From contig OZ242008.1 in assembly GCA_965204735.1 (NCBI GenBank), positions 800,001-864,000 of the forward strand: 64,000 nucleotides of DNA, written 5' to 3'. Below, piece by piece: positions 1 through 64,000 of this stretch. Position numbers and translations under genes: made by a program. The stretch is from Longimicrobiales bacterium (GTDB lineage Bacteria; Gemmatimonadota; Gemmatimonadetes; Longimicrobiales; Gaopeijiaceae). A model generated the notes under the pieces. That model was not told the DNA's origin and did no database searches. It saw only the letters and a program-made list of their open reading frames with translations. How positions within the stretch are numbered: the stretch's first letter is position 1; every line of letters begins with the position of its first letter.

Positions 1-2417
1 TCGACCTCCATCGCCACGATCGATCCGCTCATGAAGAAGTCGGTGGCGTCGTGCTCCGCAACCACGTTCTCGACGGGCAGGTGAAGCTGCTCGATCGCGA
101 ACAGGGCGGCGTCGTTCAGCGCGACCAGCGTGCCGCCGCTCCGAACGAAGGCGTCCAGCTCGCGAACGCCCTCGCTGCCGACGCCGCCCTCGTAGCGCGG
201 CGGCACCGATCCCTTGGCGAAGCCGTCGAGGATCTGGCCGGCCCGCATGTCCGCCAAGACGATCACGTCGTAGCGGTCGCGAAGGGCGCCCGCCAGCACC
301 TCGGCGTTGTACAAGCTCTCGAACTCGAAGCCGTAGGCCTCCAGCAGCCAGCGCGTCCAGCCTTCGTCCATCGACGGGTCCCACGGGCGGTAGAGACCCA
401 CCCTGGGGCGCGGCAGCTCGACCCCCGCTCGGCCGCCGGCGCCGCCTGCCCCCTGCCGCAGGTGCAGCTCCGACGCCAGCGCGCTCCGAGCGGCGCCGGA
501 GAGCCCGGTGATGACGTACCGCCCCGAGCTGCCGGCCGCCCCGTCCTCGCCGCCCGCGCCCGGCACGAACCGCACCTGCCCCCCGTTCGCCCACGCCCGG
601 TTGAGCGCCTTGAAGGCGTTGTTCTGGGCCGGGTCCGCCACGAGTCCGCCGCCTCCGCCCCCGGCGCTACCGGCCGGAGGCACGATCGCCGCCGCCACGG
701 GGTGGCTGTCGAAGCCGACGCCGGGGGGCGAGTCGAAGGGCGCCGCGTCCTCCACCTCCGCGTCCCACGCAAGGGGCTCGCCGACCAGCGCGCTCATCGC
801 GTCGCGCACGTCTTCCGTCAACGGCGACGCCGCCTCCACCACGCGCACGCCCATCAGGTAGGGCAGCGTCCACCCCGACACGTCGTAGGGCTGGTCGGGC
901 GGCCCTTCCGGGTACTGGCGCAGGTCCGGGTACTCCTGCACCGCAAAGAGCTGCCGGACGAAGTTGGCGAACTCCTGGTCCATCGGGATCACCCAGGTCC
1001 CCGCCGGATGCGCGATCCCTTCGAACTCGAGCCCCTGGGCAAGCTGGTGCACCTCGACGCCGTTGTAGGCCAAGCGCCGAAGCATCTCCACCGCCGCCAC
1101 CGGGTCCCGCTGGTCCTGGGGGACGAAGAACGCGTACGGAGGCTCTTCCCTATACTGGGCGATCACGTCTCGACCCGCCTGGTAGCGGTTGTACAAGATG
1201 TCGGTGCGGTACTTGGCCGCGACGTCCAGCACCGATATCGACGCGGTGAGCATGTACTCCACGGCGTCCCGAAGCCGCCACCAGCCGCCTTCCCAAGGGC
1301 TGCTGTAGAGGGACTGGGGACGGAGCTCCCGCGTGTTGCCGGGAAAGTCTCCTATCGTGTAGAAGTGCGGCGTGGCGTAGCGGTACAGCGCCGTCTCGGT
1401 CAGGAACGACACGACGTTGTGGAAGTTGTGGGCGTGGTCCATGAAGCCCGGGTACCAGTTGTCGAAGCCCGTGCCCATGTGCGTCGCGCCCTTCTGGCCG
1501 CGCTCCTCCAGCGCCTGGGCCATCGACATGCCGATCAGGTTCACCGTCCGCCACATGAGCGGATGCACGTGCGGCGAGATCGGCTCCGCGAAGGGCGGGA
1601 TCCATATCCGCGTCGGGAACGGCGAGCTCTGGTGGTGGTTGTAGAGGATCTGCGGCTCCCACTCGCGCGTCACCCGCGTGGCCATCCGGGACTCGATCTG
1701 GTTGATCATGTACCCGTCCCGGTTGTTGTCGTGGCCGACGTACTTCTGATAGAGGAACGGCGCCGAGGACACTTCGTAGGGCGTGCCCAAGTTGGAGCGG
1801 TACCACTCGGCGATCATCGTCTGCCCGTCCGGGTTGATCGACGGCCAGAGCATGAGGATCACGTTGTCCAGAATCGCCCGGATCTCGGGATCGTCGTCGC
1901 CGGTGACCAAGTCGTGCGCCAGCTGGATCGTGTGCTCGGCGTGCGCGACCTCGGTGGAGTGCAGCCCGCCGTCGATGTGCACGATCGCCTTCCCCTGGGC
2001 GGCCAGCGCCCGGGCCTCGTCGTCCGTCAGCCCCTTGGGATGCGCCAAGCGGAGTGCGATCTCTCTGTGCCGCTCCATGTCGCGCAGGTTCTCGGCGCTG
2101 GAGATCAGCGCAATGTAGACCGGCCGCCCGTACGACGAACGTCCCACCTGCCGAAGCTCCAGCCGGTCGGTGGCCTCGTCCAGCCGCTCGAAGTACTCGA
2201 TAGACTCCTCGAAGGTGGCCAGGTGGAAGTCGGCGCCGACCCGGTGCCCCAGCACGGACTCGGGCGTGGGAACCTGCTGGGCGGCCACAGACGAGCCGCC
2301 GACGAAGATCGAAGCGCCCACGGCAAGCGCCGCTCTCGCGATCGGCGAAGTTGCTGCTCCTGTCGTTCGTCTTGCTGCCCCTCGCATCCGGGGCGATCCG
2401 TCGTCACGGTTTGCCAT
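1..2417 (-). CDS. M14 family zinc carboxypeptidase-like secreted protein (3' end outside window)
   Basis: Read manually; absent from the ORF track because it runs off the edge. MANRDDG...AAQQVPTPESVLGHRVGADFHLATF, GGLHSTE Zn motif, INPDG, GHDNNRD. Start overlaps the ParA stop. Confidence 0.85.
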   Translation of the reverse strand, partial: MANRDDGSPRMRGAARRTTGAATSPIARAALAVGASIFVGGSSVAAQQVPTPESVLGHRVGADFHLATFEESIEYFERLDEATDRLELRQVGRSSYGRPVYIALISSAENLRDMERHREIALRLAHPKGLTDDEARALAAQGKAIVHIDGGLHSTEVAHAEHTIQLAHDLVTGDDDPEIRAILDNVILMLWPSINPDGQTMIAEWYRSNLGTPYEVSSAPFLYQKYVGHDNNRDGYMINQIESRMATRVTREWEPQILYNHHQSSPFPTRIWIPPFAEPISPHVHPLMWRTVNLIGMSMAQALEERGQKGATHMGTGFDNWYPGFMDHAHNFHNVVSFLTETALYRYATPHFYTIGDFPGNTRELRPQSLYSSPWEGGWWRLRDAVEYMLTASISVLDVAAKYRTDILYNRYQAGRDVIAQYREEPPYAFFVPQDQRDPVAAVEMLRRLAYNGVEVHQLAQGLEFEGIAHPAGTWVIPMDQEFANFVRQLFAVQEYPDLRQYPEGPPDQPYDVSGWTLPYLMGVRVVEAASPLTEDVRDAMSALVGEPLAWDAEVEDAAPFDSPPGVGFDSHPVAAAIVPPAGSAGGGGGGLVADPAQNNAFKALNRAWANGGQVRFVPGAGGEDGAAGSSGRYVITGLSGAARSALASELHLRQGAGGAGGRAGVELPRPRVGLYRPWDPSMDEGWTRWLLEAYGFEFESLYNAEVLAGALRDRYDVIVLADMRAGQILDGFAKGSVPPRYEGGVGSEGVRELDAFVRSGGTLVALNDAALFAIEQLHLPVENVVAEHDATDFFMSGSIVAMEV

Positions 2418-3423
2418 GAGCCGTCTCCTCTGCAATTCGATTTGCGATCTTGTCCGCGAGCGCTCGGAAGTCCTGCTGGGCATCGACCACCGCCGCCGCG
2501 TGACTGCCGATGGCGCCGTCGGCAGGCCGGAGATGAAAGATGGGCTTCCGAGCCTCTTGGGCCAGGGGCACGAGGCTGCGGAAGTGCTTGATCGTAGCCA
2601 AGCAGCGAGCGTCGGCCTTCGGCGTCTCGGGGAACGGCCCCGACTTCTCGCCCAGCAAGTTGCGCGCGTATTCCCCCGGCATCCGGTTGACCCACTTGTC
2701 GTAAGCCTTAATCGGCCTTTGAAGCCGCACGCTGTGCTGCTGCACCACGTACCCGACCGGCGCCATTTCGCCGCGAGGGAGCTCGAATTCGGCTTCCTGC
2801 CAGTGGTCCAGGCGCTTCTTCCAGCTTTCCCGCCACTTTCGCAGCGTCGGCCCAAGGTTGCGCAGACCCTGAAGCGAGTACAGGTCCGCGCCCAATGGGA
2901 CCACGATGAAGTCGCTCGCAATCAACGCCGACCGATTGATGGCGCCCAGGTTCGGGCCCACGTCGGCCAGGACGATCGACGCATCCATCTGACGCGCACC
3001 GTCCTGCATGACCGTGGAAAACGCGGTGAGCACGCGAAAGGGCCGGTAGACCTCGGAGTCCAGCGCCTTTGGCCACACTTCCGACAGCGCGTCCTCGAAA
3101 CCAGCAAGGGCCAAGCTCCCAGGCAAGATGCGCAGATCCGACGACACCTTCTCCAGCTTGGGCGGCCGCAGGTCCCCGACGCCCAAGAGAGGGCGAACGC
3201 ACTGCATGATCGTGCGGCCTCCCTGGCTGGTGTCCTCGACCGTCCAGAGCTCCTCCAGCCGACGATCGGCCAGGAAGGCTGCGGTCAGATTCGCTTGCGG
3301 ATCCAAGTCGCACGCGAGCACGCGATGACCGGTCTCCGACAACATCCATGCCAAGTGATAGACGAGCGAGGTCTTGCCCACCCCGCCCTTGTTGTTGAAG
3401 AACGTCAATACTGGCGTGCTCAC
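2404..3423 (-). CDS. Orphan ParA/MinD-family ATPase
   Basis: Deviant Walker A NNKGGVGKTS, DLDPQANLT, Walker B LADVGPNLG; no parB adjacent. Confidence 0.9.
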   Translation of the reverse strand: MSTPVLTFFNNKGGVGKTSLVYHLAWMLSETGHRVLACDLDPQANLTAAFLADRRLEELWTVEDTSQGGRTIMQCVRPLLGVGDLRPPKLEKVSSDLRILPGSLALAGFEDALSEVWPKALDSEVYRPFRVLTAFSTVMQDGARQMDASIVLADVGPNLGAINRSALIASDFIVVPLGADLYSLQGLRNLGPTLRKWRESWKKRLDHWQEAEFELPRGEMAPVGYVVQQHSVRLQRPIKAYDKWVNRMPGEYARNLLGEKSGPFPETPKADARCLATIKHFRSLVPLAQEARKPIFHLRPADGAIGSHAAAVVDAQQDFRALADKIANRIAEETAHGKP

Positions 3424-3429
3424 GACCGG

Positions 3430-4638
3430 CTACGCCCTTGCCCGCACGGTGACCCGCACGTTGTTGTCGTCAACCTCGAAAAGCGGCTCTGGATGACCCG
3501 CCTTCGCCAACTCATCTCTGGCCAATGGGATGCCGATTCCAAACTTCTGCACGAAGCCCGTGACCATCATTGCGTCCGCAAGATTCGGATTCCGGTAGTC
3601 CACAAGGCCGCTCCTGCCGAAATCGGCAACCGTCACCCTGCCGAAGGGGCCGCCCGGGTTGATGATCTCTATGCGATCGTTGTACCAGTAGACGTGCACC
3701 GGTGCGTTCGTGGATTCGTAGCTCCTGTGCATAATAGCGTTCCGGACGAGCTGTTGCAACGATTCCATTGGATAAGCATCAATCGTCAACTCCCGAAAGC
3801 GTGAGGCAAAGTCGACCGCAGTCCGGTTATGACCCGCGAGTTTCTCATCTATCCTGCGCAACATGTCCGGTACCGTGCCCCCGATTTGGGCCCGGTCGAC
3901 TATGTCGTCGGTCAGTCGAGTCCCGTCGATGCGCAGAAACTGAATGTAGGAACAGAAGACGAAGTCCTGCGGGTTTTTCCCAATCGCAAGCATGCCCAGA
4001 ACAGTAGGAACGGGATCGGCAACCGAGGTTACCATCTTCGTCGCTGCCAACTGTTCCGTCTCAGTGCGCCGATTGGCAGTCAATATGGAAGGGGAAAAGG
4101 CTCTGGGCAGGTATTCGTGCACAAAACGAACGTGGTCGAGATCGGCGACGTTCGCGCCGGGCATCGGATACAGGTCAAACGGCAGGTTGCCGTGCCTGCG
4201 CCTCTCGTTGAGGATCCGCTCGTCCTGCGCTGTTGCGATGCCGCGCCTCGGCCCGATCCGGATGTAGACGGCACCCTTGCAGCGGACGGGAGGGGAGTCC
4301 GACGGATCGACGCTGACGACGGCTACTCCGCCACCTTCAAGCTCCAGACTCTCCACGGTCAGGGACGGAGGTGGGACGATGTTGCCGTCGGTCTTCATGT
4401 CCGCCAGCTGGGTCAACATGCGGTCGGTGACGGTCAAGCCCGCGAGCGATCCGTTGTCTCGGACTCCGACCAGGACTGCTCCAGGCTCCCCGCTGCGGGG
4501 CAGGTCGTTCGCGAATGCGCAGATCGCTTGACGAATTCTCTCCTTGGCGCCGCCGCGGAGCGACTCCTTGAATTCAACGCGATCCGTCTCGCCTCCGGCA
4601 ATGATCGCCGCCAGGGTCTGTTCGGTCATGCTGGCCAC
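3430..4638 (-). CDS. Schlafen/AlbA_2-domain protein with C-terminal HATPase_c_4 (RecG C-terminal-like) domain
   Basis: ETDRVEFKE, ICAFAN...VLVGVRD (AlbA_2); RNAIMHRSY, IEIINPGG, YRNPNLAD, GFVQKFGIGI. Confidence 0.85.
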   Translation of the reverse strand: MASMTEQTLAAIIAGGETDRVEFKESLRGGAKERIRQAICAFANDLPRSGEPGAVLVGVRDNGSLAGLTVTDRMLTQLADMKTDGNIVPPPSLTVESLELEGGGVAVVSVDPSDSPPVRCKGAVYIRIGPRRGIATAQDERILNERRRHGNLPFDLYPMPGANVADLDHVRFVHEYLPRAFSPSILTANRRTETEQLAATKMVTSVADPVPTVLGMLAIGKNPQDFVFCSYIQFLRIDGTRLTDDIVDRAQIGGTVPDMLRRIDEKLAGHNRTAVDFASRFRELTIDAYPMESLQQLVRNAIMHRSYESTNAPVHVYWYNDRIEIINPGGPFGRVTVADFGRSGLVDYRNPNLADAMMVTGFVQKFGIGIPLARDELAKAGHPEPLFEVDDNNVRVTVRARA

Positions 4639-4660
4639 TCGGCGCGTTCTCCTCTCCCTT

Positions 4661-6055
4661 TCATGCCCCTACGATCGGCCACGGCGTCCACTCCCGCCAG
4701 CGGCCCCGGGTGAAGTCGGGGAAGGCCACGGGCGCGCTGCCGTTGGCCACGCTGATCTCGGAGAGCTCGCACACCGCGCTCAGCGCCGCCGCGTCGTAGA
4801 CGTTCATGTCGGTGGGCAGCCCCTCGCGCAGGCACTTGACGAGCCGGTAGTCCTCCATGAAGTCCATGCCGCCGTGACCCGCGCCGACCGACGCCTCGCG
4901 GAGCGCGCGCCACAGCGGGTGCTCGAAGTCGTCGTAGTACGCCTCGGCGTCTTCCCACTGGTGCCCAGGGCTGCGGCCCTCGACGTGCACCCGGTCCGGA
5001 TAGCCCTGGAAGACGCCCCGAGTCCCCTGCACTTGGTTGATGCGGCTGTAGGGGCGCGGCAAGTTCGTGTCGTGGGAGACGTAGATCGTGCGTCCCAGGG
5101 CGGTCTTGATCAGGCTGCCGTTGACGTCGCCCAGGGCGAAGCTCTCGTCGCGCTTTGGATGGCCTTCGGGGTAGTGGGCCGCCGCCCACTCCTGCAAGCC
5201 CCGGGACGGGCTGCTCATCGACACCAGGTAGTCGAAGCGGTCGCCCCGGTTCACGTCCATGCAGTTGGCGACGGGCCCCAGGCCGTGCGTGGGGTAGAGG
5301 TTGCCGTTCCGGCTCCACGAGTGGTCGCGGCGCCACAGCCCTTCGCCGTCTTCGGCGAACTTGATCGCCCGCAGGTCGTGGAGGTACCCGCACTCGGCGT
5401 GGAGGATTTCGCCCAGCAACCCCTGGCGCACCAGGTTCAAGCAGAGGAGCTCGGCGCGGCCGTAGTTCACGTTCTCCATCATGACGCAGTGGCGGCCCGT
5501 CGCCTCGGCGGTCTCGACCAGCCGCCAGCAGTCGTCCAGGCGGTAGGCGGCGGGGACTTCGGTGGCGGCGTGCTTCCCGCTCTCCATGGCGGCGACGCAC
5601 ACCGGGACGTGCCACCGCCACGGCGTGGCCGTGTACACCAGGTCCAGCTCCTCCTCCGCGCAGAGGCGCTCGAAGTCGGTCTCGCTCCGGGCGTAGAGGG
5701 TCGGGCGCGGGCGGCCGGCTTCCTCGACGATCCCGGCGGCCCGCTCGGCGTGGGACGCCACCACGTCGCACACCGCCGTCACCGCGCACCCGTCGATCCG
5801 CACCAAGTTGCGCACGTGAGCGGTGCCCATTCCCCCGACGCCGACGAAGCCGATCCGCACCTCCTCGATCGCCGGGGCGGCCAGGGGCTGGGCAGGAGGC
5901 GGTGCCAAGCCCGAGGGGACGGCGGCGGTTGGATGCGTGGCGGCTCCGGCCGGCCCGCCTGCCGTGCCTGAGGTTCCGTCCGTTCCCCCGCAGCCGGCGA
6001 GCGCTCCTCCCGCCGCCCCGGCGGCGCCCGCCTTCAAGAAACCCCGTCGGTCCAT
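4661..6055 (-). CDS. Tat-exported Gfo/Idh/MocA oxidoreductase, GH109-like NAD-dependent glycosidase
   Basis: MDRRGFLK Tat motif, GFVGVGGMG, ATPWRWH, MENVNY, YPTHGLGP, GHGGMDF; start set at the ATG at 6055. Confidence 0.88.
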   Translation of the reverse strand: MDRRGFLKAGAAGAAGGALAGCGGTDGTSGTAGGPAGAATHPTAAVPSGLAPPPAQPLAAPAIEEVRIGFVGVGGMGTAHVRNLVRIDGCAVTAVCDVVASHAERAAGIVEEAGRPRPTLYARSETDFERLCAEEELDLVYTATPWRWHVPVCVAAMESGKHAATEVPAAYRLDDCWRLVETAEATGRHCVMMENVNYGRAELLCLNLVRQGLLGEILHAECGYLHDLRAIKFAEDGEGLWRRDHSWSRNGNLYPTHGLGPVANCMDVNRGDRFDYLVSMSSPSRGLQEWAAAHYPEGHPKRDESFALGDVNGSLIKTALGRTIYVSHDTNLPRPYSRINQVQGTRGVFQGYPDRVHVEGRSPGHQWEDAEAYYDDFEHPLWRALREASVGAGHGGMDFMEDYRLVKCLREGLPTDMNVYDAAALSAVCELSEISVANGSAPVAFPDFTRGRWREWTPWPIVGA

Positions 6056-6342
6056 GAGTCGTCTTGCCTCCTTGTCGGCTCGCGCTGGCGTCGCGGCCAG
6101 TACCATGCGAACGTAAGGCCAGTTCAACACGAACGCTGCCTGAAGGTACTTTGACAGGACCAGGAACGCGCCGGCGACGCGGTCGGCAGCGCCGCCCTCA
6201 GCCGCGAACGCTTCCCCCGACGGGGCCGAAACGCCCGGTTTGCCGCAGGAGCCCGTACTTCCCGTCCCGGAACGCCGCGAGCCGTCGCTGCCTGGTTGGC
6301 GGCCTGGTGCCGCCCGATCTCCCACATCGACGACAAGGAAGC

Positions 6343-7158
6343 ATGCAGACCCGCCGAACTCCAACAGCTTTCGCAAGCCTCGTTGCCGCCGTCGCCGCCC
6401 TCGCCGCCCTCCAGGGATGCGCGACCCGAGGCCCCGGCGCGCCCGCGCCCGCCGCCGGCCCCGATCCGGCCCCAGTGCCCGGCGACCCGACTCGCGACGC
6501 CCCGGCCCCGCCCGCCCCCGCTCCAGCCGAGCCCACCCGTCCCAGCGCCGCCCGCGTCGCCGAGCTCGAGGCGGTCTATCGAGCCCGGGCCGAGGCCGCG
6601 CGGGCGAACTACCACGAAGCGGACGTGCACTTCATGACGGGGATGATCGGCCACCACGGCCAAGCCCTGGTCATGTCCGGGTTCGCTCCCGAGAACGGCG
6701 CGAGCGCCACCATCCAGACGCTCTGCGCCCGGATCATCAACGCCCAGAAGGACGAGATCGCCGTCATGCAGGAATGGCTGCGCGACCGGGGCCAGCCCGT
6801 GCCCGAGGTCCATACCGACGGCGGCCGCTTCATGGTCCACGGCCCCGAGCACGCCATGCACATGCCGGGAATGCTCTCTCCCGAGCAGCTCGACGAGCTG
6901 CGCCAGGCCCGCGGCGCCGACTTCGACCGCCTCTTTCTGCGGTACATGATCATGCACCACGAGGGCGCGGTCACGATGGTGGAGGAGCTCTTCGCCGTCG
7001 ACGGCGCCGCCCAAGGCGACTTCGTCTTCAAGCTGGCCTCCGACATCCAGGCGGACCAAGGTTCCGAGATCGCCCGAATGGAGCTGATGCTGGAAGCCCT
7101 CGAACCCAACCCGGAACCACTCCGATCCGAGCCAACCCCAGACAGGAACCCGACATGA
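6343..7158 (+). CDS. DUF305-domain (ferritin-like) lipoprotein
   Basis: Lipobox LQGC; two MIxHH motifs (MIGHHGQA, MIMHHEGA); MPGMLS. Confidence 0.85.
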   Translation: MQTRRTPTAFASLVAAVAALAALQGCATRGPGAPAPAAGPDPAPVPGDPTRDAPAPPAPAPAEPTRPSAARVAELEAVYRARAEAARANYHEADVHFMTGMIGHHGQALVMSGFAPENGASATIQTLCARIINAQKDEIAVMQEWLRDRGQPVPEVHTDGGRFMVHGPEHAMHMPGMLSPEQLDELRQARGADFDRLFLRYMIMHHEGAVTMVEELFAVDGAAQGDFVFKLASDIQADQGSEIARMELMLEALEPNPEPLRSEPTPDRNPT

Positions 7159-9233
7159 CCTTCTTCTCGACAACCGCGACGCTCCTCCCGTCGAAAGGCC
7201 GTCGCCTCCCCTTCCTCGCGGCTTTCGCCGGCTTGACCGCGACGGTCGTTCTGGCCGCGTGCTCGCCCCGGTACGGAAGCCCGGCCGGCGAAGCGGCCCC
7301 CGTCGCCGTCCAGTCCGGAGCGGCCGCGACGGCCATGGTGCCGACCCTGGCGCCCGTTCCCGCCGCCGCCGACCCGCCCTCGCCCGATCCTCGCGTGGGA
7401 CTTGCGCCGGGCATGTTCGACGCCGGCGAGGCGATCTGGAACCTGCGGCTGGTCTCGACGACCCCTCCCGAGGAGCCCTTCGTCGGCCAGACCAACTCGG
7501 ACTTGGCCTTCACGGGCAACTACGCGATCCAGGGCAACTACGACGGCATCCAGGTGTGGGACATCTCGAACCCGGCCCAACCCGCTTCGGTGATCACCTA
7601 CGTCTGCCCGGCGTCCCAGAGCGACGTGTCGGTGCACGAGAACCTTCTCTTCGTCTCCGGCGAGGGCCTGAGCGGCCGGCTCGACTGCGGCGACCAGGGC
7701 GTCGAAGAAGCCGTCAGCCACCACCGGCTGCGGGGCATCCGCATCTTCGACATCTCCGACATCACCGCGCCCGAGTACGTCGCCAACGTCCAGACCTGCC
7801 GAGGCTCCCACACCCACACCGTCCTGAAGCACCCGGGCGACGAAGAGAACGTCTACATCTACGTCTCCGGCTCGGCCGGCGTGCGCCCGGCCGAGGAGCT
7901 GGCGGGATGCTCGGGCCTGTCCCCGGAGGAGGACCCGAACTCGGCCCTCTTCCGCATCGAGGTGATCCGGGTGCCGCTGGACGACCCGCAGAGCGCAGCG
8001 ATCGTGAGCTCGCCCCGCATCTTCCAGGACTTGGTGGCGCCGCCTCGCCACGGGCCGTCGCAGGCCGACCTGGCGGAGGTGGAAGCGGCCCGCGAGAGAG
8101 GGGCCTTCGTGGTGGAGATTCCGGGACAAGGTCCGCAGGTGGTGCCCGACCGGTTCGTCGAGCAGATGCTGCAGCAGATCGTGAGTCAGAGGGGAGGCGA
8201 GGGCGAGGCGACGGCGGCCGACAGCGCCGCGCTGCGGGGAAGGCTGAGCGCCATGGCGGCTCAGCAGGCGTCCAACCAGTCGGACGAGGACGGTCCTGCC
8301 CCCGGCCCCACCCAGTGCCACGACATCACGGTCTACCCCGCCATCGGCATGGCCGGGGGCGCCTGCGGGGGCTACGGCCTGCTGATCGACATCCGGGACC
8401 CGGTCAACCCCCGGCGCCTGGCCGCAGTGGCCGACTCCAACTTCGCCTACTGGCACTCCGCCACCTTCAACAACGACGGCACCGCCATTCTCTTCACCGA
8501 CGAGTGGGGCGGGGGCGGAGCGCCCAAGTGCCGCGAGGGAGACCCCATGGAGTGGGGCGCCAACGCCATCTTCACCATCGAAGACGACGAGATGGTCTTC
8601 CACAGCTACTTCAAGATCCCCGCGGCCCAGACGTCGCTGGAGAACTGCGTGGCCCACAACGGGTCGCTCATCCCGATCCCCGGTCGCGACATCATGATCC
8701 AGGGGTGGTACCAGGGCGGCATCTCGCTGATCGACTGGACCGACCCGACCAACCCCACGGAGATCGCCTACTTCGACCGCGGGCCGCTCAACCCGGAGCG
8801 CATGGAGATGGCCGGCAGCTGGTCCGTGTACTGGTACAACGGACTGATCGTCAACTCGGAGATCGCTCGCGGGCTCGACATCCTCGAGCTGGCGCCCAGC
8901 GAAGTCCTCACCCAGAACGAGATCGACGCGGCCAACTCGGTGCGCCTCGACCAGCTCAACTCCCAGGGCCAGCCAATCTTCGAGTGGCCGGCGACCTTCG
9001 CCCTGGCCCGCGCCTACGTGGACCAGCTGGTGCGCTCCGGCGGACTGTCCACGCCCCGTCTGGGCGAAGTCCTGGGCGCCCTGTCCGATGCCGAGTCCGC
9101 TTCCGGCGACTCCCGGCGGAGCGCCCTGCGAGCCTTGGCCGACGCGCTGGCCATGGACAGCGGTCGGTCCACCGACGCCGCCAAGGTGGAGAAGCTGGCG
9201 GACGCGGTTCGGCGGCTGGCCGACGCCGACTGA
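7155..9233 (+). CDS. LVIVD-repeat secreted lipoprotein
   Basis: LAAC lipobox; NSDLAF, VQTCRGSHTHT, CHDITV, CVAHNGS; ATGA overlap with the DUF305 gene. Confidence 0.8.
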   Translation: MTFFSTTATLLPSKGRRLPFLAAFAGLTATVVLAACSPRYGSPAGEAAPVAVQSGAAATAMVPTLAPVPAAADPPSPDPRVGLAPGMFDAGEAIWNLRLVSTTPPEEPFVGQTNSDLAFTGNYAIQGNYDGIQVWDISNPAQPASVITYVCPASQSDVSVHENLLFVSGEGLSGRLDCGDQGVEEAVSHHRLRGIRIFDISDITAPEYVANVQTCRGSHTHTVLKHPGDEENVYIYVSGSAGVRPAEELAGCSGLSPEEDPNSALFRIEVIRVPLDDPQSAAIVSSPRIFQDLVAPPRHGPSQADLAEVEAARERGAFVVEIPGQGPQVVPDRFVEQMLQQIVSQRGGEGEATAADSAALRGRLSAMAAQQASNQSDEDGPAPGPTQCHDITVYPAIGMAGGACGGYGLLIDIRDPVNPRRLAAVADSNFAYWHSATFNNDGTAILFTDEWGGGGAPKCREGDPMEWGANAIFTIEDDEMVFHSYFKIPAAQTSLENCVAHNGSLIPIPGRDIMIQGWYQGGISLIDWTDPTNPTEIAYFDRGPLNPERMEMAGSWSVYWYNGLIVNSEIARGLDILELAPSEVLTQNEIDAANSVRLDQLNSQGQPIFEWPATFALARAYVDQLVRSGGLSTPRLGEVLGALSDAESASGDSRRSALRALADALAMDSGRSTDAAKVEKLADAVRRLADAD

Positions 9234-9273
9234 CCTTCTCCCAGGACTGCCCTTCGGTTCTGCCCGAAGCCAC

Positions 9274-9314
9274 GCCCGTCCGCCGCCCGGAGCCGTCCGG
9301 TGCGGCGGGCGGGC
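9274..9314. terminator. GC-rich hairpin between convergent genes, possible bidirectional terminator
   Basis: gcccgtccgccgc-ccgga-gccg-tccgg-t-gcggcgggcgggc; no U-tract. Confidence 0.4.
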
Positions 9315-9337
9315 GCGGCGCTGGTCCTCGGTGGCCC

Positions 9338-10210
9338 TCAGCGCATCCCCAGAGCTACGCCGGCCCGGAAGATCACCATGTTGGTCTCGCTGGTGATCGG
9401 AGTGAAGCGGCTGCCTCCCCTGCGGTACTCCGTCACTGTGGGGCTGCTGGTCAGGTACTCGGTCTCGCCGTTGTACTGGTAGGACGCCCCCAGCTCCAGC
9501 GACACGGGGTTGACGCCGCGGGAGAGTCGTATCGAGAAGCCGCCCCCGCCCGTGAGCGCCAAGCTGGTGTCGTGCAGGTTCGTGGTCGATGCGATGTCCT
9601 CGTTTCGGTGGGTGCCGGCGACCGTGGTCTCGGTGGCGAAGTAGGAGACGCCCACCGTTCCGTAGACGTAGGGCCGCACCGGTCCGGTCGCCAAGTACAC
9701 CTGCGGACCGATGCCCCCCGACACGATGAAGTTGCTGGTGCGCACGTCCACCGACACCTCGGGAACCGTGACGCTGAAGGGCCTCTGCTCCGACCTGTAG
9801 CCGTAGAGGAGGAAGGCGCCGTCGGCTCGCACGCCGATCATCCCGGCGTTGTCCAGCAGCCACACGCCCGCCAGGCCGCCGCCTCCGCCCACGTCCACGT
9901 TGCTGCGGAACTCGTCGACCGGCAGGGCCAGGGCGCCGAAGAACCCGAACTCGCCCTTCGTCCGCGCCGGCTCGCCGGACGACTGGACCGCGCCGAAGCG
10001 CGGGGGGCTGGACTGGAGCGCCGCCCCGTCCGCAGGCGTCGCCGCCAGGGTCGCCGCCGCTCCGGCCGCGACCGCGACCGCCGTCGCCCTAGCCGCCCCG
10101 ATGCGCCTGCCCAGGCTGGCCGTCGCCGCCCTAGCCGTCCCGACGCCCTTCTCCCTGCCCGTCGCCGGCTTCGCCGCCGCCTCGGGCCGACCTTCTCTCG
10201 TACCGAACAT
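9338..10210 (-). CDS. Outer-membrane beta-barrel-like protein
   Basis: Signal-like Ala-rich N-terminus; amphipathic strands, RPYVYGTVG, GGGGFSIRL, C-terminal FRAGVALG; start uncertain. Confidence 0.65.
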   Translation of the reverse strand: MFGTREGRPEAAAKPATGREKGVGTARAATASLGRRIGAARATAVAVAAGAAATLAATPADGAALQSSPPRFGAVQSSGEPARTKGEFGFFGALALPVDEFRSNVDVGGGGGLAGVWLLDNAGMIGVRADGAFLLYGYRSEQRPFSVTVPEVSVDVRTSNFIVSGGIGPQVYLATGPVRPYVYGTVGVSYFATETTVAGTHRNEDIASTTNLHDTSLALTGGGGFSIRLSRGVNPVSLELGASYQYNGETEYLTSSPTVTEYRRGGSRFTPITSETNMVIFRAGVALGMR

Positions 10211-10393
10211 CTCTCGCTCCTCTTGCCTGTTTCGCCGGTCCAGCACTTCGCCGGGCCGGGCGCCCGTCGCCGTGCCTTCGTCCATCGTGAACCGGCCGTT
10301 GACCATGACGTGCCTGATACCCGTGGGGGCCGATCGGGTTCCATGAGCTCGCGGTCGGGCGATGGTGGGCCAAGCTAGGCAGCCGGCTGGTCG

Positions 10394-11641
10394 CTAGCGA
10401 AACCGCGGTCCGCGCCCGATGTCCTTCTCGCAGGGCGCAGACCCCTCCCAGGGCGCAGACTCCTCCCGTGGGGCGGCTGCCTGCCGGAGCGCGGCCTCGA
10501 TCTCTTCCGCGACCCCCGCGTCCGTTTCCGCTGCGCGCCGCCCCCGCAGCGCCGCCAGCGCCTCTGCCGACCCGACGCGCCCCAGGGCCCAGGCGGCGTG
10601 GGCGCGCACTACGGCCGCCGGATCGCCCAGGGCCGCCGCAAGGGTCGGCGCCGCCTCGGGCGATCCCCAGTTGCCCAGCGCCACGCACACGTTGCGGAGC
10701 ATTCCCTTGCGCCCCGCCCGCAACAGGGGCGATCCGGCGAACTCGCGCTGGAAGCCCTTGCCGGAGATGGCCAGCAGCCGGCCCGCCAGCTCCAACAGCG
10801 AAGGACGGTCCAGGTCGTGGCGCGGGCCGTAGCGGGCCTCGCGGGTCGGCGTCGCGAACCTCTCGTTCCAGGGACACGCCTCCTGGCAGATGTCGCAGCC
10901 GAACACCCGGGCGCCGATCGCGGGGCGGAGGGCCCGGGGGATCGTCCCCCGCAGCTCGATGGTCAGGTAGGAGATGCATCGGCGGGCGTCCATCACCGGG
11001 GCGCCGGTCTCGTCGCGGCCCAGGAGAGCGCCGGTCGGGCAGGCGTCCAGGCACCGCCGGCAGCTCCCGCAGTGATCCTCGCGAAAGGGCGCCGAGGGCT
11101 GAAGCGGCAGGTCCGTCAGGAGCGCGCCCAAGAAGAAGTAGGAGCCGCGCCGGGGGTGGATCAGCATGGTGTTCCTGCCGAACCACCCCAGCCCGGCGCG
11201 CCGCGCCAGGTCGCGCTCCAGAACCGGGCCCGCGTCCACGTACGCCCTGCAGCGCACCCGCGTCCCCGCCGCCCTCCGCAGCCGCTCGGCCAGCGCCTCC
11301 AGCCGCTCCCCCACGACGCGATGGTAGTCGCCTCCCCTCGCGTAGCGGGCGACCACGGCCCGCGACGGGTCGCCGGCGCCCGCGGTCGGATCGTCGTCGG
11401 CGTAGGAGTGGGCGACGACGACCGCGCTCCGGAAGCTCTCCAGCGTCAGCTTCAGGTCGCCTCGGCGCGCCAGCGCGTCGGGCCGGGCCAAGTACGCCAT
11501 CTCGCCGTGGAGATCCGCTCGAATCCACTGCCGGAAGTGGGCGAAGTGGCTGCTTCGGCTTCCCGTGGCGATCCCGGCCATGTCGAACCCGAGGGCGATC
11601 GCCTCGGCGACGACTCGCTCCGAGTCCACTCGGTCGTTCAC
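10394..11641 (-). CDS. queG: tRNA epoxyqueuosine reductase
   Basis: ARYARGGDYH, VDAGPVLER, CGSCRRCLDACPTGA, CISYLTIE, GCDICQEACPWN, HEAT tail; GTG start at 11641. Confidence 0.93.
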   Translation of the reverse strand: MNDRVDSERVVAEAIALGFDMAGIATGSRSSHFAHFRQWIRADLHGEMAYLARPDALARRGDLKLTLESFRSAVVVAHSYADDDPTAGAGDPSRAVVARYARGGDYHRVVGERLEALAERLRRAAGTRVRCRAYVDAGPVLERDLARRAGLGWFGRNTMLIHPRRGSYFFLGALLTDLPLQPSAPFREDHCGSCRRCLDACPTGALLGRDETGAPVMDARRCISYLTIELRGTIPRALRPAIGARVFGCDICQEACPWNERFATPTREARYGPRHDLDRPSLLELAGRLLAISGKGFQREFAGSPLLRAGRKGMLRNVCVALGNWGSPEAAPTLAAALGDPAAVVRAHAAWALGRVGSAEALAALRGRRAAETDAGVAEEIEAALRQAAAPREESAPWEGSAPCEKDIGRGPRFR

Positions 11642-11703
11642 CCTGCGCCCAGTCTCGGCGTGCAGCCCCAGCCGGCCGAGCCCGACCCCAGCCGGCCCAG
11701 CCC

Positions 11704-12858
11704 CTAGCCGCCCGTCCGCGCCTGGTAGACCCGGCCCTTCCAACTGACCCGCCGCCCTCGCGCCAAGCTGTCCAGGACCGTGCACCCCACGACCAGCGCC
11801 GAGAGCGGTTGAAGCAGCCCGTGGAGCGGCGACACGCGGAAGAACCGGCCGATCTGCGCCGACAGCGCCATGTTGGCCATGCACGCCGACCCGGCCCAGA
11901 GCAGGAACGGCGCTTCCGCGCCGGCCGCCGCGCCCCACAGCAGCGCCCCGAAAGGGAGCTGGTAGACCACCGCGAGCCCCAGCACGAACACGAGCACAGC
12001 CGGCCCAGCCGTCGGCCCCAGCACCATCTGCGCGCCCACGACGATGTTCTTGGACCACCCGCGCACCATCTCCCCCAGGGAGCGGTACATGCGCGTCGCG
12101 AACACGCCCCTCGCTCCCCGGATCACCACAGCGTGCCCCTCGCGGGTCATGATCTGGGCCAGCCGCAAGTCCTCCACGACGGCGGCGCTGGCGGCCCGGT
12201 GCCCTCCGACCGACTCGTAGGCTTTCCGTCGCACCAAGATGAACTGGCCGTTGGCGACGGCCTTCCGCCACCGCGATTGCTGGAAGGGGTGCCTGGTGGC
12301 CGGATACGCCTGGGCGACCAGAAAGACGAACAAGGGCTGGGCGAGCCGCTCCCAGAAGGTTCCCGTCTCCTGATCCCCCGAGACGGAGAGGAGGTCCGCG
12401 CCGTCCTCCTTCATACCCGCCACGGCCCGTCCCAGCAGGTCTGGAGCGTGCCACGTGTCGGCGTCGGTGAAGAGCAGCAGCTCCCCCCGCGCGGCCCCCA
12501 CGCCTTGATGGCACGCCCAGGGCTTGCCGGTCCAGTCGGGAGGCAGCTCCGCACCACGCACCACGCGCACCGAATCCGCGCGGCCCCTCGCCGCTCTCTC
12601 CGCCGCCTCGGCTGTGCGGTCGTCGGAGCGGTCGTCCACCACGATCACCTCGAAGCCGCCCTCGTACCGGGACGCGCACAGAGAACGGGCGCAGCGCCCG
12701 ATGTTCCTGGCCTCGTTCCTCGCCGGCACGATCACCGACACGAAGGGACCGGCGCTGGACTCCTCCGGCAGCGGACGCGGCAACTTGAGCCGCAGGAGCA
12801 AGAAGGCCCCCGCGGCCCACCAGGGAATCGAGAGCGCCAAGGCGGTCGTCCAGGACAT
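11704..12858 (-). CDS. Family 2 glycosyltransferase, membrane-anchored (CrtQ/HpnB-like)
   Basis: IVPARNE, DDRSDD, WTGKPWAC, FTDAD, VEDL, GWSKN; hydrophobic termini. Confidence 0.85.
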   Translation of the reverse strand: MSWTTALALSIPWWAAGAFLLLRLKLPRPLPEESSAGPFVSVIVPARNEARNIGRCARSLCASRYEGGFEVIVVDDRSDDRTAEAAERAARGRADSVRVVRGAELPPDWTGKPWACHQGVGAARGELLLFTDADTWHAPDLLGRAVAGMKEDGADLLSVSGDQETGTFWERLAQPLFVFLVAQAYPATRHPFQQSRWRKAVANGQFILVRRKAYESVGGHRAASAAVVEDLRLAQIMTREGHAVVIRGARGVFATRMYRSLGEMVRGWSKNIVVGAQMVLGPTAGPAVLVFVLGLAVVYQLPFGALLWGAAAGAEAPFLLWAGSACMANMALSAQIGRFFRVSPLHGLLQPLSALVVGCTVLDSLARGRRVSWKGRVYQARTGG

Positions 12859-12959
12859 CGCGTCGTCGTCTTCCGCGCGTTGCAGAGCCGCCCCTCGCCG
12901 GCGGCGCGGGTGCGCCGGGCGCGGGCGCGGAGTGCCGAGAGCCCGTAAGCTTCATCCCC

Positions 12960-14129
12960 ATGAACATCCAGCGCATTCGGAAGCGGTTCCCGATCCTCCG
13001 TTGCCGAAACTACTTGAATTCGTGCTCGCTGGGGGCGCTGTCGGACCGCTCCGAGGAACGTCTGGGCGACTTCGCCAAGTTGTGGCACGAGCTCGGAGCC
13101 GCGGCTTGGTACGACCACTGGTGGAGCGCGCTGGCCGAGCTGCGACGGCGGGTGGAGGCGCTCTTCGCGGCCCCGGAGGGAACGGTGGCGCTCCTGCCGT
13201 CCACCTCCGTCTGCCTGGCGGTGGCGGCGTCGAGCCTGGCGCAGGGCCCCCGGAGCAAGCGAAATCGCATCGTCGCCACCGAGCTGGACTTCCCCACGCT
13301 CCTCTACCAGTGGAAGGTGCGGCCGGAAGCCGAGCTCGTGGTGCTCGAGAGCCCGGACGGGATCGGCGTCGATCTCCAGCAGTTCGCCGACGCCGTGGAC
13401 GACCGGACCCTGGCCGTCGCCACCAGCCACGTCTTCTTCGCCACGGGAGCGGTCCAGGACTTGGCGGCGATTGCCGAGATCGCCCACAGGGCGGGCGCCT
13501 TCGCCATCGTCGACGGATACCAAGGCGCGGGCCAGCTCCCCGTGGACCTCCCCGCGACCCAGGTGGACTTCTACACGGCGGGGCCCCTGAAGTGGCTCTG
13601 CGGCGGCCCAGGGCTGGCGTACCTCTACGTCCGCGCGGATCTCGCCGGCAGCTTGACGCCCAGCATCACCGGCTGGTTCGCCTCCCAGGACCAGTTTCGC
13701 TTCAGCCCCGGCGAGTTCCGCTGCCACGACGACGCGCGCCGCTTCGAGATGGGCACGCCGGCCCTCCCGACCGTTCACACGGCACTGGGGGGACAGGAGA
13801 TCGTGGACCAGGCGGGCGTCCCGGCGATCCGCTCCCGCAACCTGCTGCTGGCGGACCGGCTGGCCGACGGATGCCGGGCGGCAGGTTTTCGGGTTCCGAC
13901 GGCGTTGGACCCGGTGAGCCGGTCGGCGATCGTTCCCGTGGTCCACCCGTCGCCGGCGGAGGCCGTGGAGCAGCTGGCCGAGAAGGGGATCGTCGTGGAC
14001 CACCGGCCGGGAGTGGTGCGCGCCAGCCCTCACTTCTACAACACGATCGAGGAAGTGGACGCGTTCGTGGCGACTCTGTCGGCCTTGGAACTCCCGCGGC
14101 AGGACTCGAACCTGCGACCCGACGGTTAA
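12960..14129 (+). CDS. Class V PLP-dependent aminotransferase (kynureninase/desulfurase-like)
   Basis: YLNSCSLG, DFPT, VDGYQGAG, KWLCGGPG, RFEMGTP, SPHFYN. Confidence 0.88.
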   Translation: MNIQRIRKRFPILRCRNYLNSCSLGALSDRSEERLGDFAKLWHELGAAAWYDHWWSALAELRRRVEALFAAPEGTVALLPSTSVCLAVAASSLAQGPRSKRNRIVATELDFPTLLYQWKVRPEAELVVLESPDGIGVDLQQFADAVDDRTLAVATSHVFFATGAVQDLAAIAEIAHRAGAFAIVDGYQGAGQLPVDLPATQVDFYTAGPLKWLCGGPGLAYLYVRADLAGSLTPSITGWFASQDQFRFSPGEFRCHDDARRFEMGTPALPTVHTALGGQEIVDQAGVPAIRSRNLLLADRLADGCRAAGFRVPTALDPVSRSAIVPVVHPSPAEAVEQLAEKGIVVDHRPGVVRASPHFYNTIEEVDAFVATLSALELPRQDSNLRPDG

Positions 14130-14163
14130 CAGCCGTCTGCTCTACCAGCTGAGCTACGCGGGA
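14091..14163 (-). tRNA. tRNA-Asn (GTT), CCA not encoded
   Basis: TCCCGCG-TAGCTCAGCTGGTAGAGCA-GACGG-CTGTTAA-CCGTC-GGGTC-GCAGGTTCGAGTCCTGC-CGCGGGA-G; complete cloverleaf, 73 nt. Confidence 0.97.
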
Positions 14164-14232
14164 TCAAAGTGAAAGGTAGCCGAAAAAGCTGGCGCAATTC
14201 CGGGGCGGAGGCAACTCCAGCCACAGGAGAAG

Positions 14233-16092
14233 TGTCAAGCCAAAGTAGAAATGTCCGGTAGTTGGCCAAAGTAGAAATGTCCCCCCTGATGGTGTGGACG
14301 GTGGGTTCTTCCTGAGGCCGGGGGCCAGGTGTCGGGCGCAGGACACGCGGATCCAGCAAGCCTGGGCTGGACGGCGCCGGGCGCCCTGTTCCGGGCGCTT
14401 CAAGGCCAGTGGCGGCCGGGCGAGTCGAGGTCGTCGCCGTGGCCAAGCTCTGGCCGGGTGGACGCCAACGCGGACGGGTCCGGACACTGCTGCCCCGATG
14501 GCTCGCAGTTCGCACTGAGCCTGCCAGCTCGGACGGTCGTGGTGCGCCGAGCGACCTGCGCAGCGCCGGCAAGCCTCGGAGGCACGGATGCCGACACTGC
14601 GGTCGCGTCCGACCTTTGCGGGAAGGGGGGTGCGAGCCGCCGTCCCCGCCTGCGGGCTCAGGACGAGGTCCTGCACCGCTCGGGACCGGTCCCGTTGGAG
14701 TGGGCGGCGCGGTGTTCCCGCTTGGCCACGGCCTGGGCCACGCTGGCGCTGAAGTGCTTGCGCCACGGGTGATCCCTTCCCGGCTTCGGCGGCTTGGGCC
14801 TGGGCTTGGCCGTCGCGGGCGCGGGCGCCGGCTTGGGCGTCGCCGACCGGACCGCCCCCAAGGCCTTGGGCGTCAGGTAGCAGCCGCGATGCCGGAAGCG
14901 CAGCTCGCCCGAGAGGCGCCGTTCGACGACGACGGGGGAGCCCGGCGCGACGCCGGCCGCCTCGGCGTCGCGGGCCGTGACCTGCCAGAAGCGGTTCTCG
15001 AAGCGCACGGTGAAGTCGCGGGCCACGACCCGCGTGTCCGTCTCGGCGAAGAGGGCTTCCAGATCGATGTCCTGAGGCAGCGGGCGATGGGCGTCGAGGG
15101 GATCGGCCGGCGCCACCGTGAAGCGTTCGTTCCAGAACGGAACCCACCGCTCCTCCAAGTAGCGGTTCGCCGCATCGAGCGTGGTGACTCGCGCCAAGCG
15201 CATCTCTTTGACCAGCCGGTCCTGCGCCGTGCCGAACGTCCGCTCGACCCGGCCCTTCGCCTGCGGCGAGTTCGCCAGGATCACCTCGACGCCCAGCTTC
15301 TCCAGCGCCGTGCCGATGATCGTCCGGGTCCGCTTGCCCTCCGGGCCGAGGCGCTGCCCGAAGTGGCCCGCGTGGTCCACGTATACCGCCCTCGGCCGTC
15401 CGTGGCGTTCGAGGCACTCGACGATCGCTCGCCGATTCGCGGCGCCCGTGTCGCGCTCGACGAAGCGACCGTGCATGAACCCGCTCGTCGCGTCGTCGTG
15501 CAGCGCGATCAGCACGAGGTCGGGCGGCCCCCGGTCTTCAAGCCAGGCGTGAACCGAGCTGTCCCACTGGAGCAGCTCGCCCCGCGCGGCGCGACGCGGC
15601 CGTCGGCGCCGGTGCTTCGCCCGCTTGCGCTTGCGCTGCCACAAGCCCGCGCCCTTCCGCCATGCCCGCAGCGTCTCCGCGCTGACGCGCACGCCCAGCT
15701 CCCGCTCGACGTGCTCCGCCAGAAACGTGGCGCCGAAGTCGGCGTAGTCGGGGTCCCTGGCCATGACCAGCACCTGCTCCCGCGTCTCCGACGGCAGCGA
15801 CCGGTTCGACCTCCGACCCCGGAGCCCGTGCACGACCACCTCGTCGCCCGCCGCCTCGAACCGGCGGCGCACGCGCCGGAAGTGACGCTCCGTCACCCCG
15901 AAGCGCGCCGCGCCGTCGGCCGCCGCCAGCACGCCTTCGCTCACCTGCCTCAACACCGAGATCCGGTCCCGCTCCTTCAAGCTCAACTCCATTCGCTCCT
16001 CTCCCGAGCACGAGTTCGACTCCCGCCGAACATCGCCCGAAAGAGGACATTTCTATCTTGGTAAGACCGGACATTTCTAAATTGGTACGACA
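14233..16092 (-). mobile_element. Intact IS1202/ISNCY-type insertion sequence, 1860 bp
   Basis: TGT...ACA ends, two TAGAAATGTCC boxes at each end, perfect 16-bp flanking repeat CCAGCCACAGGAGAAG (14217-14232 and 16093-16108). Confidence 0.92.
14658..15992 (-). CDS. DDE transposase, IS1202/ISNCY type
   Basis: HGLRGRRSN, GELLQWDSSVHAW, HDDATS, YVDHAG, ANSPQAKGRVERTFGTAQDRL. Confidence 0.92.
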   Translation of the reverse strand: MELSLKERDRISVLRQVSEGVLAAADGAARFGVTERHFRRVRRRFEAAGDEVVVHGLRGRRSNRSLPSETREQVLVMARDPDYADFGATFLAEHVERELGVRVSAETLRAWRKGAGLWQRKRKRAKHRRRRPRRAARGELLQWDSSVHAWLEDRGPPDLVLIALHDDATSGFMHGRFVERDTGAANRRAIVECLERHGRPRAVYVDHAGHFGQRLGPEGKRTRTIIGTALEKLGVEVILANSPQAKGRVERTFGTAQDRLVKEMRLARVTTLDAANRYLEERWVPFWNERFTVAPADPLDAHRPLPQDIDLEALFAETDTRVVARDFTVRFENRFWQVTARDAEAAGVAPGSPVVVERRLSGELRFRHRGCYLTPKALGAVRSATPKPAPAPATAKPRPKPPKPGRDHPWRKHFSASVAQAVAKREHRAAHSNGTGPERCRTSS

Positions 16093-16409
16093 CCAGCCAC
16101 AGGAGAAGGCTCCAGCCCCCAAGGGAAGGCCCCGCCCGCGGTCCCCCTCGCCCCTGCCGTCGCCCTCGCGCCGGCGATCGCAGCGAGGAGCCCCGGAGCC
16201 GCGTCCAGCCTCCGCAGAGGCGCGAGTCCCAGCCGAGACGGTCGAAGCGGTCGGCGGTCGGCTGGCCAGCCTCCGCAGAGACGCGAGTTCCCGCCCTGAA
16301 GGACGTGAACGCTGCGCCGTCGGCGTGCGCTTGCTCCCTTCGGAAACATTTGGTTATCGTTGCTGTCATGTTGACCCCCGTCCCCGCCGGCGCCCGCCGC
16401 CCCGAGGCC

Positions 16410-17246
16410 ATGGCCGACGTGCCCGGCGTCTGCGAGCTGCCGCTGACCCGGGCCGTGGTCCAGTACCGCGACGTCCACGAACTCGATCACCCGGGCGGGC
16501 GCATCCAGGACATCGGCCTGGCCGTAGTCGTGGAAGGCCGCTTCGCTTCGTCGGTGCGGGCAATCGACCTGGGCTCCGCCGAGACGAAGTTCCTCGACCT
16601 GAGCTCCGAGCTGGTCGTGCTGGACTGGGTCTACGAGCCGACCTTGGCCCACGTCCGCCGCTTGGCCGCCGCGGCGTCCGAGGACCGGCCGCCCGGCGCC
16701 GGGCTGGGACCCTACTGCTTCGACCTGGCGCTGCGGGTGCTGGCCAGGAAGGGGTTCACGCCCCTTACGCGCTCCACGCTGCTGCGGATCGGCTACCGCG
16801 ACCTCTGCCAGGACTTGGACCTCCACGAAGGCACGGCGGTGAGGATCGCCACCCGGCCGGGCAAGCTCGTCCGGGTGCATCTGGAGTACGACGCTGCCGC
16901 CCTGGTGTTCGAGACCTTGCCCGCCGAACGCGATCCGCTGCTGGAAAGCGCCCTGCGGGAAGTCTTCCCGGGGATTCCCGCCGCGCCGTTCGGCGCCGGC
17001 GAAGGCATGGGCGCCGAACCCTGCCGGGGCTACCGCGTGCGGTTCGGGGTGCCGCTGGACTTCGGCGAGGCGCGCCGGAGCCTCTACCGGATGCGCCACG
17101 GCCTCTCCCACCTGGTGGCCCGATTCGAGCCGGAGCGGTTCCGCGAGCTCGACGGCTTGGTCTCGGCGTTCGGGGAGCGCCGAACGCTGGATCGGCTGGG
17201 CTTCCCCGGAGTCGCCGCCGTGGGAGTGGGCGCCTCGATCCACTGA
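16410..17246 (+). CDS. Hypothetical protein
   Basis: Protein-like composition with G/C-rich third codon positions; GAGG before ATG 16410; no family recognised. Confidence 0.7.
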   Translation: MADVPGVCELPLTRAVVQYRDVHELDHPGGRIQDIGLAVVVEGRFASSVRAIDLGSAETKFLDLSSELVVLDWVYEPTLAHVRRLAAAASEDRPPGAGLGPYCFDLALRVLARKGFTPLTRSTLLRIGYRDLCQDLDLHEGTAVRIATRPGKLVRVHLEYDAAALVFETLPAERDPLLESALREVFPGIPAAPFGAGEGMGAEPCRGYRVRFGVPLDFGEARRSLYRMRHGLSHLVARFEPERFRELDGLVSAFGERRTLDRLGFPGVAAVGVGASIH

Positions 17247-17792
17247 AGGGGCCGCTCGGCGACGCTCGCCGCCGCCGCGAGACCCGGAGGGAGGCGCGAC
17301 GGGGGTCCTGCGGAGGCGATGGAGACGCCGGGGGGGACCCTGCGGAGGACCCGAGGGCGCCCGAACGGACCCGCGCCGGCGGTTCCCGAGGATGTTTCCC
17401 GAGATCGCGTCTTCGGGCGCCACACCCCCTTTGGGACCGTCCGCTGCAGGGCCGTGCGAGTCGTCACAACTCCATATGGGATTGGTACTTTGGGAACGGA
17501 CCGCACCGATGACGGATGCTCGGGCGGCCACGGGAAACAGTTGGTAAGAGGGGTCCGAGACATGCGGCGGCGCAAAGGCGGCAATTCTTCGTAAATCATT
17601 ATCAGACAACACTTTGCGCACAGTTCCAGACGCGACTCGCGGAAGTGGCGGGCGCTCCGCCCCGCTCACTTGTGAATCCTACTTCGGCTTCGTATCGTTC
17701 CGATCCAACCTTCTGGAGACGAGGGGCCCCGGCCACCGACGGCCGAGCCGATTCTGCTCCGAGCCCACCAGCCGACACGATAGGGATTGCCG

Positions 17793-18014
17793 ATGTGGAA
17801 CACCCGGTCCGTGCGACTTGACGTCCGCCTCCCGGCCGATGTGGCCAACGAGGTGGAGAGTGCCCAGACCTCCGACCCCGGGTTCCTTGCCCAGGTGCTC
17901 GAATACGGCTTCGCCCGACGATCGGCGTACCGTGCGCTGAAGGACGACCAGCCGAACGGCCGGACCGCCCATCACTTGCCGGACGGCGGGACCGGGGGCT
18001 TCGTGCAGCCGTAA
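17793..18014 (+). CDS. Small hypothetical protein, possible ribbon-helix-helix-like pattern
   Basis: MWNTRSVRLDVRLPADVANEVE...LAQVLEYGFARR: a strand followed by two helices. Confidence 0.6.
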   Translation: MWNTRSVRLDVRLPADVANEVESAQTSDPGFLAQVLEYGFARRSAYRALKDDQPNGRTAHHLPDGGTGGFVQP

Positions 18015-18378
18015 GTTCCCCCCGGGTTCGGGCGCGCCACCGTCGGTGGGCTCGTCCGGGCTCGCTCCCCGCCGGGAAGTCCGGCTCGCTCCCACAGGAC
18101 TTGGCCCGGGGGCGGCGCCACGCTTTCCAGGACCGGCGCCACGGCTTCGTCGCCGGGGCGTGGCCGTGCCTCCATGGCGGTTGACCGGGCGGCCGGGCCG
18201 AGCGGCCAAAGCGACGTCGGCCCGCGCGTCCAAGGCGGCGCAGCATCTTCTTGTTGCCAAGTCGAATTCCCTTTAAGACCTTGACGTGCCGCCATCGCCT
18301 GTGCAATCTTCATGTTTCCTCTCGGTAAACGTCTGACTGCCGGGTTTCGTCCAGCCTTTGGGTACAAGGCAGAAACAA

Positions 18379-18720
18379 ATGGCGGAAAGAAACGGCGACC
18401 GCGTGCTTCGCGCCAAGTACAACGACTATTGTTCGGGACGGGTGGCCGACGTCCTGTTGTCGCTGTCGGCCGAAGAAGTGTACGCGCTGGCCGAGGCCGA
18501 AGCCCGCGCGGCCAACCTCGTCGCCCCGTCGTCCCACGACGAAGCCGTGCGCCTCGCCACCCGCAAGATCCGCGACCGCCTCAAGCTGCCCCGATTCCGA
18601 GAGTGGGCGAAAGAGTACCTGCGGGAACCCCAGCGCTTCGACCCGCACCTGATGGGGCTGTGGCGGTCGGAGTCCGACGCCGACTCCGACGGCGAAGAAG
18701 CGGACGACGGCGCGGCCTAG
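18379..18720 (+). CDS. Hypothetical protein
   Basis: MAERNGDRVLRAKYNDYCSGRVAD...; coding-like codon bias, acidic tail. Confidence 0.7.
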   Translation: MAERNGDRVLRAKYNDYCSGRVADVLLSLSAEEVYALAEAEARAANLVAPSSHDEAVRLATRKIRDRLKLPRFREWAKEYLREPQRFDPHLMGLWRSESDADSDGEEADDGAA

Positions 18721-18750
18721 CAGCCCCGCCTACTTTGCAGCGGTAGACGC

Positions 18751-18966
18751 CTACTTGTAGCGGTAGGTGACTCTGCCTCGGGTGAGGTCGTAGGGAGACA
18801 TCTCCACCTTCACCCGATCTCCGGCCAGGACGCGGATGTAGAACTTCCGCATCTTCCCCGACAAGTACGCCAGGATCTCGTGGCCGTTCTCCAGCTTGAC
18901 CCTGAAGTTCGCGTTGGGGAGCACTTCGGTGATCGTGCCTTCCATCTCGATCGCGTCGCTGGCCAT
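18751..18966 (-). CDS. infA: Translation initiation factor IF-1
   Basis: [41 protein letters not shown]...[15 protein letters not shown]. Confidence 0.97.
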
Positions 18967-19406
18967 CAGAAGGGCAGGTCGTCGTCGGGCTCGGCGACTG
19001 GTGCGCTCGCGCCCTGAGCCGCCGGCTCGTGTCCGCCGCTCCGCGGGGCGCCCTGTTCTCCTTCGACGCCTCCCCTGGACCCCAGCATGATCATCTCGTA
19101 GACGATGACGTCGGTCCAGTAGCGGGCGTTGCCTTGCTCGTCCTGGGTCTGGGAGTACTCTATCCGGCCTTCCACGTAGAGCCGGTCGCCTTTCTTGACC
19201 CACTGCTCCACCACGTCCACGAGCCGGCCGAAGAAGGTAAGGCGGTGCCACTGGGTGCGTTCCTGCTGCTGGCCCGCGCGGTCCTGGAACGAGCGGCTGG
19301 TGGCGAGGGAGAGCTTCGCCACGCGGTTGCCGCTTGCCGTGGTCCTCACGTCGGGGTCTCCGCCCACGTTGCCGATCAACGTGGCCTTGTTGAGAGATCG
19401 TGCCAT
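18966..19406 (-). CDS. ssb: Single-stranded DNA-binding protein
   Basis: [33 protein letters not shown]-terminal DDDLPF. Confidence 0.96.
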
Positions 19407-19577
19407 GGGGTTCCTTGGGAGTTGGGCGCTGTCCTTGGGGGGCCGGTGCGGTGCTTGGGTCTGCTGACGGGCGAGAAAGGTAAGGCGAAGCGGCCCGGGC
19501 CGCCATGGGGTCGACGGGTGGCGCGACTGCGCGGAGGGGCCTTCCGACTGCCCCCGGGCGTTCCTACCTTTGGGGCC

Positions 19578-20363
19578 ATGGACGAGAACAAGTACGTCAG
19601 GACCGAACGCGCCGGCGCGACCGCCACGGTGATCATCGACCGGCCGCGGAAGCTCAACGCCCTGAACCCGGTCGTGATCGAGGAGATCGACCAGGCGTTC
19701 GCCGGCTTGCGGGAAGACGACGCGGTGCGCGGGGTGCTCCTCGCAGGCGCGGGCGACAAGGCGTTCGTGGCGGGGGCCGACATCGGCGTCCTCGCCGAGA
19801 TGAAGCCCCTCTCCGGGGCCGAGGTCAGCCGCCAGGGGCAGGCGGTCCTCCGACGGATCGAGGGCTTCCCGAAGCCGGTGGTGGCCGCGGTGGGCGGCTA
19901 CGCGCTGGGAGGGGGATGCGAGCTGGCGCTGGCGTGCCATCTGCGGGTGGCGAGCGAGCGGGCCAAGTTCGGCCTGCCGGAAGTGGGGCTGGGGATCATC
20001 CCGGGCTACGGAGGCACGGTGCGCCTCGCCCGGTTGGTGGGATTGGGCCGCGCGATGGAGATCGTCTTGACCGGGGAGATGATCGACGCGCAACGGGCTT
20101 TCGAGATCGGCCTGGTCAACGCCGTGGCGCCCCACGGCGAGCTCATGGAGCGGGCCGGGAAGCTCCTGGCCCGGATCGTTCGGAACGGTCCGGTGGCCCT
20201 CGAGATGGCCCTCAAGTCCATGTACGCGGCGGCGGAGAACCCGATGGAGCACGCCCTGGCGCTGGAGTCGTCCCTCTTCGGCCTCCTGGCTTCCACGGAC
20301 GACATGAAGGAAGGCATGGCGGCGTTCCTGCAAAAGCGCAAGGCGCGCTTCAAGGGGCGGTAG
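19578..20363 (+). CDS. Enoyl-CoA hydratase/crotonase family protein
   Basis: RPRKLNAL, AFVAGADI, ALGGGCELALAC, GLPEVGLGIIPGYGGT. Confidence 0.92.
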   Translation: MDENKYVRTERAGATATVIIDRPRKLNALNPVVIEEIDQAFAGLREDDAVRGVLLAGAGDKAFVAGADIGVLAEMKPLSGAEVSRQGQAVLRRIEGFPKPVVAAVGGYALGGGCELALACHLRVASERAKFGLPEVGLGIIPGYGGTVRLARLVGLGRAMEIVLTGEMIDAQRAFEIGLVNAVAPHGELMERAGKLLARIVRNGPVALEMALKSMYAAAENPMEHALALESSLFGLLASTDDMKEGMAAFLQKRKARFKGR

Positions 20364-20522
20364 GCGTCCCCGGACGCGCCAAGGCTCGGCTGCTCCGCGA
20401 CCGCATCGAGGCCGTCACCGGACGGCGTCCCCCGGCGCGCCAAGGCTCGGCCGGGGCCCCGCCGGCGCCCGTTCTCCGTTACATTCAATCATGTCCGACG
20501 CTCTCCTCGTCCGGCCTTCGTC

Positions 20523-21658
20523 GTGGTCCTGGTGGTCCTGAGGGAGTTGGAGCTGCGCCACTTCCGGAACCTGGGAGTCCAGAGTCTGCGGTTCCCTCCG
20601 GAGGGCGTGGCCGTCGTCGGAGACAACGCCCAAGGGAAGTCGAACCTGCTGGAGGCGGTCTACTACCTGGAGAGCTTTCGATCGTTCCGAGGAGCCGGCG
20701 ACGGTCAGCTCGTGGCGTTCTCCGAAGACGTGTTCCACCTGCGGGGCGACGTCGCCGGCGAGAGGCCGGCCACGGTGTCGGCCGGCTTCGACCGGAAAGG
20801 GAAGAGGAAGAAGGTGACCGTGGACGGAAACGAAGCGCCCCGGATCGCCGACGCCCTGGGAAGGCTGGGCGCGGTGGCCTTCTCCCCGGCGGACGCCGAT
20901 CTGGTCGGCGGCGGGCCCGGAGGACGGCGACGCTTCCTCGACGTCGTGCTCTCGCTGAACCTGCCGGGGTACGTGAAGGCCCTCCAGGGGTACCGCCGGG
21001 CGCTGGTTCAGCGGAACGCGGCGCTTCGCGCAGGTTCGGGACGGGCCGCCGCGCAGGCGTGGGAGGGCGGCTTGGTCGAGCAGGGCGCGACGGTGGCCGC
21101 CGGGCGCCACGAGTGGGTCGCCGCGTGGGCGGACTCCTTCGCCCGCTACTACCGCGCGGTGTCGGGGGGCGGCGTCGCGTCCATGGAGTACCGGCCGAAC
21201 CTGGACGCCGGGGCGGACGCCTGCGACGGCGACCGCTACCCGACGGACGCCGCCCGAGATCGCTTTCGGCGGCGCCTCGACGACGAGTGGGAGGAAGACG
21301 CGCGACGGGGCTCGACCCGCGCCGGTCCTCACCGGGACGAGCTCCGGATCGCCGTCGAGTCCGGCGGGCGCCGGGTTCCGGCCCGCGCCTACGGCTCCGG
21401 CGGGCAGCGCCGCACCGCGGCCCTGGCGCTTCGCTTGGTCGAAGCGGCCACGATCCGCCGCCAGCGGGGCGCCGAGCCGATCCTGCTGCTGGACGACGCC
21501 TTCGCCGAGCTCGACCCAGGCCGGTCGGAACGGGTGATGGCGCTCATGGAGGCAGAGGGACGGGGCCAAGTGATCCTCACTGCGCCGAAGGAGTCGGACG
21601 TGCGGTTGCGGAGCATGTCGCTGGCCCGCTGGCGGATCCGCGGCGGAGCGATCGAGGC

Positions 21659-21662
<4 letters not shown>
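20523..21662 (+). CDS. recF: DNA replication/repair protein RecF
   Basis: FRNL, GDNAQGKSNLLEA, GGPGGRRRFLD, GPHRDEL, GSGGQRR, LLLDDAFAELD. Confidence 0.95.
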
Positions 21663-24032
<2,370 letters not shown>

Positions 24033-24033
24033 C

Positions 24034-25521
24034 GTGACGACAATGCGCGGAGCGGGGACGGCAGGTCGGAGACGTCCGGCCGGCCGGGAGCCTGCGGGAG
24101 CGGAGCTTGCCGTGGTTGCCGTGGCCGTGGTCGGACTCGTGGCGACGGCTTGCGGCGACGGCGGCGCCGAGCCCGACGAGTTCACGGGCACGCCCAACAC
24201 GCCGCCGGTGGCGTCGTTCACGGTGGACGTGGAGGAGGGCGACGCGCCGCTGGAAGTGCGCTTCGACGGCAGCGCTTCGGCGGACCCGGACGGCGCCGTC
24301 GTCGGCTGGGCGTGGACGTTCGGGGACGGGGCGAACGGTTCCGGCCGCACCACGACCCACGTGTACGGGGAGGTCGGCTCCCATACGCCCGCCCTGACCG
24401 TGACCGACGAGCGAGGGGCGACCGACACCCAGCAGGGAAGCGCCATCACCGTGAACAGCCCGCCGGGGACGGGCGACAACGAGATCGCCGGAGTGGTGTG
24501 GCACGACGCCGACGCCGACGGCGAGCGGGACGAGGACGAGCAGACGATCCCAGGGTTCGTGGTCTTCCTGGACGCGAACGGAAACGGCGCCAGGGACTCC
24601 ACCGAGAGCGCGGCGGTCACCAACGACGACGGCGAGTACGGCTTCGAGGGGCTGGACGGACGCGAGCCCTACACCGTCACCCAGGAGATGACCCTGGGCT
24701 GGACCAACACCGCGCCCGGGGTTCCCGGGGCGCCGACGCCGGAGCGGGCGCTGCCGATCATCGGGGGCGAGCCGGCCGATTCCGGGGCGTTCCGCTTCCA
24801 GGTGGCGCTGACGAGAACGCGCGGCGCGCGGTTCGCGAACTGCGGCGGCACCTTCGTCGCGCCGGGGTGGGTGCTGACGGCGGCCCACTGCGTGGACGGC
24901 GGCGTGGACCCTTCCACCATGCAAGTGCTGGCGGGCACCCACGACTTGCGCCAGGGGGGCGAGTTCATCGACGTGGCGCGGATTGTCATCCACCCCCGCT
25001 ACGGCACCTCTGCCGTCGCCAACGACATCGCCCTGCTGCAGCTGGCGGGACGCTACGACTATCCGCGGATCGAGCTTCTGACGCCGGACCGGGCCAAGCT
25101 GGCGGAGCCCGGAACGACGGCGACCACGATCGGATGGGGCCTCACGTCGGAGGGAGGCAGCGCGTCGCCGCTGCTCAAGAAGCTGGAATCGCAGATCATC
25201 AGCAACGACGAGTGCAAGACCCATCTGGACTCGGCCGTGGTGGACGCGACGATCTGCGCAGGGATGCTGGGCGCGTCGGAGTCCACCTGCAACGGCGACT
25301 CGGGGGGACCGCTGATGGTGCCCTTTCGAGGGCGTTGGGTTCAGGTGGGCATCGTCAGCTTCGGCACCAACATCTGCTACCAGCCCACGGCCTACGCCCG
25401 CGTGTCCGCGCTGGTCGACCACGTGCTGGCCAACATCCCGCCCGAACCGTCGGGCGCCGTGGTGGTGGACTGGAGCGACGGCGCAACGACGGCGGAGGTG
25501 AACTTTGGGAATTACCGGTAA
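24034..25521 (+). CDS. Lipoprotein with PKD domain, SdrD-B-like domain and S1 serine protease domain
   Basis: ATAC lipobox; WTFGDG (PKD); VFLDANGNG; IIGG, TAAHC, DIALL, GDSGGP. Confidence 0.88.
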   Translation: MTTMRGAGTAGRRRPAGREPAGAELAVVAVAVVGLVATACGDGGAEPDEFTGTPNTPPVASFTVDVEEGDAPLEVRFDGSASADPDGAVVGWAWTFGDGANGSGRTTTHVYGEVGSHTPALTVTDERGATDTQQGSAITVNSPPGTGDNEIAGVVWHDADADGERDEDEQTIPGFVVFLDANGNGARDSTESAAVTNDDGEYGFEGLDGREPYTVTQEMTLGWTNTAPGVPGAPTPERALPIIGGEPADSGAFRFQVALTRTRGARFANCGGTFVAPGWVLTAAHCVDGGVDPSTMQVLAGTHDLRQGGEFIDVARIVIHPRYGTSAVANDIALLQLAGRYDYPRIELLTPDRAKLAEPGTTATTIGWGLTSEGGSASPLLKKLESQIISNDECKTHLDSAVVDATICAGMLGASESTCNGDSGGPLMVPFRGRWVQVGIVSFGTNICYQPTAYARVSALVDHVLANIPPEPSGAVVVDWSDGATTAEVNFGNYR

Positions 25522-25625
25522 GGTGGCGCACCGAAACGGTGGGCCGTAACGTGAAGAACCTTCCTGCGAACCGCAGGACCGACGGCGGCGCGTGCGCGCC
25601 GATCGACCCGCAGCATGGAGAGACC

Positions 25626-28556
25626 ATGAGCAGAACCTTACGTGCGAACGCTGTTGCCCTTCTTGCCGCGCTGAGTGCGCTGGCGGGCGGGGCATCCCCT
25701 GCCCTGGCCCAGACGGGCGTCGTCCAGGGACAGGTGGTGGACGCTTCTTCGATGCGTCCGCTCTCCGACGCCCAAATCCTGGTCGAGGGGACCGGGATCG
25801 GCCAGCTGGCCAACGCCTCCGGGCGCTTCGTGCTCCTGAACGTGCCGGCCGGCGACCACGTCGTGCGCGTGACGCTGATCGGCTACAGCGAGGCCGAGCA
25901 GAGCGTGACCGTGGCGCCCGGCCAGACCGTAACGATAGACGTCTCGCTTCATTCCACGGCGATCTCCCTGGACGAGCTGGTGGTTACGGGCGTCGGCGCG
26001 GAGACCGCCCGGCGAGCCCTGGGCACTTCCGTGGAGGTCGTGGGCGCCGAAGAGATCGCGGTGGCCCCGGTCCAGTCGGTGGCCACGTTCCTCCAAGGAC
26101 GGGTGCCGGGCGCGACGGTGAACGCCACGTCGGCCCAGCCGGGCACGGGCTCCCTGATCAACTTCCGCGGCGTCTCGTCGGTCTTCGGCGCCCAAACGCC
26201 GATCATCTACGTGGACGGCGTGCGCGTGGACAACGACCAGTCCACCGCAGCCGGCACCGGCGGAGAGCAGTCCTCGGCGCTGGCCGACCTGCTCACCACG
26301 GACATCGAGCGGATCGAGGTCACCAAGGGCGGCGCCGCGTCCACGTTGTATGGCTCCGACGCGGCGACCGGGGTGATCCAGGTCTTCACGAGGAAGGGAA
26401 CTCCAGGAGCGCCGCGGATCACCGGCCGGATCGAGCAGGGGATCGAGCTCCCCGAACTCAAGTACATCTTCGACACGCGGCTGGCGTTCCCCGACCAAGT
26501 CGAGTCGGGCGAGGTGACCGGCACGTTCATGGAGGACGTCTTCTTCAAGAGCGGCCACACTCAGAACTACTACTTGGGCGTCTCCGGCGGAACCGCCGAC
26601 GTGACGTACAACGTCAGCGGACGGCTTGAAGAGAAGGACGGGACCCAGCCCAAGGACGGCAGCACCAACTACAGCCTTCGGGGCGGGATCCAGGCGTCCC
26701 TGACCGAGAACTTCACTTTCGAGTTCTCCGGCAGCTACGTGCGCCACAACTTCGACCGTCTCTACAACGGATCGGCCATCGCTGATCCGCTGACCACTTT
26801 CGAAGTGGGCGACGCCCTCTTCTTTTCGCGAGCGTCCACGCTGCAGGAGGCAATGGATATCTTCTTGCTGCCGGAGATCACCGAGTGGGTGAACCGGTCG
26901 ATCATGTCCGGCACGGCCCGCTGGCAGATCCGAGACGACCTTGGCTTCCGATTCACGCTGGGCACCGACAACCGAACCAATCAGCAACGCACGTACGAAC
27001 CCATCGGCTTCACGCCGGGCGAGCCCACCGGCGAGCTCCGCCGCTTCGACCGTTCTTTCACTTCCGTGTCGCTGGATGCGGGGCTGACGTACGATTGGAG
27101 CACCGCGGACGGTGTTGTCGGCACCGCCACGTCAATCGGAGTCCAAGGCTTTCGGGACGACGAGAGCACCATCGTCGGCCGCGGTCGAACCTTTGGCCTG
27201 CCGGGCACCTTCGACTTCGGATCGGCTGCCGAGATCGTAGCCGACGAAGGCAATGTCGAGCTGTTCAGCGGCGGCGTTTACGTGGACGAACAGGTGAGCC
27301 TGTGGGACAAGCTCTACGTGGGCGGCGGCTTCCGGATCGACGCCGCCTCCAGCTTCGGCGACAACATCGACTACGAGTTCTACCCCAAGGCTACCGGCTC
27401 CTACATCTTGTCGGAGGACCTTCCTCTTTCGTTCGTCGACGAGTTCAAGCTCCGCGCGGCCTACGGGCAGGCTGGCAACTTTCCCGGAAACTTCCTGAAG
27501 GACAGGACCTTTTCGTCCACCTCCTTCCGGGGCGAGGCGGCGCCTCGCTTCTCGAACCCCGGGAACGCCGAGCTTCGGGCCGAGACCACGTCCACGATAG
27601 AAGTCGGCTTCGACGCGGCGCTCCTGAACAACCGGATCGGCCTCAACTTCACTTGGTACGACGCAGTTACCTCCGACGCTCTCTTCCAGGTGCCCCGTCA
27701 ACCGGTCACGGGCCAGGGCACGCAGCAGGAGAACGTGGGGCAAATACGCAACACCGGAGTGGAGGTCGCCGCCAACTTCCAGCTGTTGAACAAGCGTGGC
27801 TTCGCGTGGTCGGCGGGCGGCAGCTTCCAGTGGGTGGACAACCGAGTGACGGACATGGGCGGCGTCGCCGACTTTGCCGTGGACGGGCAGAAGTGGGTGA
27901 CTGAAGGTCAGCCCATCGGTACTTGGCGCCTGACTACCCCGATAGACACCAACAACGACAACTTGCCGGACGCCTCCCAGCGTGTCTACACCGGATACCA
28001 CCCGGTGCCGAACAAGAGCGGCGGCGTCAACACCACGATCTCGGTAGGCAGCAACCTCACCATCAGTGCACTGGCCGACTGGGCTGGCGGTCACCACGCC
28101 TTCGACTTTGGTTCGGTGTGGGCCACGTTCAACGGCATCTACCGCTTGGAAAGACTCAACTGCGGCTTGGATTGGCTTGATCCGCGGATCGAGGGCAACC
28201 CTGATGGTCCCACCTGCGCCTCTGCCTTTCCGGTACAGTTCGACACCGCCGGTGTAGGCAAGAGAAAGTACAGCCAGAGTTCCGCTCGAAGCGCCTTTCT
28301 TTACGACGGCGACTACTTCAAGCTAAGAGAAGTGTCGGTGCGCTACGTGCTGCCCGAGAGCATAGTCCAGTACGCTGGAGCAAGCCGAGGGACGATCTAC
28401 GCAACGGGCCGAAACCTTTGGATATGGTCCCGCAACCAGCTCCTTGACGGCGAACTCAATGGCCTTAGCGGCGGCGGTTTGCAGCTGGGCAGCGAGAGCA
28501 GCGTCACCTTGCCTCCCAACCGGACCTTCCGGCTTGGCGTGGAGGTGGTGTTCTAA
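25626..28556 (+). CDS. SusC/RagA-like TonB-dependent receptor
   Basis: Signal peptide, carboxypeptidase-regulatory-like domain, LDELVVTG, DIERIEVTKGGAASTLYGSDA, KLRAAYG, terminal F. Confidence 0.92.
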   Translation: MSRTLRANAVALLAALSALAGGASPALAQTGVVQGQVVDASSMRPLSDAQILVEGTGIGQLANASGRFVLLNVPAGDHVVRVTLIGYSEAEQSVTVAPGQTVTIDVSLHSTAISLDELVVTGVGAETARRALGTSVEVVGAEEIAVAPVQSVATFLQGRVPGATVNATSAQPGTGSLINFRGVSSVFGAQTPIIYVDGVRVDNDQSTAAGTGGEQSSALADLLTTDIERIEVTKGGAASTLYGSDAATGVIQVFTRKGTPGAPRITGRIEQGIELPELKYIFDTRLAFPDQVESGEVTGTFMEDVFFKSGHTQNYYLGVSGGTADVTYNVSGRLEEKDGTQPKDGSTNYSLRGGIQASLTENFTFEFSGSYVRHNFDRLYNGSAIADPLTTFEVGDALFFSRASTLQEAMDIFLLPEITEWVNRSIMSGTARWQIRDDLGFRFTLGTDNRTNQQRTYEPIGFTPGEPTGELRRFDRSFTSVSLDAGLTYDWSTADGVVGTATSIGVQGFRDDESTIVGRGRTFGLPGTFDFGSAAEIVADEGNVELFSGGVYVDEQVSLWDKLYVGGGFRIDAASSFGDNIDYEFYPKATGSYILSEDLPLSFVDEFKLRAAYGQAGNFPGNFLKDRTFSSTSFRGEAAPRFSNPGNAELRAETTSTIEVGFDAALLNNRIGLNFTWYDAVTSDALFQVPRQPVTGQGTQQENVGQIRNTGVEVAANFQLLNKRGFAWSAGGSFQWVDNRVTDMGGVADFAVDGQKWVTEGQPIGTWRLTTPIDTNNDNLPDASQRVYTGYHPVPNKSGGVNTTISVGSNLTISALADWAGGHHAFDFGSVWATFNGIYRLERLNCGLDWLDPRIEGNPDGPTCASAFPVQFDTAGVGKRKYSQSSARSAFLYDGDYFKLREVSVRYVLPESIVQYAGASRGTIYATGRNLWIWSRNQLLDGELNGLSGGGLQLGSESSVTLPPNRTFRLGVEVVF

Positions 28557-28557
28557 C

Positions 28558-30054
28558 ATGGCCAAGGAGACTCGACCGATGAACGACGCAAAGACCTTCG
28601 GCGTCAAGCTCAAGCAAGCGTCCTGCGTCCTCCTGGCCGCTCTGGGCGTGCTGACCGGCTGCGACGCCATCGACCCCACCGAGGTCGACAACCCCACCAC
28701 CACCGACAACGACCTCGCCGAGGCGAGCAATCCCACCGAGGCGCTGCTTCCTGGACTCCGCGCCCAGTTCGCGCGGATGATCAACGCCTACGTCGTGGCG
28801 GAAGTGGTCACCGACAACTACTCGATCCACGGCACCGGCATCGTAGTGGACCTGGACGACCCGAGTTCCATCAGGCCCGACATGATCAACTCGACGGGCA
28901 CCAGCGTCAGCGGCGTTTACTGGAACGTCCAGGAGCTCCGGGCGCTGGCGGACTTCGTCATCGACGAGATCGCGCCGACCGACCCCACGGCGTCGGCTGC
29001 CGACATCGCCGAGGCGCACTACTACCGGGGAATGGCCTTCCTGACGATGGGCGAGGTCTTTGTGGCAGCGCCTCACCAGGAAGACGGCACGCCCCAGTCG
29101 CCTGCGGCATCTCTGACCAAGGCGGTGGCCGACCTTCAGGCGGCAACTGCGTTCGGCACCCAAGCGAATGCGGCGCTGGCCCGGGCCCACCGCCTAATGG
29201 GCGACGCCGGAGCCGCCGAAGCCGCCGCCAACGCCGTGCTGAGCGCAGCGGCCGACTTTCTCTTCGCCCAGGACTACGACGCCAACTTCCTTAACAACAC
29301 GCCGGTGGCGTTCCTGGTGCTCCGCGCTCTGCAGGAGATGCAGCCGCTGCCCCGCCTCGACTTCCTCGATCCCAAGTACACGACCCGGGATGCCGCGATT
29401 CCCATTGCCAAGGCCGAGGAGATGCACCTGATCCTGGCCGAAGCAGCGTTGGCCTCGGGCAACTTGTCGGGCGCGGCGGCACAGCTGAAGATGGCGATCG
29501 ACCTTGCTGCAACGCGGGATATGGTCACCTTCGACGACAACGACGAGCGGAGGAACGCGGACCTCACCTTCCGGCCCCGAAACTCGGAGATCGTGGTTCG
29601 CGCCGATGCGGACAGTCCGTTCCGTTCCGGCCTGGTGCTGGACCGGCCTGCGGACGATCTGGAGATCCCCGCGATCTCCGGCACGTCGCTGGACGCCGAC
29701 AGCGTGGCGGGGCTGGATGACGCCGACGAGCTTTGGCACGCCCTGTGGCTGGCTCGCCAAGAGATCATGCTGCTGGAGGGTCGGCGGTTGGCGGACCTGC
29801 AGATCAGGCTTCCGATGATGCTCCGCGAGATCGACCAGAACGACAACATCAACGAGGGCGACCAGGGCACGGAGGTCGCCCATCCTACTTGGCTGCCCGT
29901 GGACCCGCGGTACGCCATGGACATCTACGCGCCCATGAAATCGCTCTACACCAGCAACGAGGCCGACGCAGAGTTGATGACGACCGAGGTGACGATCAAC
30001 GTCGACATGAACCGCGTGCTGACGGAGAACCGCGCTTCGCCTTTCCAGAGGTAG
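28558..30054 (+). CDS. SusD/RagB-like lipoprotein
   Basis: LTGC lipobox, AHYYRGMAF, EEMHLILAEA, LLEGRRLADL; directly after the SusC-like gene. Confidence 0.82.
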   Translation: MAKETRPMNDAKTFGVKLKQASCVLLAALGVLTGCDAIDPTEVDNPTTTDNDLAEASNPTEALLPGLRAQFARMINAYVVAEVVTDNYSIHGTGIVVDLDDPSSIRPDMINSTGTSVSGVYWNVQELRALADFVIDEIAPTDPTASAADIAEAHYYRGMAFLTMGEVFVAAPHQEDGTPQSPAASLTKAVADLQAATAFGTQANAALARAHRLMGDAGAAEAAANAVLSAAADFLFAQDYDANFLNNTPVAFLVLRALQEMQPLPRLDFLDPKYTTRDAAIPIAKAEEMHLILAEAALASGNLSGAAAQLKMAIDLAATRDMVTFDDNDERRNADLTFRPRNSEIVVRADADSPFRSGLVLDRPADDLEIPAISGTSLDADSVAGLDDADELWHALWLARQEIMLLEGRRLADLQIRLPMMLREIDQNDNINEGDQGTEVAHPTWLPVDPRYAMDIYAPMKSLYTSNEADAELMTTEVTINVDMNRVLTENRASPFQR

Positions 30055-30090
30055 ACGGCGGGCGGCACGGCTTGGCCAATTCGCTGGACG

Positions 30091-30128
30091 CGCCGGTCGG
30101 CGGGGCTCTCCGGTCCCGTCGGCCGGCG
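30091..30128 (+). terminator. GC-rich hairpin after the susD-like gene
   Basis: cgccggtcggcggg...cccgtcggccggcg stem with G-U pairs; no clear U-tract. Confidence 0.35.
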
Positions 30129-30166
30129 GTGGTCGCCCGGGTTGGCGTGTCGGCGGTTCCGAACCG

Positions 30167-33100
30167 GTGAGCGACCAGCTCTCGTTGGACTTTGACGCTT
30201 CGGCGGGCGTGCCGAACGGCGCCGAAGCCGCCGCCGGCGAAGAAGTTCGCCGGAGTGGGGACGGCCGGGGAGACGGCGGCGGCGGCCCGGAAGCCGGCTT
30301 GCGCGACGACGGTGGCCCAGGACCCGCGTTCGACTCGACCTCCGTGCTGGTGCGGGAGCTGGCGAAGGTGGCGCGGGACCGGGCTGCGGCGCGCAAAGTC
30401 GTGGTGGCTCGCACCCGGGGCGAGGGCAAGGAGCTGCTTCGCCAAATAGCCTTGCGAGGCCAGTCGTGGGCGGGGGTCGAGGTCACGACGGTGCAGCCGT
30501 TGGCGTTGCAGGCGGCGATGCCTTCGATCTTGAGGCAGGGGGCGAGGGTAGCCGACCCCTTCGACGAGCAAGCGGTCGCCGAGCGCGCCCTGGACGACGC
30601 GGTTGCCGGCAGTGGCGGCCGCTTCGGGCGCTTTGTGAACAAGGTGGGGTTCCGGGATGCAGTGCGGAGGACGGTTGCGGCGCTGCGGGAGGGTGGCGTC
30701 CGAGCGAGGAAGCTGACGCCGGGCGTCGTCCGCGATCGGGAGAAGCAGGCGCTCGTCGCCGAGGTGCTGGGGCGGTACGAAGCGCTGCTGCACGAGGAAG
30801 GGCTGGTGGACTCGGCTGGGGTGCTGGAGCTTGCCCTGGCCGCGTTGGAGGAGGAAGGACGACGCGGGTCAGGGGCGCGGCCTGCCGGCGACGCCCCGGA
30901 CGCGGAGCGTGGCGGTCTATTGCGAAGCGGGCTCGGCGACCACGCCGTGTACCTCTTGCCGGGCCTCTCCGACAGGGGACTTTCGGGTCGGTTCGTGCGT
31001 GTGCTGGAGCGTCGGGGCGCCGTGCTCCTCAAGACCGACGCCGTGGAGGGGTTGCCGCGGCCCGCTCACCTGCTGTGGGACGTGAAGCCGCCGGAGGCGT
31101 CGGGCAGCTGGCTTCACGCGGTGGGCCGTCAGGCAGTCGCCGACGCGCAGGCGTTCAAGCGGATCGACCTCTTCGCGGCGGCGTCGGTGTACGACGAGCT
31201 GAGGGGGGTTCTGCGACGGGTCCTCGACCGGGGTGCGCGCTGGGACGAGGTCGAGATCGTCACGCCGGACCCGGTCACCTATGGTTCCGCCCTCCACGCC
31301 CTGGCCGGGCCGATGGGCATCCCGGTCAACTTCGGAGTGGGTCTTCCGGTGGAGCGGACTCGGCCCGGACGTGTGACGTCGGCCTACTTTCGCTGGATCG
31401 AAAACGGCTTTCAGGAACCCGTCTTCCGGGCGCTGGTGGAAGCGGAAGACGTGAGGGCGCCCGACCCCTGGGGATGGATTCGAGGGCCTCGACTGGCCCG
31501 GTCGCTGCGACGGCTGCGGATCGGCTGGGGGCGCCGGCGCTACCTCGACGCGGTGGAGCGGGCGCTGGCCGACCTGCCCGACGCCTCGAAGCGCCGGCAC
31601 GAGGACGACGAGCAGTTCGAGCGGCGGAAGAAGCGGACCGAGGAAGACATGCACGCCCTGCAAGCCGTGCTGGCGCCCGTGCTGGCAGCGACGCCCCACG
31701 CTGGCCCACGGGCGGAGCCGGCCGCAGCCGGAGTCCACTCTGCCGCTGCAGGGATCGGCTCCACCAGCTCTGCCGGCGTCTCCCCGGCCGAAGTGGCGAC
31801 CGGCGTGAAGAGCGTGCTGGCCTTGCTCGCCCCAGGCACCCCTGCCGACGATACGGCGCGGCAACGGCTGGTGGGCATCCTCGACCGGATCGAGGCCACC
31901 CAGACGCGCCTTACCGACTTCGCGTCGGCGTGCAACGTCGTGAAGGGGTTCCTTGAAGTGCGCGTCCCGGCCCCCAGGGCGGAGGGCAAGGCGCCGTGGG
32001 GCGCGGTCCCCGGCCACTTGCACCTCTCGGACTTCGAGCACGGCGGGGCTACCGGCCGTCCCTTCACCTTCGTCGTGGGAATGGACTCGTCCCGGTTTCC
32101 AGGCTCGGCGCTCGAAGACCCCCTCCTGCTGGACCAGGATCGGTGGCGGCTGGGCAAGGGCGTCCTTCCCCTGGCCAAGGAACGCTCCGCCGAAGCGCGC
32201 TTCCTCTTCGCGGGCCTCTTTGCCCGGCTGCGGGGCGAAGTCGCGTTGAGCTGCTGCCGCTGGGATCCGGCGGAAGCCCGCGAGCTCGACCCGGCGCCCG
32301 AGATGCTTCAGGCGCACCGGCTCAGGGAAGGGGACGGCTCCCTCGTCTTCCAGGACCTGGAAGTCGCGCTGGGTCTGTCCGAGTCCCGGCTGCCCCGACC
32401 GGAAGTGCAGGGGGACGTGGACGCCTCCGACGTGTGGCTGCGGGCGCTGGCCATCGACGGCGGCAGGCTTCGGAACGGGCTGGCGGCGGTCGGCCGCAGC
32501 CACCCTGGCCTTGCCCGCGGAATGGAAGTGGACAAGGCGCTGAGTCTCCCGGAAGCGTCGGTTCACGTGGGCATGCTGGGCGTCGGGACGGCGGCGAAAG
32601 CGGGCGCGGATCGGCCGTCGTACGCGGACCCGTTCGCAATGACCTACTCGGCAAGCAAGCTGGAGAGCCTGGGCGCCTGTCCGCGACGCTTCCTCCTTCA
32701 GCACGTCGTCCGAGCGAAGCCCCCGGACGACCCGGAGTTCGACCCGGGACGGTGGCTCGACGCCCGGGAGCGGGGCAGCCTTCTCCACTCCATCTTCGAG
32801 GGCGCCCTCTCCCGCGCCCGGGCCGACGGGCTGGACCTGGACGACGACGCCTTCCTGGCGCTGGCGCTGGAACTGGTCGACAAGGAGGGACAGAAGGCCC
32901 GCGCGAACATTCCTTCACCCAGCGAGGCGGTACGCAAGTGGGAGATTGAAGCCCTCCGCGACGACGCGCGATCGTTCGTCGAGATGATCCGCGACGACCG
33001 GCCCAGGTGGCTCGCGCTGGAGTGGCGCTTCGGCTTCGGCGACGAAGTGGTGGAGGCCGGCACCGCCGCCGAACCGATTCGCGTGGCGGGCGCCATCGAC

Positions 33101-33586
33101 CGGTTGGACGACCAGCCCGACGGCCTCCGGGTCGTGGACTACAAGACGGGGACGACGTGGAAGTACCGCGGCGAATCGGGCATCTACGACGGCGGACGCC
33201 GCCTTCAGCACGTGCTGTACTGCCAAGTGGCGTCGCAGCGGATGGGCAAGGCGGCGGACCGCATGGAGTTCCACTTCCCGACGCGACGGGGCGAGAACGC
33301 GGTCAAGGCCTACAAGCGGGACGACCTGCTGCGCGGAGGCGAGTTGATCGCCGCCCTGCTGGAGGGTGTGGCAAAGGGCTGGTTCCCCCCCACCGAGGAC
33401 GTCCGGGACTGCCGCTTCTGCGACTACCGGGACGTGTGCGACGTGCGCGAGGGTCGCCAGGGCGCGTCGTCGCGCTACGCTGCCTGGACCAAGCTGAACC
33501 TGGAGAAAGTCGAGGAGCTTTCGGCTCTGCGGCGTGCGCGCCGGGTGGACGAGGCCATGGCCGGAGGGGACCCCTTCGGTGCGTGA
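30167..33586 (+). CDS. addB: AddB-like subunit with PD-(D/E)xK nuclease and Fe-S cysteines
   Basis: SASKLESLGACP, RGSLLH, GAIDRLD, VVDYKTG, LQHVLY, CRFCDYRDVC; upstream of the UvrD-type helicase. Confidence 0.82.
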   Translation: MSDQLSLDFDASAGVPNGAEAAAGEEVRRSGDGRGDGGGGPEAGLRDDGGPGPAFDSTSVLVRELAKVARDRAAARKVVVARTRGEGKELLRQIALRGQSWAGVEVTTVQPLALQAAMPSILRQGARVADPFDEQAVAERALDDAVAGSGGRFGRFVNKVGFRDAVRRTVAALREGGVRARKLTPGVVRDREKQALVAEVLGRYEALLHEEGLVDSAGVLELALAALEEEGRRGSGARPAGDAPDAERGGLLRSGLGDHAVYLLPGLSDRGLSGRFVRVLERRGAVLLKTDAVEGLPRPAHLLWDVKPPEASGSWLHAVGRQAVADAQAFKRIDLFAAASVYDELRGVLRRVLDRGARWDEVEIVTPDPVTYGSALHALAGPMGIPVNFGVGLPVERTRPGRVTSAYFRWIENGFQEPVFRALVEAEDVRAPDPWGWIRGPRLARSLRRLRIGWGRRRYLDAVERALADLPDASKRRHEDDEQFERRKKRTEEDMHALQAVLAPVLAATPHAGPRAEPAAAGVHSAAAGIGSTSSAGVSPAEVATGVKSVLALLAPGTPADDTARQRLVGILDRIEATQTRLTDFASACNVVKGFLEVRVPAPRAEGKAPWGAVPGHLHLSDFEHGGATGRPFTFVVGMDSSRFPGSALEDPLLLDQDRWRLGKGVLPLAKERSAEARFLFAGLFARLRGEVALSCCRWDPAEARELDPAPEMLQAHRLREGDGSLVFQDLEVALGLSESRLPRPEVQGDVDASDVWLRALAIDGGRLRNGLAAVGRSHPGLARGMEVDKALSLPEASVHVGMLGVGTAAKAGADRPSYADPFAMTYSASKLESLGACPRRFLLQHVVRAKPPDDPEFDPGRWLDARERGSLLHSIFEGALSRARADGLDLDDDAFLALALELVDKEGQKARANIPSPSEAVRKWEIEALRDDARSFVEMIRDDRPRWLALEWRFGFGDEVVEAGTAAEPIRVAGAIDRLDDQPDGLRVVDYKTGTTWKYRGESGIYDGGRRLQHVLYCQVASQRMGKAADRMEFHFPTRRGENAVKAYKRDDLLRGGELIAALLEGVAKGWFPPTEDVRDCRFCDYRDVCDVREGRQGASSRYAAWTKLNLEKVEELSALRRARRVDEAMAGGDPFGA

Positions 33587-36500
33587 CCCGGCCAAGAAGG
33601 AGCCGCCGGACCAGTGGGCTCGCCACCGCATCACCGAGGTCCTGGACGCCAACTTCCTCGTAGAGGCCGGCGCCGGGTCGGGGAAGACGACGTCGCTGGT
33701 GGACCGCATGGTCGCGCTGGTGCGCCTGGGCGTGTGCAAGGTGGACGAGATCGCGGCGGTCACCTTCACCCGGAAGGCGGCGGCGGAGCTGCGGCAGCGC
33801 TTCCAGGTCGAGCTGGAGCAGGCGGGCCGACGGGTCCGCGACGAGTCCCAGCGGACGAATATCGAGGGCGCGCTGCAGAACCTGGACGGGGCGTTTCTGG
33901 GGACGATCCACTCCTTCTGCGCGAAGCTGCTGCGCGAGCGGCCCCTGGAGGCGGGGCTGGACCCGGACTTCCGGGAGCTCTCGGAGACCGAGGCGGTTCA
34001 CCTTCAGCGGACGTTCTGGCTCGACTACCTGGAGCGGCTGGGCGCCGACGGCGACCCGCAGCTGCGCGGGCTGGAGAAGCGGGGGCTCCGGCCCGAGCAG
34101 CTCGAAAAGCTGTACGAGAAGCTGGTGGCGAACCCCGACGTGGACTTCGGCGCAAAGGCCGAGCCGCCCCCCGACGAAGGGCGAGTCGCAGCGGTGCGGG
34201 CGGACCTGGACGCGCTCCTGGACCGGGCCGAAGAGCTGCTCCCCAGCCAGGAACCGGAGAAAGGGTGGGACCGATTCGCCAAGAAAGTGCGCACGCTGCT
34301 CTATCTGCGCCGGTCGTTCGGCTGGGACGACCGCGTCGCCTTCTTCGGCGCCTTGGCCAAGCTGTACGACTCCAAGGCCAGGCCGACGCATAATCGGTGG
34401 TCCTCCCACTCCCACGGAAGGTTTCAGGCCAAGCGGCTGGGGGAGGCGTTTCATGAGTTCGGCAAGCCGGAGGGTCCGGCCGGACGGCTGGTCCAGGATT
34501 GGTGGGCCTACCGATACCCCGTCGCCGTCGCCTTCGCCAAGGGCGCCGCCGACGCCTTTGCCCGGGAACGCAAGGAGCTGGGACTGCTGACCTTCCAGGA
34601 CGACCTGGTGCTGGCCGCCGAGCTTCTGCGCAGCAGCCCGGCCACCCGTCGCGACCTGGGACGCCGCTACCGCCGCCTGCTGGTGGACGAGTTCCAGGAC
34701 ACGGACCCGCTGCAGGCGGAGATCATCTTTCTGCTGGCCAGCGAACCGACGGGCGAGGACGACGACTGGACACGCGCTCGGCCCCGGCCCGGCGCGCTCT
34801 TCGTGGTCGGCGACCCGAAGCAGAGCATCTACCGCTTCCGGCGGGCCGACATCGCGCTGTACGAGTCCGTCAAGCGGCGGTTCGAGAAGTTCGGGGAGGT
34901 GCTGCGACTGGAGGCCAACTTCCGGTCGCTGACGTGCATCGAGAAGGTCGTGAAGGGCGTCTTCGACTCGGAACAAATGTTTCCGGCCAGCGACAAGCCC
35001 TCGCAGGCCGCCTTCGCGCCGCTGCTGGCCCAGCGGAGTCCGGCCGTCGGATGTGGTCCCGGCGTGCTTCGGTCGTACCCGATCGTCGGCAAGACACAGG
35101 ATCAAGCGGCGGAGGACGACGCCCGCTTCATCGCCGCCCACGTCGCCGAGCGGGTGGCGTCGGGCGAGCGCAAGCCCGGCGACTTCATGGTCCTGACCCG
35201 ACTCCGCAAGCACTTGGCTCTCTACGCTCGGATGCTGGAGGAGTGGAGCCTGCCCGTGCAGGTGTCGGGGGCGGGCGTGGATTTCGAAGACAAGCTGTCG
35301 GCGTTCCTCCTGCTCCTGAAGTGCATGGCGGACCCGGCGCACCAGGTGCGGGTGCTGGGCGCGCTCGTGGGGCCGTTCTTCGGGATCACGCTGGACGAGA
35401 TCGTGGCGTACCGAGAAGCGGGGGGTTGGCTGGAGGTGAACCGGCCGCCGCGTCTGCGGGACGGCGTTGCGGCAGGACCTGGGGGCGGCCCCGGCGACGC
35501 CCGCGCGGCCAACGTCGTCGAGGCGCTGGACAAGCTGCACGGCTGGTGGGAGCGAGCCCGTCGAGAGCCGGCGGACGTGACGGCGGAAAGGCTGGCGGCG
35601 GAGACCGGCCTCTTTCCGCTGGCTGCGGCAGGGTCGCTGGGACAGCTGCGCGCCGGGGCGCTGGTCTACCTGCTGGACGCCGTGCGCGCGAAGGCGCTGG
35701 AGGGCAACGCGTCGCTGGCGGGCGCCGTCGAGGCGATGGAGACGGCCCTGGAGTGGGACGACGCAATGGTCTCGCTGGTGCCGGGCCGAGGCAATGCGGT
35801 TCGCGTCATGAACCTGCACCAAGCCAAGGGGCTCGAGGAGAAGGTGGTCTTCCTGGGGTCGCCGTTCGGGGAGCACAATCGAACGCCGTCGATGCGAGTG
35901 GAGCGTGGCGACGACGGAGTGGCCCGGGGTGCCATGCCTGTCGTCGAGAGGCGGGGGCCGCACAAAGTGGAGGTGATCGCCAAGCCGCGGACGTGGAAAG
36001 AGGACGAGAAGGCCGAAGTGGCGTTCGAGTTGGCGGAGAGGGTGCGGCTGCTCTACGTGGCCGCGACCCGGGCCAAGGACGAGCTCTGGGTGGCCAGGTG
36101 GGAGAAGCGGCCGAAGTGGGGAGGGAAGTCGCCGTGGGCCCGCGTCGAGAGGTGGATCGGCGAAGAGGCGGCCCGGGAGGCTGGCGCTGCGGGTGACGGC
36201 GGTCCGGGAGCAGTTCCCGTCGCCGATCTTGTTGCGGATGCCGTGTTCGGCGTCGGCGGTCCCGACGGCCTGGACGACGGACGCGCCGGCGCCGTCGGCG
36301 ACGCCCGAGCCGTTGCCGCCCGCCAGGGAATGATCGCCCGGCAAGAAGTGCCGCAATCGGAGGAGCTGGACCCGGCGACGGACCTGACGGCGCGAGTGGC
36401 TGCGGCGGAGGCTGCGGTGAAAGACGCCGGTACGCCCACGTATGGGCTGGAGACGGTGACGAACCGCGCCAGAGCGGAAGATCTCGGCGACAGCGATCTT

Positions 36501-37262
36501 GCTGACAGCGATTTTGCTGACAACCAGTTTGTTGCCAACAGGGTGGATGCTGGGGGGGCGGCTGCCGACGAGGCGGGTGCTGCTTCGGCGTCCGTTGTCG
36601 GTTCCCAGAGGTTCGCCGTGACCGAGGCGCGTCCCTTGTCGGGCGGAGCCGAGTGGGGGACGATCGTTCACGCGATGCTTGCGGCTGTCGAGGAAGGCGA
36701 AGAGGGGGACGTGCTGGCGGCCAGGGCTCGCAACCTGCTGATCAAGCACGGTCGCACCCTGGACGTTGCCGGAAACCCAAAGGAACTCGACGCGCTGTTG
36801 GCGCTTGTGGGCGACATGTCGCGTTCGGAAGTATGGGCCAGGGCAATGGCCAGCCGGGAGCGTCGCACCGAGGTGCCGTTCGCGGTGGCGCCGCGCGGGG
36901 AGTCCGGCCTTGGCTCCGCCGATCAGCCCGCGGTCGCCGATCAGCCCGCGGTCGCCGAACGGCCCGCAGTCGCCGATCAGCCCGCGGTCGCCAGTCAGCC
37001 CGCGGTCGCCGACCAGCCCGCGGTGGCCAGTCAGCCCGCGGTCCTGGAGGGCGTGATCGACCTGGTCTTCCGCGAAGCCGACGGCTGGGTGGTGGCCGAC
37101 TACAAGACCGACACGGGCACAGATCCCAAGTTCCCCGCCCGCGTCCCGGAGTATCGGCGGCAGGTCGACATCTACGCCGACTGTTGGGAGCGAATCACCG
37201 GCGAGAGGGTCAAGGAGCGACTCCTGGTGTTCACGGCCCAGGGGCGCGTCGAGTCCTGGTGA
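33579..37262 (+). CDS. addA: AddA-like UvrD helicase-nuclease
   Basis: EAGAGSGKT, TFTRKAA, VDEFQDTD, VGDPKQSIYRFR, HQAKGLE, LYVAATRA, GVIDL, DYKT. Confidence 0.88.
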   Translation: MRDPAKKEPPDQWARHRITEVLDANFLVEAGAGSGKTTSLVDRMVALVRLGVCKVDEIAAVTFTRKAAAELRQRFQVELEQAGRRVRDESQRTNIEGALQNLDGAFLGTIHSFCAKLLRERPLEAGLDPDFRELSETEAVHLQRTFWLDYLERLGADGDPQLRGLEKRGLRPEQLEKLYEKLVANPDVDFGAKAEPPPDEGRVAAVRADLDALLDRAEELLPSQEPEKGWDRFAKKVRTLLYLRRSFGWDDRVAFFGALAKLYDSKARPTHNRWSSHSHGRFQAKRLGEAFHEFGKPEGPAGRLVQDWWAYRYPVAVAFAKGAADAFARERKELGLLTFQDDLVLAAELLRSSPATRRDLGRRYRRLLVDEFQDTDPLQAEIIFLLASEPTGEDDDWTRARPRPGALFVVGDPKQSIYRFRRADIALYESVKRRFEKFGEVLRLEANFRSLTCIEKVVKGVFDSEQMFPASDKPSQAAFAPLLAQRSPAVGCGPGVLRSYPIVGKTQDQAAEDDARFIAAHVAERVASGERKPGDFMVLTRLRKHLALYARMLEEWSLPVQVSGAGVDFEDKLSAFLLLLKCMADPAHQVRVLGALVGPFFGITLDEIVAYREAGGWLEVNRPPRLRDGVAAGPGGGPGDARAANVVEALDKLHGWWERARREPADVTAERLAAETGLFPLAAAGSLGQLRAGALVYLLDAVRAKALEGNASLAGAVEAMETALEWDDAMVSLVPGRGNAVRVMNLHQAKGLEEKVVFLGSPFGEHNRTPSMRVERGDDGVARGAMPVVERRGPHKVEVIAKPRTWKEDEKAEVAFELAERVRLLYVAATRAKDELWVARWEKRPKWGGKSPWARVERWIGEEAAREAGAAGDGGPGAVPVADLVADAVFGVGGPDGLDDGRAGAVGDARAVAARQGMIARQEVPQSEELDPATDLTARVAAAEAAVKDAGTPTYGLETVTNRARAEDLGDSDLADSDFADNQFVANRVDAGGAAADEAGAASASVVGSQRFAVTEARPLSGGAEWGTIVHAMLAAVEEGEEGDVLAARARNLLIKHGRTLDVAGNPKELDALLALVGDMSRSEVWARAMASRERRTEVPFAVAPRGESGLGSADQPAVADQPAVAERPAVADQPAVASQPAVADQPAVASQPAVLEGVIDLVFREADGWVVADYKTDTGTDPKFPARVPEYRRQVDIYADCWERITGERVKERLLVFTAQGRVESW
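36918..37043 (+). repeat. 7 x 18-bp in-frame tandem repeat (ADQPAV) inside addA
   Basis: Consensus gccgatcagcccgcggtc; seven units counted. Confidence 0.95.
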
Positions 37263-37265
37263 CGG

Positions 37266-37853
37266 TCAGCCCCTTGCCAAGGCGCTGACACGTTCGACGA
37301 AGTACCGAGCCGTCGGACACTGAGGATGTTTCGCAGCCTGCACGACATCGAATCCATGTTCAGTGATCAAGCGCTTCGCAAACAGCACCTTGCTTCGTCC
37401 GCGCCTGACGGGACCAACCTCCTTCATGCGATCCCATGGCATATTGGGTGTGGCCTCCGGATGCGTTTCACAGTACGACTCGTCGTTGGTCCAGCTGCGC
37501 ATCGCCCTGGTATCTGCCAGAAACCACGATTCGATTGCCTTGCGAGCAATTACGACGAGGTCGATCGCCTCGGAATCAACTCGATTCTTGCGTTCCGTGA
37601 TGCACGGCACGGTCTCGCTGGGATCAAGGTCGGCCAGCACTACGAGTCGATCCAGATTGGCGCTTCGCTTCCTCAGCAAACTGGCCAACCCCATTCCACT
37701 TGTCGTTCCCTTCTCCAACTGCCGGTGTCCGCCAGCCACTACAACAGGGTCCACCAGCTTCAGTTCCTGCTTATCAAGCCAACGCCGAAAGGTCTCGCTT
37801 TCAACAAGCACCTTCTCCGAGTGCCCTTCGACTACGAAGCCTACTCTCACCAC
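37266..37853 (-). CDS. DUF4276/TOPRIM-like protein
   Basis: GFVVEGHSE, VVLADLD, IESWFLAD; GTG start overlaps the ATPase stop. Confidence 0.7.
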   Translation of the reverse strand: MVRVGFVVEGHSEKVLVESETFRRWLDKQELKLVDPVVVAGGHRQLEKGTTSGMGLASLLRKRSANLDRLVVLADLDPSETVPCITERKNRVDSEAIDLVVIARKAIESWFLADTRAMRSWTNDESYCETHPEATPNMPWDRMKEVGPVRRGRSKVLFAKRLITEHGFDVVQAAKHPQCPTARYFVERVSALARG

Positions 37854-38983
37854 GGCACGCCGCCATCCAGCAAGTTGGACAGCCAAGCGGCCTCCAGTCC
37901 CATGACCTGGAGGTCTGCTTGCTCGAGGTTGCCCGAGCTGGCCCGCTTCATGCGAGTTCGGCCAGCCTTCTTGTCCACTACGACCAACTCTTCGAGCCGC
38001 AGCTTTCGCACGATGGATTCGCTGTGGGTAGTGAGCCAGATCGGGTTTTCTGGGCGGGCCGAGTCTCGCAGGAATTCGACGAATTCGGCAATTGCCGCCG
38101 GATGCAGTCCGCGCTCGGGCTCTTCGATCAACGTCACGCCGGGACGGTCGCGTCCGTCCAGGACCGCTACCAGAAGGCTGAGCGCGTAGATCGTTCCGTC
38201 CGACATCAGACCTGCGGGAAACCTCCTCTTCGTGCCGCGTTCCTTGAACAAGACCGCGGTGCGTTGGTCGAGCCGCTGGCGCGTGGTTTGGATTGCGTCG
38301 ACCCCTGGAACCACCATTGCCATCCATTCGCGTATGAGTGCTTGGGCCTCCGGGTCCCCTTCGAGTCGTCCCAGTACGGCTGCCAAGTTGTTTCCCCTGC
38401 CGTTGAGCTTCGACGGGTCTGCATCGGAAGGATCCGGTTCTTTGGCCGACCTTGGGTCTACGCGGTAGATCGTGATGTTTGTAAGCAGATCTGTCAATGG
38501 ATGATTGGGACGGAACAACAGGGCGGACATCGCGGGCGGGATGTCCAGCTTCATCCCGGGTTGGAGTCCGATCCGCGCCGGTTGTCCTGGCACACGTCCG
38601 AGCACGGAGGAGCCGGCCGCAAAAAGGTTTTCTTCGATCTCGGGCGCAGTCGCTAACTCGCGGATCTGCAGGTCGTAGCTGGATGCATCGGCCGGGTTGC
38701 TTGCCACCTCGTCAAGGAGCTTGATTCCGAATGCGAAGTGCTGATTGCGCGGCGCATACAGCTTCGCCGAACGGATGTTGTCGGCGCCGCCGTGAGCTCG
38801 CAGCGCATCCTCGACGCCGTGGCGACAGACTCTGCCCACGAAGTCGAGGGCGTCGAAGAAGTTGCTCTTGCCGGAGCCGTTCGGCCCTGCGAAGACGGAG
38901 AAGGGTCGCAGACCGTCGATCCTCAGGGAGGCGATGCTCTTGTAGTTGGAGATCGTCAGGTCGAAGTGCAAGCGGTCGGCCAT
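37847..38983 (-). CDS. ABC-type AAA_21/AAA_15 ATPase
   Basis: NYKSI, GPNGSGKSN, MSDGT signature, IEEPERGLHP, TTHS. Confidence 0.9.
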   Translation of the reverse strand: MADRLHFDLTISNYKSIASLRIDGLRPFSVFAGPNGSGKSNFFDALDFVGRVCRHGVEDALRAHGGADNIRSAKLYAPRNQHFAFGIKLLDEVASNPADASSYDLQIRELATAPEIEENLFAAGSSVLGRVPGQPARIGLQPGMKLDIPPAMSALLFRPNHPLTDLLTNITIYRVDPRSAKEPDPSDADPSKLNGRGNNLAAVLGRLEGDPEAQALIREWMAMVVPGVDAIQTTRQRLDQRTAVLFKERGTKRRFPAGLMSDGTIYALSLLVAVLDGRDRPGVTLIEEPERGLHPAAIAEFVEFLRDSARPENPIWLTTHSESIVRKLRLEELVVVDKKAGRTRMKRASSGNLEQADLQVMGLEAAWLSNLLDGGVPW

Positions 38984-39009
38984 GGTTGTATGCTCGTCGG
39001 CGCCGGAAG

Positions 39010-41097
39010 CTACTGGAGCCGGCGGAACCAGACTCCCTTGGTCCGGCCGTTGGATGCGAGGAATCCGGTGACTCGGCCGTTGCCGACTCGCTGGAACGCG
39101 ATCGTGGCCAAGAACGTGAACTCCGTCGAGAACTCGTCGTCCCGCCGATGGGCGAGCGGCATCGGCGACCTGTCCAAGTGGTGCATGACGAGGCCGTCGC
39201 TCGCAAGCCTTACTTCGTAGAAGGTCTCCAGCTCTTCGGAATAGTAGCGGCCGACGTAGGCGTCCATCTCCTCGGCCGTCATGGCCTTCCTCTCGGAGCG
39301 GCGCATCTCCATTTCGGCGCCTTGCCGGAACGTCGCGGAGGTGGTCGTGCCGTCGGGCTCGAAGTGGAAGACGAAGGACGCTTGGGCGGCAGGGATGGCG
39401 GCCGTCGAGTCCGACGACGTCTGCACGGGCGTGCGGGGCTGCCCGGCGGCCTGGAAGAAGAGCTGGCCGCCCTCCGTGGTGATCTCCACGTCGAGCGACA
39501 TGCCCTGGACGTCGAGCACCCAGCGCCCGGCCACGGCCTCCATCCGCTCCTGCGACATGCTGCCGTCGCCTTCGGCCGCGACGGCCTCGTCCTCGTCGTC
39601 CTCAAGGTCGTCGGCGAAGAACAGGCGAGCGATCCGCGCGCCCATCCCCAAGTCGAACGACGCGTGGTTGCTCATCACGACGACGCCGTCGTCGAGTTCG
39701 GGGAAGTAGCCCAAGTAGGCGCGGTGGGCCACGTCGCCGCCGGTGTGGGCGTACAGCGCGCGACCCCCCAGCCGGCCGACGCCGAGCCCCAGGCCGTAGC
39801 CGGTGGAGTCTCCGCTCTCCAGGACGGCGGGCGTGGCCATGGCGCGAACGGCCTCTTCGCCGCCCAAGGTCGCGTCCCGGTAGTTGCGCATCCAGCGAAT
39901 CAGGTCGTGGACCGTGGTGTAGATGCCGCCGGCGCCGGCGGACGACGCCAAGTCGCGCGTCGTGCGGAAGCGGCTGCTCTTGTCCGAGACGTAGCCTTGG
40001 GCGCTTCCCGGGATCAGCTCCCCCTGCACCATCTTCACCCGAGTGTCGTTCATGCCCAGCGGCTCGAAGACCCGCTCCCTCATGTACTCGGCAAAGGACT
40101 GGCCGGAGACGCGCTCCACGACCAGGGACAGGAGGATGAACCCGGTGTTGTTGTAGTTCCACTCCGTGTTGGGATGCGCTTGCAGGTCGGGTTGGCGCTG
40201 GACGACTTGGATCGCCTTCTCGCGGACGAAGGCGTCTTCGCCGTTGTAGCCGGCGAGGGGCAGCAGGTTGTATATCTCCCGGTACCCGCTCGTGTGGTTC
40301 AGGAAGTGACGAAGGGTGACGGGCGTGCTGAAGTCTGGGAGCTCGGGGACGTGCTCGCGGATGTCGTCGTCGATGGAGAGCTTGCCGTCGGCTTGCAGCA
40401 GGAGGAGGCCCATGGCGGTGAACTGCTTGGTCACGGAGCCGATGTTGGAGATCGTGCCGTGCTCCCAGGGAACGCCGTGGGTCAGGTTCGCCATGCCGAA
40501 GGTGCGCACGAACGCCGGTTCCCCGTCCCGCACGACCGCGACGATCCCGCCGGGCCGGTCGCGGCCGTCGTACGGGCGGACCATCTGGCCGACGCGAGCC
40601 TCCGGATCGGCAGCCACGGGCTCGGCCACCAGCACCGCAATCTCGTAGGGGCCGCCTTCGCCCGCGGCCTCGTCGCCCGGTTCGCCTGGTTCGTCCCCCT
40701 CCCCGTCCGCCTCGGCGGCGTCTTCCACGTAGGCCGACACCTCGATGGTGTACGTCCCGGCGGCTTCGGTCTCGAAGACGAAGGGATCGGCGCCGGTGGC
40801 TTGCGAGTCGAAGCGGCCCAGCGCTCCGCCGTTCGGGTCCAAGACGGTGACCACCACGTCCAGCGCGGCTTGGTCGGTCTCGCCGTACACGAAGGTCTCC
40901 TCGCCCAGCTCCATCGTGTAGACGTGGCTGGCGCCGGGGGAGAGGGTGGCCGCGACGGGAGCGCCGGGGACGATGGGACGGGAGTCCTGGGCGGAAGCCG
41001 AAGGGAGCGCCGCGGCCCAAGCGACGGTGGCGGCGAAGGCAACCAGTGGGCCGGAGAAGGCTGGGGCTGCCGTCGAGCGGTTTCGATTATCGCGCAT
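39010..41097 (-). CDS. Secreted serine hydrolase (beta-lactamase class C-like) with N-terminal PPC-like domain
   Basis: Signal peptide, SVTK, LNHTSG, YNN, HTG. Confidence 0.88.
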   Translation of the reverse strand: MRDNRNRSTAAPAFSGPLVAFAATVAWAAALPSASAQDSRPIVPGAPVAATLSPGASHVYTMELGEETFVYGETDQAALDVVVTVLDPNGGALGRFDSQATGADPFVFETEAAGTYTIEVSAYVEDAAEADGEGDEPGEPGDEAAGEGGPYEIAVLVAEPVAADPEARVGQMVRPYDGRDRPGGIVAVVRDGEPAFVRTFGMANLTHGVPWEHGTISNIGSVTKQFTAMGLLLLQADGKLSIDDDIREHVPELPDFSTPVTLRHFLNHTSGYREIYNLLPLAGYNGEDAFVREKAIQVVQRQPDLQAHPNTEWNYNNTGFILLSLVVERVSGQSFAEYMRERVFEPLGMNDTRVKMVQGELIPGSAQGYVSDKSSRFRTTRDLASSAGAGGIYTTVHDLIRWMRNYRDATLGGEEAVRAMATPAVLESGDSTGYGLGLGVGRLGGRALYAHTGGDVAHRAYLGYFPELDDGVVVMSNHASFDLGMGARIARLFFADDLEDDEDEAVAAEGDGSMSQERMEAVAGRWVLDVQGMSLDVEITTEGGQLFFQAAGQPRTPVQTSSDSTAAIPAAQASFVFHFEPDGTTTSATFRQGAEMEMRRSERKAMTAEEMDAYVGRYYSEELETFYEVRLASDGLVMHHLDRSPMPLAHRRDDEFSTEFTFLATIAFQRVGNGRVTGFLASNGRTKGVWFRRLQ

Positions 41098-41217
41098 GGT
41101 TGGGTCTACGCTTGTTGGAGTGACGGTGGCGGCCGAATGCGAGTTGCGGCGGAAAACGCTGTCACGGTGTCGTCAGCTTGCTGATTTTGTCCTGGACCAG
41201 CCAAGGACTTCTAGCCC

Positions 41218-41889
41218 TCACCCGCCGCTCGCCCTCTCCCAGCGCAGGACGGTGATCGCATCTGCTTCGCCGCAGGGGCTGGACTCGGCGATGGGGCCTT
41301 CCACCACTACCTGGTCGCCGGGCTCGAGGTCTGCGACTTCGTCGCCCGACAGCGCATACACGTACTCGTCGTTGTCGCGGAGGGTGACGCACTCCAGCCC
41401 CTCGTCGACGATCTGGCCGGTTCGCTGGACCAGGCCGTCCTCGGTGGTGACGTGGAACGGGTCCGAGTAGGCGATCGGGCTGAACACACCGTTGAAGATG
41501 ATCACGACGAGGGGGCGGTTCCACGTCGCGTACTCGGGTATGCTGACGGTGGCGGAGACTTCGCCCCACATCTCCTGCCTGCCCTCGGCCCGGGCCTCGA
41601 AGCCGGAGCGCATGGCCCCGACGCCGACCCATATCTTGGCCTGCGGCGGAAGGTTCTCGGTGTAGACCTCCACCTCGGTTCCAGGCGGGCCGATGCGGGG
41701 CACGACGGACTGGACGTGACGGGGAGCGTCGAGGGTGGCGTAGCGCCGCTCGTGCTGGGCGTGGGCGTCGCCGGCTCCGACGGTCGAGAGGATCGGGACG
41801 GAAGCGGCGAGCGCCGCCAGCAGGCTCGTCCGGGCCAGGGCGACGTTGGGACGAACGAAGGCGGGACCCGGGCGGTGGCAAACGGACAC
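41218..41889 (-). CDS. Secreted hypothetical protein (Ig-like domain plus C-terminal OB-fold/DUF5818-like domain)
   Basis: Signal-like segment ending AHA; EGLECVTLRD...YAL...PGDQVVVEG...C; start uncertain. Confidence 0.65.
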   Translation of the reverse strand: MSVCHRPGPAFVRPNVALARTSLLAALAASVPILSTVGAGDAHAQHERRYATLDAPRHVQSVVPRIGPPGTEVEVYTENLPPQAKIWVGVGAMRSGFEARAEGRQEMWGEVSATVSIPEYATWNRPLVVIIFNGVFSPIAYSDPFHVTTEDGLVQRTGQIVDEGLECVTLRDNDEYVYALSGDEVADLEPGDQVVVEGPIAESSPCGEADAITVLRWERASGG

Positions 41890-42067
41890 GGCGGCTCCTC
41901 CGGCTGAATTACGGCTGCGGCAAGTTGGCCGCACGGTTGTCCTTTCGGCAAGACCCGCGTTACGTCGGTCATGCCGACGGTGCCGGTGGCCGGAGTCCCG
42001 CGGGCATGCAGCGCCAGCATGATCGTCCACGCCGCGACGCTTCAACTCCGGCAGTCCTGGCTGTCGC

Positions 42068-44710
42068 TCACAGCTCCTGCCCGTCTCCCGCACGCACGCG
42101 CGCCTGATCGAACCACATCAGCAACTTGGGGTCTTCCTGGATCACACTCTCGGGGATCTTCCTGGCTACGGCGATAATGGTGGCGTAGTCCTTCTTCTGC
42201 CAAGCCTGACGGAACCCGGCCCGCATCGCCTCCGCTCGGAACACCTTTAGCTTCCGTTCCTCCGTTTTCCTGTACTCGGCAAACTCCCGAATAAGTGCAC
42301 GCTCCCGCAACCGGATCAGATCGGCCTCCCTGTTGTGGTCGGCAACGTGCCAGACTCCCGCCTCGTCGGACAGAAAGTTCTGTTCCAGCAAGTCCGACAG
42401 TTCAACCGAGTGCTCGTGCCGGTTCCATCCAGCGAGCTCCCGTACGAACCGAGGGTGGAGGTCCTGAAACGTCTGGGGTTGATCGGAAAGGGTTTGGCGC
42501 AGCCACCGGATCGCCGACTCCTCGTCCGTGACGAATAGATCCATCTGAGCCGTGGTCCTCGGGCAATCTGCCACCAGCCGGTCGTACTCGGCCGCCTGGT
42601 CGGGCAGGAAGTACTGTCCTCCCCGTTCGGGAAAGCGTTGGCCGAGCCCGGAGTAGAACTCCGCTGATGAGATCGGGACCATCACGCCCCGTTGCACGTG
42701 AAAGGCAACCATGCGATCGAACAAGAGGTAGTTGTGACGCTCTGCAACCGCGTCCAAAGTCCCGTTCCTGACCTCAGGGAACGGCAGTTTCGCTAAGTGC
42801 ATCCGCACGAACTCCCACGCACTTCCATCGTGGCTAGCTTGCAGTCTTGTTCGGCCTTCTATCTCCTGTCGCGGCTTGTACGCAGAGATTGTCAAGTCCT
42901 GCTTGACCGTGGAGCCATAGCTTAGCTGCTTGGTGGTTCCCTTCTTCTTATCCAGCACGCGCACATCCGCGACCACGAAGCCGGCTTCGGACAGTGCCTC
43001 CTGGATAGCGACCCATACCGCATTGCGCGAATTGTGAAACTCCACTGTGATCCAGCGGCCCGGCTTGAGAACACGGTAGAATTCGCCAAATGCCCGTCGC
43101 ATCAAGCGTCGGTAGTCGACCAGGCTCTTGCCCTGGACGGCGTTGACGACGGCCTCTCGGCGGGGTTCGGTGCGGATGCCTAGCCATCCCTCAACCATCG
43201 TGTTCAGCTCGGAGTAGTTGAGGTTGCCGCCGAACGGCGGATCGGTGAAGATGTAGTCGATTGCGGCATTCGGCACGTTCCTAAGGTCCGTCGCGCTCTG
43301 TGTGCCGACTACGACGCCAGTGCTCCTAGGGCCGTCGCCGCATCTCCGCAGATCCGCTATCCGACTCCGTAGGTAGTTGGTGGCCGGAATCTCGGCGGTA
43401 AGCGGTGCGACGTAAAGTGTTCCCGACAGCGGCCCGACATGGCGGTCGTGATTCGGCATGTACCGGTTGAGGCGGCAGACGCGCTGGAGTGCGCCCGTCA
43501 GTACGAACAGACCGAGAAAGCGAGCCTCGCTGGCCGTCAGCCCTCGTATGCGATTCCAAAAGTCCGTTAGCAGAACAAGGTTGCGTCTAGTGAAGAAGTG
43601 GTGCAGGTGCGTGAAGCCGTGGGACCGCCTAGGTTGTTGTGTGTTGAAGCCGTCTGGCATGGCCACAACCGGCGGGCCGGGACGAAGCGAAGCATCGTCA
43701 AGGCGGGCGATGAGCGCGAGATCGGCGGCGTCGGGCGTCTTCTCGAAGCGTCGCTTGCCTAAGGCGTAGTTGATCAACACGGGCTGTTGCTCAGCTTGGC
43801 GCACCGGCACTGCAAGCTCCGGGTCGAATCGCGTGGTCCACAAACGTTCGAGGGTGCGGATCGAATGAAGCAATCCGCAATCGGGACAAGGTGCTTCGCT
43901 CGGCGTTTTCTGCTTGGGACCACGGAACACCAAATCCCAGTACACGATTCTGTGACCGCACGTGGGGCACAGAAACACATCGGCCCACACTATGTACTGT
44001 ATGTATCCTTGGTGCCGACCCTGGTGTGAGTCGCCTTCCGCGTTGACTCGCTTGATGGCGTCGTTTGTGCCGCGGGGCCAGCCCACATGGGCCGTGCGTA
44101 GCAGGTCGCCGTGTTCATGAGCCACTGCGGTGACAACCTCGTCAATTTCGTCGAGATGCTCGGCTAGTGCGCCGATGGCGTTCATGCCCGCCGTAATGAA
44201 CGTAGCAGCCGGGCTCAGGTCGCTGAGGACAGCCCGTCGAGCACCGTCGCCTTCCCTGGCGCACAGTTGGGCGGCCACGCCTGTCATGCCGGTTCCGCAG
44301 AAGCCGTCCAGGACCACCTCGCCTGGTTCAGTGAAGTGCAGTATGTATGGTACGATAGCCCGCGGCGGCACCTTGGTACTGTAGTAGTGGGCAAAGTACA
44401 GCGGATCGTTCTTGCCTACCGAGACATCCGCCGCGAAGGCAGCAACATCCGTGGCTTCGTCGGCGAAAGTGTGTTCCCTGATGCCACCGCCGGCGAACGT
44501 CTCGTCTCCCACGAACGGACTTGGACATGCCGTATAGTAGGGGGGCAAGGAAATGTCCAACACTCGGTCGGTGTTCGCAACCGGGGCACCTTCGATATCG
44601 AGCATCCCCGGCAGTTCGGCGGCTAGGCGCTGCCGCCCCTCCGCGGAGACAAGGCGTGGCCTCTCGGCAGCCAGGCTTCCGCTCGCACCGTCAAAAAGCG
44701 TCGTGGCCAA
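42068..44710 (-). CDS. Large amino-DNA methyltransferase resembling BREX-3 PglXI
   Basis: PPYYTACP, FAADVSVGKNDP...TKVP, DGFCGTG (motif I), CPTC/CPDC, TDPPF (motif IV), LKPGRWITVEFHN, C-terminal QEDPKLLMWFDQA; TTG start. Confidence 0.85.
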   Translation of the reverse strand: MATTLFDGASGSLAAERPRLVSAEGRQRLAAELPGMLDIEGAPVANTDRVLDISLPPYYTACPSPFVGDETFAGGGIREHTFADEATDVAAFAADVSVGKNDPLYFAHYYSTKVPPRAIVPYILHFTEPGEVVLDGFCGTGMTGVAAQLCAREGDGARRAVLSDLSPAATFITAGMNAIGALAEHLDEIDEVVTAVAHEHGDLLRTAHVGWPRGTNDAIKRVNAEGDSHQGRHQGYIQYIVWADVFLCPTCGHRIVYWDLVFRGPKQKTPSEAPCPDCGLLHSIRTLERLWTTRFDPELAVPVRQAEQQPVLINYALGKRRFEKTPDAADLALIARLDDASLRPGPPVVAMPDGFNTQQPRRSHGFTHLHHFFTRRNLVLLTDFWNRIRGLTASEARFLGLFVLTGALQRVCRLNRYMPNHDRHVGPLSGTLYVAPLTAEIPATNYLRSRIADLRRCGDGPRSTGVVVGTQSATDLRNVPNAAIDYIFTDPPFGGNLNYSELNTMVEGWLGIRTEPRREAVVNAVQGKSLVDYRRLMRRAFGEFYRVLKPGRWITVEFHNSRNAVWVAIQEALSEAGFVVADVRVLDKKKGTTKQLSYGSTVKQDLTISAYKPRQEIEGRTRLQASHDGSAWEFVRMHLAKLPFPEVRNGTLDAVAERHNYLLFDRMVAFHVQRGVMVPISSAEFYSGLGQRFPERGGQYFLPDQAAEYDRLVADCPRTTAQMDLFVTDEESAIRWLRQTLSDQPQTFQDLHPRFVRELAGWNRHEHSVELSDLLEQNFLSDEAGVWHVADHNREADLIRLRERALIREFAEYRKTEERKLKVFRAEAMRAGFRQAWQKKDYATIIAVARKIPESVIQEDPKLLMWFDQARVRAGDGQEL

Positions 44711-44716
44711 GCCGAG

Positions 44717-45736
44717 TCAGCCTTCCTCTTTCAAGAATCGAGCTACCAAGGGAAGCATCCTCTTCAACGTACTGCTTCCACCACCTCCACCACGCCTCGT
44801 CCCACCTAAATTGGGCGGCAATATTCCGCGCAACACGGCATAGTCGTACTGATCGCTTTGGCTTGTGGCGTAGTTGTTAAGATGGCTAATCCAGTCCTCC
44901 AGGATCTCGCCTTCAGGTTGGTAGATTTGGCTGCTTTGCATAGAATCCAGCTGGTTGTCCAGAAAGCCTATGTGCTCGCCGTTACCGCGCAAGAATTGTT
45001 GTGCAGCATAGTAGCATTGGCGGAAATGCCCGGTAAGGTTCTGGTGGCCGATGTTTTGGCAGCGCTCATGCAGAGTCCACGCACCGGCAAGTGTCTTGTT
45101 GCCAACCAACCACTTGTCAAACGCATAGATGTCGGGTATGTCCTGGGGTTCGGTTGTTTTCTGTCCGTAACCCAGCAAGTCGTCCAGCTCCCGTTGCACG
45201 TCGGCGAGGCCATGCAAGTCGGATACATCCTTCTCGTGTTCACTGATTTTTGCGCTGTGCTTGGATACCCATTCTCTCAACAGATGCAACTCCAGCGACT
45301 TCCCGTTCTTGTCAGCCTCGGCCTTGACGATCTCGGTCGCAGCAAGAGTTTCGTCCTCGGTAAGCTCCAGCATCAGTTCAAAGTTCTTGTCGAAGCCTGC
45401 GGACGACAGGTTGGCAGAGCCGACCAAGCCCGAGATGCAGTCGGCAAGATACGCCTTGGCGTGCACTCGCTGATGGACGACCAGGCGGATAGCGTGATCA
45501 TCTTCCTGCAACGGCATCAAGCACTTCACCAGATCATGGGGGCTCGAGAGTCCTGTGGCCCACTCGGACGGGCTGATTCGGCTCATGAACGTAAGAGTGA
45601 CGCCGGACGGAAGTGCCTTGGACAGTCGAGTCAATCCCTGCGAACTATAGAATGGAACGCACACCAGGAGCTGCTCCTGGCTCGCACCCACAACCCTGTC
45701 AAGGGTGCCCCACGTTGCTCGAATCACCTTCGCCAC
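44717..45736 (-). CDS. PLD-family (single HKD) nuclease with unrecognised C-terminal domain
   Basis: VPFYS, HAKAYLAD (HxKxxxxD), GSANLS, NFE; visibly lower GC than the backbone. Confidence 0.85.
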   Translation of the reverse strand: MAKVIRATWGTLDRVVGASQEQLLVCVPFYSSQGLTRLSKALPSGVTLTFMSRISPSEWATGLSSPHDLVKCLMPLQEDDHAIRLVVHQRVHAKAYLADCISGLVGSANLSSAGFDKNFELMLELTEDETLAATEIVKAEADKNGKSLELHLLREWVSKHSAKISEHEKDVSDLHGLADVQRELDDLLGYGQKTTEPQDIPDIYAFDKWLVGNKTLAGAWTLHERCQNIGHQNLTGHFRQCYYAAQQFLRGNGEHIGFLDNQLDSMQSSQIYQPEGEILEDWISHLNNYATSQSDQYDYAVLRGILPPNLGGTRRGGGGGSSTLKRMLPLVARFLKEEG

Positions 45737-45844
45737 TTCACACTCCGAGTTTGTTGCGGAACCGCGGATCGACTCCGCGGCGAACCGAAAGGTAGCCTCC
45801 TCCCCCCGTTAGCTGCAAGCTCGCCGTCCAGGGCGACATCGACT

Positions 45845-46074
45845 CCACCAGCGTCCGCACCGGGTGCTCGACGCGGCTCGGGTCCCGGTCTTCGCGAAAG
45901 ACGGCGACCTGGTCGAAGCAATCTCCCGCCTGACGCAGGGACAGTGCGCCGGCGTTGGACGACGGCCCCACCGTTGAAGGCGGCGAGGCTTGCTTGGAGA
46001 AGAGGAGTTGGGTACCCTATGTTGGTAGCGAGTAAGAGAGGCCGATTGCCCGCCCCCGCTCGTGAGAAACTGGG
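45845..46074 (-). pseudogene. IS1380-family remnant (left end plus frameshifted transposase N-terminus)
   Basis: CTAG|CCCAGTTTCTCAC end-like sequence, then AAFNGGAV / SNAGALSLRQA...DRDPSRVEHPVRTLV. Confidence 0.6.
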
Positions 46075-46261
46075 CTAGGGCCTTCTTGGGACTGGGACGG
46101 AACAGGCGGTCCCTTGTCCGTTGTTGGCGTGCGCTGGACGACCGAGGACTCCCTCGGCCTGGTGCTTGGCCCGGCCCGGAGTCAGTGCCAATCCTGCGGC
46201 TCGGGCGGCTTGCTCCGACCCGCGACCGCCTCCATGTAGGGCTGGCTTGAAAGGACTCGCA

Positions 46262-48700
46262 GTGACTGCTCCAACGGAACGCTCGAAAGCTCTCTTGCGC
46301 CGACTCGCGGGGACCGCGTGGGTCTTTGCGCTGGCCGCCTGCGCCGAATCCGGCCGCGCCGGTGCGGGCGAGGTCGGAGGCGACGGCGCGGTGCAGGTCC
46401 CGCCGCGTCCGCAGTACGCCGAAGCGGCGTCGGCGCTGGAAGCGATGATCGAACGGGAGCGGGAGCAGAAGGACCTGCGGGCCGTGTCCATAGTCCTGGC
46501 GGACGCGGAAGGGGTGGCTTGGGCCGCAGGGTTCGGGGAGCAGGCGCCGGGCGTCCCCGCAGACGCCGAGACGGCGTACCGAGTGGGCTCCGTGTCGAAG
46601 CTGTTCACCGACATCGCCGTCATGCAGCTGGCCGAGCGGGGCGAGATCGAGATCGACGCGCCCGTCGCCGACTACCTGCCGGAGTTCGCGCCAAGCAGCC
46701 AGTGGGACGCGACGATCACCCTGCGCCAGCTCATGTCCCACCGGTCCGGGCTGATCCGCGAGCCGCCGGCGGGACACTACTTCGACGACGCCGGAACCAC
46801 GCTGGCGGAAACGGTGGCCAGCTTGAACGGGACCGACCTCGTGTACGAACCCGGGTCCCGGACCAAGTACTCCAACGCCGGAATCGCCGTGGTCGGGCAC
46901 GTGCTCGAGAGGACCCAGGGCGAGCCCTTCGCCGAATACCTCGCCGAGGCGGTGCTCGAACCGCTGGGGATGGCGAGCAGCGCCTTCGCCCCCGAGCCCG
47001 ACGTGGTGGACGACTTGGCCCGCGCCTACATGTGGGGCCTGGACCGGGACCTCTTCGACGCGCCGACCTTCGAGCTGGGGATGGCCCCGGCCGGCAGCAT
47101 GTACTCCACGGTCCTGGACCTGGCCCGCTTCATGGGCGCCATGTTCGAGCGTGGAAATGGCGAGAACGGCCGCATCCTGTCTCCCGAGACCCTGGAGTCG
47201 ATGTGGCGGCCCCAATTCGCCGAGCCCGAGGCGACGGAGGGCTACGGCCTCGGGTTCCGCGTTCAGGAGAGCTTCGGCCAGCGACGGCTCGGCCACGGGG
47301 GCGCGATCTACGGCTTCTCCACCCAGCTGGCGTTCCTCCCCGACGCGCAGCTGGGCGTGGCGGTGGTCTCGGCGGTGGACGGCACCAACGCGGTCGCCGG
47401 TCGGGTGGCCGACGCGGCCCTCGAGCTGATGCTGGCCGCCTCTTCCGGCGAACCACTGCCCACCGAACCATTGCGCGGCACGCAACCCGTCGACCCTGCG
47501 ACGGCGCTGGCGCTGGAGGGCAGGTACCGCGCCGACGAAGAAGCCGTCGAGCTGGACGAGCGCAACGGCGAACTCTTCCTGACGCCGCTCCGCAGCGGTC
47601 CCACCGTCGCCCTTCGCACCCGCGGCGACACGCTGATCGTGGACGACCGACTGGCCTTCGGCGACCGCTACCTGCCGGTCGGCGACAGCGTCTTGCTGGC
47701 CCTCGACGGCGACACCGCCGGCCGACGTCTCGTCCGCCAACCGGCGCCCGATCTGCCGTCGCCTCCCCCCGATCGCTGGACCGGCCTGATCGGCGAGTAC
47801 GGCTGGGACTACAACGTGCTGTACGTGCTCGAGCGGGAGGGCCGGCTTCACGCCCTGATCGAGTGGTTCTACATGTACCCGCTGGAGGAGATCGGACCCG
47901 ACGTCTACGCCTTCCCGGAGTGGGGCCTCTACCATGGCGAGCGTCTCGTGTTCTCGCGGGACGCGGACGGCCGGGCGACTTCCGTGGAAGCGGCCTCGGT
48001 CGTCTTTCCGCGTCGAAACGTGGGCACCGAAGCCGGCGGCACCTTCAGGATCGATCCTGCGCGGCCCGTGGCCGAGCTCCGCGCCGAAGCGCTGGCCGCG
48101 TCGCCGCCCGACGAACCAGGCTCGTTCCGCGACTCGGAGCTGGTCGAAGTCGCGTCCGTGGAGCCGGGCGTCCGCCTCGACGTGCGCTACGCCACCACCA
48201 ACAACTTCATGTCGTCCGTCTTCTACGACGAGCCCAGGGTCTTCCTGCAGCGGCCGGCCGCCGAAGCCGTGGCCCGGGCTCACCGCGCGCTGGCGGAGCA
48301 CGGGTACGGTCTGCTCCTGCACGACGGATACCGTCCCTGGTACGTGACCAAGATGTTCTGGGACGCTACGCCCGAGTCGCAGAAGCTCTTTGTCGCCGAT
48401 CCGGCAAGCGGCTCGCGCCACAACCGGGGCTCGGCGATCGACCTGACCTTGTACGACTTGGCCACCGGCGCGCCCGTGGAGATGGTGGGCTCCTACGACG
48501 AGTTCTCGCCTCGCTCGTTCCCGAACTACCCGGGCGGAACCTCGCGCCAACGCTGGTTGCGCGAGCTCCTGCGCAGGGTCATGGAGGCCGAAGGCTTTAC
48601 CGTCTACGAAGCCGAGTGGTGGCACTTCGACCACGACGACTGGCGCGAGTACGCCCTGCAGAACGTCACGTTCGACCAGATTGGCCGTCCGCCCCGCTGA
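46262..48700 (+). CDS. Serine hydrolase fused to M15 D-Ala-D-Ala dipeptidase (lipoprotein)
   Basis: LAAC; SVSK, YSN, HGG; DGYRP, SRHNRGSAID, EWWHFD. Confidence 0.88.
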   Translation: MTAPTERSKALLRRLAGTAWVFALAACAESGRAGAGEVGGDGAVQVPPRPQYAEAASALEAMIEREREQKDLRAVSIVLADAEGVAWAAGFGEQAPGVPADAETAYRVGSVSKLFTDIAVMQLAERGEIEIDAPVADYLPEFAPSSQWDATITLRQLMSHRSGLIREPPAGHYFDDAGTTLAETVASLNGTDLVYEPGSRTKYSNAGIAVVGHVLERTQGEPFAEYLAEAVLEPLGMASSAFAPEPDVVDDLARAYMWGLDRDLFDAPTFELGMAPAGSMYSTVLDLARFMGAMFERGNGENGRILSPETLESMWRPQFAEPEATEGYGLGFRVQESFGQRRLGHGGAIYGFSTQLAFLPDAQLGVAVVSAVDGTNAVAGRVADAALELMLAASSGEPLPTEPLRGTQPVDPATALALEGRYRADEEAVELDERNGELFLTPLRSGPTVALRTRGDTLIVDDRLAFGDRYLPVGDSVLLALDGDTAGRRLVRQPAPDLPSPPPDRWTGLIGEYGWDYNVLYVLEREGRLHALIEWFYMYPLEEIGPDVYAFPEWGLYHGERLVFSRDADGRATSVEAASVVFPRRNVGTEAGGTFRIDPARPVAELRAEALAASPPDEPGSFRDSELVEVASVEPGVRLDVRYATTNNFMSSVFYDEPRVFLQRPAAEAVARAHRALAEHGYGLLLHDGYRPWYVTKMFWDATPESQKLFVADPASGSRHNRGSAIDLTLYDLATGAPVEMVGSYDEFSPRSFPNYPGGTSRQRWLRELLRRVMEAEGFTVYEAEWWHFDHDDWREYALQNVTFDQIGRPPR

Positions 48701-48746
48701 CGACCGGCGTCGCGCAGACCCGGGGCGTCGCGCCGGTCGGCGTCGC

Positions 48747-49694
48747 ATGGACCTGCGCCGCACCGACGGGCGCCGCATCCGAACCGACGCAGGCCTTGTG
48801 CTGATCGCCGTCATCTGGGGGCTCAACTTTCCCATCATGAAGTCGGCGATCCAAGCGGCGTCGCCGATGGCCGTGAACGCGCTTCGGTTTCCCCTGGCGG
48901 CGCTGACGCTCACCCTCCTCCTGCGCATTCAAGGGCGCCGTCTCCTGCCCCTGCGGAAGGAGTGGCCGCAGGTCGTGCTGCTGGGCGTCGTCGGCCACGT
49001 GGCCTTTCAGCTCTTGTTCATCTTCGCCCTCGACCTGACTTCCACGGGCAACTCGGCGCTCCTGCTGTCCACGGCCCCGGTGTGGATCATCCTCGTGGCG
49101 GCCGCGACGGGCCGGGAGCGCTTCAAGCCGACGGCGCTTCTCGGCTCCCTGATCACGCTGGCGGGGATGGTCTTCCTCGTTGCCGGGGGGTCGAGCGAGT
49201 TCGGCGGGAGCCGCCTGGGCGACCTGCTCATGGTGGGCGCGGCGATCGCATGGGCGGTCTACACAGTGGTCGGCCACGCGCCGATCAAGCGCCATGGGGC
49301 GTTGGAGGTCACCGCCTGGGCGCTCTGGGTCGGAACCCCGTGCCTCTTCCTGGCGGGTCTGCCCGACCTGCTCCGGATAGGCTTCGGCAACCTCGGCGCC
49401 GGCATCTGGGCCGCGGCCTTCTACTCGGGGGTGATGGCAGTCGCCGTCGCGTACCTGCTCTGGTACCGGGCCGTCGGCGCGATAGGCCAGAGCCGCACCG
49501 GCGTCTATCAGAACCTGGTGCCGGTCGTCGCCATGCTGGTGGCGTGGTCCTGGCTGGGGGAGACGCCGACACGCTTTCAGGTCGTCGGAACGGCCGTCAT
49601 CCTCGCCGGACTGGTGGTGGCCCGCAGCGCTTCCAGGGGGCCGACCAGGGGGCTGGCCGAGGGGCCGAGAAAGCGGGCGCGAGAGGGCCGGTAA
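48747..49694 (+). CDS. DMT/EamA-family transporter
   Basis: IWGLNFP, about 10 hydrophobic segments, NLVPVVA...WLGE. Confidence 0.9.
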   Translation: MDLRRTDGRRIRTDAGLVLIAVIWGLNFPIMKSAIQAASPMAVNALRFPLAALTLTLLLRIQGRRLLPLRKEWPQVVLLGVVGHVAFQLLFIFALDLTSTGNSALLLSTAPVWIILVAAATGRERFKPTALLGSLITLAGMVFLVAGGSSEFGGSRLGDLLMVGAAIAWAVYTVVGHAPIKRHGALEVTAWALWVGTPCLFLAGLPDLLRIGFGNLGAGIWAAAFYSGVMAVAVAYLLWYRAVGAIGQSRTGVYQNLVPVVAMLVAWSWLGETPTRFQVVGTAVILAGLVVARSASRGPTRGLAEGPRKRAREGR

Positions 49695-49899
49695 CACCCG
49701 GCGCGCTTCGGCGTAATAGATCGTTCAATCGCAGGCGGCGCCGGTTTCCCCCGGCGCGACGACAGCCCCTCCCCCAGCACGACAGCCCCTCCCCAGCGGA
49801 CCGACTTCGTGTCCTGGAAGCCTTTGCCGCTCTTGGACATCAGCCGGTCTCCCGGACGCCATCCCGCTCCCTTGGCAGCCAGCCGGTTCTGGTGAGCCG

Positions 49900-49952
49900 A
49901 GTTTCTGCGCATCCGCTTGTTTCCTGCACATCAGTCTGTTTTCTGCACATCC
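49900..49952 (+). repeat. Three imperfect direct repeats with 19-bp period upstream of the second EamA gene
   Basis: gtttctgcgcatc / gtttcctgcacatc / gttttctgcacatc. Confidence 0.7.
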
Positions 49953-49974
49953 ATAGATCAAGGACCACGAAACG

Positions 49975-51240
49975 ATGGCGAACATCCCTACCCCCGCCGG
50001 GCCGGGCCTTACCCCCGCCGGGCCGGTCCCGGCCGTTGCCGGCTTGGCCGGCGCCGGACCGCTTGCGCCTCCGGGCGCATCGGCCAGTGGCGGCCGGCCA
50101 GCCGCGCCCTCCGACACCGCGGCTCGCTCCGACGCCCCGGCCACCCCGGACCGCAGCTGCGTGGCCGTGGAGGCCAGCCTGCTCCTGACCGCCGTCGTCT
50201 GGGGGCTCAACTTCCCCGTCCTGAAGGTCGCCCTCCAGGAGCTGAGTCCGCTGGTCGTCAACGCGGTCCGCTTTCCGTTGGCGGCTCTCGTCGTTGCTGT
50301 CCTGCTGCGGGCGCAGGGGCGGCGGCTGATTCCCCGCCACCGGGACTGGCCCCAGGTCGTGGCCCTGGGCGTGCTGGGGCACTTCGCCTACCAGCTCTGC
50401 TTCGTCTACGGCCTGTCGTGGACGTTGGCGGGCAACGCCGCGCTCCTCATGGCGACGACCCCCGTGTGGGTGGTGTGTCTGGCGGGGCTGCTGCGCGAGG
50501 AACGGTTCAGCCTCCGGGCGCTCTGCGGCGCCCTGGTCACCTTGGCGGGCACGGTCGTCCTCGTCGTCAACGGACATGGAGGGGAGGCGGGCGCCGCCGG
50601 TCCTCGGGCGACCCTGCGAGGCGATCTGGTGGTGCTGGCCGGGGTGATCATTTGGGCCGCCTACACCGTCCTGATCGGGCGCAGCGTGAAGCGGCACGGC
50701 GCCCTCGAAGTGACGGGATGGACCTTCTGGGCCGCGTCTCCCTTCATCTTCCTGGCGGGCGTTCCCAGCATGTGGACGGGCGACCTGGGGTCGGTGTCCG
50801 CGGGCGCGTGGGCGGCCGTCGCCTACTCGGGCATCTTGACCGTCGGTCTCGGGTACTTCGCGTGGTACCGGGCGGTGGGCGCGATCGGCCAGAGCCGCAC
50901 CGCGATCTACGCCAACTTCGTCCCGGTGGTCACCTTCGCGGGAGCGTGGCTGTGGCTGGGCGAGAGCCCAACGGCCGCGCAGCTGGGCGGCACCGTCGTG
51001 GTCCTGGCGGGGCTCGCCGTGGCGAGGCGGGGTCGGGGCGCGCGACCGGGGGCCTGGCGACGGGCCGCGAGCCGCTGGCGGAGGCGGATCGACCGCTGGC
51101 GGCGGCTGGGCGGCTGGCCGAGGCCTGGCGGCTGGCGGCGGCTTGGCGGAAGGTGGCCTCGCGGCGGCTGGCGGAGGCTCGCCGGGTGGCCTACCCGTCC
51201 GCGACGATCAGCATCCCCCTGGCCCGCAGCATCTGGTTGA
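49975..51240 (+). CDS. DMT/EamA-family transporter (tandem paralog) with Trp/Arg-rich tail
   Basis: VWGLNFP; shares WYRAVGAIGQSRT with the upstream paralog; start may be later; 3' end overlaps the convergent gene by 50 nt. Confidence 0.85.
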   Translation: MANIPTPAGPGLTPAGPVPAVAGLAGAGPLAPPGASASGGRPAAPSDTAARSDAPATPDRSCVAVEASLLLTAVVWGLNFPVLKVALQELSPLVVNAVRFPLAALVVAVLLRAQGRRLIPRHRDWPQVVALGVLGHFAYQLCFVYGLSWTLAGNAALLMATTPVWVVCLAGLLREERFSLRALCGALVTLAGTVVLVVNGHGGEAGAAGPRATLRGDLVVLAGVIIWAAYTVLIGRSVKRHGALEVTGWTFWAASPFIFLAGVPSMWTGDLGSVSAGAWAAVAYSGILTVGLGYFAWYRAVGAIGQSRTAIYANFVPVVTFAGAWLWLGESPTAAQLGGTVVVLAGLAVARRGRGARPGAWRRAASRWRRRIDRWRRLGGWPRPGGWRRLGGRWPRGGWRRLAGWPTRPRRSASPWPAASG

Positions 51241-54200
51241 GCTCGGCCACCTCGCCGTCCATCAAGGCGTCGAGCGCCGAGAGGTGCTCCCGCAGCATCT
51301 CCTGCAGGCGCGACTTGACCTCGAGCTCCTGATCGGTCGGGGGGAAGTCCGCCACCGAGACGCCGCCCGTCAGGTAGCCGATCTTCTGCAGCAGCTTCGC
51401 TTCGAAGCGCACGCCGTCCTGTCCTTGGCCGGTCAGGCGCAGGTCCACCATGTTCATCTGAAGGGCGACGAGCTGATCCTGCAGCGCCTGGATCGCGTCG
51501 GCCAGCTCCTCGTCCTCCGCGAAGCGGGCCAGCGTCGCCAGCTGCACGCGGATCGCTTCGACCCGGTGAACGGCTTCGCCCGCAACCACCAGCTGCTCCC
51601 GAACCTCGCCCAAGAACGCCACCTGGGCGGCGATGTCGGCCTCGCTTCCTGCCGAGTGCGGGTCCTTGATCACGGTCAGGGGCTGTTCGTGGGTGGCGCC
51701 GGCGACCGTCAGGCGGACCGTGTAGCGACCCGGTGGCATCAGAATGGAGATCTGCCGCGAGCCGGGGGCGGGCCGACCGTCGCTGCCGACCGCGATGTGG
51801 TCCGCGTAGATGGGGCTGGTCAATAGCCGGACGGGCTCGTTGGGCTCGTCGCGGAGGTTCCAGTGCACGCGGTTGACGCCAGGTCGGCCGGGGCCCTCCA
51901 ACGTGCGCACCACCGTGCCCGCGGCGTCCACGATCTCGACGACGGGCGCGGCGTCGGACGCCATGTCGGGCGCGGCCTCCTGATCCCCCGAGCCCTCTGC
52001 GCCGGCAGGCCCCAGCCAGTAGTCGATCGACGCGCCGTACTCGGGGTCGCGTCCTTCGGTCGGGTCGCTGTAGGGCACCGACGGCGGCGTGATGGGGCGG
52101 AAGCGGTAGGCGTCGCGGGGCGCGAACAAGTGGGACGCGGACGCCACGACTTCGGGCGTGGCCTGCTGCAGCGGCGACAAGTCGTCGAGAATCCAGAAGC
52201 CCCGGCCGTACGTGCCCACGACCAAGTCGTTGAAGTGTTCTTGGACGACGATCCCCGACACCGGCGCGTGGGGAAGGTTGTTCTGCAGCGGCTGCCAGCG
52301 GTCGCCGTGGTCGAAGGAGACGTAGATGGCGTTCTCGGTGCCGGCGTAGAGCAGGCCGGGCCGCTTCGGGTCCTCGACGACGATCTTGGTGTAGCTGAGC
52401 ATCGTCGGCGGTATGCCGTCGGTGATCTTCTCCCACGACTGGCCGTAGTCGCGCGTGCGGTAGAGGTGCGGGTCGCGGATGTTGACCTGATGGCCGTCGG
52501 CGGCCAGGTAGGCCGTGCCGGGGTCGTGGCGGGACGGCGCAATGCTCCGAACAGCGATCCACTCGGGCAGCCCGGAGACGTTGGCGGTCACGTCGGTCCA
52601 CATGGCGCCGCCGTCGCGGGTCAGATGCACAAGTCCGTCGTTGGTGCCGGCCCAGATCAGCCCCGCTTCGACGGGCGACTCGGCGATGCCGAACACCGTG
52701 CCCGCGTACTCGACGCCGATGTTGTCGCCGGTCAGGCCCCCCGACAGGCCCATGCGGCTCCGGTCGTTAAGGGTCAGGTCGGGGCTGATCACGTCCCAGC
52801 TCTGGCCGCCGTTTCGCGTGCGGTGCACGTGCTGGCTGCCCACGTAGACCGTGTTGGCGTCGTGGGGCGAGATGTGAATCGGCGCGTCCCATATGAAGCG
52901 GTAGCGCACGCCCGACGCCGCGCCCCGGCTCTGCTCCGGCCACACCTCGACGGACCGGAACTGGCGTCGCGCCTCTTCGTAGCGCACCACGATGCCGCCC
53001 ACCATGCCCGATCCCGAAGCCGACGACCACACAATGTTCGGATCGGTCGGGTCGGGCGTGGCCCAGCCGCTCTCGCCGCCGCCCACGTGGTGCCACATGC
53101 CTCGGGGAATGCCGGTGATGCGGCGCTGTCCCATGATGCGGCTGTTGCTGGGGCCGCGGTACGTGGGTTCGTCCTGCTTGTTGCCCAGCACGTTGTAGGG
53201 AATCGCGTTGTCCACGGTCACGTGGTACATCTGCGCGTTGGTGAGGCGCTGGCGGAACCAGGTCTTGCCTCGGTTGCCGGAGATCGACAGCCCTTGGTCG
53301 TGGGCCACGATCATGCGGTCAGCGTCGGCCGGGTCGATCCACATGTCGTGGTGGTCGCCCCCCGGCGCTCGGGGACGCGGCACCACGCCCAGCGTGCGCC
53401 CGCCGTCGGTGGACACCGCGAACGAGGCGGTCAGGAAGTACGCCTCGTCCTCGTCGGAGGGCGACACGACCACTCGCGAGTAGTAGTGCGGCCTGCCCAT
53501 CGCGTTGCGGTTGCGCGTGATCAGCGCCCACGTGCGCCCGCCGTCTTCGGAACGCCAGAGCTGGCCGTCCTCGGTCTCGCGCCCCTCCCACGGAATGCCG
53601 TCGCCCGTTTCGAGCATGGCGTAGACCCGGCGCGGGTTGGACGGCGCGATAGCCACCGCCACCTTGCCCACCGGCTTCTCGGGCAAGCCGATGCCGTTGT
53701 CCGGCCCCGACAGCCGGCGCCACGTGTCCCCGCCGTCGCGCGAGACGTGAAGGCCGCCGCCGGGTCCGCCGCTGGTGCGCCCCCAAGTGTGGATCTCCAG
53801 CTGCCACGTGCCCGCGAAGAGCACGCGCGGGTTGGTCGGGTCCATGGCCACGTCGGAGCAGCCCGTGTCTTCGTCCACGAAGAGGACCCGTTCCCAGTTG
53901 GCGCCGCCGTCGGTGGTGCGGAAGAGCCCGCGCTCCTGCTGCGGACCGTAGGCGTGGCCCAGCGCGCACGCGAACACTACGTCCGGGTCCGACGGATGCA
54001 CCGCCAGTCGCGGAATCCGCCCCGTCTGCTCCAACCCCATGAGCGTCCAGGTCCGCCCGGCGTCGACCGACTTGTAGATGCCCTGCCCGATGGAGACGTG
54101 GCTCCGTATCTTCCCTTCGCCCGTGCCGGCCCAGACAATGTTCGGATCGGACGGCGCCACCGCCAGCGCCCCGATCGACTGCACCGGCTGGTCGTCGAAG

Positions 54201-54577
54201 ATCGCGTCCCAGTGCACGCCGCCGTCGGTCGTCTTGTACACGCCCCCCGAAGCCGCCCCGACGTAGTACGTGTGCGGGTCGCCCGAGATCCCCGCCGCCG
54301 CGCTGAACCGGTTCCCCTCGGGGCCGATGTGGCGCCATTCGAGGGCCGCGTAGTCGGCCGGGGTCGGGGTGGCCTGGGCGGCGAGGGGGGTGGGGGCGGG
54401 GATGGCGAGCGCGAGGGCCGCCGGGGTGGCCAGGAGGGCCAAGGCGGCTCGGCCGAGGCCGCCCCTGTCGAGGCCCGGCAGCCGCTGGGGCGTGCCGAGG
54501 GCCACGCGAAGCACCGTGACGAAAACGGACTTGGCGGAGCGGACGAGGGCGGCAGGGCTGGGAGTCGTGAGATTCAT
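51191..54577 (-). CDS. VPS10/sortilin-like BNR-repeat glycosyl hydrolase
   Basis: WRHIGP; many Asp-box repeats (TTDGGVHW, SRDGGDTW, SEDGGRTW); GTYGRGFWILDD. Confidence 0.88.
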   Translation of the reverse strand: MNLTTPSPAALVRSAKSVFVTVLRVALGTPQRLPGLDRGGLGRAALALLATPAALALAIPAPTPLAAQATPTPADYAALEWRHIGPEGNRFSAAAGISGDPHTYYVGAASGGVYKTTDGGVHWDAIFDDQPVQSIGALAVAPSDPNIVWAGTGEGKIRSHVSIGQGIYKSVDAGRTWTLMGLEQTGRIPRLAVHPSDPDVVFACALGHAYGPQQERGLFRTTDGGANWERVLFVDEDTGCSDVAMDPTNPRVLFAGTWQLEIHTWGRTSGGPGGGLHVSRDGGDTWRRLSGPDNGIGLPEKPVGKVAVAIAPSNPRRVYAMLETGDGIPWEGRETEDGQLWRSEDGGRTWALITRNRNAMGRPHYYSRVVVSPSDEDEAYFLTASFAVSTDGGRTLGVVPRPRAPGGDHHDMWIDPADADRMIVAHDQGLSISGNRGKTWFRQRLTNAQMYHVTVDNAIPYNVLGNKQDEPTYRGPSNSRIMGQRRITGIPRGMWHHVGGGESGWATPDPTDPNIVWSSASGSGMVGGIVVRYEEARRQFRSVEVWPEQSRGAASGVRYRFIWDAPIHISPHDANTVYVGSQHVHRTRNGGQSWDVISPDLTLNDRSRMGLSGGLTGDNIGVEYAGTVFGIAESPVEAGLIWAGTNDGLVHLTRDGGAMWTDVTANVSGLPEWIAVRSIAPSRHDPGTAYLAADGHQVNIRDPHLYRTRDYGQSWEKITDGIPPTMLSYTKIVVEDPKRPGLLYAGTENAIYVSFDHGDRWQPLQNNLPHAPVSGIVVQEHFNDLVVGTYGRGFWILDDLSPLQQATPEVVASASHLFAPRDAYRFRPITPPSVPYSDPTEGRDPEYGASIDYWLGPAGAEGSGDQEAAPDMASDAAPVVEIVDAAGTVVRTLEGPGRPGVNRVHWNLRDEPNEPVRLLTSPIYADHIAVGSDGRPAPGSRQISILMPPGRYTVRLTVAGATHEQPLTVIKDPHSAGSEADIAAQVAFLGEVREQLVVAGEAVHRVEAIRVQLATLARFAEDEELADAIQALQDQLVALQMNMVDLRLTGQGQDGVRFEAKLLQKIGYLTGGVSVADFPPTDQELEVKSRLQEMLREHLSALDALMDGEVAELNQMLRARGMLIVADG

Positions 54578-54708
54578 CGGAGTCCTCGGGGTTGACGGGC
54601 GTCGTCGGGGGGTCGGATGGCAGGGGTTGATCCGTTACGGTCTGGCGAGCGAGAAGTCAAGCTGGGGTCGGGAAATCTGGAGAGCCGGCAAGACGGGTAG
54701 CGGCACGG

Positions 54709-55293
54709 TCAACCAGTCCCGATGAGCCGCTTGAGCACTTGCGATGCGGTTGCCAATGTGCCGCCGTACGGCGCAAGCCATTCGTCCGGTTCACCTGGAT
54801 CCACTTTGAACCAGAACGTGTCGTACTTGTCCTTGTCGTCGTACGTGTACTTGCCTTTCTTTTTTCCCCCGTGCTGCGGAGTGACATAGACAAATAGTAC
54901 GTCTTTGGAAAAGACCACGGCTTTGGGGATGATCCAACAATGCGCGCTTGTCGGCGACAGGCCCAAGCATATCAGAAAGGCATAATCTTGGTCTCGAATC
55001 TGCTGAAATTTGTAGATGCCAGTCTCCCACCGAGTAGAGGACTTAACCTCTACTCGATCGTCCTGGACTTTCATGTCTGCTTGCGTATCACGGACACCCT
55101 CGACGCGGAGGCCATGCTGAACACACCACCTCTCGACCAGCTGCTCGCCGATCTTGCCTCGCCGCCGCGACGACGGTTGGGCCTTGATCCACGCGAATGG
55201 ACTGCCGGCCCAGGCACCGTCCGCCTTCACGTACTCACGCTTCAACTCTGTTGCCATGTTGGCCAGCAGTCTGACGTCGGGGTCATGAATCAT
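54709..55293 (-). CDS. Putative PD-(D/E)xK restriction endonuclease
   Basis: GKIGEQLV...QAD...RVEVKSS motif; lower GC; ATGA overlap with the methyltransferase stop. Confidence 0.7.
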   Translation of the reverse strand: MIHDPDVRLLANMATELKREYVKADGAWAGSPFAWIKAQPSSRRRGKIGEQLVERWCVQHGLRVEGVRDTQADMKVQDDRVEVKSSTRWETGIYKFQQIRDQDYAFLICLGLSPTSAHCWIIPKAVVFSKDVLFVYVTPQHGGKKKGKYTYDDKDKYDTFWFKVDPGEPDEWLAPYGGTLATASQVLKRLIGTG

Positions 55294-55645
55294 GTCTGCC
55301 CCGCCAGTGCCTCGTCACGTTCCGCTGGCCCGAACAACGACCCTTGAGACTTTGTGGGAAGATGTTGCGTGTGGTCGTAGCCCTCGAACGCGACGTCATG
55401 CATGTCGGCAAAGCGCTCGGCCATGACCGCCAGAGCGTCCGGACTGTTGTCGACCAAGATGAACCGGCGGCCCAGTTCCCGGGCAACGGCGCCGAGGGTA
55501 CCACTGCCGGCAAAGAAGTCCAGCACGGTGTCGCCGGGACGCGACGATGCTTGGACGATTCGCCGGACGATGCCCGCCGGCTTCTGAGTGGGGTAGCCCG
55601 TTCGTTCCCTTCCGGGCTCTTCGCCTGATGTGGTGGGGAGGGACA

Positions 55646-56721
55646 TGTCAAGCCAAAGTAGAAATGTCCCCCCTGGTGGTGTGGACGATGGGTTCTTCCT
55701 GAGGCCGAGGGCCAGGTGTTGGGCGCAGGACGCGCGGCTCCAGCAAGCCTGGGCTGTACGGCGCAGGGCGCCCTGGTCCGGGCGCTTCAAGGCCAGCGGC
55801 GGCCGGGCGAGTCGAGATCGTCGCCGTGGCCAAGCTCTGGCCGGGTGGACGCCAACGCGGACGGGTCCGGACACTGCTGCCCCGATGGCTCGCAGTTCGC
55901 ACTGAGCCTGCCAGCTCGGACGGTCGTGGTGCGCCGAGCGACCTGCGCAGCGCCGGCAAGCCTCGGAGGCACGGATGCCGACACCGCGGTCACGCCCGAC
56001 CTTTGCGGGAAGGGGAGTGCGACCCGCCGTCCCCGCCTGCGGGCTCAGGACGAGGCCCTGCACTGCTCGGGACCGGTCCCGTTGGAGTGGCGGCGCGGTG
56101 TTCCCGCTTGGCCACGGCCTGAGCCACGCTGGCGCTGAAGTGCTTGCTCCACGGGTGATTCCTTCCCGGCTTCGGCGGCTTGGGCCTGGGCTTGGCCGTC
56201 GCGGGCGCGGACGCCGGCTTGGGCGTCGCGGACCGGACCGATCCCAAGGCCTTGGGCGTCAGGTAGCAACCGCGATGCCGGAAGCGCAGCTCGCCCGAGA
56301 GAACGCCGTTCGACGACGACGGGGGAGCTTCAGCTCGACGCGCTCCGCCAGCAGCGTGGCGCCGAAGGCGGCGTAGTCGGGGTCCTGGCCATGGCCAGCA
56401 CCCGCCCCCGCGTCTCCGACGGCAGCGACCGGTTCGACCTCCGACCCCGGAGCCCGTGCACGACCACCTCGTCGCCCGCCGCCTCGAACCGGCGGCGCAC
56501 GCGCCGGAAGTGACGTTCGGTCACCCCGAAGCGCGCCGCGCCGTCGGCCGCCGCCAGCACGCCTTCGCTCACCTGCCTCAACACCGAGATCCGGTCCCGC
56601 TCCTTCAAGCTCAACTCCATTTCGCTCCTCTCCCGGGCACGAGTTCGACTCCCGCCGAACATCGCCCGAAAGAGGACATTTCTATCTTGGTAAGACCGGA
56701 CATTTCTAAATTGGCACGACA
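55646..56721 (-). mobile_element. Internally deleted, non-autonomous copy of the IS1202/ISNCY-type element (1076 bp)
   Basis: Same ends as 14233-16092; about 758 bp of the transposase core and one 26-bp end repeat are missing; 17-bp flanking repeat TGT(G/C)GTGGGGAGGGACA. Confidence 0.9.
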
Positions 56722-56764
56722 TGTCGTGGGGAGGGACATGGAACCGGGACGGGGGCACGGCGGG

Positions 56765-58000
56765 TCAGTGCTGGGCGGGGCGCGGACAGAGGTCGAGACC
56801 GCCGAGGTGGAAGAGAATGGCCGCGGCGAAGCGGTCCTGGTTGCGGAAGCCGCGGCACCGGGCCTTGATCGCTTGGATGCGGCTGTTGACGCCCTCGGCC
56901 GGGCCGTTGGTGGCATCAAGCACGACGGCGTTGACGATGCCCCACAGGTGCGTCCGGACCATCGCCGCCGCCTTCTCGACCGGCTCGAGCCCGGAGGCCG
57001 ACGCCCATTGCAGCCAGCGCAACCACGCCGAGTGCGCCCAGCCCCGGCTGCGATATCGCCACAGCTTCGACGCCGCTTCCTTGAGCGCCCAGGCCTGGGA
57101 CGTGCGCTCGACGCTCTTGCGCAACTCGGCGAACGCCAGCTTCTCGGCGTGCGTCTTCTTGCCGGCGCCCCGGAGCCACTGGTACCGCGTGCCCGCCAGC
57201 ACGGCATTGCCCCGCGCCTTCAGCTCCTCGTGCTCGGCGCGCCGCACCTTGTCCACCGCGTCGCCCAGATGCTTGGCCACGTGAAAGCGGTCGAACGCCG
57301 TCTTGCTGCGCGCGTCGGCAACCCACGCCTCCGTCGCCGCCACGTAGGGCCGCCACATGTCCATCGACACGCTCTCGACCGCCGCCAGCCGCCGCTCGCC
57401 CATCGTGCGGTAGAACGCCTCCAGCGCTTCGCGGCTACGGCCCGGCGCCACGTGCAGCACGTCCTTCGTCTCCGAGTCCGACACCACCGTCACGTACTTG
57501 TGGCCCCGCTTGAACGACGTCTCGTCCACGCTCAGCCGCCGCGGCGTCTGCATCTCGCGACGTGCCAAGCCCCGGCGCACCGCGCGCTCCATGATCCCGG
57601 CGACCGCCGTCCAGCTCAAGCGCAGCCGCCGCGACACCGCAAGCACGCTCGCATCGCGCAACCAGTCGATCACCAGCGACTCGAACGCCGCCGTGTACCT
57701 CGACCGCTCCTCCGCCCACGGCACCCGCGTCGTCGCCACCCCGTGCTCCGGACACTCCACCCGCGGCACGTCGTAGACCACGAACGTCTTGTATCCCCAT
57801 GCGTCCAGCCCGCGCCACTCCCGGCGCCGCACGTCGTAGCCCGGACACGTCCGCCCGCACTCCGGGCACCGCAACGGCGAGCCCGCCCTGCGCGCCAGCG
57901 TCACCCGCGCCTCCTGGCGCTCCGAATCCTCGTCCACGCGCTCGATCCGCCACTCCGGCCCCAGCCCCATCAGCCGCTCCACCCACTCCCGCATCTCCAT
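56765..58000 (-). CDS. ISL3-family transposase
   Basis: CPECG zinc finger, VPRVECPEHG, VPWA, SVDETS, VSMDMW, FDRFHV, TNGPAEGVNSRI. Confidence 0.95.
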   Translation of the reverse strand: MEMREWVERLMGLGPEWRIERVDEDSERQEARVTLARRAGSPLRCPECGRTCPGYDVRRREWRGLDAWGYKTFVVYDVPRVECPEHGVATTRVPWAEERSRYTAAFESLVIDWLRDASVLAVSRRLRLSWTAVAGIMERAVRRGLARREMQTPRRLSVDETSFKRGHKYVTVVSDSETKDVLHVAPGRSREALEAFYRTMGERRLAAVESVSMDMWRPYVAATEAWVADARSKTAFDRFHVAKHLGDAVDKVRRAEHEELKARGNAVLAGTRYQWLRGAGKKTHAEKLAFAELRKSVERTSQAWALKEAASKLWRYRSRGWAHSAWLRWLQWASASGLEPVEKAAAMVRTHLWGIVNAVVLDATNGPAEGVNSRIQAIKARCRGFRNQDRFAAAILFHLGGLDLCPRPAQH

Positions 58001-58952
58001 TCGCTCTCCTCGCTCCAAAAGTCACGCCGTCCTCCCGTCCATCCTACGGCGCCCACCGAAACAGGGGAAGAGCCCCCTTCCGTTGGTGGGGACGATCGTG
58101 TGCCACCAGGTGTCCGTGGGAAGCTTGCCTCGGGCAGCCTTCTCGGCGCCCACGAGGCCAGGGGCCATGTAGGGAATTCGCTCGACCGATTCCGAGTTGA
58201 ACACGTACTGATCCGTGTCCTTGACGTACAGAAGAATGTTGTCGTGCTTTGCGGGCCACCTGCGCTTGGAGCGTCCTCCGTAGTCGTAGGCCCAGATGAT
58301 CTCGTTGAGAAAACACTCCCGCCCGAAAATGCCGTCGAGCAGCACCTTGGCGTAGTGAACCTCTCGGTAGTCCAAGTGCAGGTACAACGAGCCCGTGGGC
58401 GCCAAGACGCGATGTGCCTCGCGCAGTCGCGGCTCCAAGAACGCAAGATAGTCGTCGAAGGCGTCGGCGAACGCTCGTGTGGCTCCCGGTTCCGTACGAT
58501 AGCGGCGGCCCTGGAAGCCTGTCCGGTCTCCACCGACGTCGTCTTGGACGGTACGAAGCCTCGTTCGGGATTGAACGCGCCCCGTGTTGAACGGCGGATC
58601 GGTGTAGATGAGATCAATGGAGCCGGTAGCCAAGTTGCCGAGAAACGGCAGGTTGTCTCCAAGGTGGACAACGTCTCGGGCACTACTTCTTTCGACGACG
58701 CCGTTGTCTCCAGGAGCCATCCGGGGCTCCCTCGTCGATGCAGTCAGTGTCCTCTCCCCAGGATATTGGTTGTCGAATCCAGCTCTGCTCCGCACACTGA
58801 AGCATAACCGTGTCGGCTGCTCCGCTCCAGACCGGCGAGACCGCCATGCTTGCGCGGCCGACCGCAGCTCGCGCACTATGACTCCGCCGCCGCGCGGACC
58901 TCGCCGAGCCCGCGTGGATTCTCCTGTCGATTTCCCTCACGATCCTGCTGCC

Positions 58953-60869
58953 ATGCCGCTCCCCGTTCGTTCCGTCCAACCGCCCGGATGTGGGGCCTTC
59001 CCTTGGACCGCGCTCCGAGCCGCCGTTCCTGCCGTCGCCGTCGTCGCGACCGGCCTCGCCGTCTCGGCCCCCACTCCCACCACCGCCCAGACCGGCCCTG
59101 TCGTCGAGGACGGCCAGGCCCAGGTCGTTCCCGCCTTTGCCGATTCGACCGCGTGGATCCGTCACGAGCTGTGGGTCGAGACGGAGTTCGACTCGGACGG
59201 CGACGGTCGGCTGGACCGGGTGCACGCGGACGTGACGCGGCCGGCCCAGACGGACACCGAGGGGCTCAAGGTGGCGGTGATCTACGAGACGAGCCCGTAC
59301 TACTCGGGGACGGCCGGGATCGACTTCGACCACTTCTGGAACTTGCGCCAGGAGGTGGGCGGGGCGCCGCCGGAGCGCGACCCGTACCCGGCCGCGATCC
59401 GCCATCGGGCCAGCCAACCCGTCATCTCCAACTCCCACGTGCGGACATGGGTGCCCCGAGGCTTTGCGGTCGTCCACTCCCAGTCGCCGGGAACTGGGCA
59501 GTCGCAAGGGTGTCCGACCGTCGGCGGGGCCAACGAATCCCTTGCGCCCAAGGCGGTGATCGACTGGCTCAACGGGCGAGCACGGGGCTTCGCCGCGCTG
59601 GACGGCGACGAGGAAGTGACGGCGCACTGGGCCACGGGCAAGGTCGGCATGACGGGCACGTCGTACAACGGGACGCTTCCGCTGGCCGCGGCGACGACCG
59701 GGGTGGAGGGACTGGAGGCGATCGTTCCGGTGGCGCCCAACACGTCGTACTACCACTACTACAGGTCCAACGGGCTGGTGCGGTCGCCGGGCGGGTACCC
59801 GGGCGAGGACGTGGACGTGCTCTTCGACTTCGTCTTCAGCGGATTTCCCGACTCGCGGGAGTATTGCGTTGCCCAGGTGCGGGAGGGCGAGATGAGGCCG
59901 AAGCTGGATCGGACCACGGGCGACTACAACGACTTCTGGGCGGGGCGGGACTACCTGAACCAGATCGACGGCGTGAAGGCCGCAACGCTGATGGCCCACG
60001 CCTTCAACGACTGGAACGTCATGCCCGAGCACAGCTACCGAATCGTCCAGGCGCTGGAGGCCCGAGGCGTGCCAGTGCAGGTCTACTACCACCAGGGAGG
60101 ACACGGCGGGCCGCCGCCCCTCGAGCTCGTGAACCGCTGGTTCACCCGCTACCTCCTGGACGTCGACAACGGCGTCGAGGACGACCCTGGCGCCTGGATC
60201 GTGCGGGAGGGCGACGACCCGGGCCGGCCCACGCCGTACGCCGCCTACCCCCACCCCGAATCCGAAGGCGTGCCCCTTCACCCCGGCGGCGACGGCGCCT
60301 GGACCGGCACGCTGGGGCTGGAGACCGGGACCGAGCCCGCGCAAGGCGCCGTCGTGGACAACTTCTCCTTCGCCGGGGGCGAGCTGGCCGCGGCCGAGTG
60401 GTCCAGCCACCGTCTGCTGTACGCCACGCCCGAGCTGCGCGAGGACGTGCACCTCTCCGGCGTGGCGAAGGTCCGGATTCGCGTGGCCGCCGACGCTCCC
60501 GGCGCCAACCTGTCGGTGTGGCTGGTGTCGCTCCCGTGGACCAGAAGCGAGTCGATCAACGACGACGTGATCACCAGGGGCTGGGCCGACCCCAGCAACG
60601 CCGGCGCCGCCGACGTGAAGTCGCCTCGGACGGGCGCGCCTCTGGTCCCCGGCGAGTTCGTGGAGCTCGAGTTCGACCTTCAGCCCGACGACCAGGTCGT
60701 GCCGGCGGGCGAGCGCATCGGCCTGATGATCTTCTCCAGCGACAAGGACTTCACGCTTCATCCCGACCCGGGCACCCGGCTCCAGGTCGATCTTCGGGGC
60801 ACATCGGTTGTGCTGCCCGTGGTGGGCGGAAGAGAAGCGCTGGCCAAGGCGCTGACCCCGGTCAGCTGA
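58953..60869 (+). CDS. Xaa-Pro dipeptidyl-peptidase (S15/PepX family), secreted
   Basis: WVETEFDSDGDG, SPYY, IDWLNGRA, GTSYNG nucleophile motif, DWNV, HQGGH. Confidence 0.88.
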   Translation: MPLPVRSVQPPGCGAFPWTALRAAVPAVAVVATGLAVSAPTPTTAQTGPVVEDGQAQVVPAFADSTAWIRHELWVETEFDSDGDGRLDRVHADVTRPAQTDTEGLKVAVIYETSPYYSGTAGIDFDHFWNLRQEVGGAPPERDPYPAAIRHRASQPVISNSHVRTWVPRGFAVVHSQSPGTGQSQGCPTVGGANESLAPKAVIDWLNGRARGFAALDGDEEVTAHWATGKVGMTGTSYNGTLPLAAATTGVEGLEAIVPVAPNTSYYHYYRSNGLVRSPGGYPGEDVDVLFDFVFSGFPDSREYCVAQVREGEMRPKLDRTTGDYNDFWAGRDYLNQIDGVKAATLMAHAFNDWNVMPEHSYRIVQALEARGVPVQVYYHQGGHGGPPPLELVNRWFTRYLLDVDNGVEDDPGAWIVREGDDPGRPTPYAAYPHPESEGVPLHPGGDGAWTGTLGLETGTEPAQGAVVDNFSFAGGELAAAEWSSHRLLYATPELREDVHLSGVAKVRIRVAADAPGANLSVWLVSLPWTRSESINDDVITRGWADPSNAGAADVKSPRTGAPLVPGEFVELEFDLQPDDQVVPAGERIGLMIFSSDKDFTLHPDPGTRLQVDLRGTSVVLPVVGGREALAKALTPVS

Positions 60870-61006
60870 CGGCTGGCCGGTCGCCCGGACGCTCCGTTCG
60901 CTCGGCGACCGCTGCGGCGACATCTGGGTGGACACGGCAGGACCTGGGCGAGGGCCGCGGCCGCCTGGGCCCGCCGGGCTGCGGTCGCTGGCGCTGGTCC
61001 TCGACT

Positions 61007-62173
61007 TTACTCCAGGACCTCGGCGAGGGCCGCCGCCACCTGGGCCAGCTCCTCCTTTGCAACCACCAAGGGGGGCAGCAGGCGGATCACGGTGGGTCCG
61101 GCCGGCAGGGCGAGCACGCCGCGCTCCGCCAGACGGTCCAGATAGGGCCGGCAGCGCTCCCGGAGTTCGACGCCGATCATCAGTCCGACCTGACGCACGG
61201 CGCGGACCCGGGCTCTACGCGGGGTCAGGACCTCCGTCAGCCGCTCCCGAAACCACGCGCCCAGTGCCTCGGCGCGCTCGGCCAGCGCTTCCTGCTCCAT
61301 GAAGCCGATGGCGGCCAGCGCCGCGGCGCACGCCAGGGGGCTGCCGGCCGACGTGGTCCCGTGCTTGCCGACCATCGCCGGCACTCGGTCGCCGGCCAGG
61401 ACTGCGCCCAAGGGCACCCCTCCGGCGATCGCCTTGGCCAGGCACATGAGGTCCGGGACGACGCCGTGGCGTTCGCAGGCGAACATCCGCCCAGTGCGGC
61501 AGAACCCGGTCTGCACCTCGTCGAACACCAGCATGGCGCCGGCCTCGTCGCAGATACGCCGGACCGCCCGCAGGTAGCCTTCGCTCGCGGGCCGAACGCC
61601 GCCCTCGCCCTGGACGGGTTCCAGCACCACGGCGGCGGTCTCGTCGCTCATGGCTTCCCGCATCTTGCCGACGTTGTCGAAGGGCACGAAGGAGAAGCCG
61701 GGCACGAGAGGGGCGAAGGGACGCCGGTACGCGTCCTTGTAGGTGGCGCTGAGGGCGCCCATGGTCCGCCCATGAAAGCCCCGCATGGCCGACACGACCA
61801 TTGCGCGGCCCGTCGCGGCCCGAGCGAACTTCAGGGCCGCCTCCACGGCCTCGGCGCCGGAGTTGCACAGGAACGCCCGCTCCAGGCCGGACGGCGCGAT
61901 CGAGACCAGCTTCTCCATGAGGGCCGCCCGCTGGTCGTTGCCGAAGATTCCCGGACACGACACCAGCTTGCGCGCCTGCTCGGCCACCGCCTCTGCCACG
62001 ACCGGATTCGCGTGGCCCACGTTCGCGACGCCGATCCCCGACACGCAGTCCACGTAGCGCCGCCCCCGGTCGTCCTCGACCGTCGCCCCGCGGCCCCGCA
62101 CCAGGGTGATCCCCCGGGCCGGATAGACCTGCAGGCCGTACCGCTCCTCGGCCTGCGCCGCCGGAAGGCTCAA
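61007..62173 (-). CDS. lysJ: Class III aminotransferase, LysJ/ArgD type
   Basis: NSGAEAVEAALK, FHGRT, EPVQGEGG, DEVQTG, AKAIAGG, RLLPPL; TTG start overlaps the lysZ stop. Confidence 0.78.
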   Translation of the reverse strand: MSLPAAQAEERYGLQVYPARGITLVRGRGATVEDDRGRRYVDCVSGIGVANVGHANPVVAEAVAEQARKLVSCPGIFGNDQRAALMEKLVSIAPSGLERAFLCNSGAEAVEAALKFARAATGRAMVVSAMRGFHGRTMGALSATYKDAYRRPFAPLVPGFSFVPFDNVGKMREAMSDETAAVVLEPVQGEGGVRPASEGYLRAVRRICDEAGAMLVFDEVQTGFCRTGRMFACERHGVVPDLMCLAKAIAGGVPLGAVLAGDRVPAMVGKHGTTSAGSPLACAAALAAIGFMEQEALAERAEALGAWFRERLTEVLTPRRARVRAVRQVGLMIGVELRERCRPYLDRLAERGVLALPAGPTVIRLLPPLVVAKEELAQVAAALAEVLE

Positions 62174-62967
62174 GCGATCAGCGTCCCCCGACCGGCCAGG
62201 GCGTCCTGCACGGGGTGCTCCGTTCGTCCGTCGGCGATCACGACCCGGGCGCCCCGTCGCGCTCCCAGGCGCTTGATGGCGAGCATCTTGCGCTTCATTC
62301 GCCCCGTCGCCTCCGCCTCGCGCTCCGCCAGCTCGGCCCACGTCATGCGCGGCACCAGCGAGGCCACGTCCCTCGGGTCCTCCAAGTACCCCGGCGCCTC
62401 GACGAGATGGATCACGACGTCCGGCTTCAGCGTCGCGTCCAGGAGCGCCACGATCTCGTCGTTCTCCGAGTTGACCGCCACGCCCTGCTCGTCCACGATC
62501 GGCACCGTCAGCACCGGGGCGAAGCCGTTGTCCAGCAGAAGGCCCAGGAGCTTGCGGTTGACCACCACCGGCTTGCCCGACAAGTCCCTGCGAATCAGCG
62601 TCTTCTCGCCTTCCCGGACGCGGATTCCCCTGTTGCGTCGGCCCCGCACCAGGGCGCCGTCCAGTCCCGTCAAGCCGACGGCGTTGACTCCGTGCTGCTG
62701 GAGCGCCTCGACGAAGCGCTTGTTGCGCAAGCCGGCGTAGGCCATGAGGAGGAGGTCGATCGCATCGTTGTCGGAGAACACGCTGTCGTAGCCCGACACG
62801 GAGGTGACGACCCGCTTCTCCATGCCGAGGCGGCGGGCCAGCGAATCACGCAAGGCGTTGGCGCCGTGAACGACGACCAGGGAGGCGTCGTCCACCAACC
62901 CCAGGTCGGCGGCGACGGTCTCCAGGTCCACGGACTCGCCGCCCCCGACCTTTACCAGCAGCTTCAT
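62170..62967 (-). CDS. lysZ: [LysW]-aminoadipate/glutamate kinase (LysZ/ArgB family)
   Basis: VVHGAN, VTSVSGYDS, AVGLTGLDG, GEKTLIRRDLSGK, GRMKRK. Confidence 0.8.
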   Translation of the reverse strand: MKLLVKVGGGESVDLETVAADLGLVDDASLVVVHGANALRDSLARRLGMEKRVVTSVSGYDSVFSDNDAIDLLLMAYAGLRNKRFVEALQQHGVNAVGLTGLDGALVRGRRNRGIRVREGEKTLIRRDLSGKPVVVNRKLLGLLLDNGFAPVLTVPIVDEQGVAVNSENDEIVALLDATLKPDVVIHLVEAPGYLEDPRDVASLVPRMTWAELAEREAEATGRMKRKMLAIKRLGARRGARVVIADGRTEHPVQDALAGRGTLIA

Positions 62968-62983
62968 CGGCCTGCGGGGGGCG

Positions 62984-63373
62984 TCAGTTCGTCTTCGAGC
63001 CCGAGAAGGAGCCGGTCATGCCCGCCATCGTCCAGGTTCCCGTCAAGGCGCCTTCCGCTACTTCGAACTCGAGCGTCAACACCCCCTGCGGACCCGAGGC
63101 CTCGATCGTGACCGCTTGTCCCGTCACCATCACCGAGTTGATCGGGACTGCCGGGAACATGTCGCTCTGAAGCGATCCGGTGTAGGCCCCTTCGGACCCC
63201 TCGATCGTCATCGTTCCGGACACCGTCATTCCCTCGACGCCGGCGCTGTACAGATAGCTCCCGACGGGATCGAAGGGGGGCGGGCCCGAGGGACCGCTGG
63301 CGCAGGCCGCGGCCAGAAGGGTGAAGAAGAAAAGGGCGATCGTGGCGCTCCTGCTCGTCGACGGCCGGGTCAT
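62984..63373 (-). CDS. Small hypothetical lipoprotein
   Basis: LAAAC lipobox after a hydrophobic stretch; beta-rich body; AGGAG upstream of ATG. Confidence 0.72.
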   Translation of the reverse strand: MTRPSTSRSATIALFFFTLLAAACASGPSGPPPFDPVGSYLYSAGVEGMTVSGTMTIEGSEGAYTGSLQSDMFPAVPINSVMVTGQAVTIEASGPQGVLTLEFEVAEGALTGTWTMAGMTGSFSGSKTN

Positions 63374-63528
63374 CCGCTGTGCTCCTTGGCTGGCGGGGGG
63401 TTGGTCCCTGGCCCCGGCGCGTGGAAAGGCAAGGTCCTGCGAGGAGGCTTGCCGCCGCCGAGCCGGGAGCTCCCTGGAGTTGTGAAGGAAGTGGATAGTG
63501 GAAGCGAACGGGCGGCAACGCAAATCCA

Positions 63529-64000
63529 TCAACCCCCGGGGGAAGGCGCGGGGGACGGATGCCGCCACGTCGGCACGGCTGCGGGGTCCACGCCGTGGCG
63601 CAGGGCGAAGTCGTCGATCAGCGTCCTGGCAATGCTGTAGGAAGGCGGGACGGGGGGCAGCGCCTCCGCCCGAAACCAGGCCACGTCCTCGAGTTCGTCG
63701 TCGCGAGGCGCCGGGGAGCCGCTGGCCCACTCCGCCGTGAAGCCGACCATCAGCGAGTCGGGGAAGGGCCACGGCTGGCTGCCGAAGTAGCGGACGTTCG
63801 TCACCTGTACGCCGGACTCCTCCGCGATCTCTCGTCGCACTGCGTCCTCCAGGCTCTCGCCGGGGTCCACGAAGCCCGCCAGCACCGAGTACGAGCCGGG
63901 CGGGTGGCGGTGCGACCGCCCCAGCAGGATCCGACCACCGCGGACGACCTGCACGATCACGGCCGGCGAGACCCTCGGGAAGACGAGGTGGCCGCAGGCG
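63529..64000 (-). CDS. nudC: NAD(H) diphosphatase, 5' end outside window
   Basis: FPRVSPAVI, Nudix box [29 protein letters not shown] signature. Confidence 0.92.

Follow-up and report, generated by a model that had tools for sequence, protein, structure and literature searches.

The window, i.e., the whole 64 kb stretch of DNA analyzed here, carries a nuclease gene followed after 6 nt by a methyltransferase gene. Both ORFs are whole and lie on the minus strand (Table 1), and the pair announced by the original prediction is real. Its arrangement is not an assembly artefact since contigs from two other runs (X6 and X10) cover positions 39009 to ~45800 unbroken, with ~97.5-98.5% identity. As also predicted, the two genes have a low GC content (0.554 and 0.612, compared to window and genome values of 0.685 and 0.693) and form a two-gene insert with unrelated host genes on either side. 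In four relatives devoid of the cassette, these flanking genes join directly (gaps of 445-787 nt compared to ~4.7 kb here), and the nuclease-methylase pair is a recent insertion. The repeat that marks its left edge has five further copies in the genome (87-89% identity). The transposase remnant, which presumably belongs to the IS1380 family, shows 80-81% nucleotide identity to two other places of the genome; the copy at C1:1.252 Mb encodes PF13701 DDE_Tnp_1_4 (1.7e-45), and the window copy is interrupted by a stop. Neither terminal inverted repeats nor a target duplication were found around the insertion. The pair looks like a small mobile restriction-modification-like module, and the cassette remains intact at this displaced site in several strains.

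Table 1. Features of the insertion and their positions in the window
Feature	Position	Strand	Remarks
Nuclease gene, 339 aa	45736-44717 (44717..45736)	minus	GTG start; ORF intact
PLD/HKD domain (~residues 1-165), then helical linker, then helical C-domain (196-339)	within 44717..45736	minus	
C-domain, family-less	44720..45151	minus	conserved GH, LGG-x3-GGGG, R326
Methyltransferase gene, 880 aa	44710-42068 (42068..44710)	minus	TTG start; ORF intact
PglXI/BrxXI-family alpha-class amino-methyltransferase, nuclease-linked "B" clade	42068..44710	minus	hairpin RYMPNHDRHVGP at 416
Decayed DDE transposase gene, 5' end	45820..46028	minus	directly upstream of nuclease
76-nt dispersed repeat	41964..42039	.	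just downstream of methylase; left edge of insertion

Domains of the nuclease and clade of the methylase

The nuclease, a 339-aa protein without helicase domain, has a whole catalytic motif (H92-K94-D99, G106-S107-N109, E120) and a predicted structure of high confidence (pLDDT 94.5). Its PLD domain matches PF13091 (32.2 bits, cut-off 27). The assignment to PLD nucleases was borne out by the fold of the N-domain, which matches SauUSI (the top match), Nuc, NgoAVII R and BfiI at Z 13-15 over residues 1-165. The protein thus combines two BfiI-type features, an intact HxKx4D...GSxN motif and a PLD fold; searched whole against the ESM Atlas, it gave generic PLD clusters only.

The C-domain, preceded by a helical linker, has an all-helical model (pLDDT 96.3). 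It had been described as an unrecognised domain of ~170 aa: unrecognised it is, but its size is ~145 aa (196-339). It matches no family in Pfam, PADLOC or NCBIfam, and no glycosylase or repair family or fold. A fold search among 48,161 chains gave nothing at Z ≥ 5 (best Z 4.6, MCM8 N-domain), and no wH, SRA or PUA fold is in its list, an absence that does not exclude one. Likewise, Foldseek gave no significant match (best E 5), the best E of a PDB sequence-profile search was 0.14 and the ESM Atlas gave no usable match. The Gly loop-helix may resemble helix-hairpin-helix motifs. The C-domain also exists as stand-alone genes of 136-152 aa, found without any nuclease at four loci (L107, L154, L155 and L156), with no methylase in view at L107. 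A stand-alone C-domain query matched 3 of 72,556 plasmid records and no phage, and the window C-domain had no plasmid match.

The proposed PglXI assignment of the methylase was confirmed by a full-length HMM match to PADLOC PDLC02541 (2e-301, 1000 bits, best stretch residues 35-782). All the expected motifs are present: motif I (DGFCGTG, 135), two CxxC (CPTC, 248; CPDC, 275) and DPPF (490). The architecture (motif I, insert TRD with a four-Cys finger, motif IV, long C-terminal region) is the PglXI/BrxXI layout given in section 26 of PMC12839542. The genome also encodes a resident PglXI, 43% identical to the window methylase. The predicted target-reading hairpin of PglXI-B, which may resemble the recognition hairpin of Dam, is invariant across three phyla, and residues 346-465 share 65% identity across phyla (33 pairs) compared to 37% for resident PglXI (21 pairs). 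The same hairpin was found in 97 of the best 120 database matches to the methylase; 21 of these 97 are on contigs of identical size to nuclease-match contigs, compared to none of the 23 hairpin-less matches. It is also present in Bacillus-group PglXI. Among 401 Anaerolineae-class genomes, PglXI-B was found in the starting genome only, and the 10 others with PglXI have no nuclease within 1.5 kb of it.

Partner methylases and relation to BREX type 3

The alignment scan comprised 78 loci, and 59 loci matching the PLD part alone were excluded from all counts; a single-protein locus scan of genome contigs found nothing. A methylase adjoins the nuclease or lies two genes away in 23 of the 24 fetched loci with PLD and C-domain, the contig of the 24th stopping ~430 nt downstream. 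These methylases are PglXI-B (n = 11), type III Mod (n = 6) or beta-class SPPY (n = 6), counts that overstate independence since many loci come from related hosts or one habitat. The three partner classes each form a narrow clade and have only catalytic motifs in common. The tree (16 rows) implies that the partner changed at least three times; a 99/97 branch has Mod as well as beta partners on either side. All six nuclease-linked Mods, which have two different backbones, share one TRD family, missing from five control Mods of the same backbone. This TRD family occurs without nearby C-domain at five loci (L150-L153 and L157) and matched 4 of the 72,556 plasmid records, two of them also retrieved with the stand-alone C-domain. 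None of the six loci of beta-class pairs gave a match to BREX-3 genes, and the beta-class methylase had generic 31-34% plasmid matches only. Recruitment of the nuclease through the methylase C-terminus, one of the two mechanisms originally proposed, is disfavoured, because sequence identity there is no higher inside the nuclease-linked clade (57%) than between clades (58%) and the other partners share catalytic motifs only.

As predicted, brxF, brxC, brxHII, pglZ and brxA have no match in the window (tblastn, E ≤ 1e-3). The pair recurs at 11 other loci. However, it is not normally free of BREX: of the other PglXI-B pairs, all 10 that come with flanking DNA belong to or adjoin BREX-3 loci, and a brxF-brxC-pglXI...pglZ-brxA cluster is present on the same chromosome (C1:118.8-136.8 kb), ~720 kb from the window pair. 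Stand-alone placement is therefore the exception, observed only here, and the pair was not found in any complete genome lacking brxC. This genome gave no full-length BrxHII match (best 341 bits, partial, in a 1243-aa frame, compared to 1380 bits for true BrxHII), a protein found in 77% of type 3 taxa according to PMC12839542. Homologues restricted to BREX-3 loci had been expected to mark a deletion remnant; the restriction is nearly complete, but the plain remnant reading was rejected since the pair comes in addition to a second, ordinary PglXI (8 of the 10 pairs with flanks), runs opposite to the BREX genes in three relatives, and has a nuclease whose family also pairs with unrelated methylases. 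The nuclease is broken and the methylase whole in four of 11 PglXI-B pairs (two via in-frame deletion); at L020, the methylase is split and the nuclease whole. At L024, the C-termini of both methylases are 85% identical. At L016, the last 600 nt of both methylase genes are 97-100% identical, which could be an assembly collapse.

Candidate functions of the pair

We consider it somewhat more likely than not that the protein is a BfiI-like restriction nuclease without motor, coupled to any methylase that marks the same DNA site. Judging from fold and motif, its PLD domains would dimerise into one metal-independent active site. Its helical C-domain would read a short DNA site, which PglXI-B, a clade of fixed specificity, would methylate to protect the host. 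The link between both proteins would be this site and not a protein contact, so that the nuclease family could take a type III Mod or a beta-class methylase as partner instead; the adjacent methylase is presumably cognate to the nuclease in 23 of the 24 loci. The cassette would usually provide a second layer of specificity within BREX-3 loci, its entry or retention there probably resulting from recombination via the shared pglXI 3' end, and in this species would have moved elsewhere, to a variable site. This reading is favoured by the methylases at 23 of the 24 loci, the narrow partner clades, the partner changes in the tree, the two shared plasmid records, the beta-class pairs without BREX-3 match and the broken nucleases beside whole methylases. 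The BREX-3 setting of the 10 flanked pairs, the TRD loci without C-domain, the hairpin in Bacillus-group PglXI and the split methylase of L020 count against it. In addition, marking by type III Mod and BREX-like methylases is confined to one strand, which would be a poor guard against a motor-free nuclease, although MmeI lives with one-strand marking (PMC2582602). The related methylases PglX (PMC11341690) and MtsC of MANTIS (10.64898/2026.09.23.753747) are described as not working alone, and the window methylase may need BrxC/BrxF, present in trans. A k-mer avoidance test, in which 30 cassette genes were compared to synonymous shuffles, called no site; the depleted words are mostly depleted in eight control PglXI genes too.

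Stand-alone C-domains without nuclease need an explanation beyond a motor-free restriction nuclease. Tentatively, the 145-aa helical domain could be a new fold of methylation-sensitive, sequence-specific DNA reader for one-strand-methylating systems (BREX-3, type III, DUF499 BREX-related). As a PLD fusion, it would form a motor-free restriction layer borrowing an existing mark and, alone, a site-blocking or regulatory reader; here, a BREX methylase would have become part of a self-sufficient two-gene system, methylating without BrxC.

It is possible, although we doubt it, that the pair is a BREX-3 accessory, in which BrxC/BrxF would load PglXI-B as a second specificity subunit and the resulting complex would trigger the PLD protein, an auxiliary effector perhaps in place of BrxHII, with the window copy acting in trans or being a stranded orphan. 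The 10 of 10 flanked pairs at BREX-3 and the brxF, brxC, pglZ and brxA of this genome agree with such a role, as do the methylase ends at L016 and L024, alike as if matched to the resident machine. Furthermore, full-length BrxHII (PDLC02500) has no match in this genome (G000) or in seven of eight other pair-bearing genomes (one fragmentary), and the three Spirochaetia loci with BrxHII all carry a broken nuclease. However, L020 combines BrxHII with a whole nuclease, the nuclease of L014, a locus devoid of BrxHII, is frameshifted, and intact cassettes are kept at the displaced site; the 3' identity could reflect plain recombination or, at L016, the collapse mentioned above. Moreover, the nuclease family accompanies type III Mod/Res as well as beta-class methylases that have neither an ATPase nor a BREX gene close by.

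An improbable variant, by analogy with PrrC inside a type I locus, is that the C-domain would watch the methylase or its mark and that a phage inhibitor blocking methylation would release a non-specific PLD nuclease, causing abortive infection. Nesting inside type III, BREX-3 and DUF499 operons, the strict tie to given TRD families and the frequency of auxiliary nucleases in BREX loci (section 35 of PMC12839542) would suit such a guard, but stand-alone C-domains have no effector to release, and a single protein surface cannot be watched because the three partner classes share only catalytic motifs; were the trigger a lost DNA mark, the guard would merge with the motor-free nuclease favoured above. 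It is very unlikely that the protein is a modification-dependent (type IV) nuclease merely clustering with methylases in defence islands. Some PLD domains are indeed fused to modification readers (SauUSI is the top N-domain fold match), PLD-wH enzymes are known (PMC11037411) and the insertions concern several kinds of loci, but wH fusions are reported there without neighbouring methylase in 87% of cases, whereas 23 of 24 loci have one here. The partner methylases also always come from narrow TRD clades, and the fold matches listed for the C-domain include no wH, SRA or PUA. Just as little credit goes to a repair or housekeeping partner, comparable to Vsr serving Dcm, whose C-domain would recognise a methylation by-product (a damaged or mispaired base) and whose PLD domain would nick or clean the end: stand-alone C-domain genes do adjoin methylases and the invariant His, Arg and Gly loop might have a catalytic role, but no glycosylase or repair match was obtained, and frequent nuclease loss with the methylase kept fits a costly toxin equally.

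Comparison with known systems

The pair had been presented as undescribed, and the literature searched indeed contains no description of it, although the supplementary neighbourhood tables of PMC12839542, outside the search, may list such loci. According to that paper, BrxL (type 1) and the type-2 BR helicase are the main carriers of HKD nucleases, and the first parts of its sections 25 and 35 do not mention a duplicate BrxXI. PMC7988955 concerns type 2 BREX and PMC7303418 does not give the BREX type; neither served as evidence here. The papers searched give no methylation motif for any PglXI. BREX type 3 is little studied, and the pair offers a small test system for the PglXI target and the need for BrxC. 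The nuclease family is of interest for a DNA-recognition fold that is probably new, and possibly for a new metal-independent restriction specificity. One nuclease recruiting three unrelated methylase classes would show how restriction modules nest in larger defence systems and borrow from them.

DISARM DrmC, DpdK and ZacB give weak HMM matches on the PLD domain, but far below cut-offs (32.9 compared to 133 bits; 20 compared to 100) and over residues 5-166 only, and no partner gene of these systems is at the locus. BfiI/BmrI and NgoFVII-type enzymes (PMC4081073) are closer: one HKD per chain, ~340-360 aa, a PLD N-domain plus a C-domain, an adjacent amino-methylase and no motor. However, BfiI (2c1l; Z 13.0, rmsd 2.8, 150 aligned) aligns to residues 1-165 only, and its C-domain is a B3 pseudobarrel, whereas the C-domain here is all-helical, without fold match or B3-like beta-barrel. 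Furthermore, the partner here is a BREX-type PglXI and the family swaps among three methylase classes. The methylase shares with BrxXI/PglXI of BREX type 3, as outlined in PMC12839542, the alpha class, the 250-aa insert TRD, the four-Cys finger and the helical C-terminus, but here an HKD nuclease of its own accompanies a second, fixed-TRD PglXI, at a locus without brxF, brxC, pglZ, brxA or BrxHII. MANTIS (Gao_RL, type-2 BREX-related), as far as presented in 10.64898/2026.09.23.753747, likewise combines an alpha-class methylase with a central TRD and a PLD nuclease acting on unmethylated DNA, but its PLD is fused to a helicase, it also comprises an AAA+ loader and a co-regulator, and its methylase picks the target. 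The two-gene insert encodes neither a PLD-SF2 helicase fusion nor a DUF499 ATPase, and its nuclease has no helicase, carries its own conserved C-domain and is not bound to one methylase fold.

The nuclease-methylase cassette and its insertion site

The predicted two-ORF arrangement proved correct: on the minus strand, the nuclease gene comes first and is separated by a 6-nt gap from the methylase gene, with catalytic motifs intact. The low GC content was also confirmed (0.55 for the nuclease and 0.61 for the methylase versus 0.69 for the genome), and the cassette and its left flank lie on single contigs in two other runs. Clusters at 90% contain 11 nucleases and 10 methylases. Nine matched pairs show a mean residue divergence of 4.4% for the nuclease and 1.3% for the methylase, without any change in the methylase catalytic region or at invariant nuclease positions.

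In a family search of 151 genomes, the cassette-flanking genes follow each other at a distance of 445-787 nt in four genomes (G906, G882, G250 and G080), and in the congeners G885 and G854 the intervening stretch is other DNA, 1.4 and 2.5 kb long; in G250 and G882 the pair is located elsewhere. Furthermore, a decayed transposase start lies upstream of the cassette and a dispersed 76-nt repeat downstream. We conclude that the pair is mobile and has inserted at a variable site. Three kb away, two genes of lower GC appear to form a second small defence insertion.

The pair recurs: the nuclease is directly ahead of a methylase of the nuclease-linked PglXI clade (PglXI-B) in 11 other loci, and the loci found are labelled Longimicrobiales, Chloroflexota and Spirochaetia. 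Ten of these pairs are in or beside BREX-3 genes, the remaining contig being just 3.3 kb long. A separate resident PglXI (PglXI-A) accompanies eight of the ten, PglXI-B being the sole PglXI seen in L017 and L031; in L012-L014, pair and BREX genes are on opposite strands. The stand-alone placement originally predicted thus holds for the window but for none of the ten others, making the window the only free-standing pair among the 11 with context. In 4 of 11 PglXI-B pairs, a frameshift or internal deletion disrupts the nuclease gene and the methylase is whole; L020 shows the converse (methylase split), and frameshifts run all through L031, where they are probably read errors. Locus L013 also carries CBASS-like genes.

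Coordinates of the cassette and of other features mentioned in the text
Feature	Position	Strand	Content
Nuclease	window 44717-45736	-	339 aa
Methylase	window 42068-44710	-	880 aa
C-domain	nuclease residues 196-339		~145 aa
Putative target-recognition region	PglXI residues 346-465
Second insertion	window 37266-38983	-	ABC-ATPase (PADLOC HEC-01A, 6.6e-123), then DUF4276-like gene
CBASS-like genes	L013:13683-16885		patatin, DncV-like nucleotidyltransferase, SEC-C protein; nested in BREX-3 beside the pair
Resident BREX-3 (L009, L010)	G000 C1:118.8-136.8 kb		probable transposase and cargo between pglXI and pglZ
Distant PglXI-like methylase	G000 C1:940 kb		adjoins helicase at 944 kb
C-terminal extension	L025 family, residues 255-449		190 aa

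The PglXI-B clade

An HMM match (PADLOC PDLC02541) bore out the PglXI assignment of the methylase. The source genome (G000) encodes a second PglXI, 43% identical and about 720 kb away, within a brxF-brxC-pglXI...pglZ-brxA locus; full-length BrxHII was not found with this resident BREX-3 when G000 was searched. Its cargo includes Schlafen-AlbA_2/HATPase and DUF2335 genes.

Among 10 PglXI-B and 8 PglXI-A proteins, cross-phylum identity over the putative target-recognition region is 65% for B-B, 37% for A-A and 26% for A-B comparisons, and the C-terminal 260 residues are 57-58% identical whichever of these pairings is taken. At the sequence level, this alignment shows B as a clade set by its target-recognition region. 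The loop RYMPxHDRHxGP occurs in 97 of the best 120 database matches. The A and B genes of L016 are 97-100% identical over their last 600 nt and the A and B C-termini of L024 are 85% identical, pointing to recombination between these paralogues.

Many SNF2 helicases of 1200-1700 aa, relatives of BrxHII/DrmD, are also encoded at eight places in G000, along with three distant PglXI-like methylases, one adjoining a helicase; these may be further methylation-based systems. The genome of L021 (G402) carries four PglXI-like genes, three inside 30 kb.

The nuclease family and its partners

The nuclease family comprises 121 clusters (E<=1e-30; 1.84 billion representatives searched). Pfam and fold matches identify its N-domain as PLD. 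The C-domain, confidently modelled as seven helices, is indeed unrecognised, with no match in Pfam, PADLOC, NCBIfam, Foldseek, VIA, PDB profile or ESM Atlas searches. In 24 fetched two-domain loci, the partners are PglXI-B (n = 11), type III Mod (n = 6) and beta-class SPPY methylases (n = 6), the last contig stopping just downstream of the nuclease. These three classes are alignable at catalytic motifs only, and loci of the beta-class pairs gave no BREX gene match. All six nuclease-linked Mods, across two backbones, share one TRD family (41-80% to L022) that is absent from five control Mods of the same backbone; five loci have this TRD without any C-domain. A tree of 16 intact nucleases, window included (8 of the 24 loci were excluded because they were broken, partial, near-duplicate or retrieved at a later stage), requires at least three partner changes.

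Other members of the PLD subfamily (P0204, P0218, P0220, P0221 and P0202) have different C-terminal domains without Pfam match, possibly further recognition-domain swaps. The beta-class partners of the L025 family carry a C-terminal extension without Pfam/NCBIfam match.

The C-domain is also found as a gene of its own. Among 72,556 plasmid records, the Mod TRD was found in four and the stand-alone C-domain in three; two are common to both searches and have the C-domain gene and mod in divergent orientation, and in the third the C-domain gene is last in a DUF499-methylase-SNF2 operon. A viral copy lies near DUF488 genes, with no methylase seen around it. The main cargo of the 10-kb plasmid NZ_CP029726.1 (L156) is a type III mod/res pair plus a stand-alone C-domain gene. 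In the 382-aa protein P0201, the C-domain is N-terminal and the rest has no Pfam match.

Proposed mechanism and comparison with known systems

Our data establish the anatomy, intactness and mobility of the cassette, linkage to narrow TRD clades and partner switching. Most simply, the C-domain would read a DNA site that serves as common currency between nuclease and methylases, because the partners share no surface yet each fixes its target domain. A PLD dimer would then cut as BfiI does, an enzyme described as having a single active centre and binding two sites (PMC4081073). PglXI-B may depend on BrxC for methylation; PglX (PMC11341690) and MANTIS MtsC (10.64898/2026.09.23.753747) are both described as inactive alone. 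Were the mark confined to one strand, a nuclease without a motor would be risky, a possible reason why it decays so often; MmeI is described as an example that systems of this kind can exist (PMC2582602).

A literature search that covered text of a 2026 BREX survey (PMC12839542) found no account of the pair or of the C-domain; this survey places HKD nucleases among auxiliary effectors, mainly on BrxL and type-2 BR helicase. The pair is real and apparently undescribed. A stronger finding than the putative minimal stand-alone system is a partner-swapping nuclease family with an unrecognised candidate reader domain. Although the methylase is PglXI, the window locus does not qualify as BREX-3; the pair may be likened to BfiI-type type II enzymes in its working mode but differs from them in its putative recognition fold.
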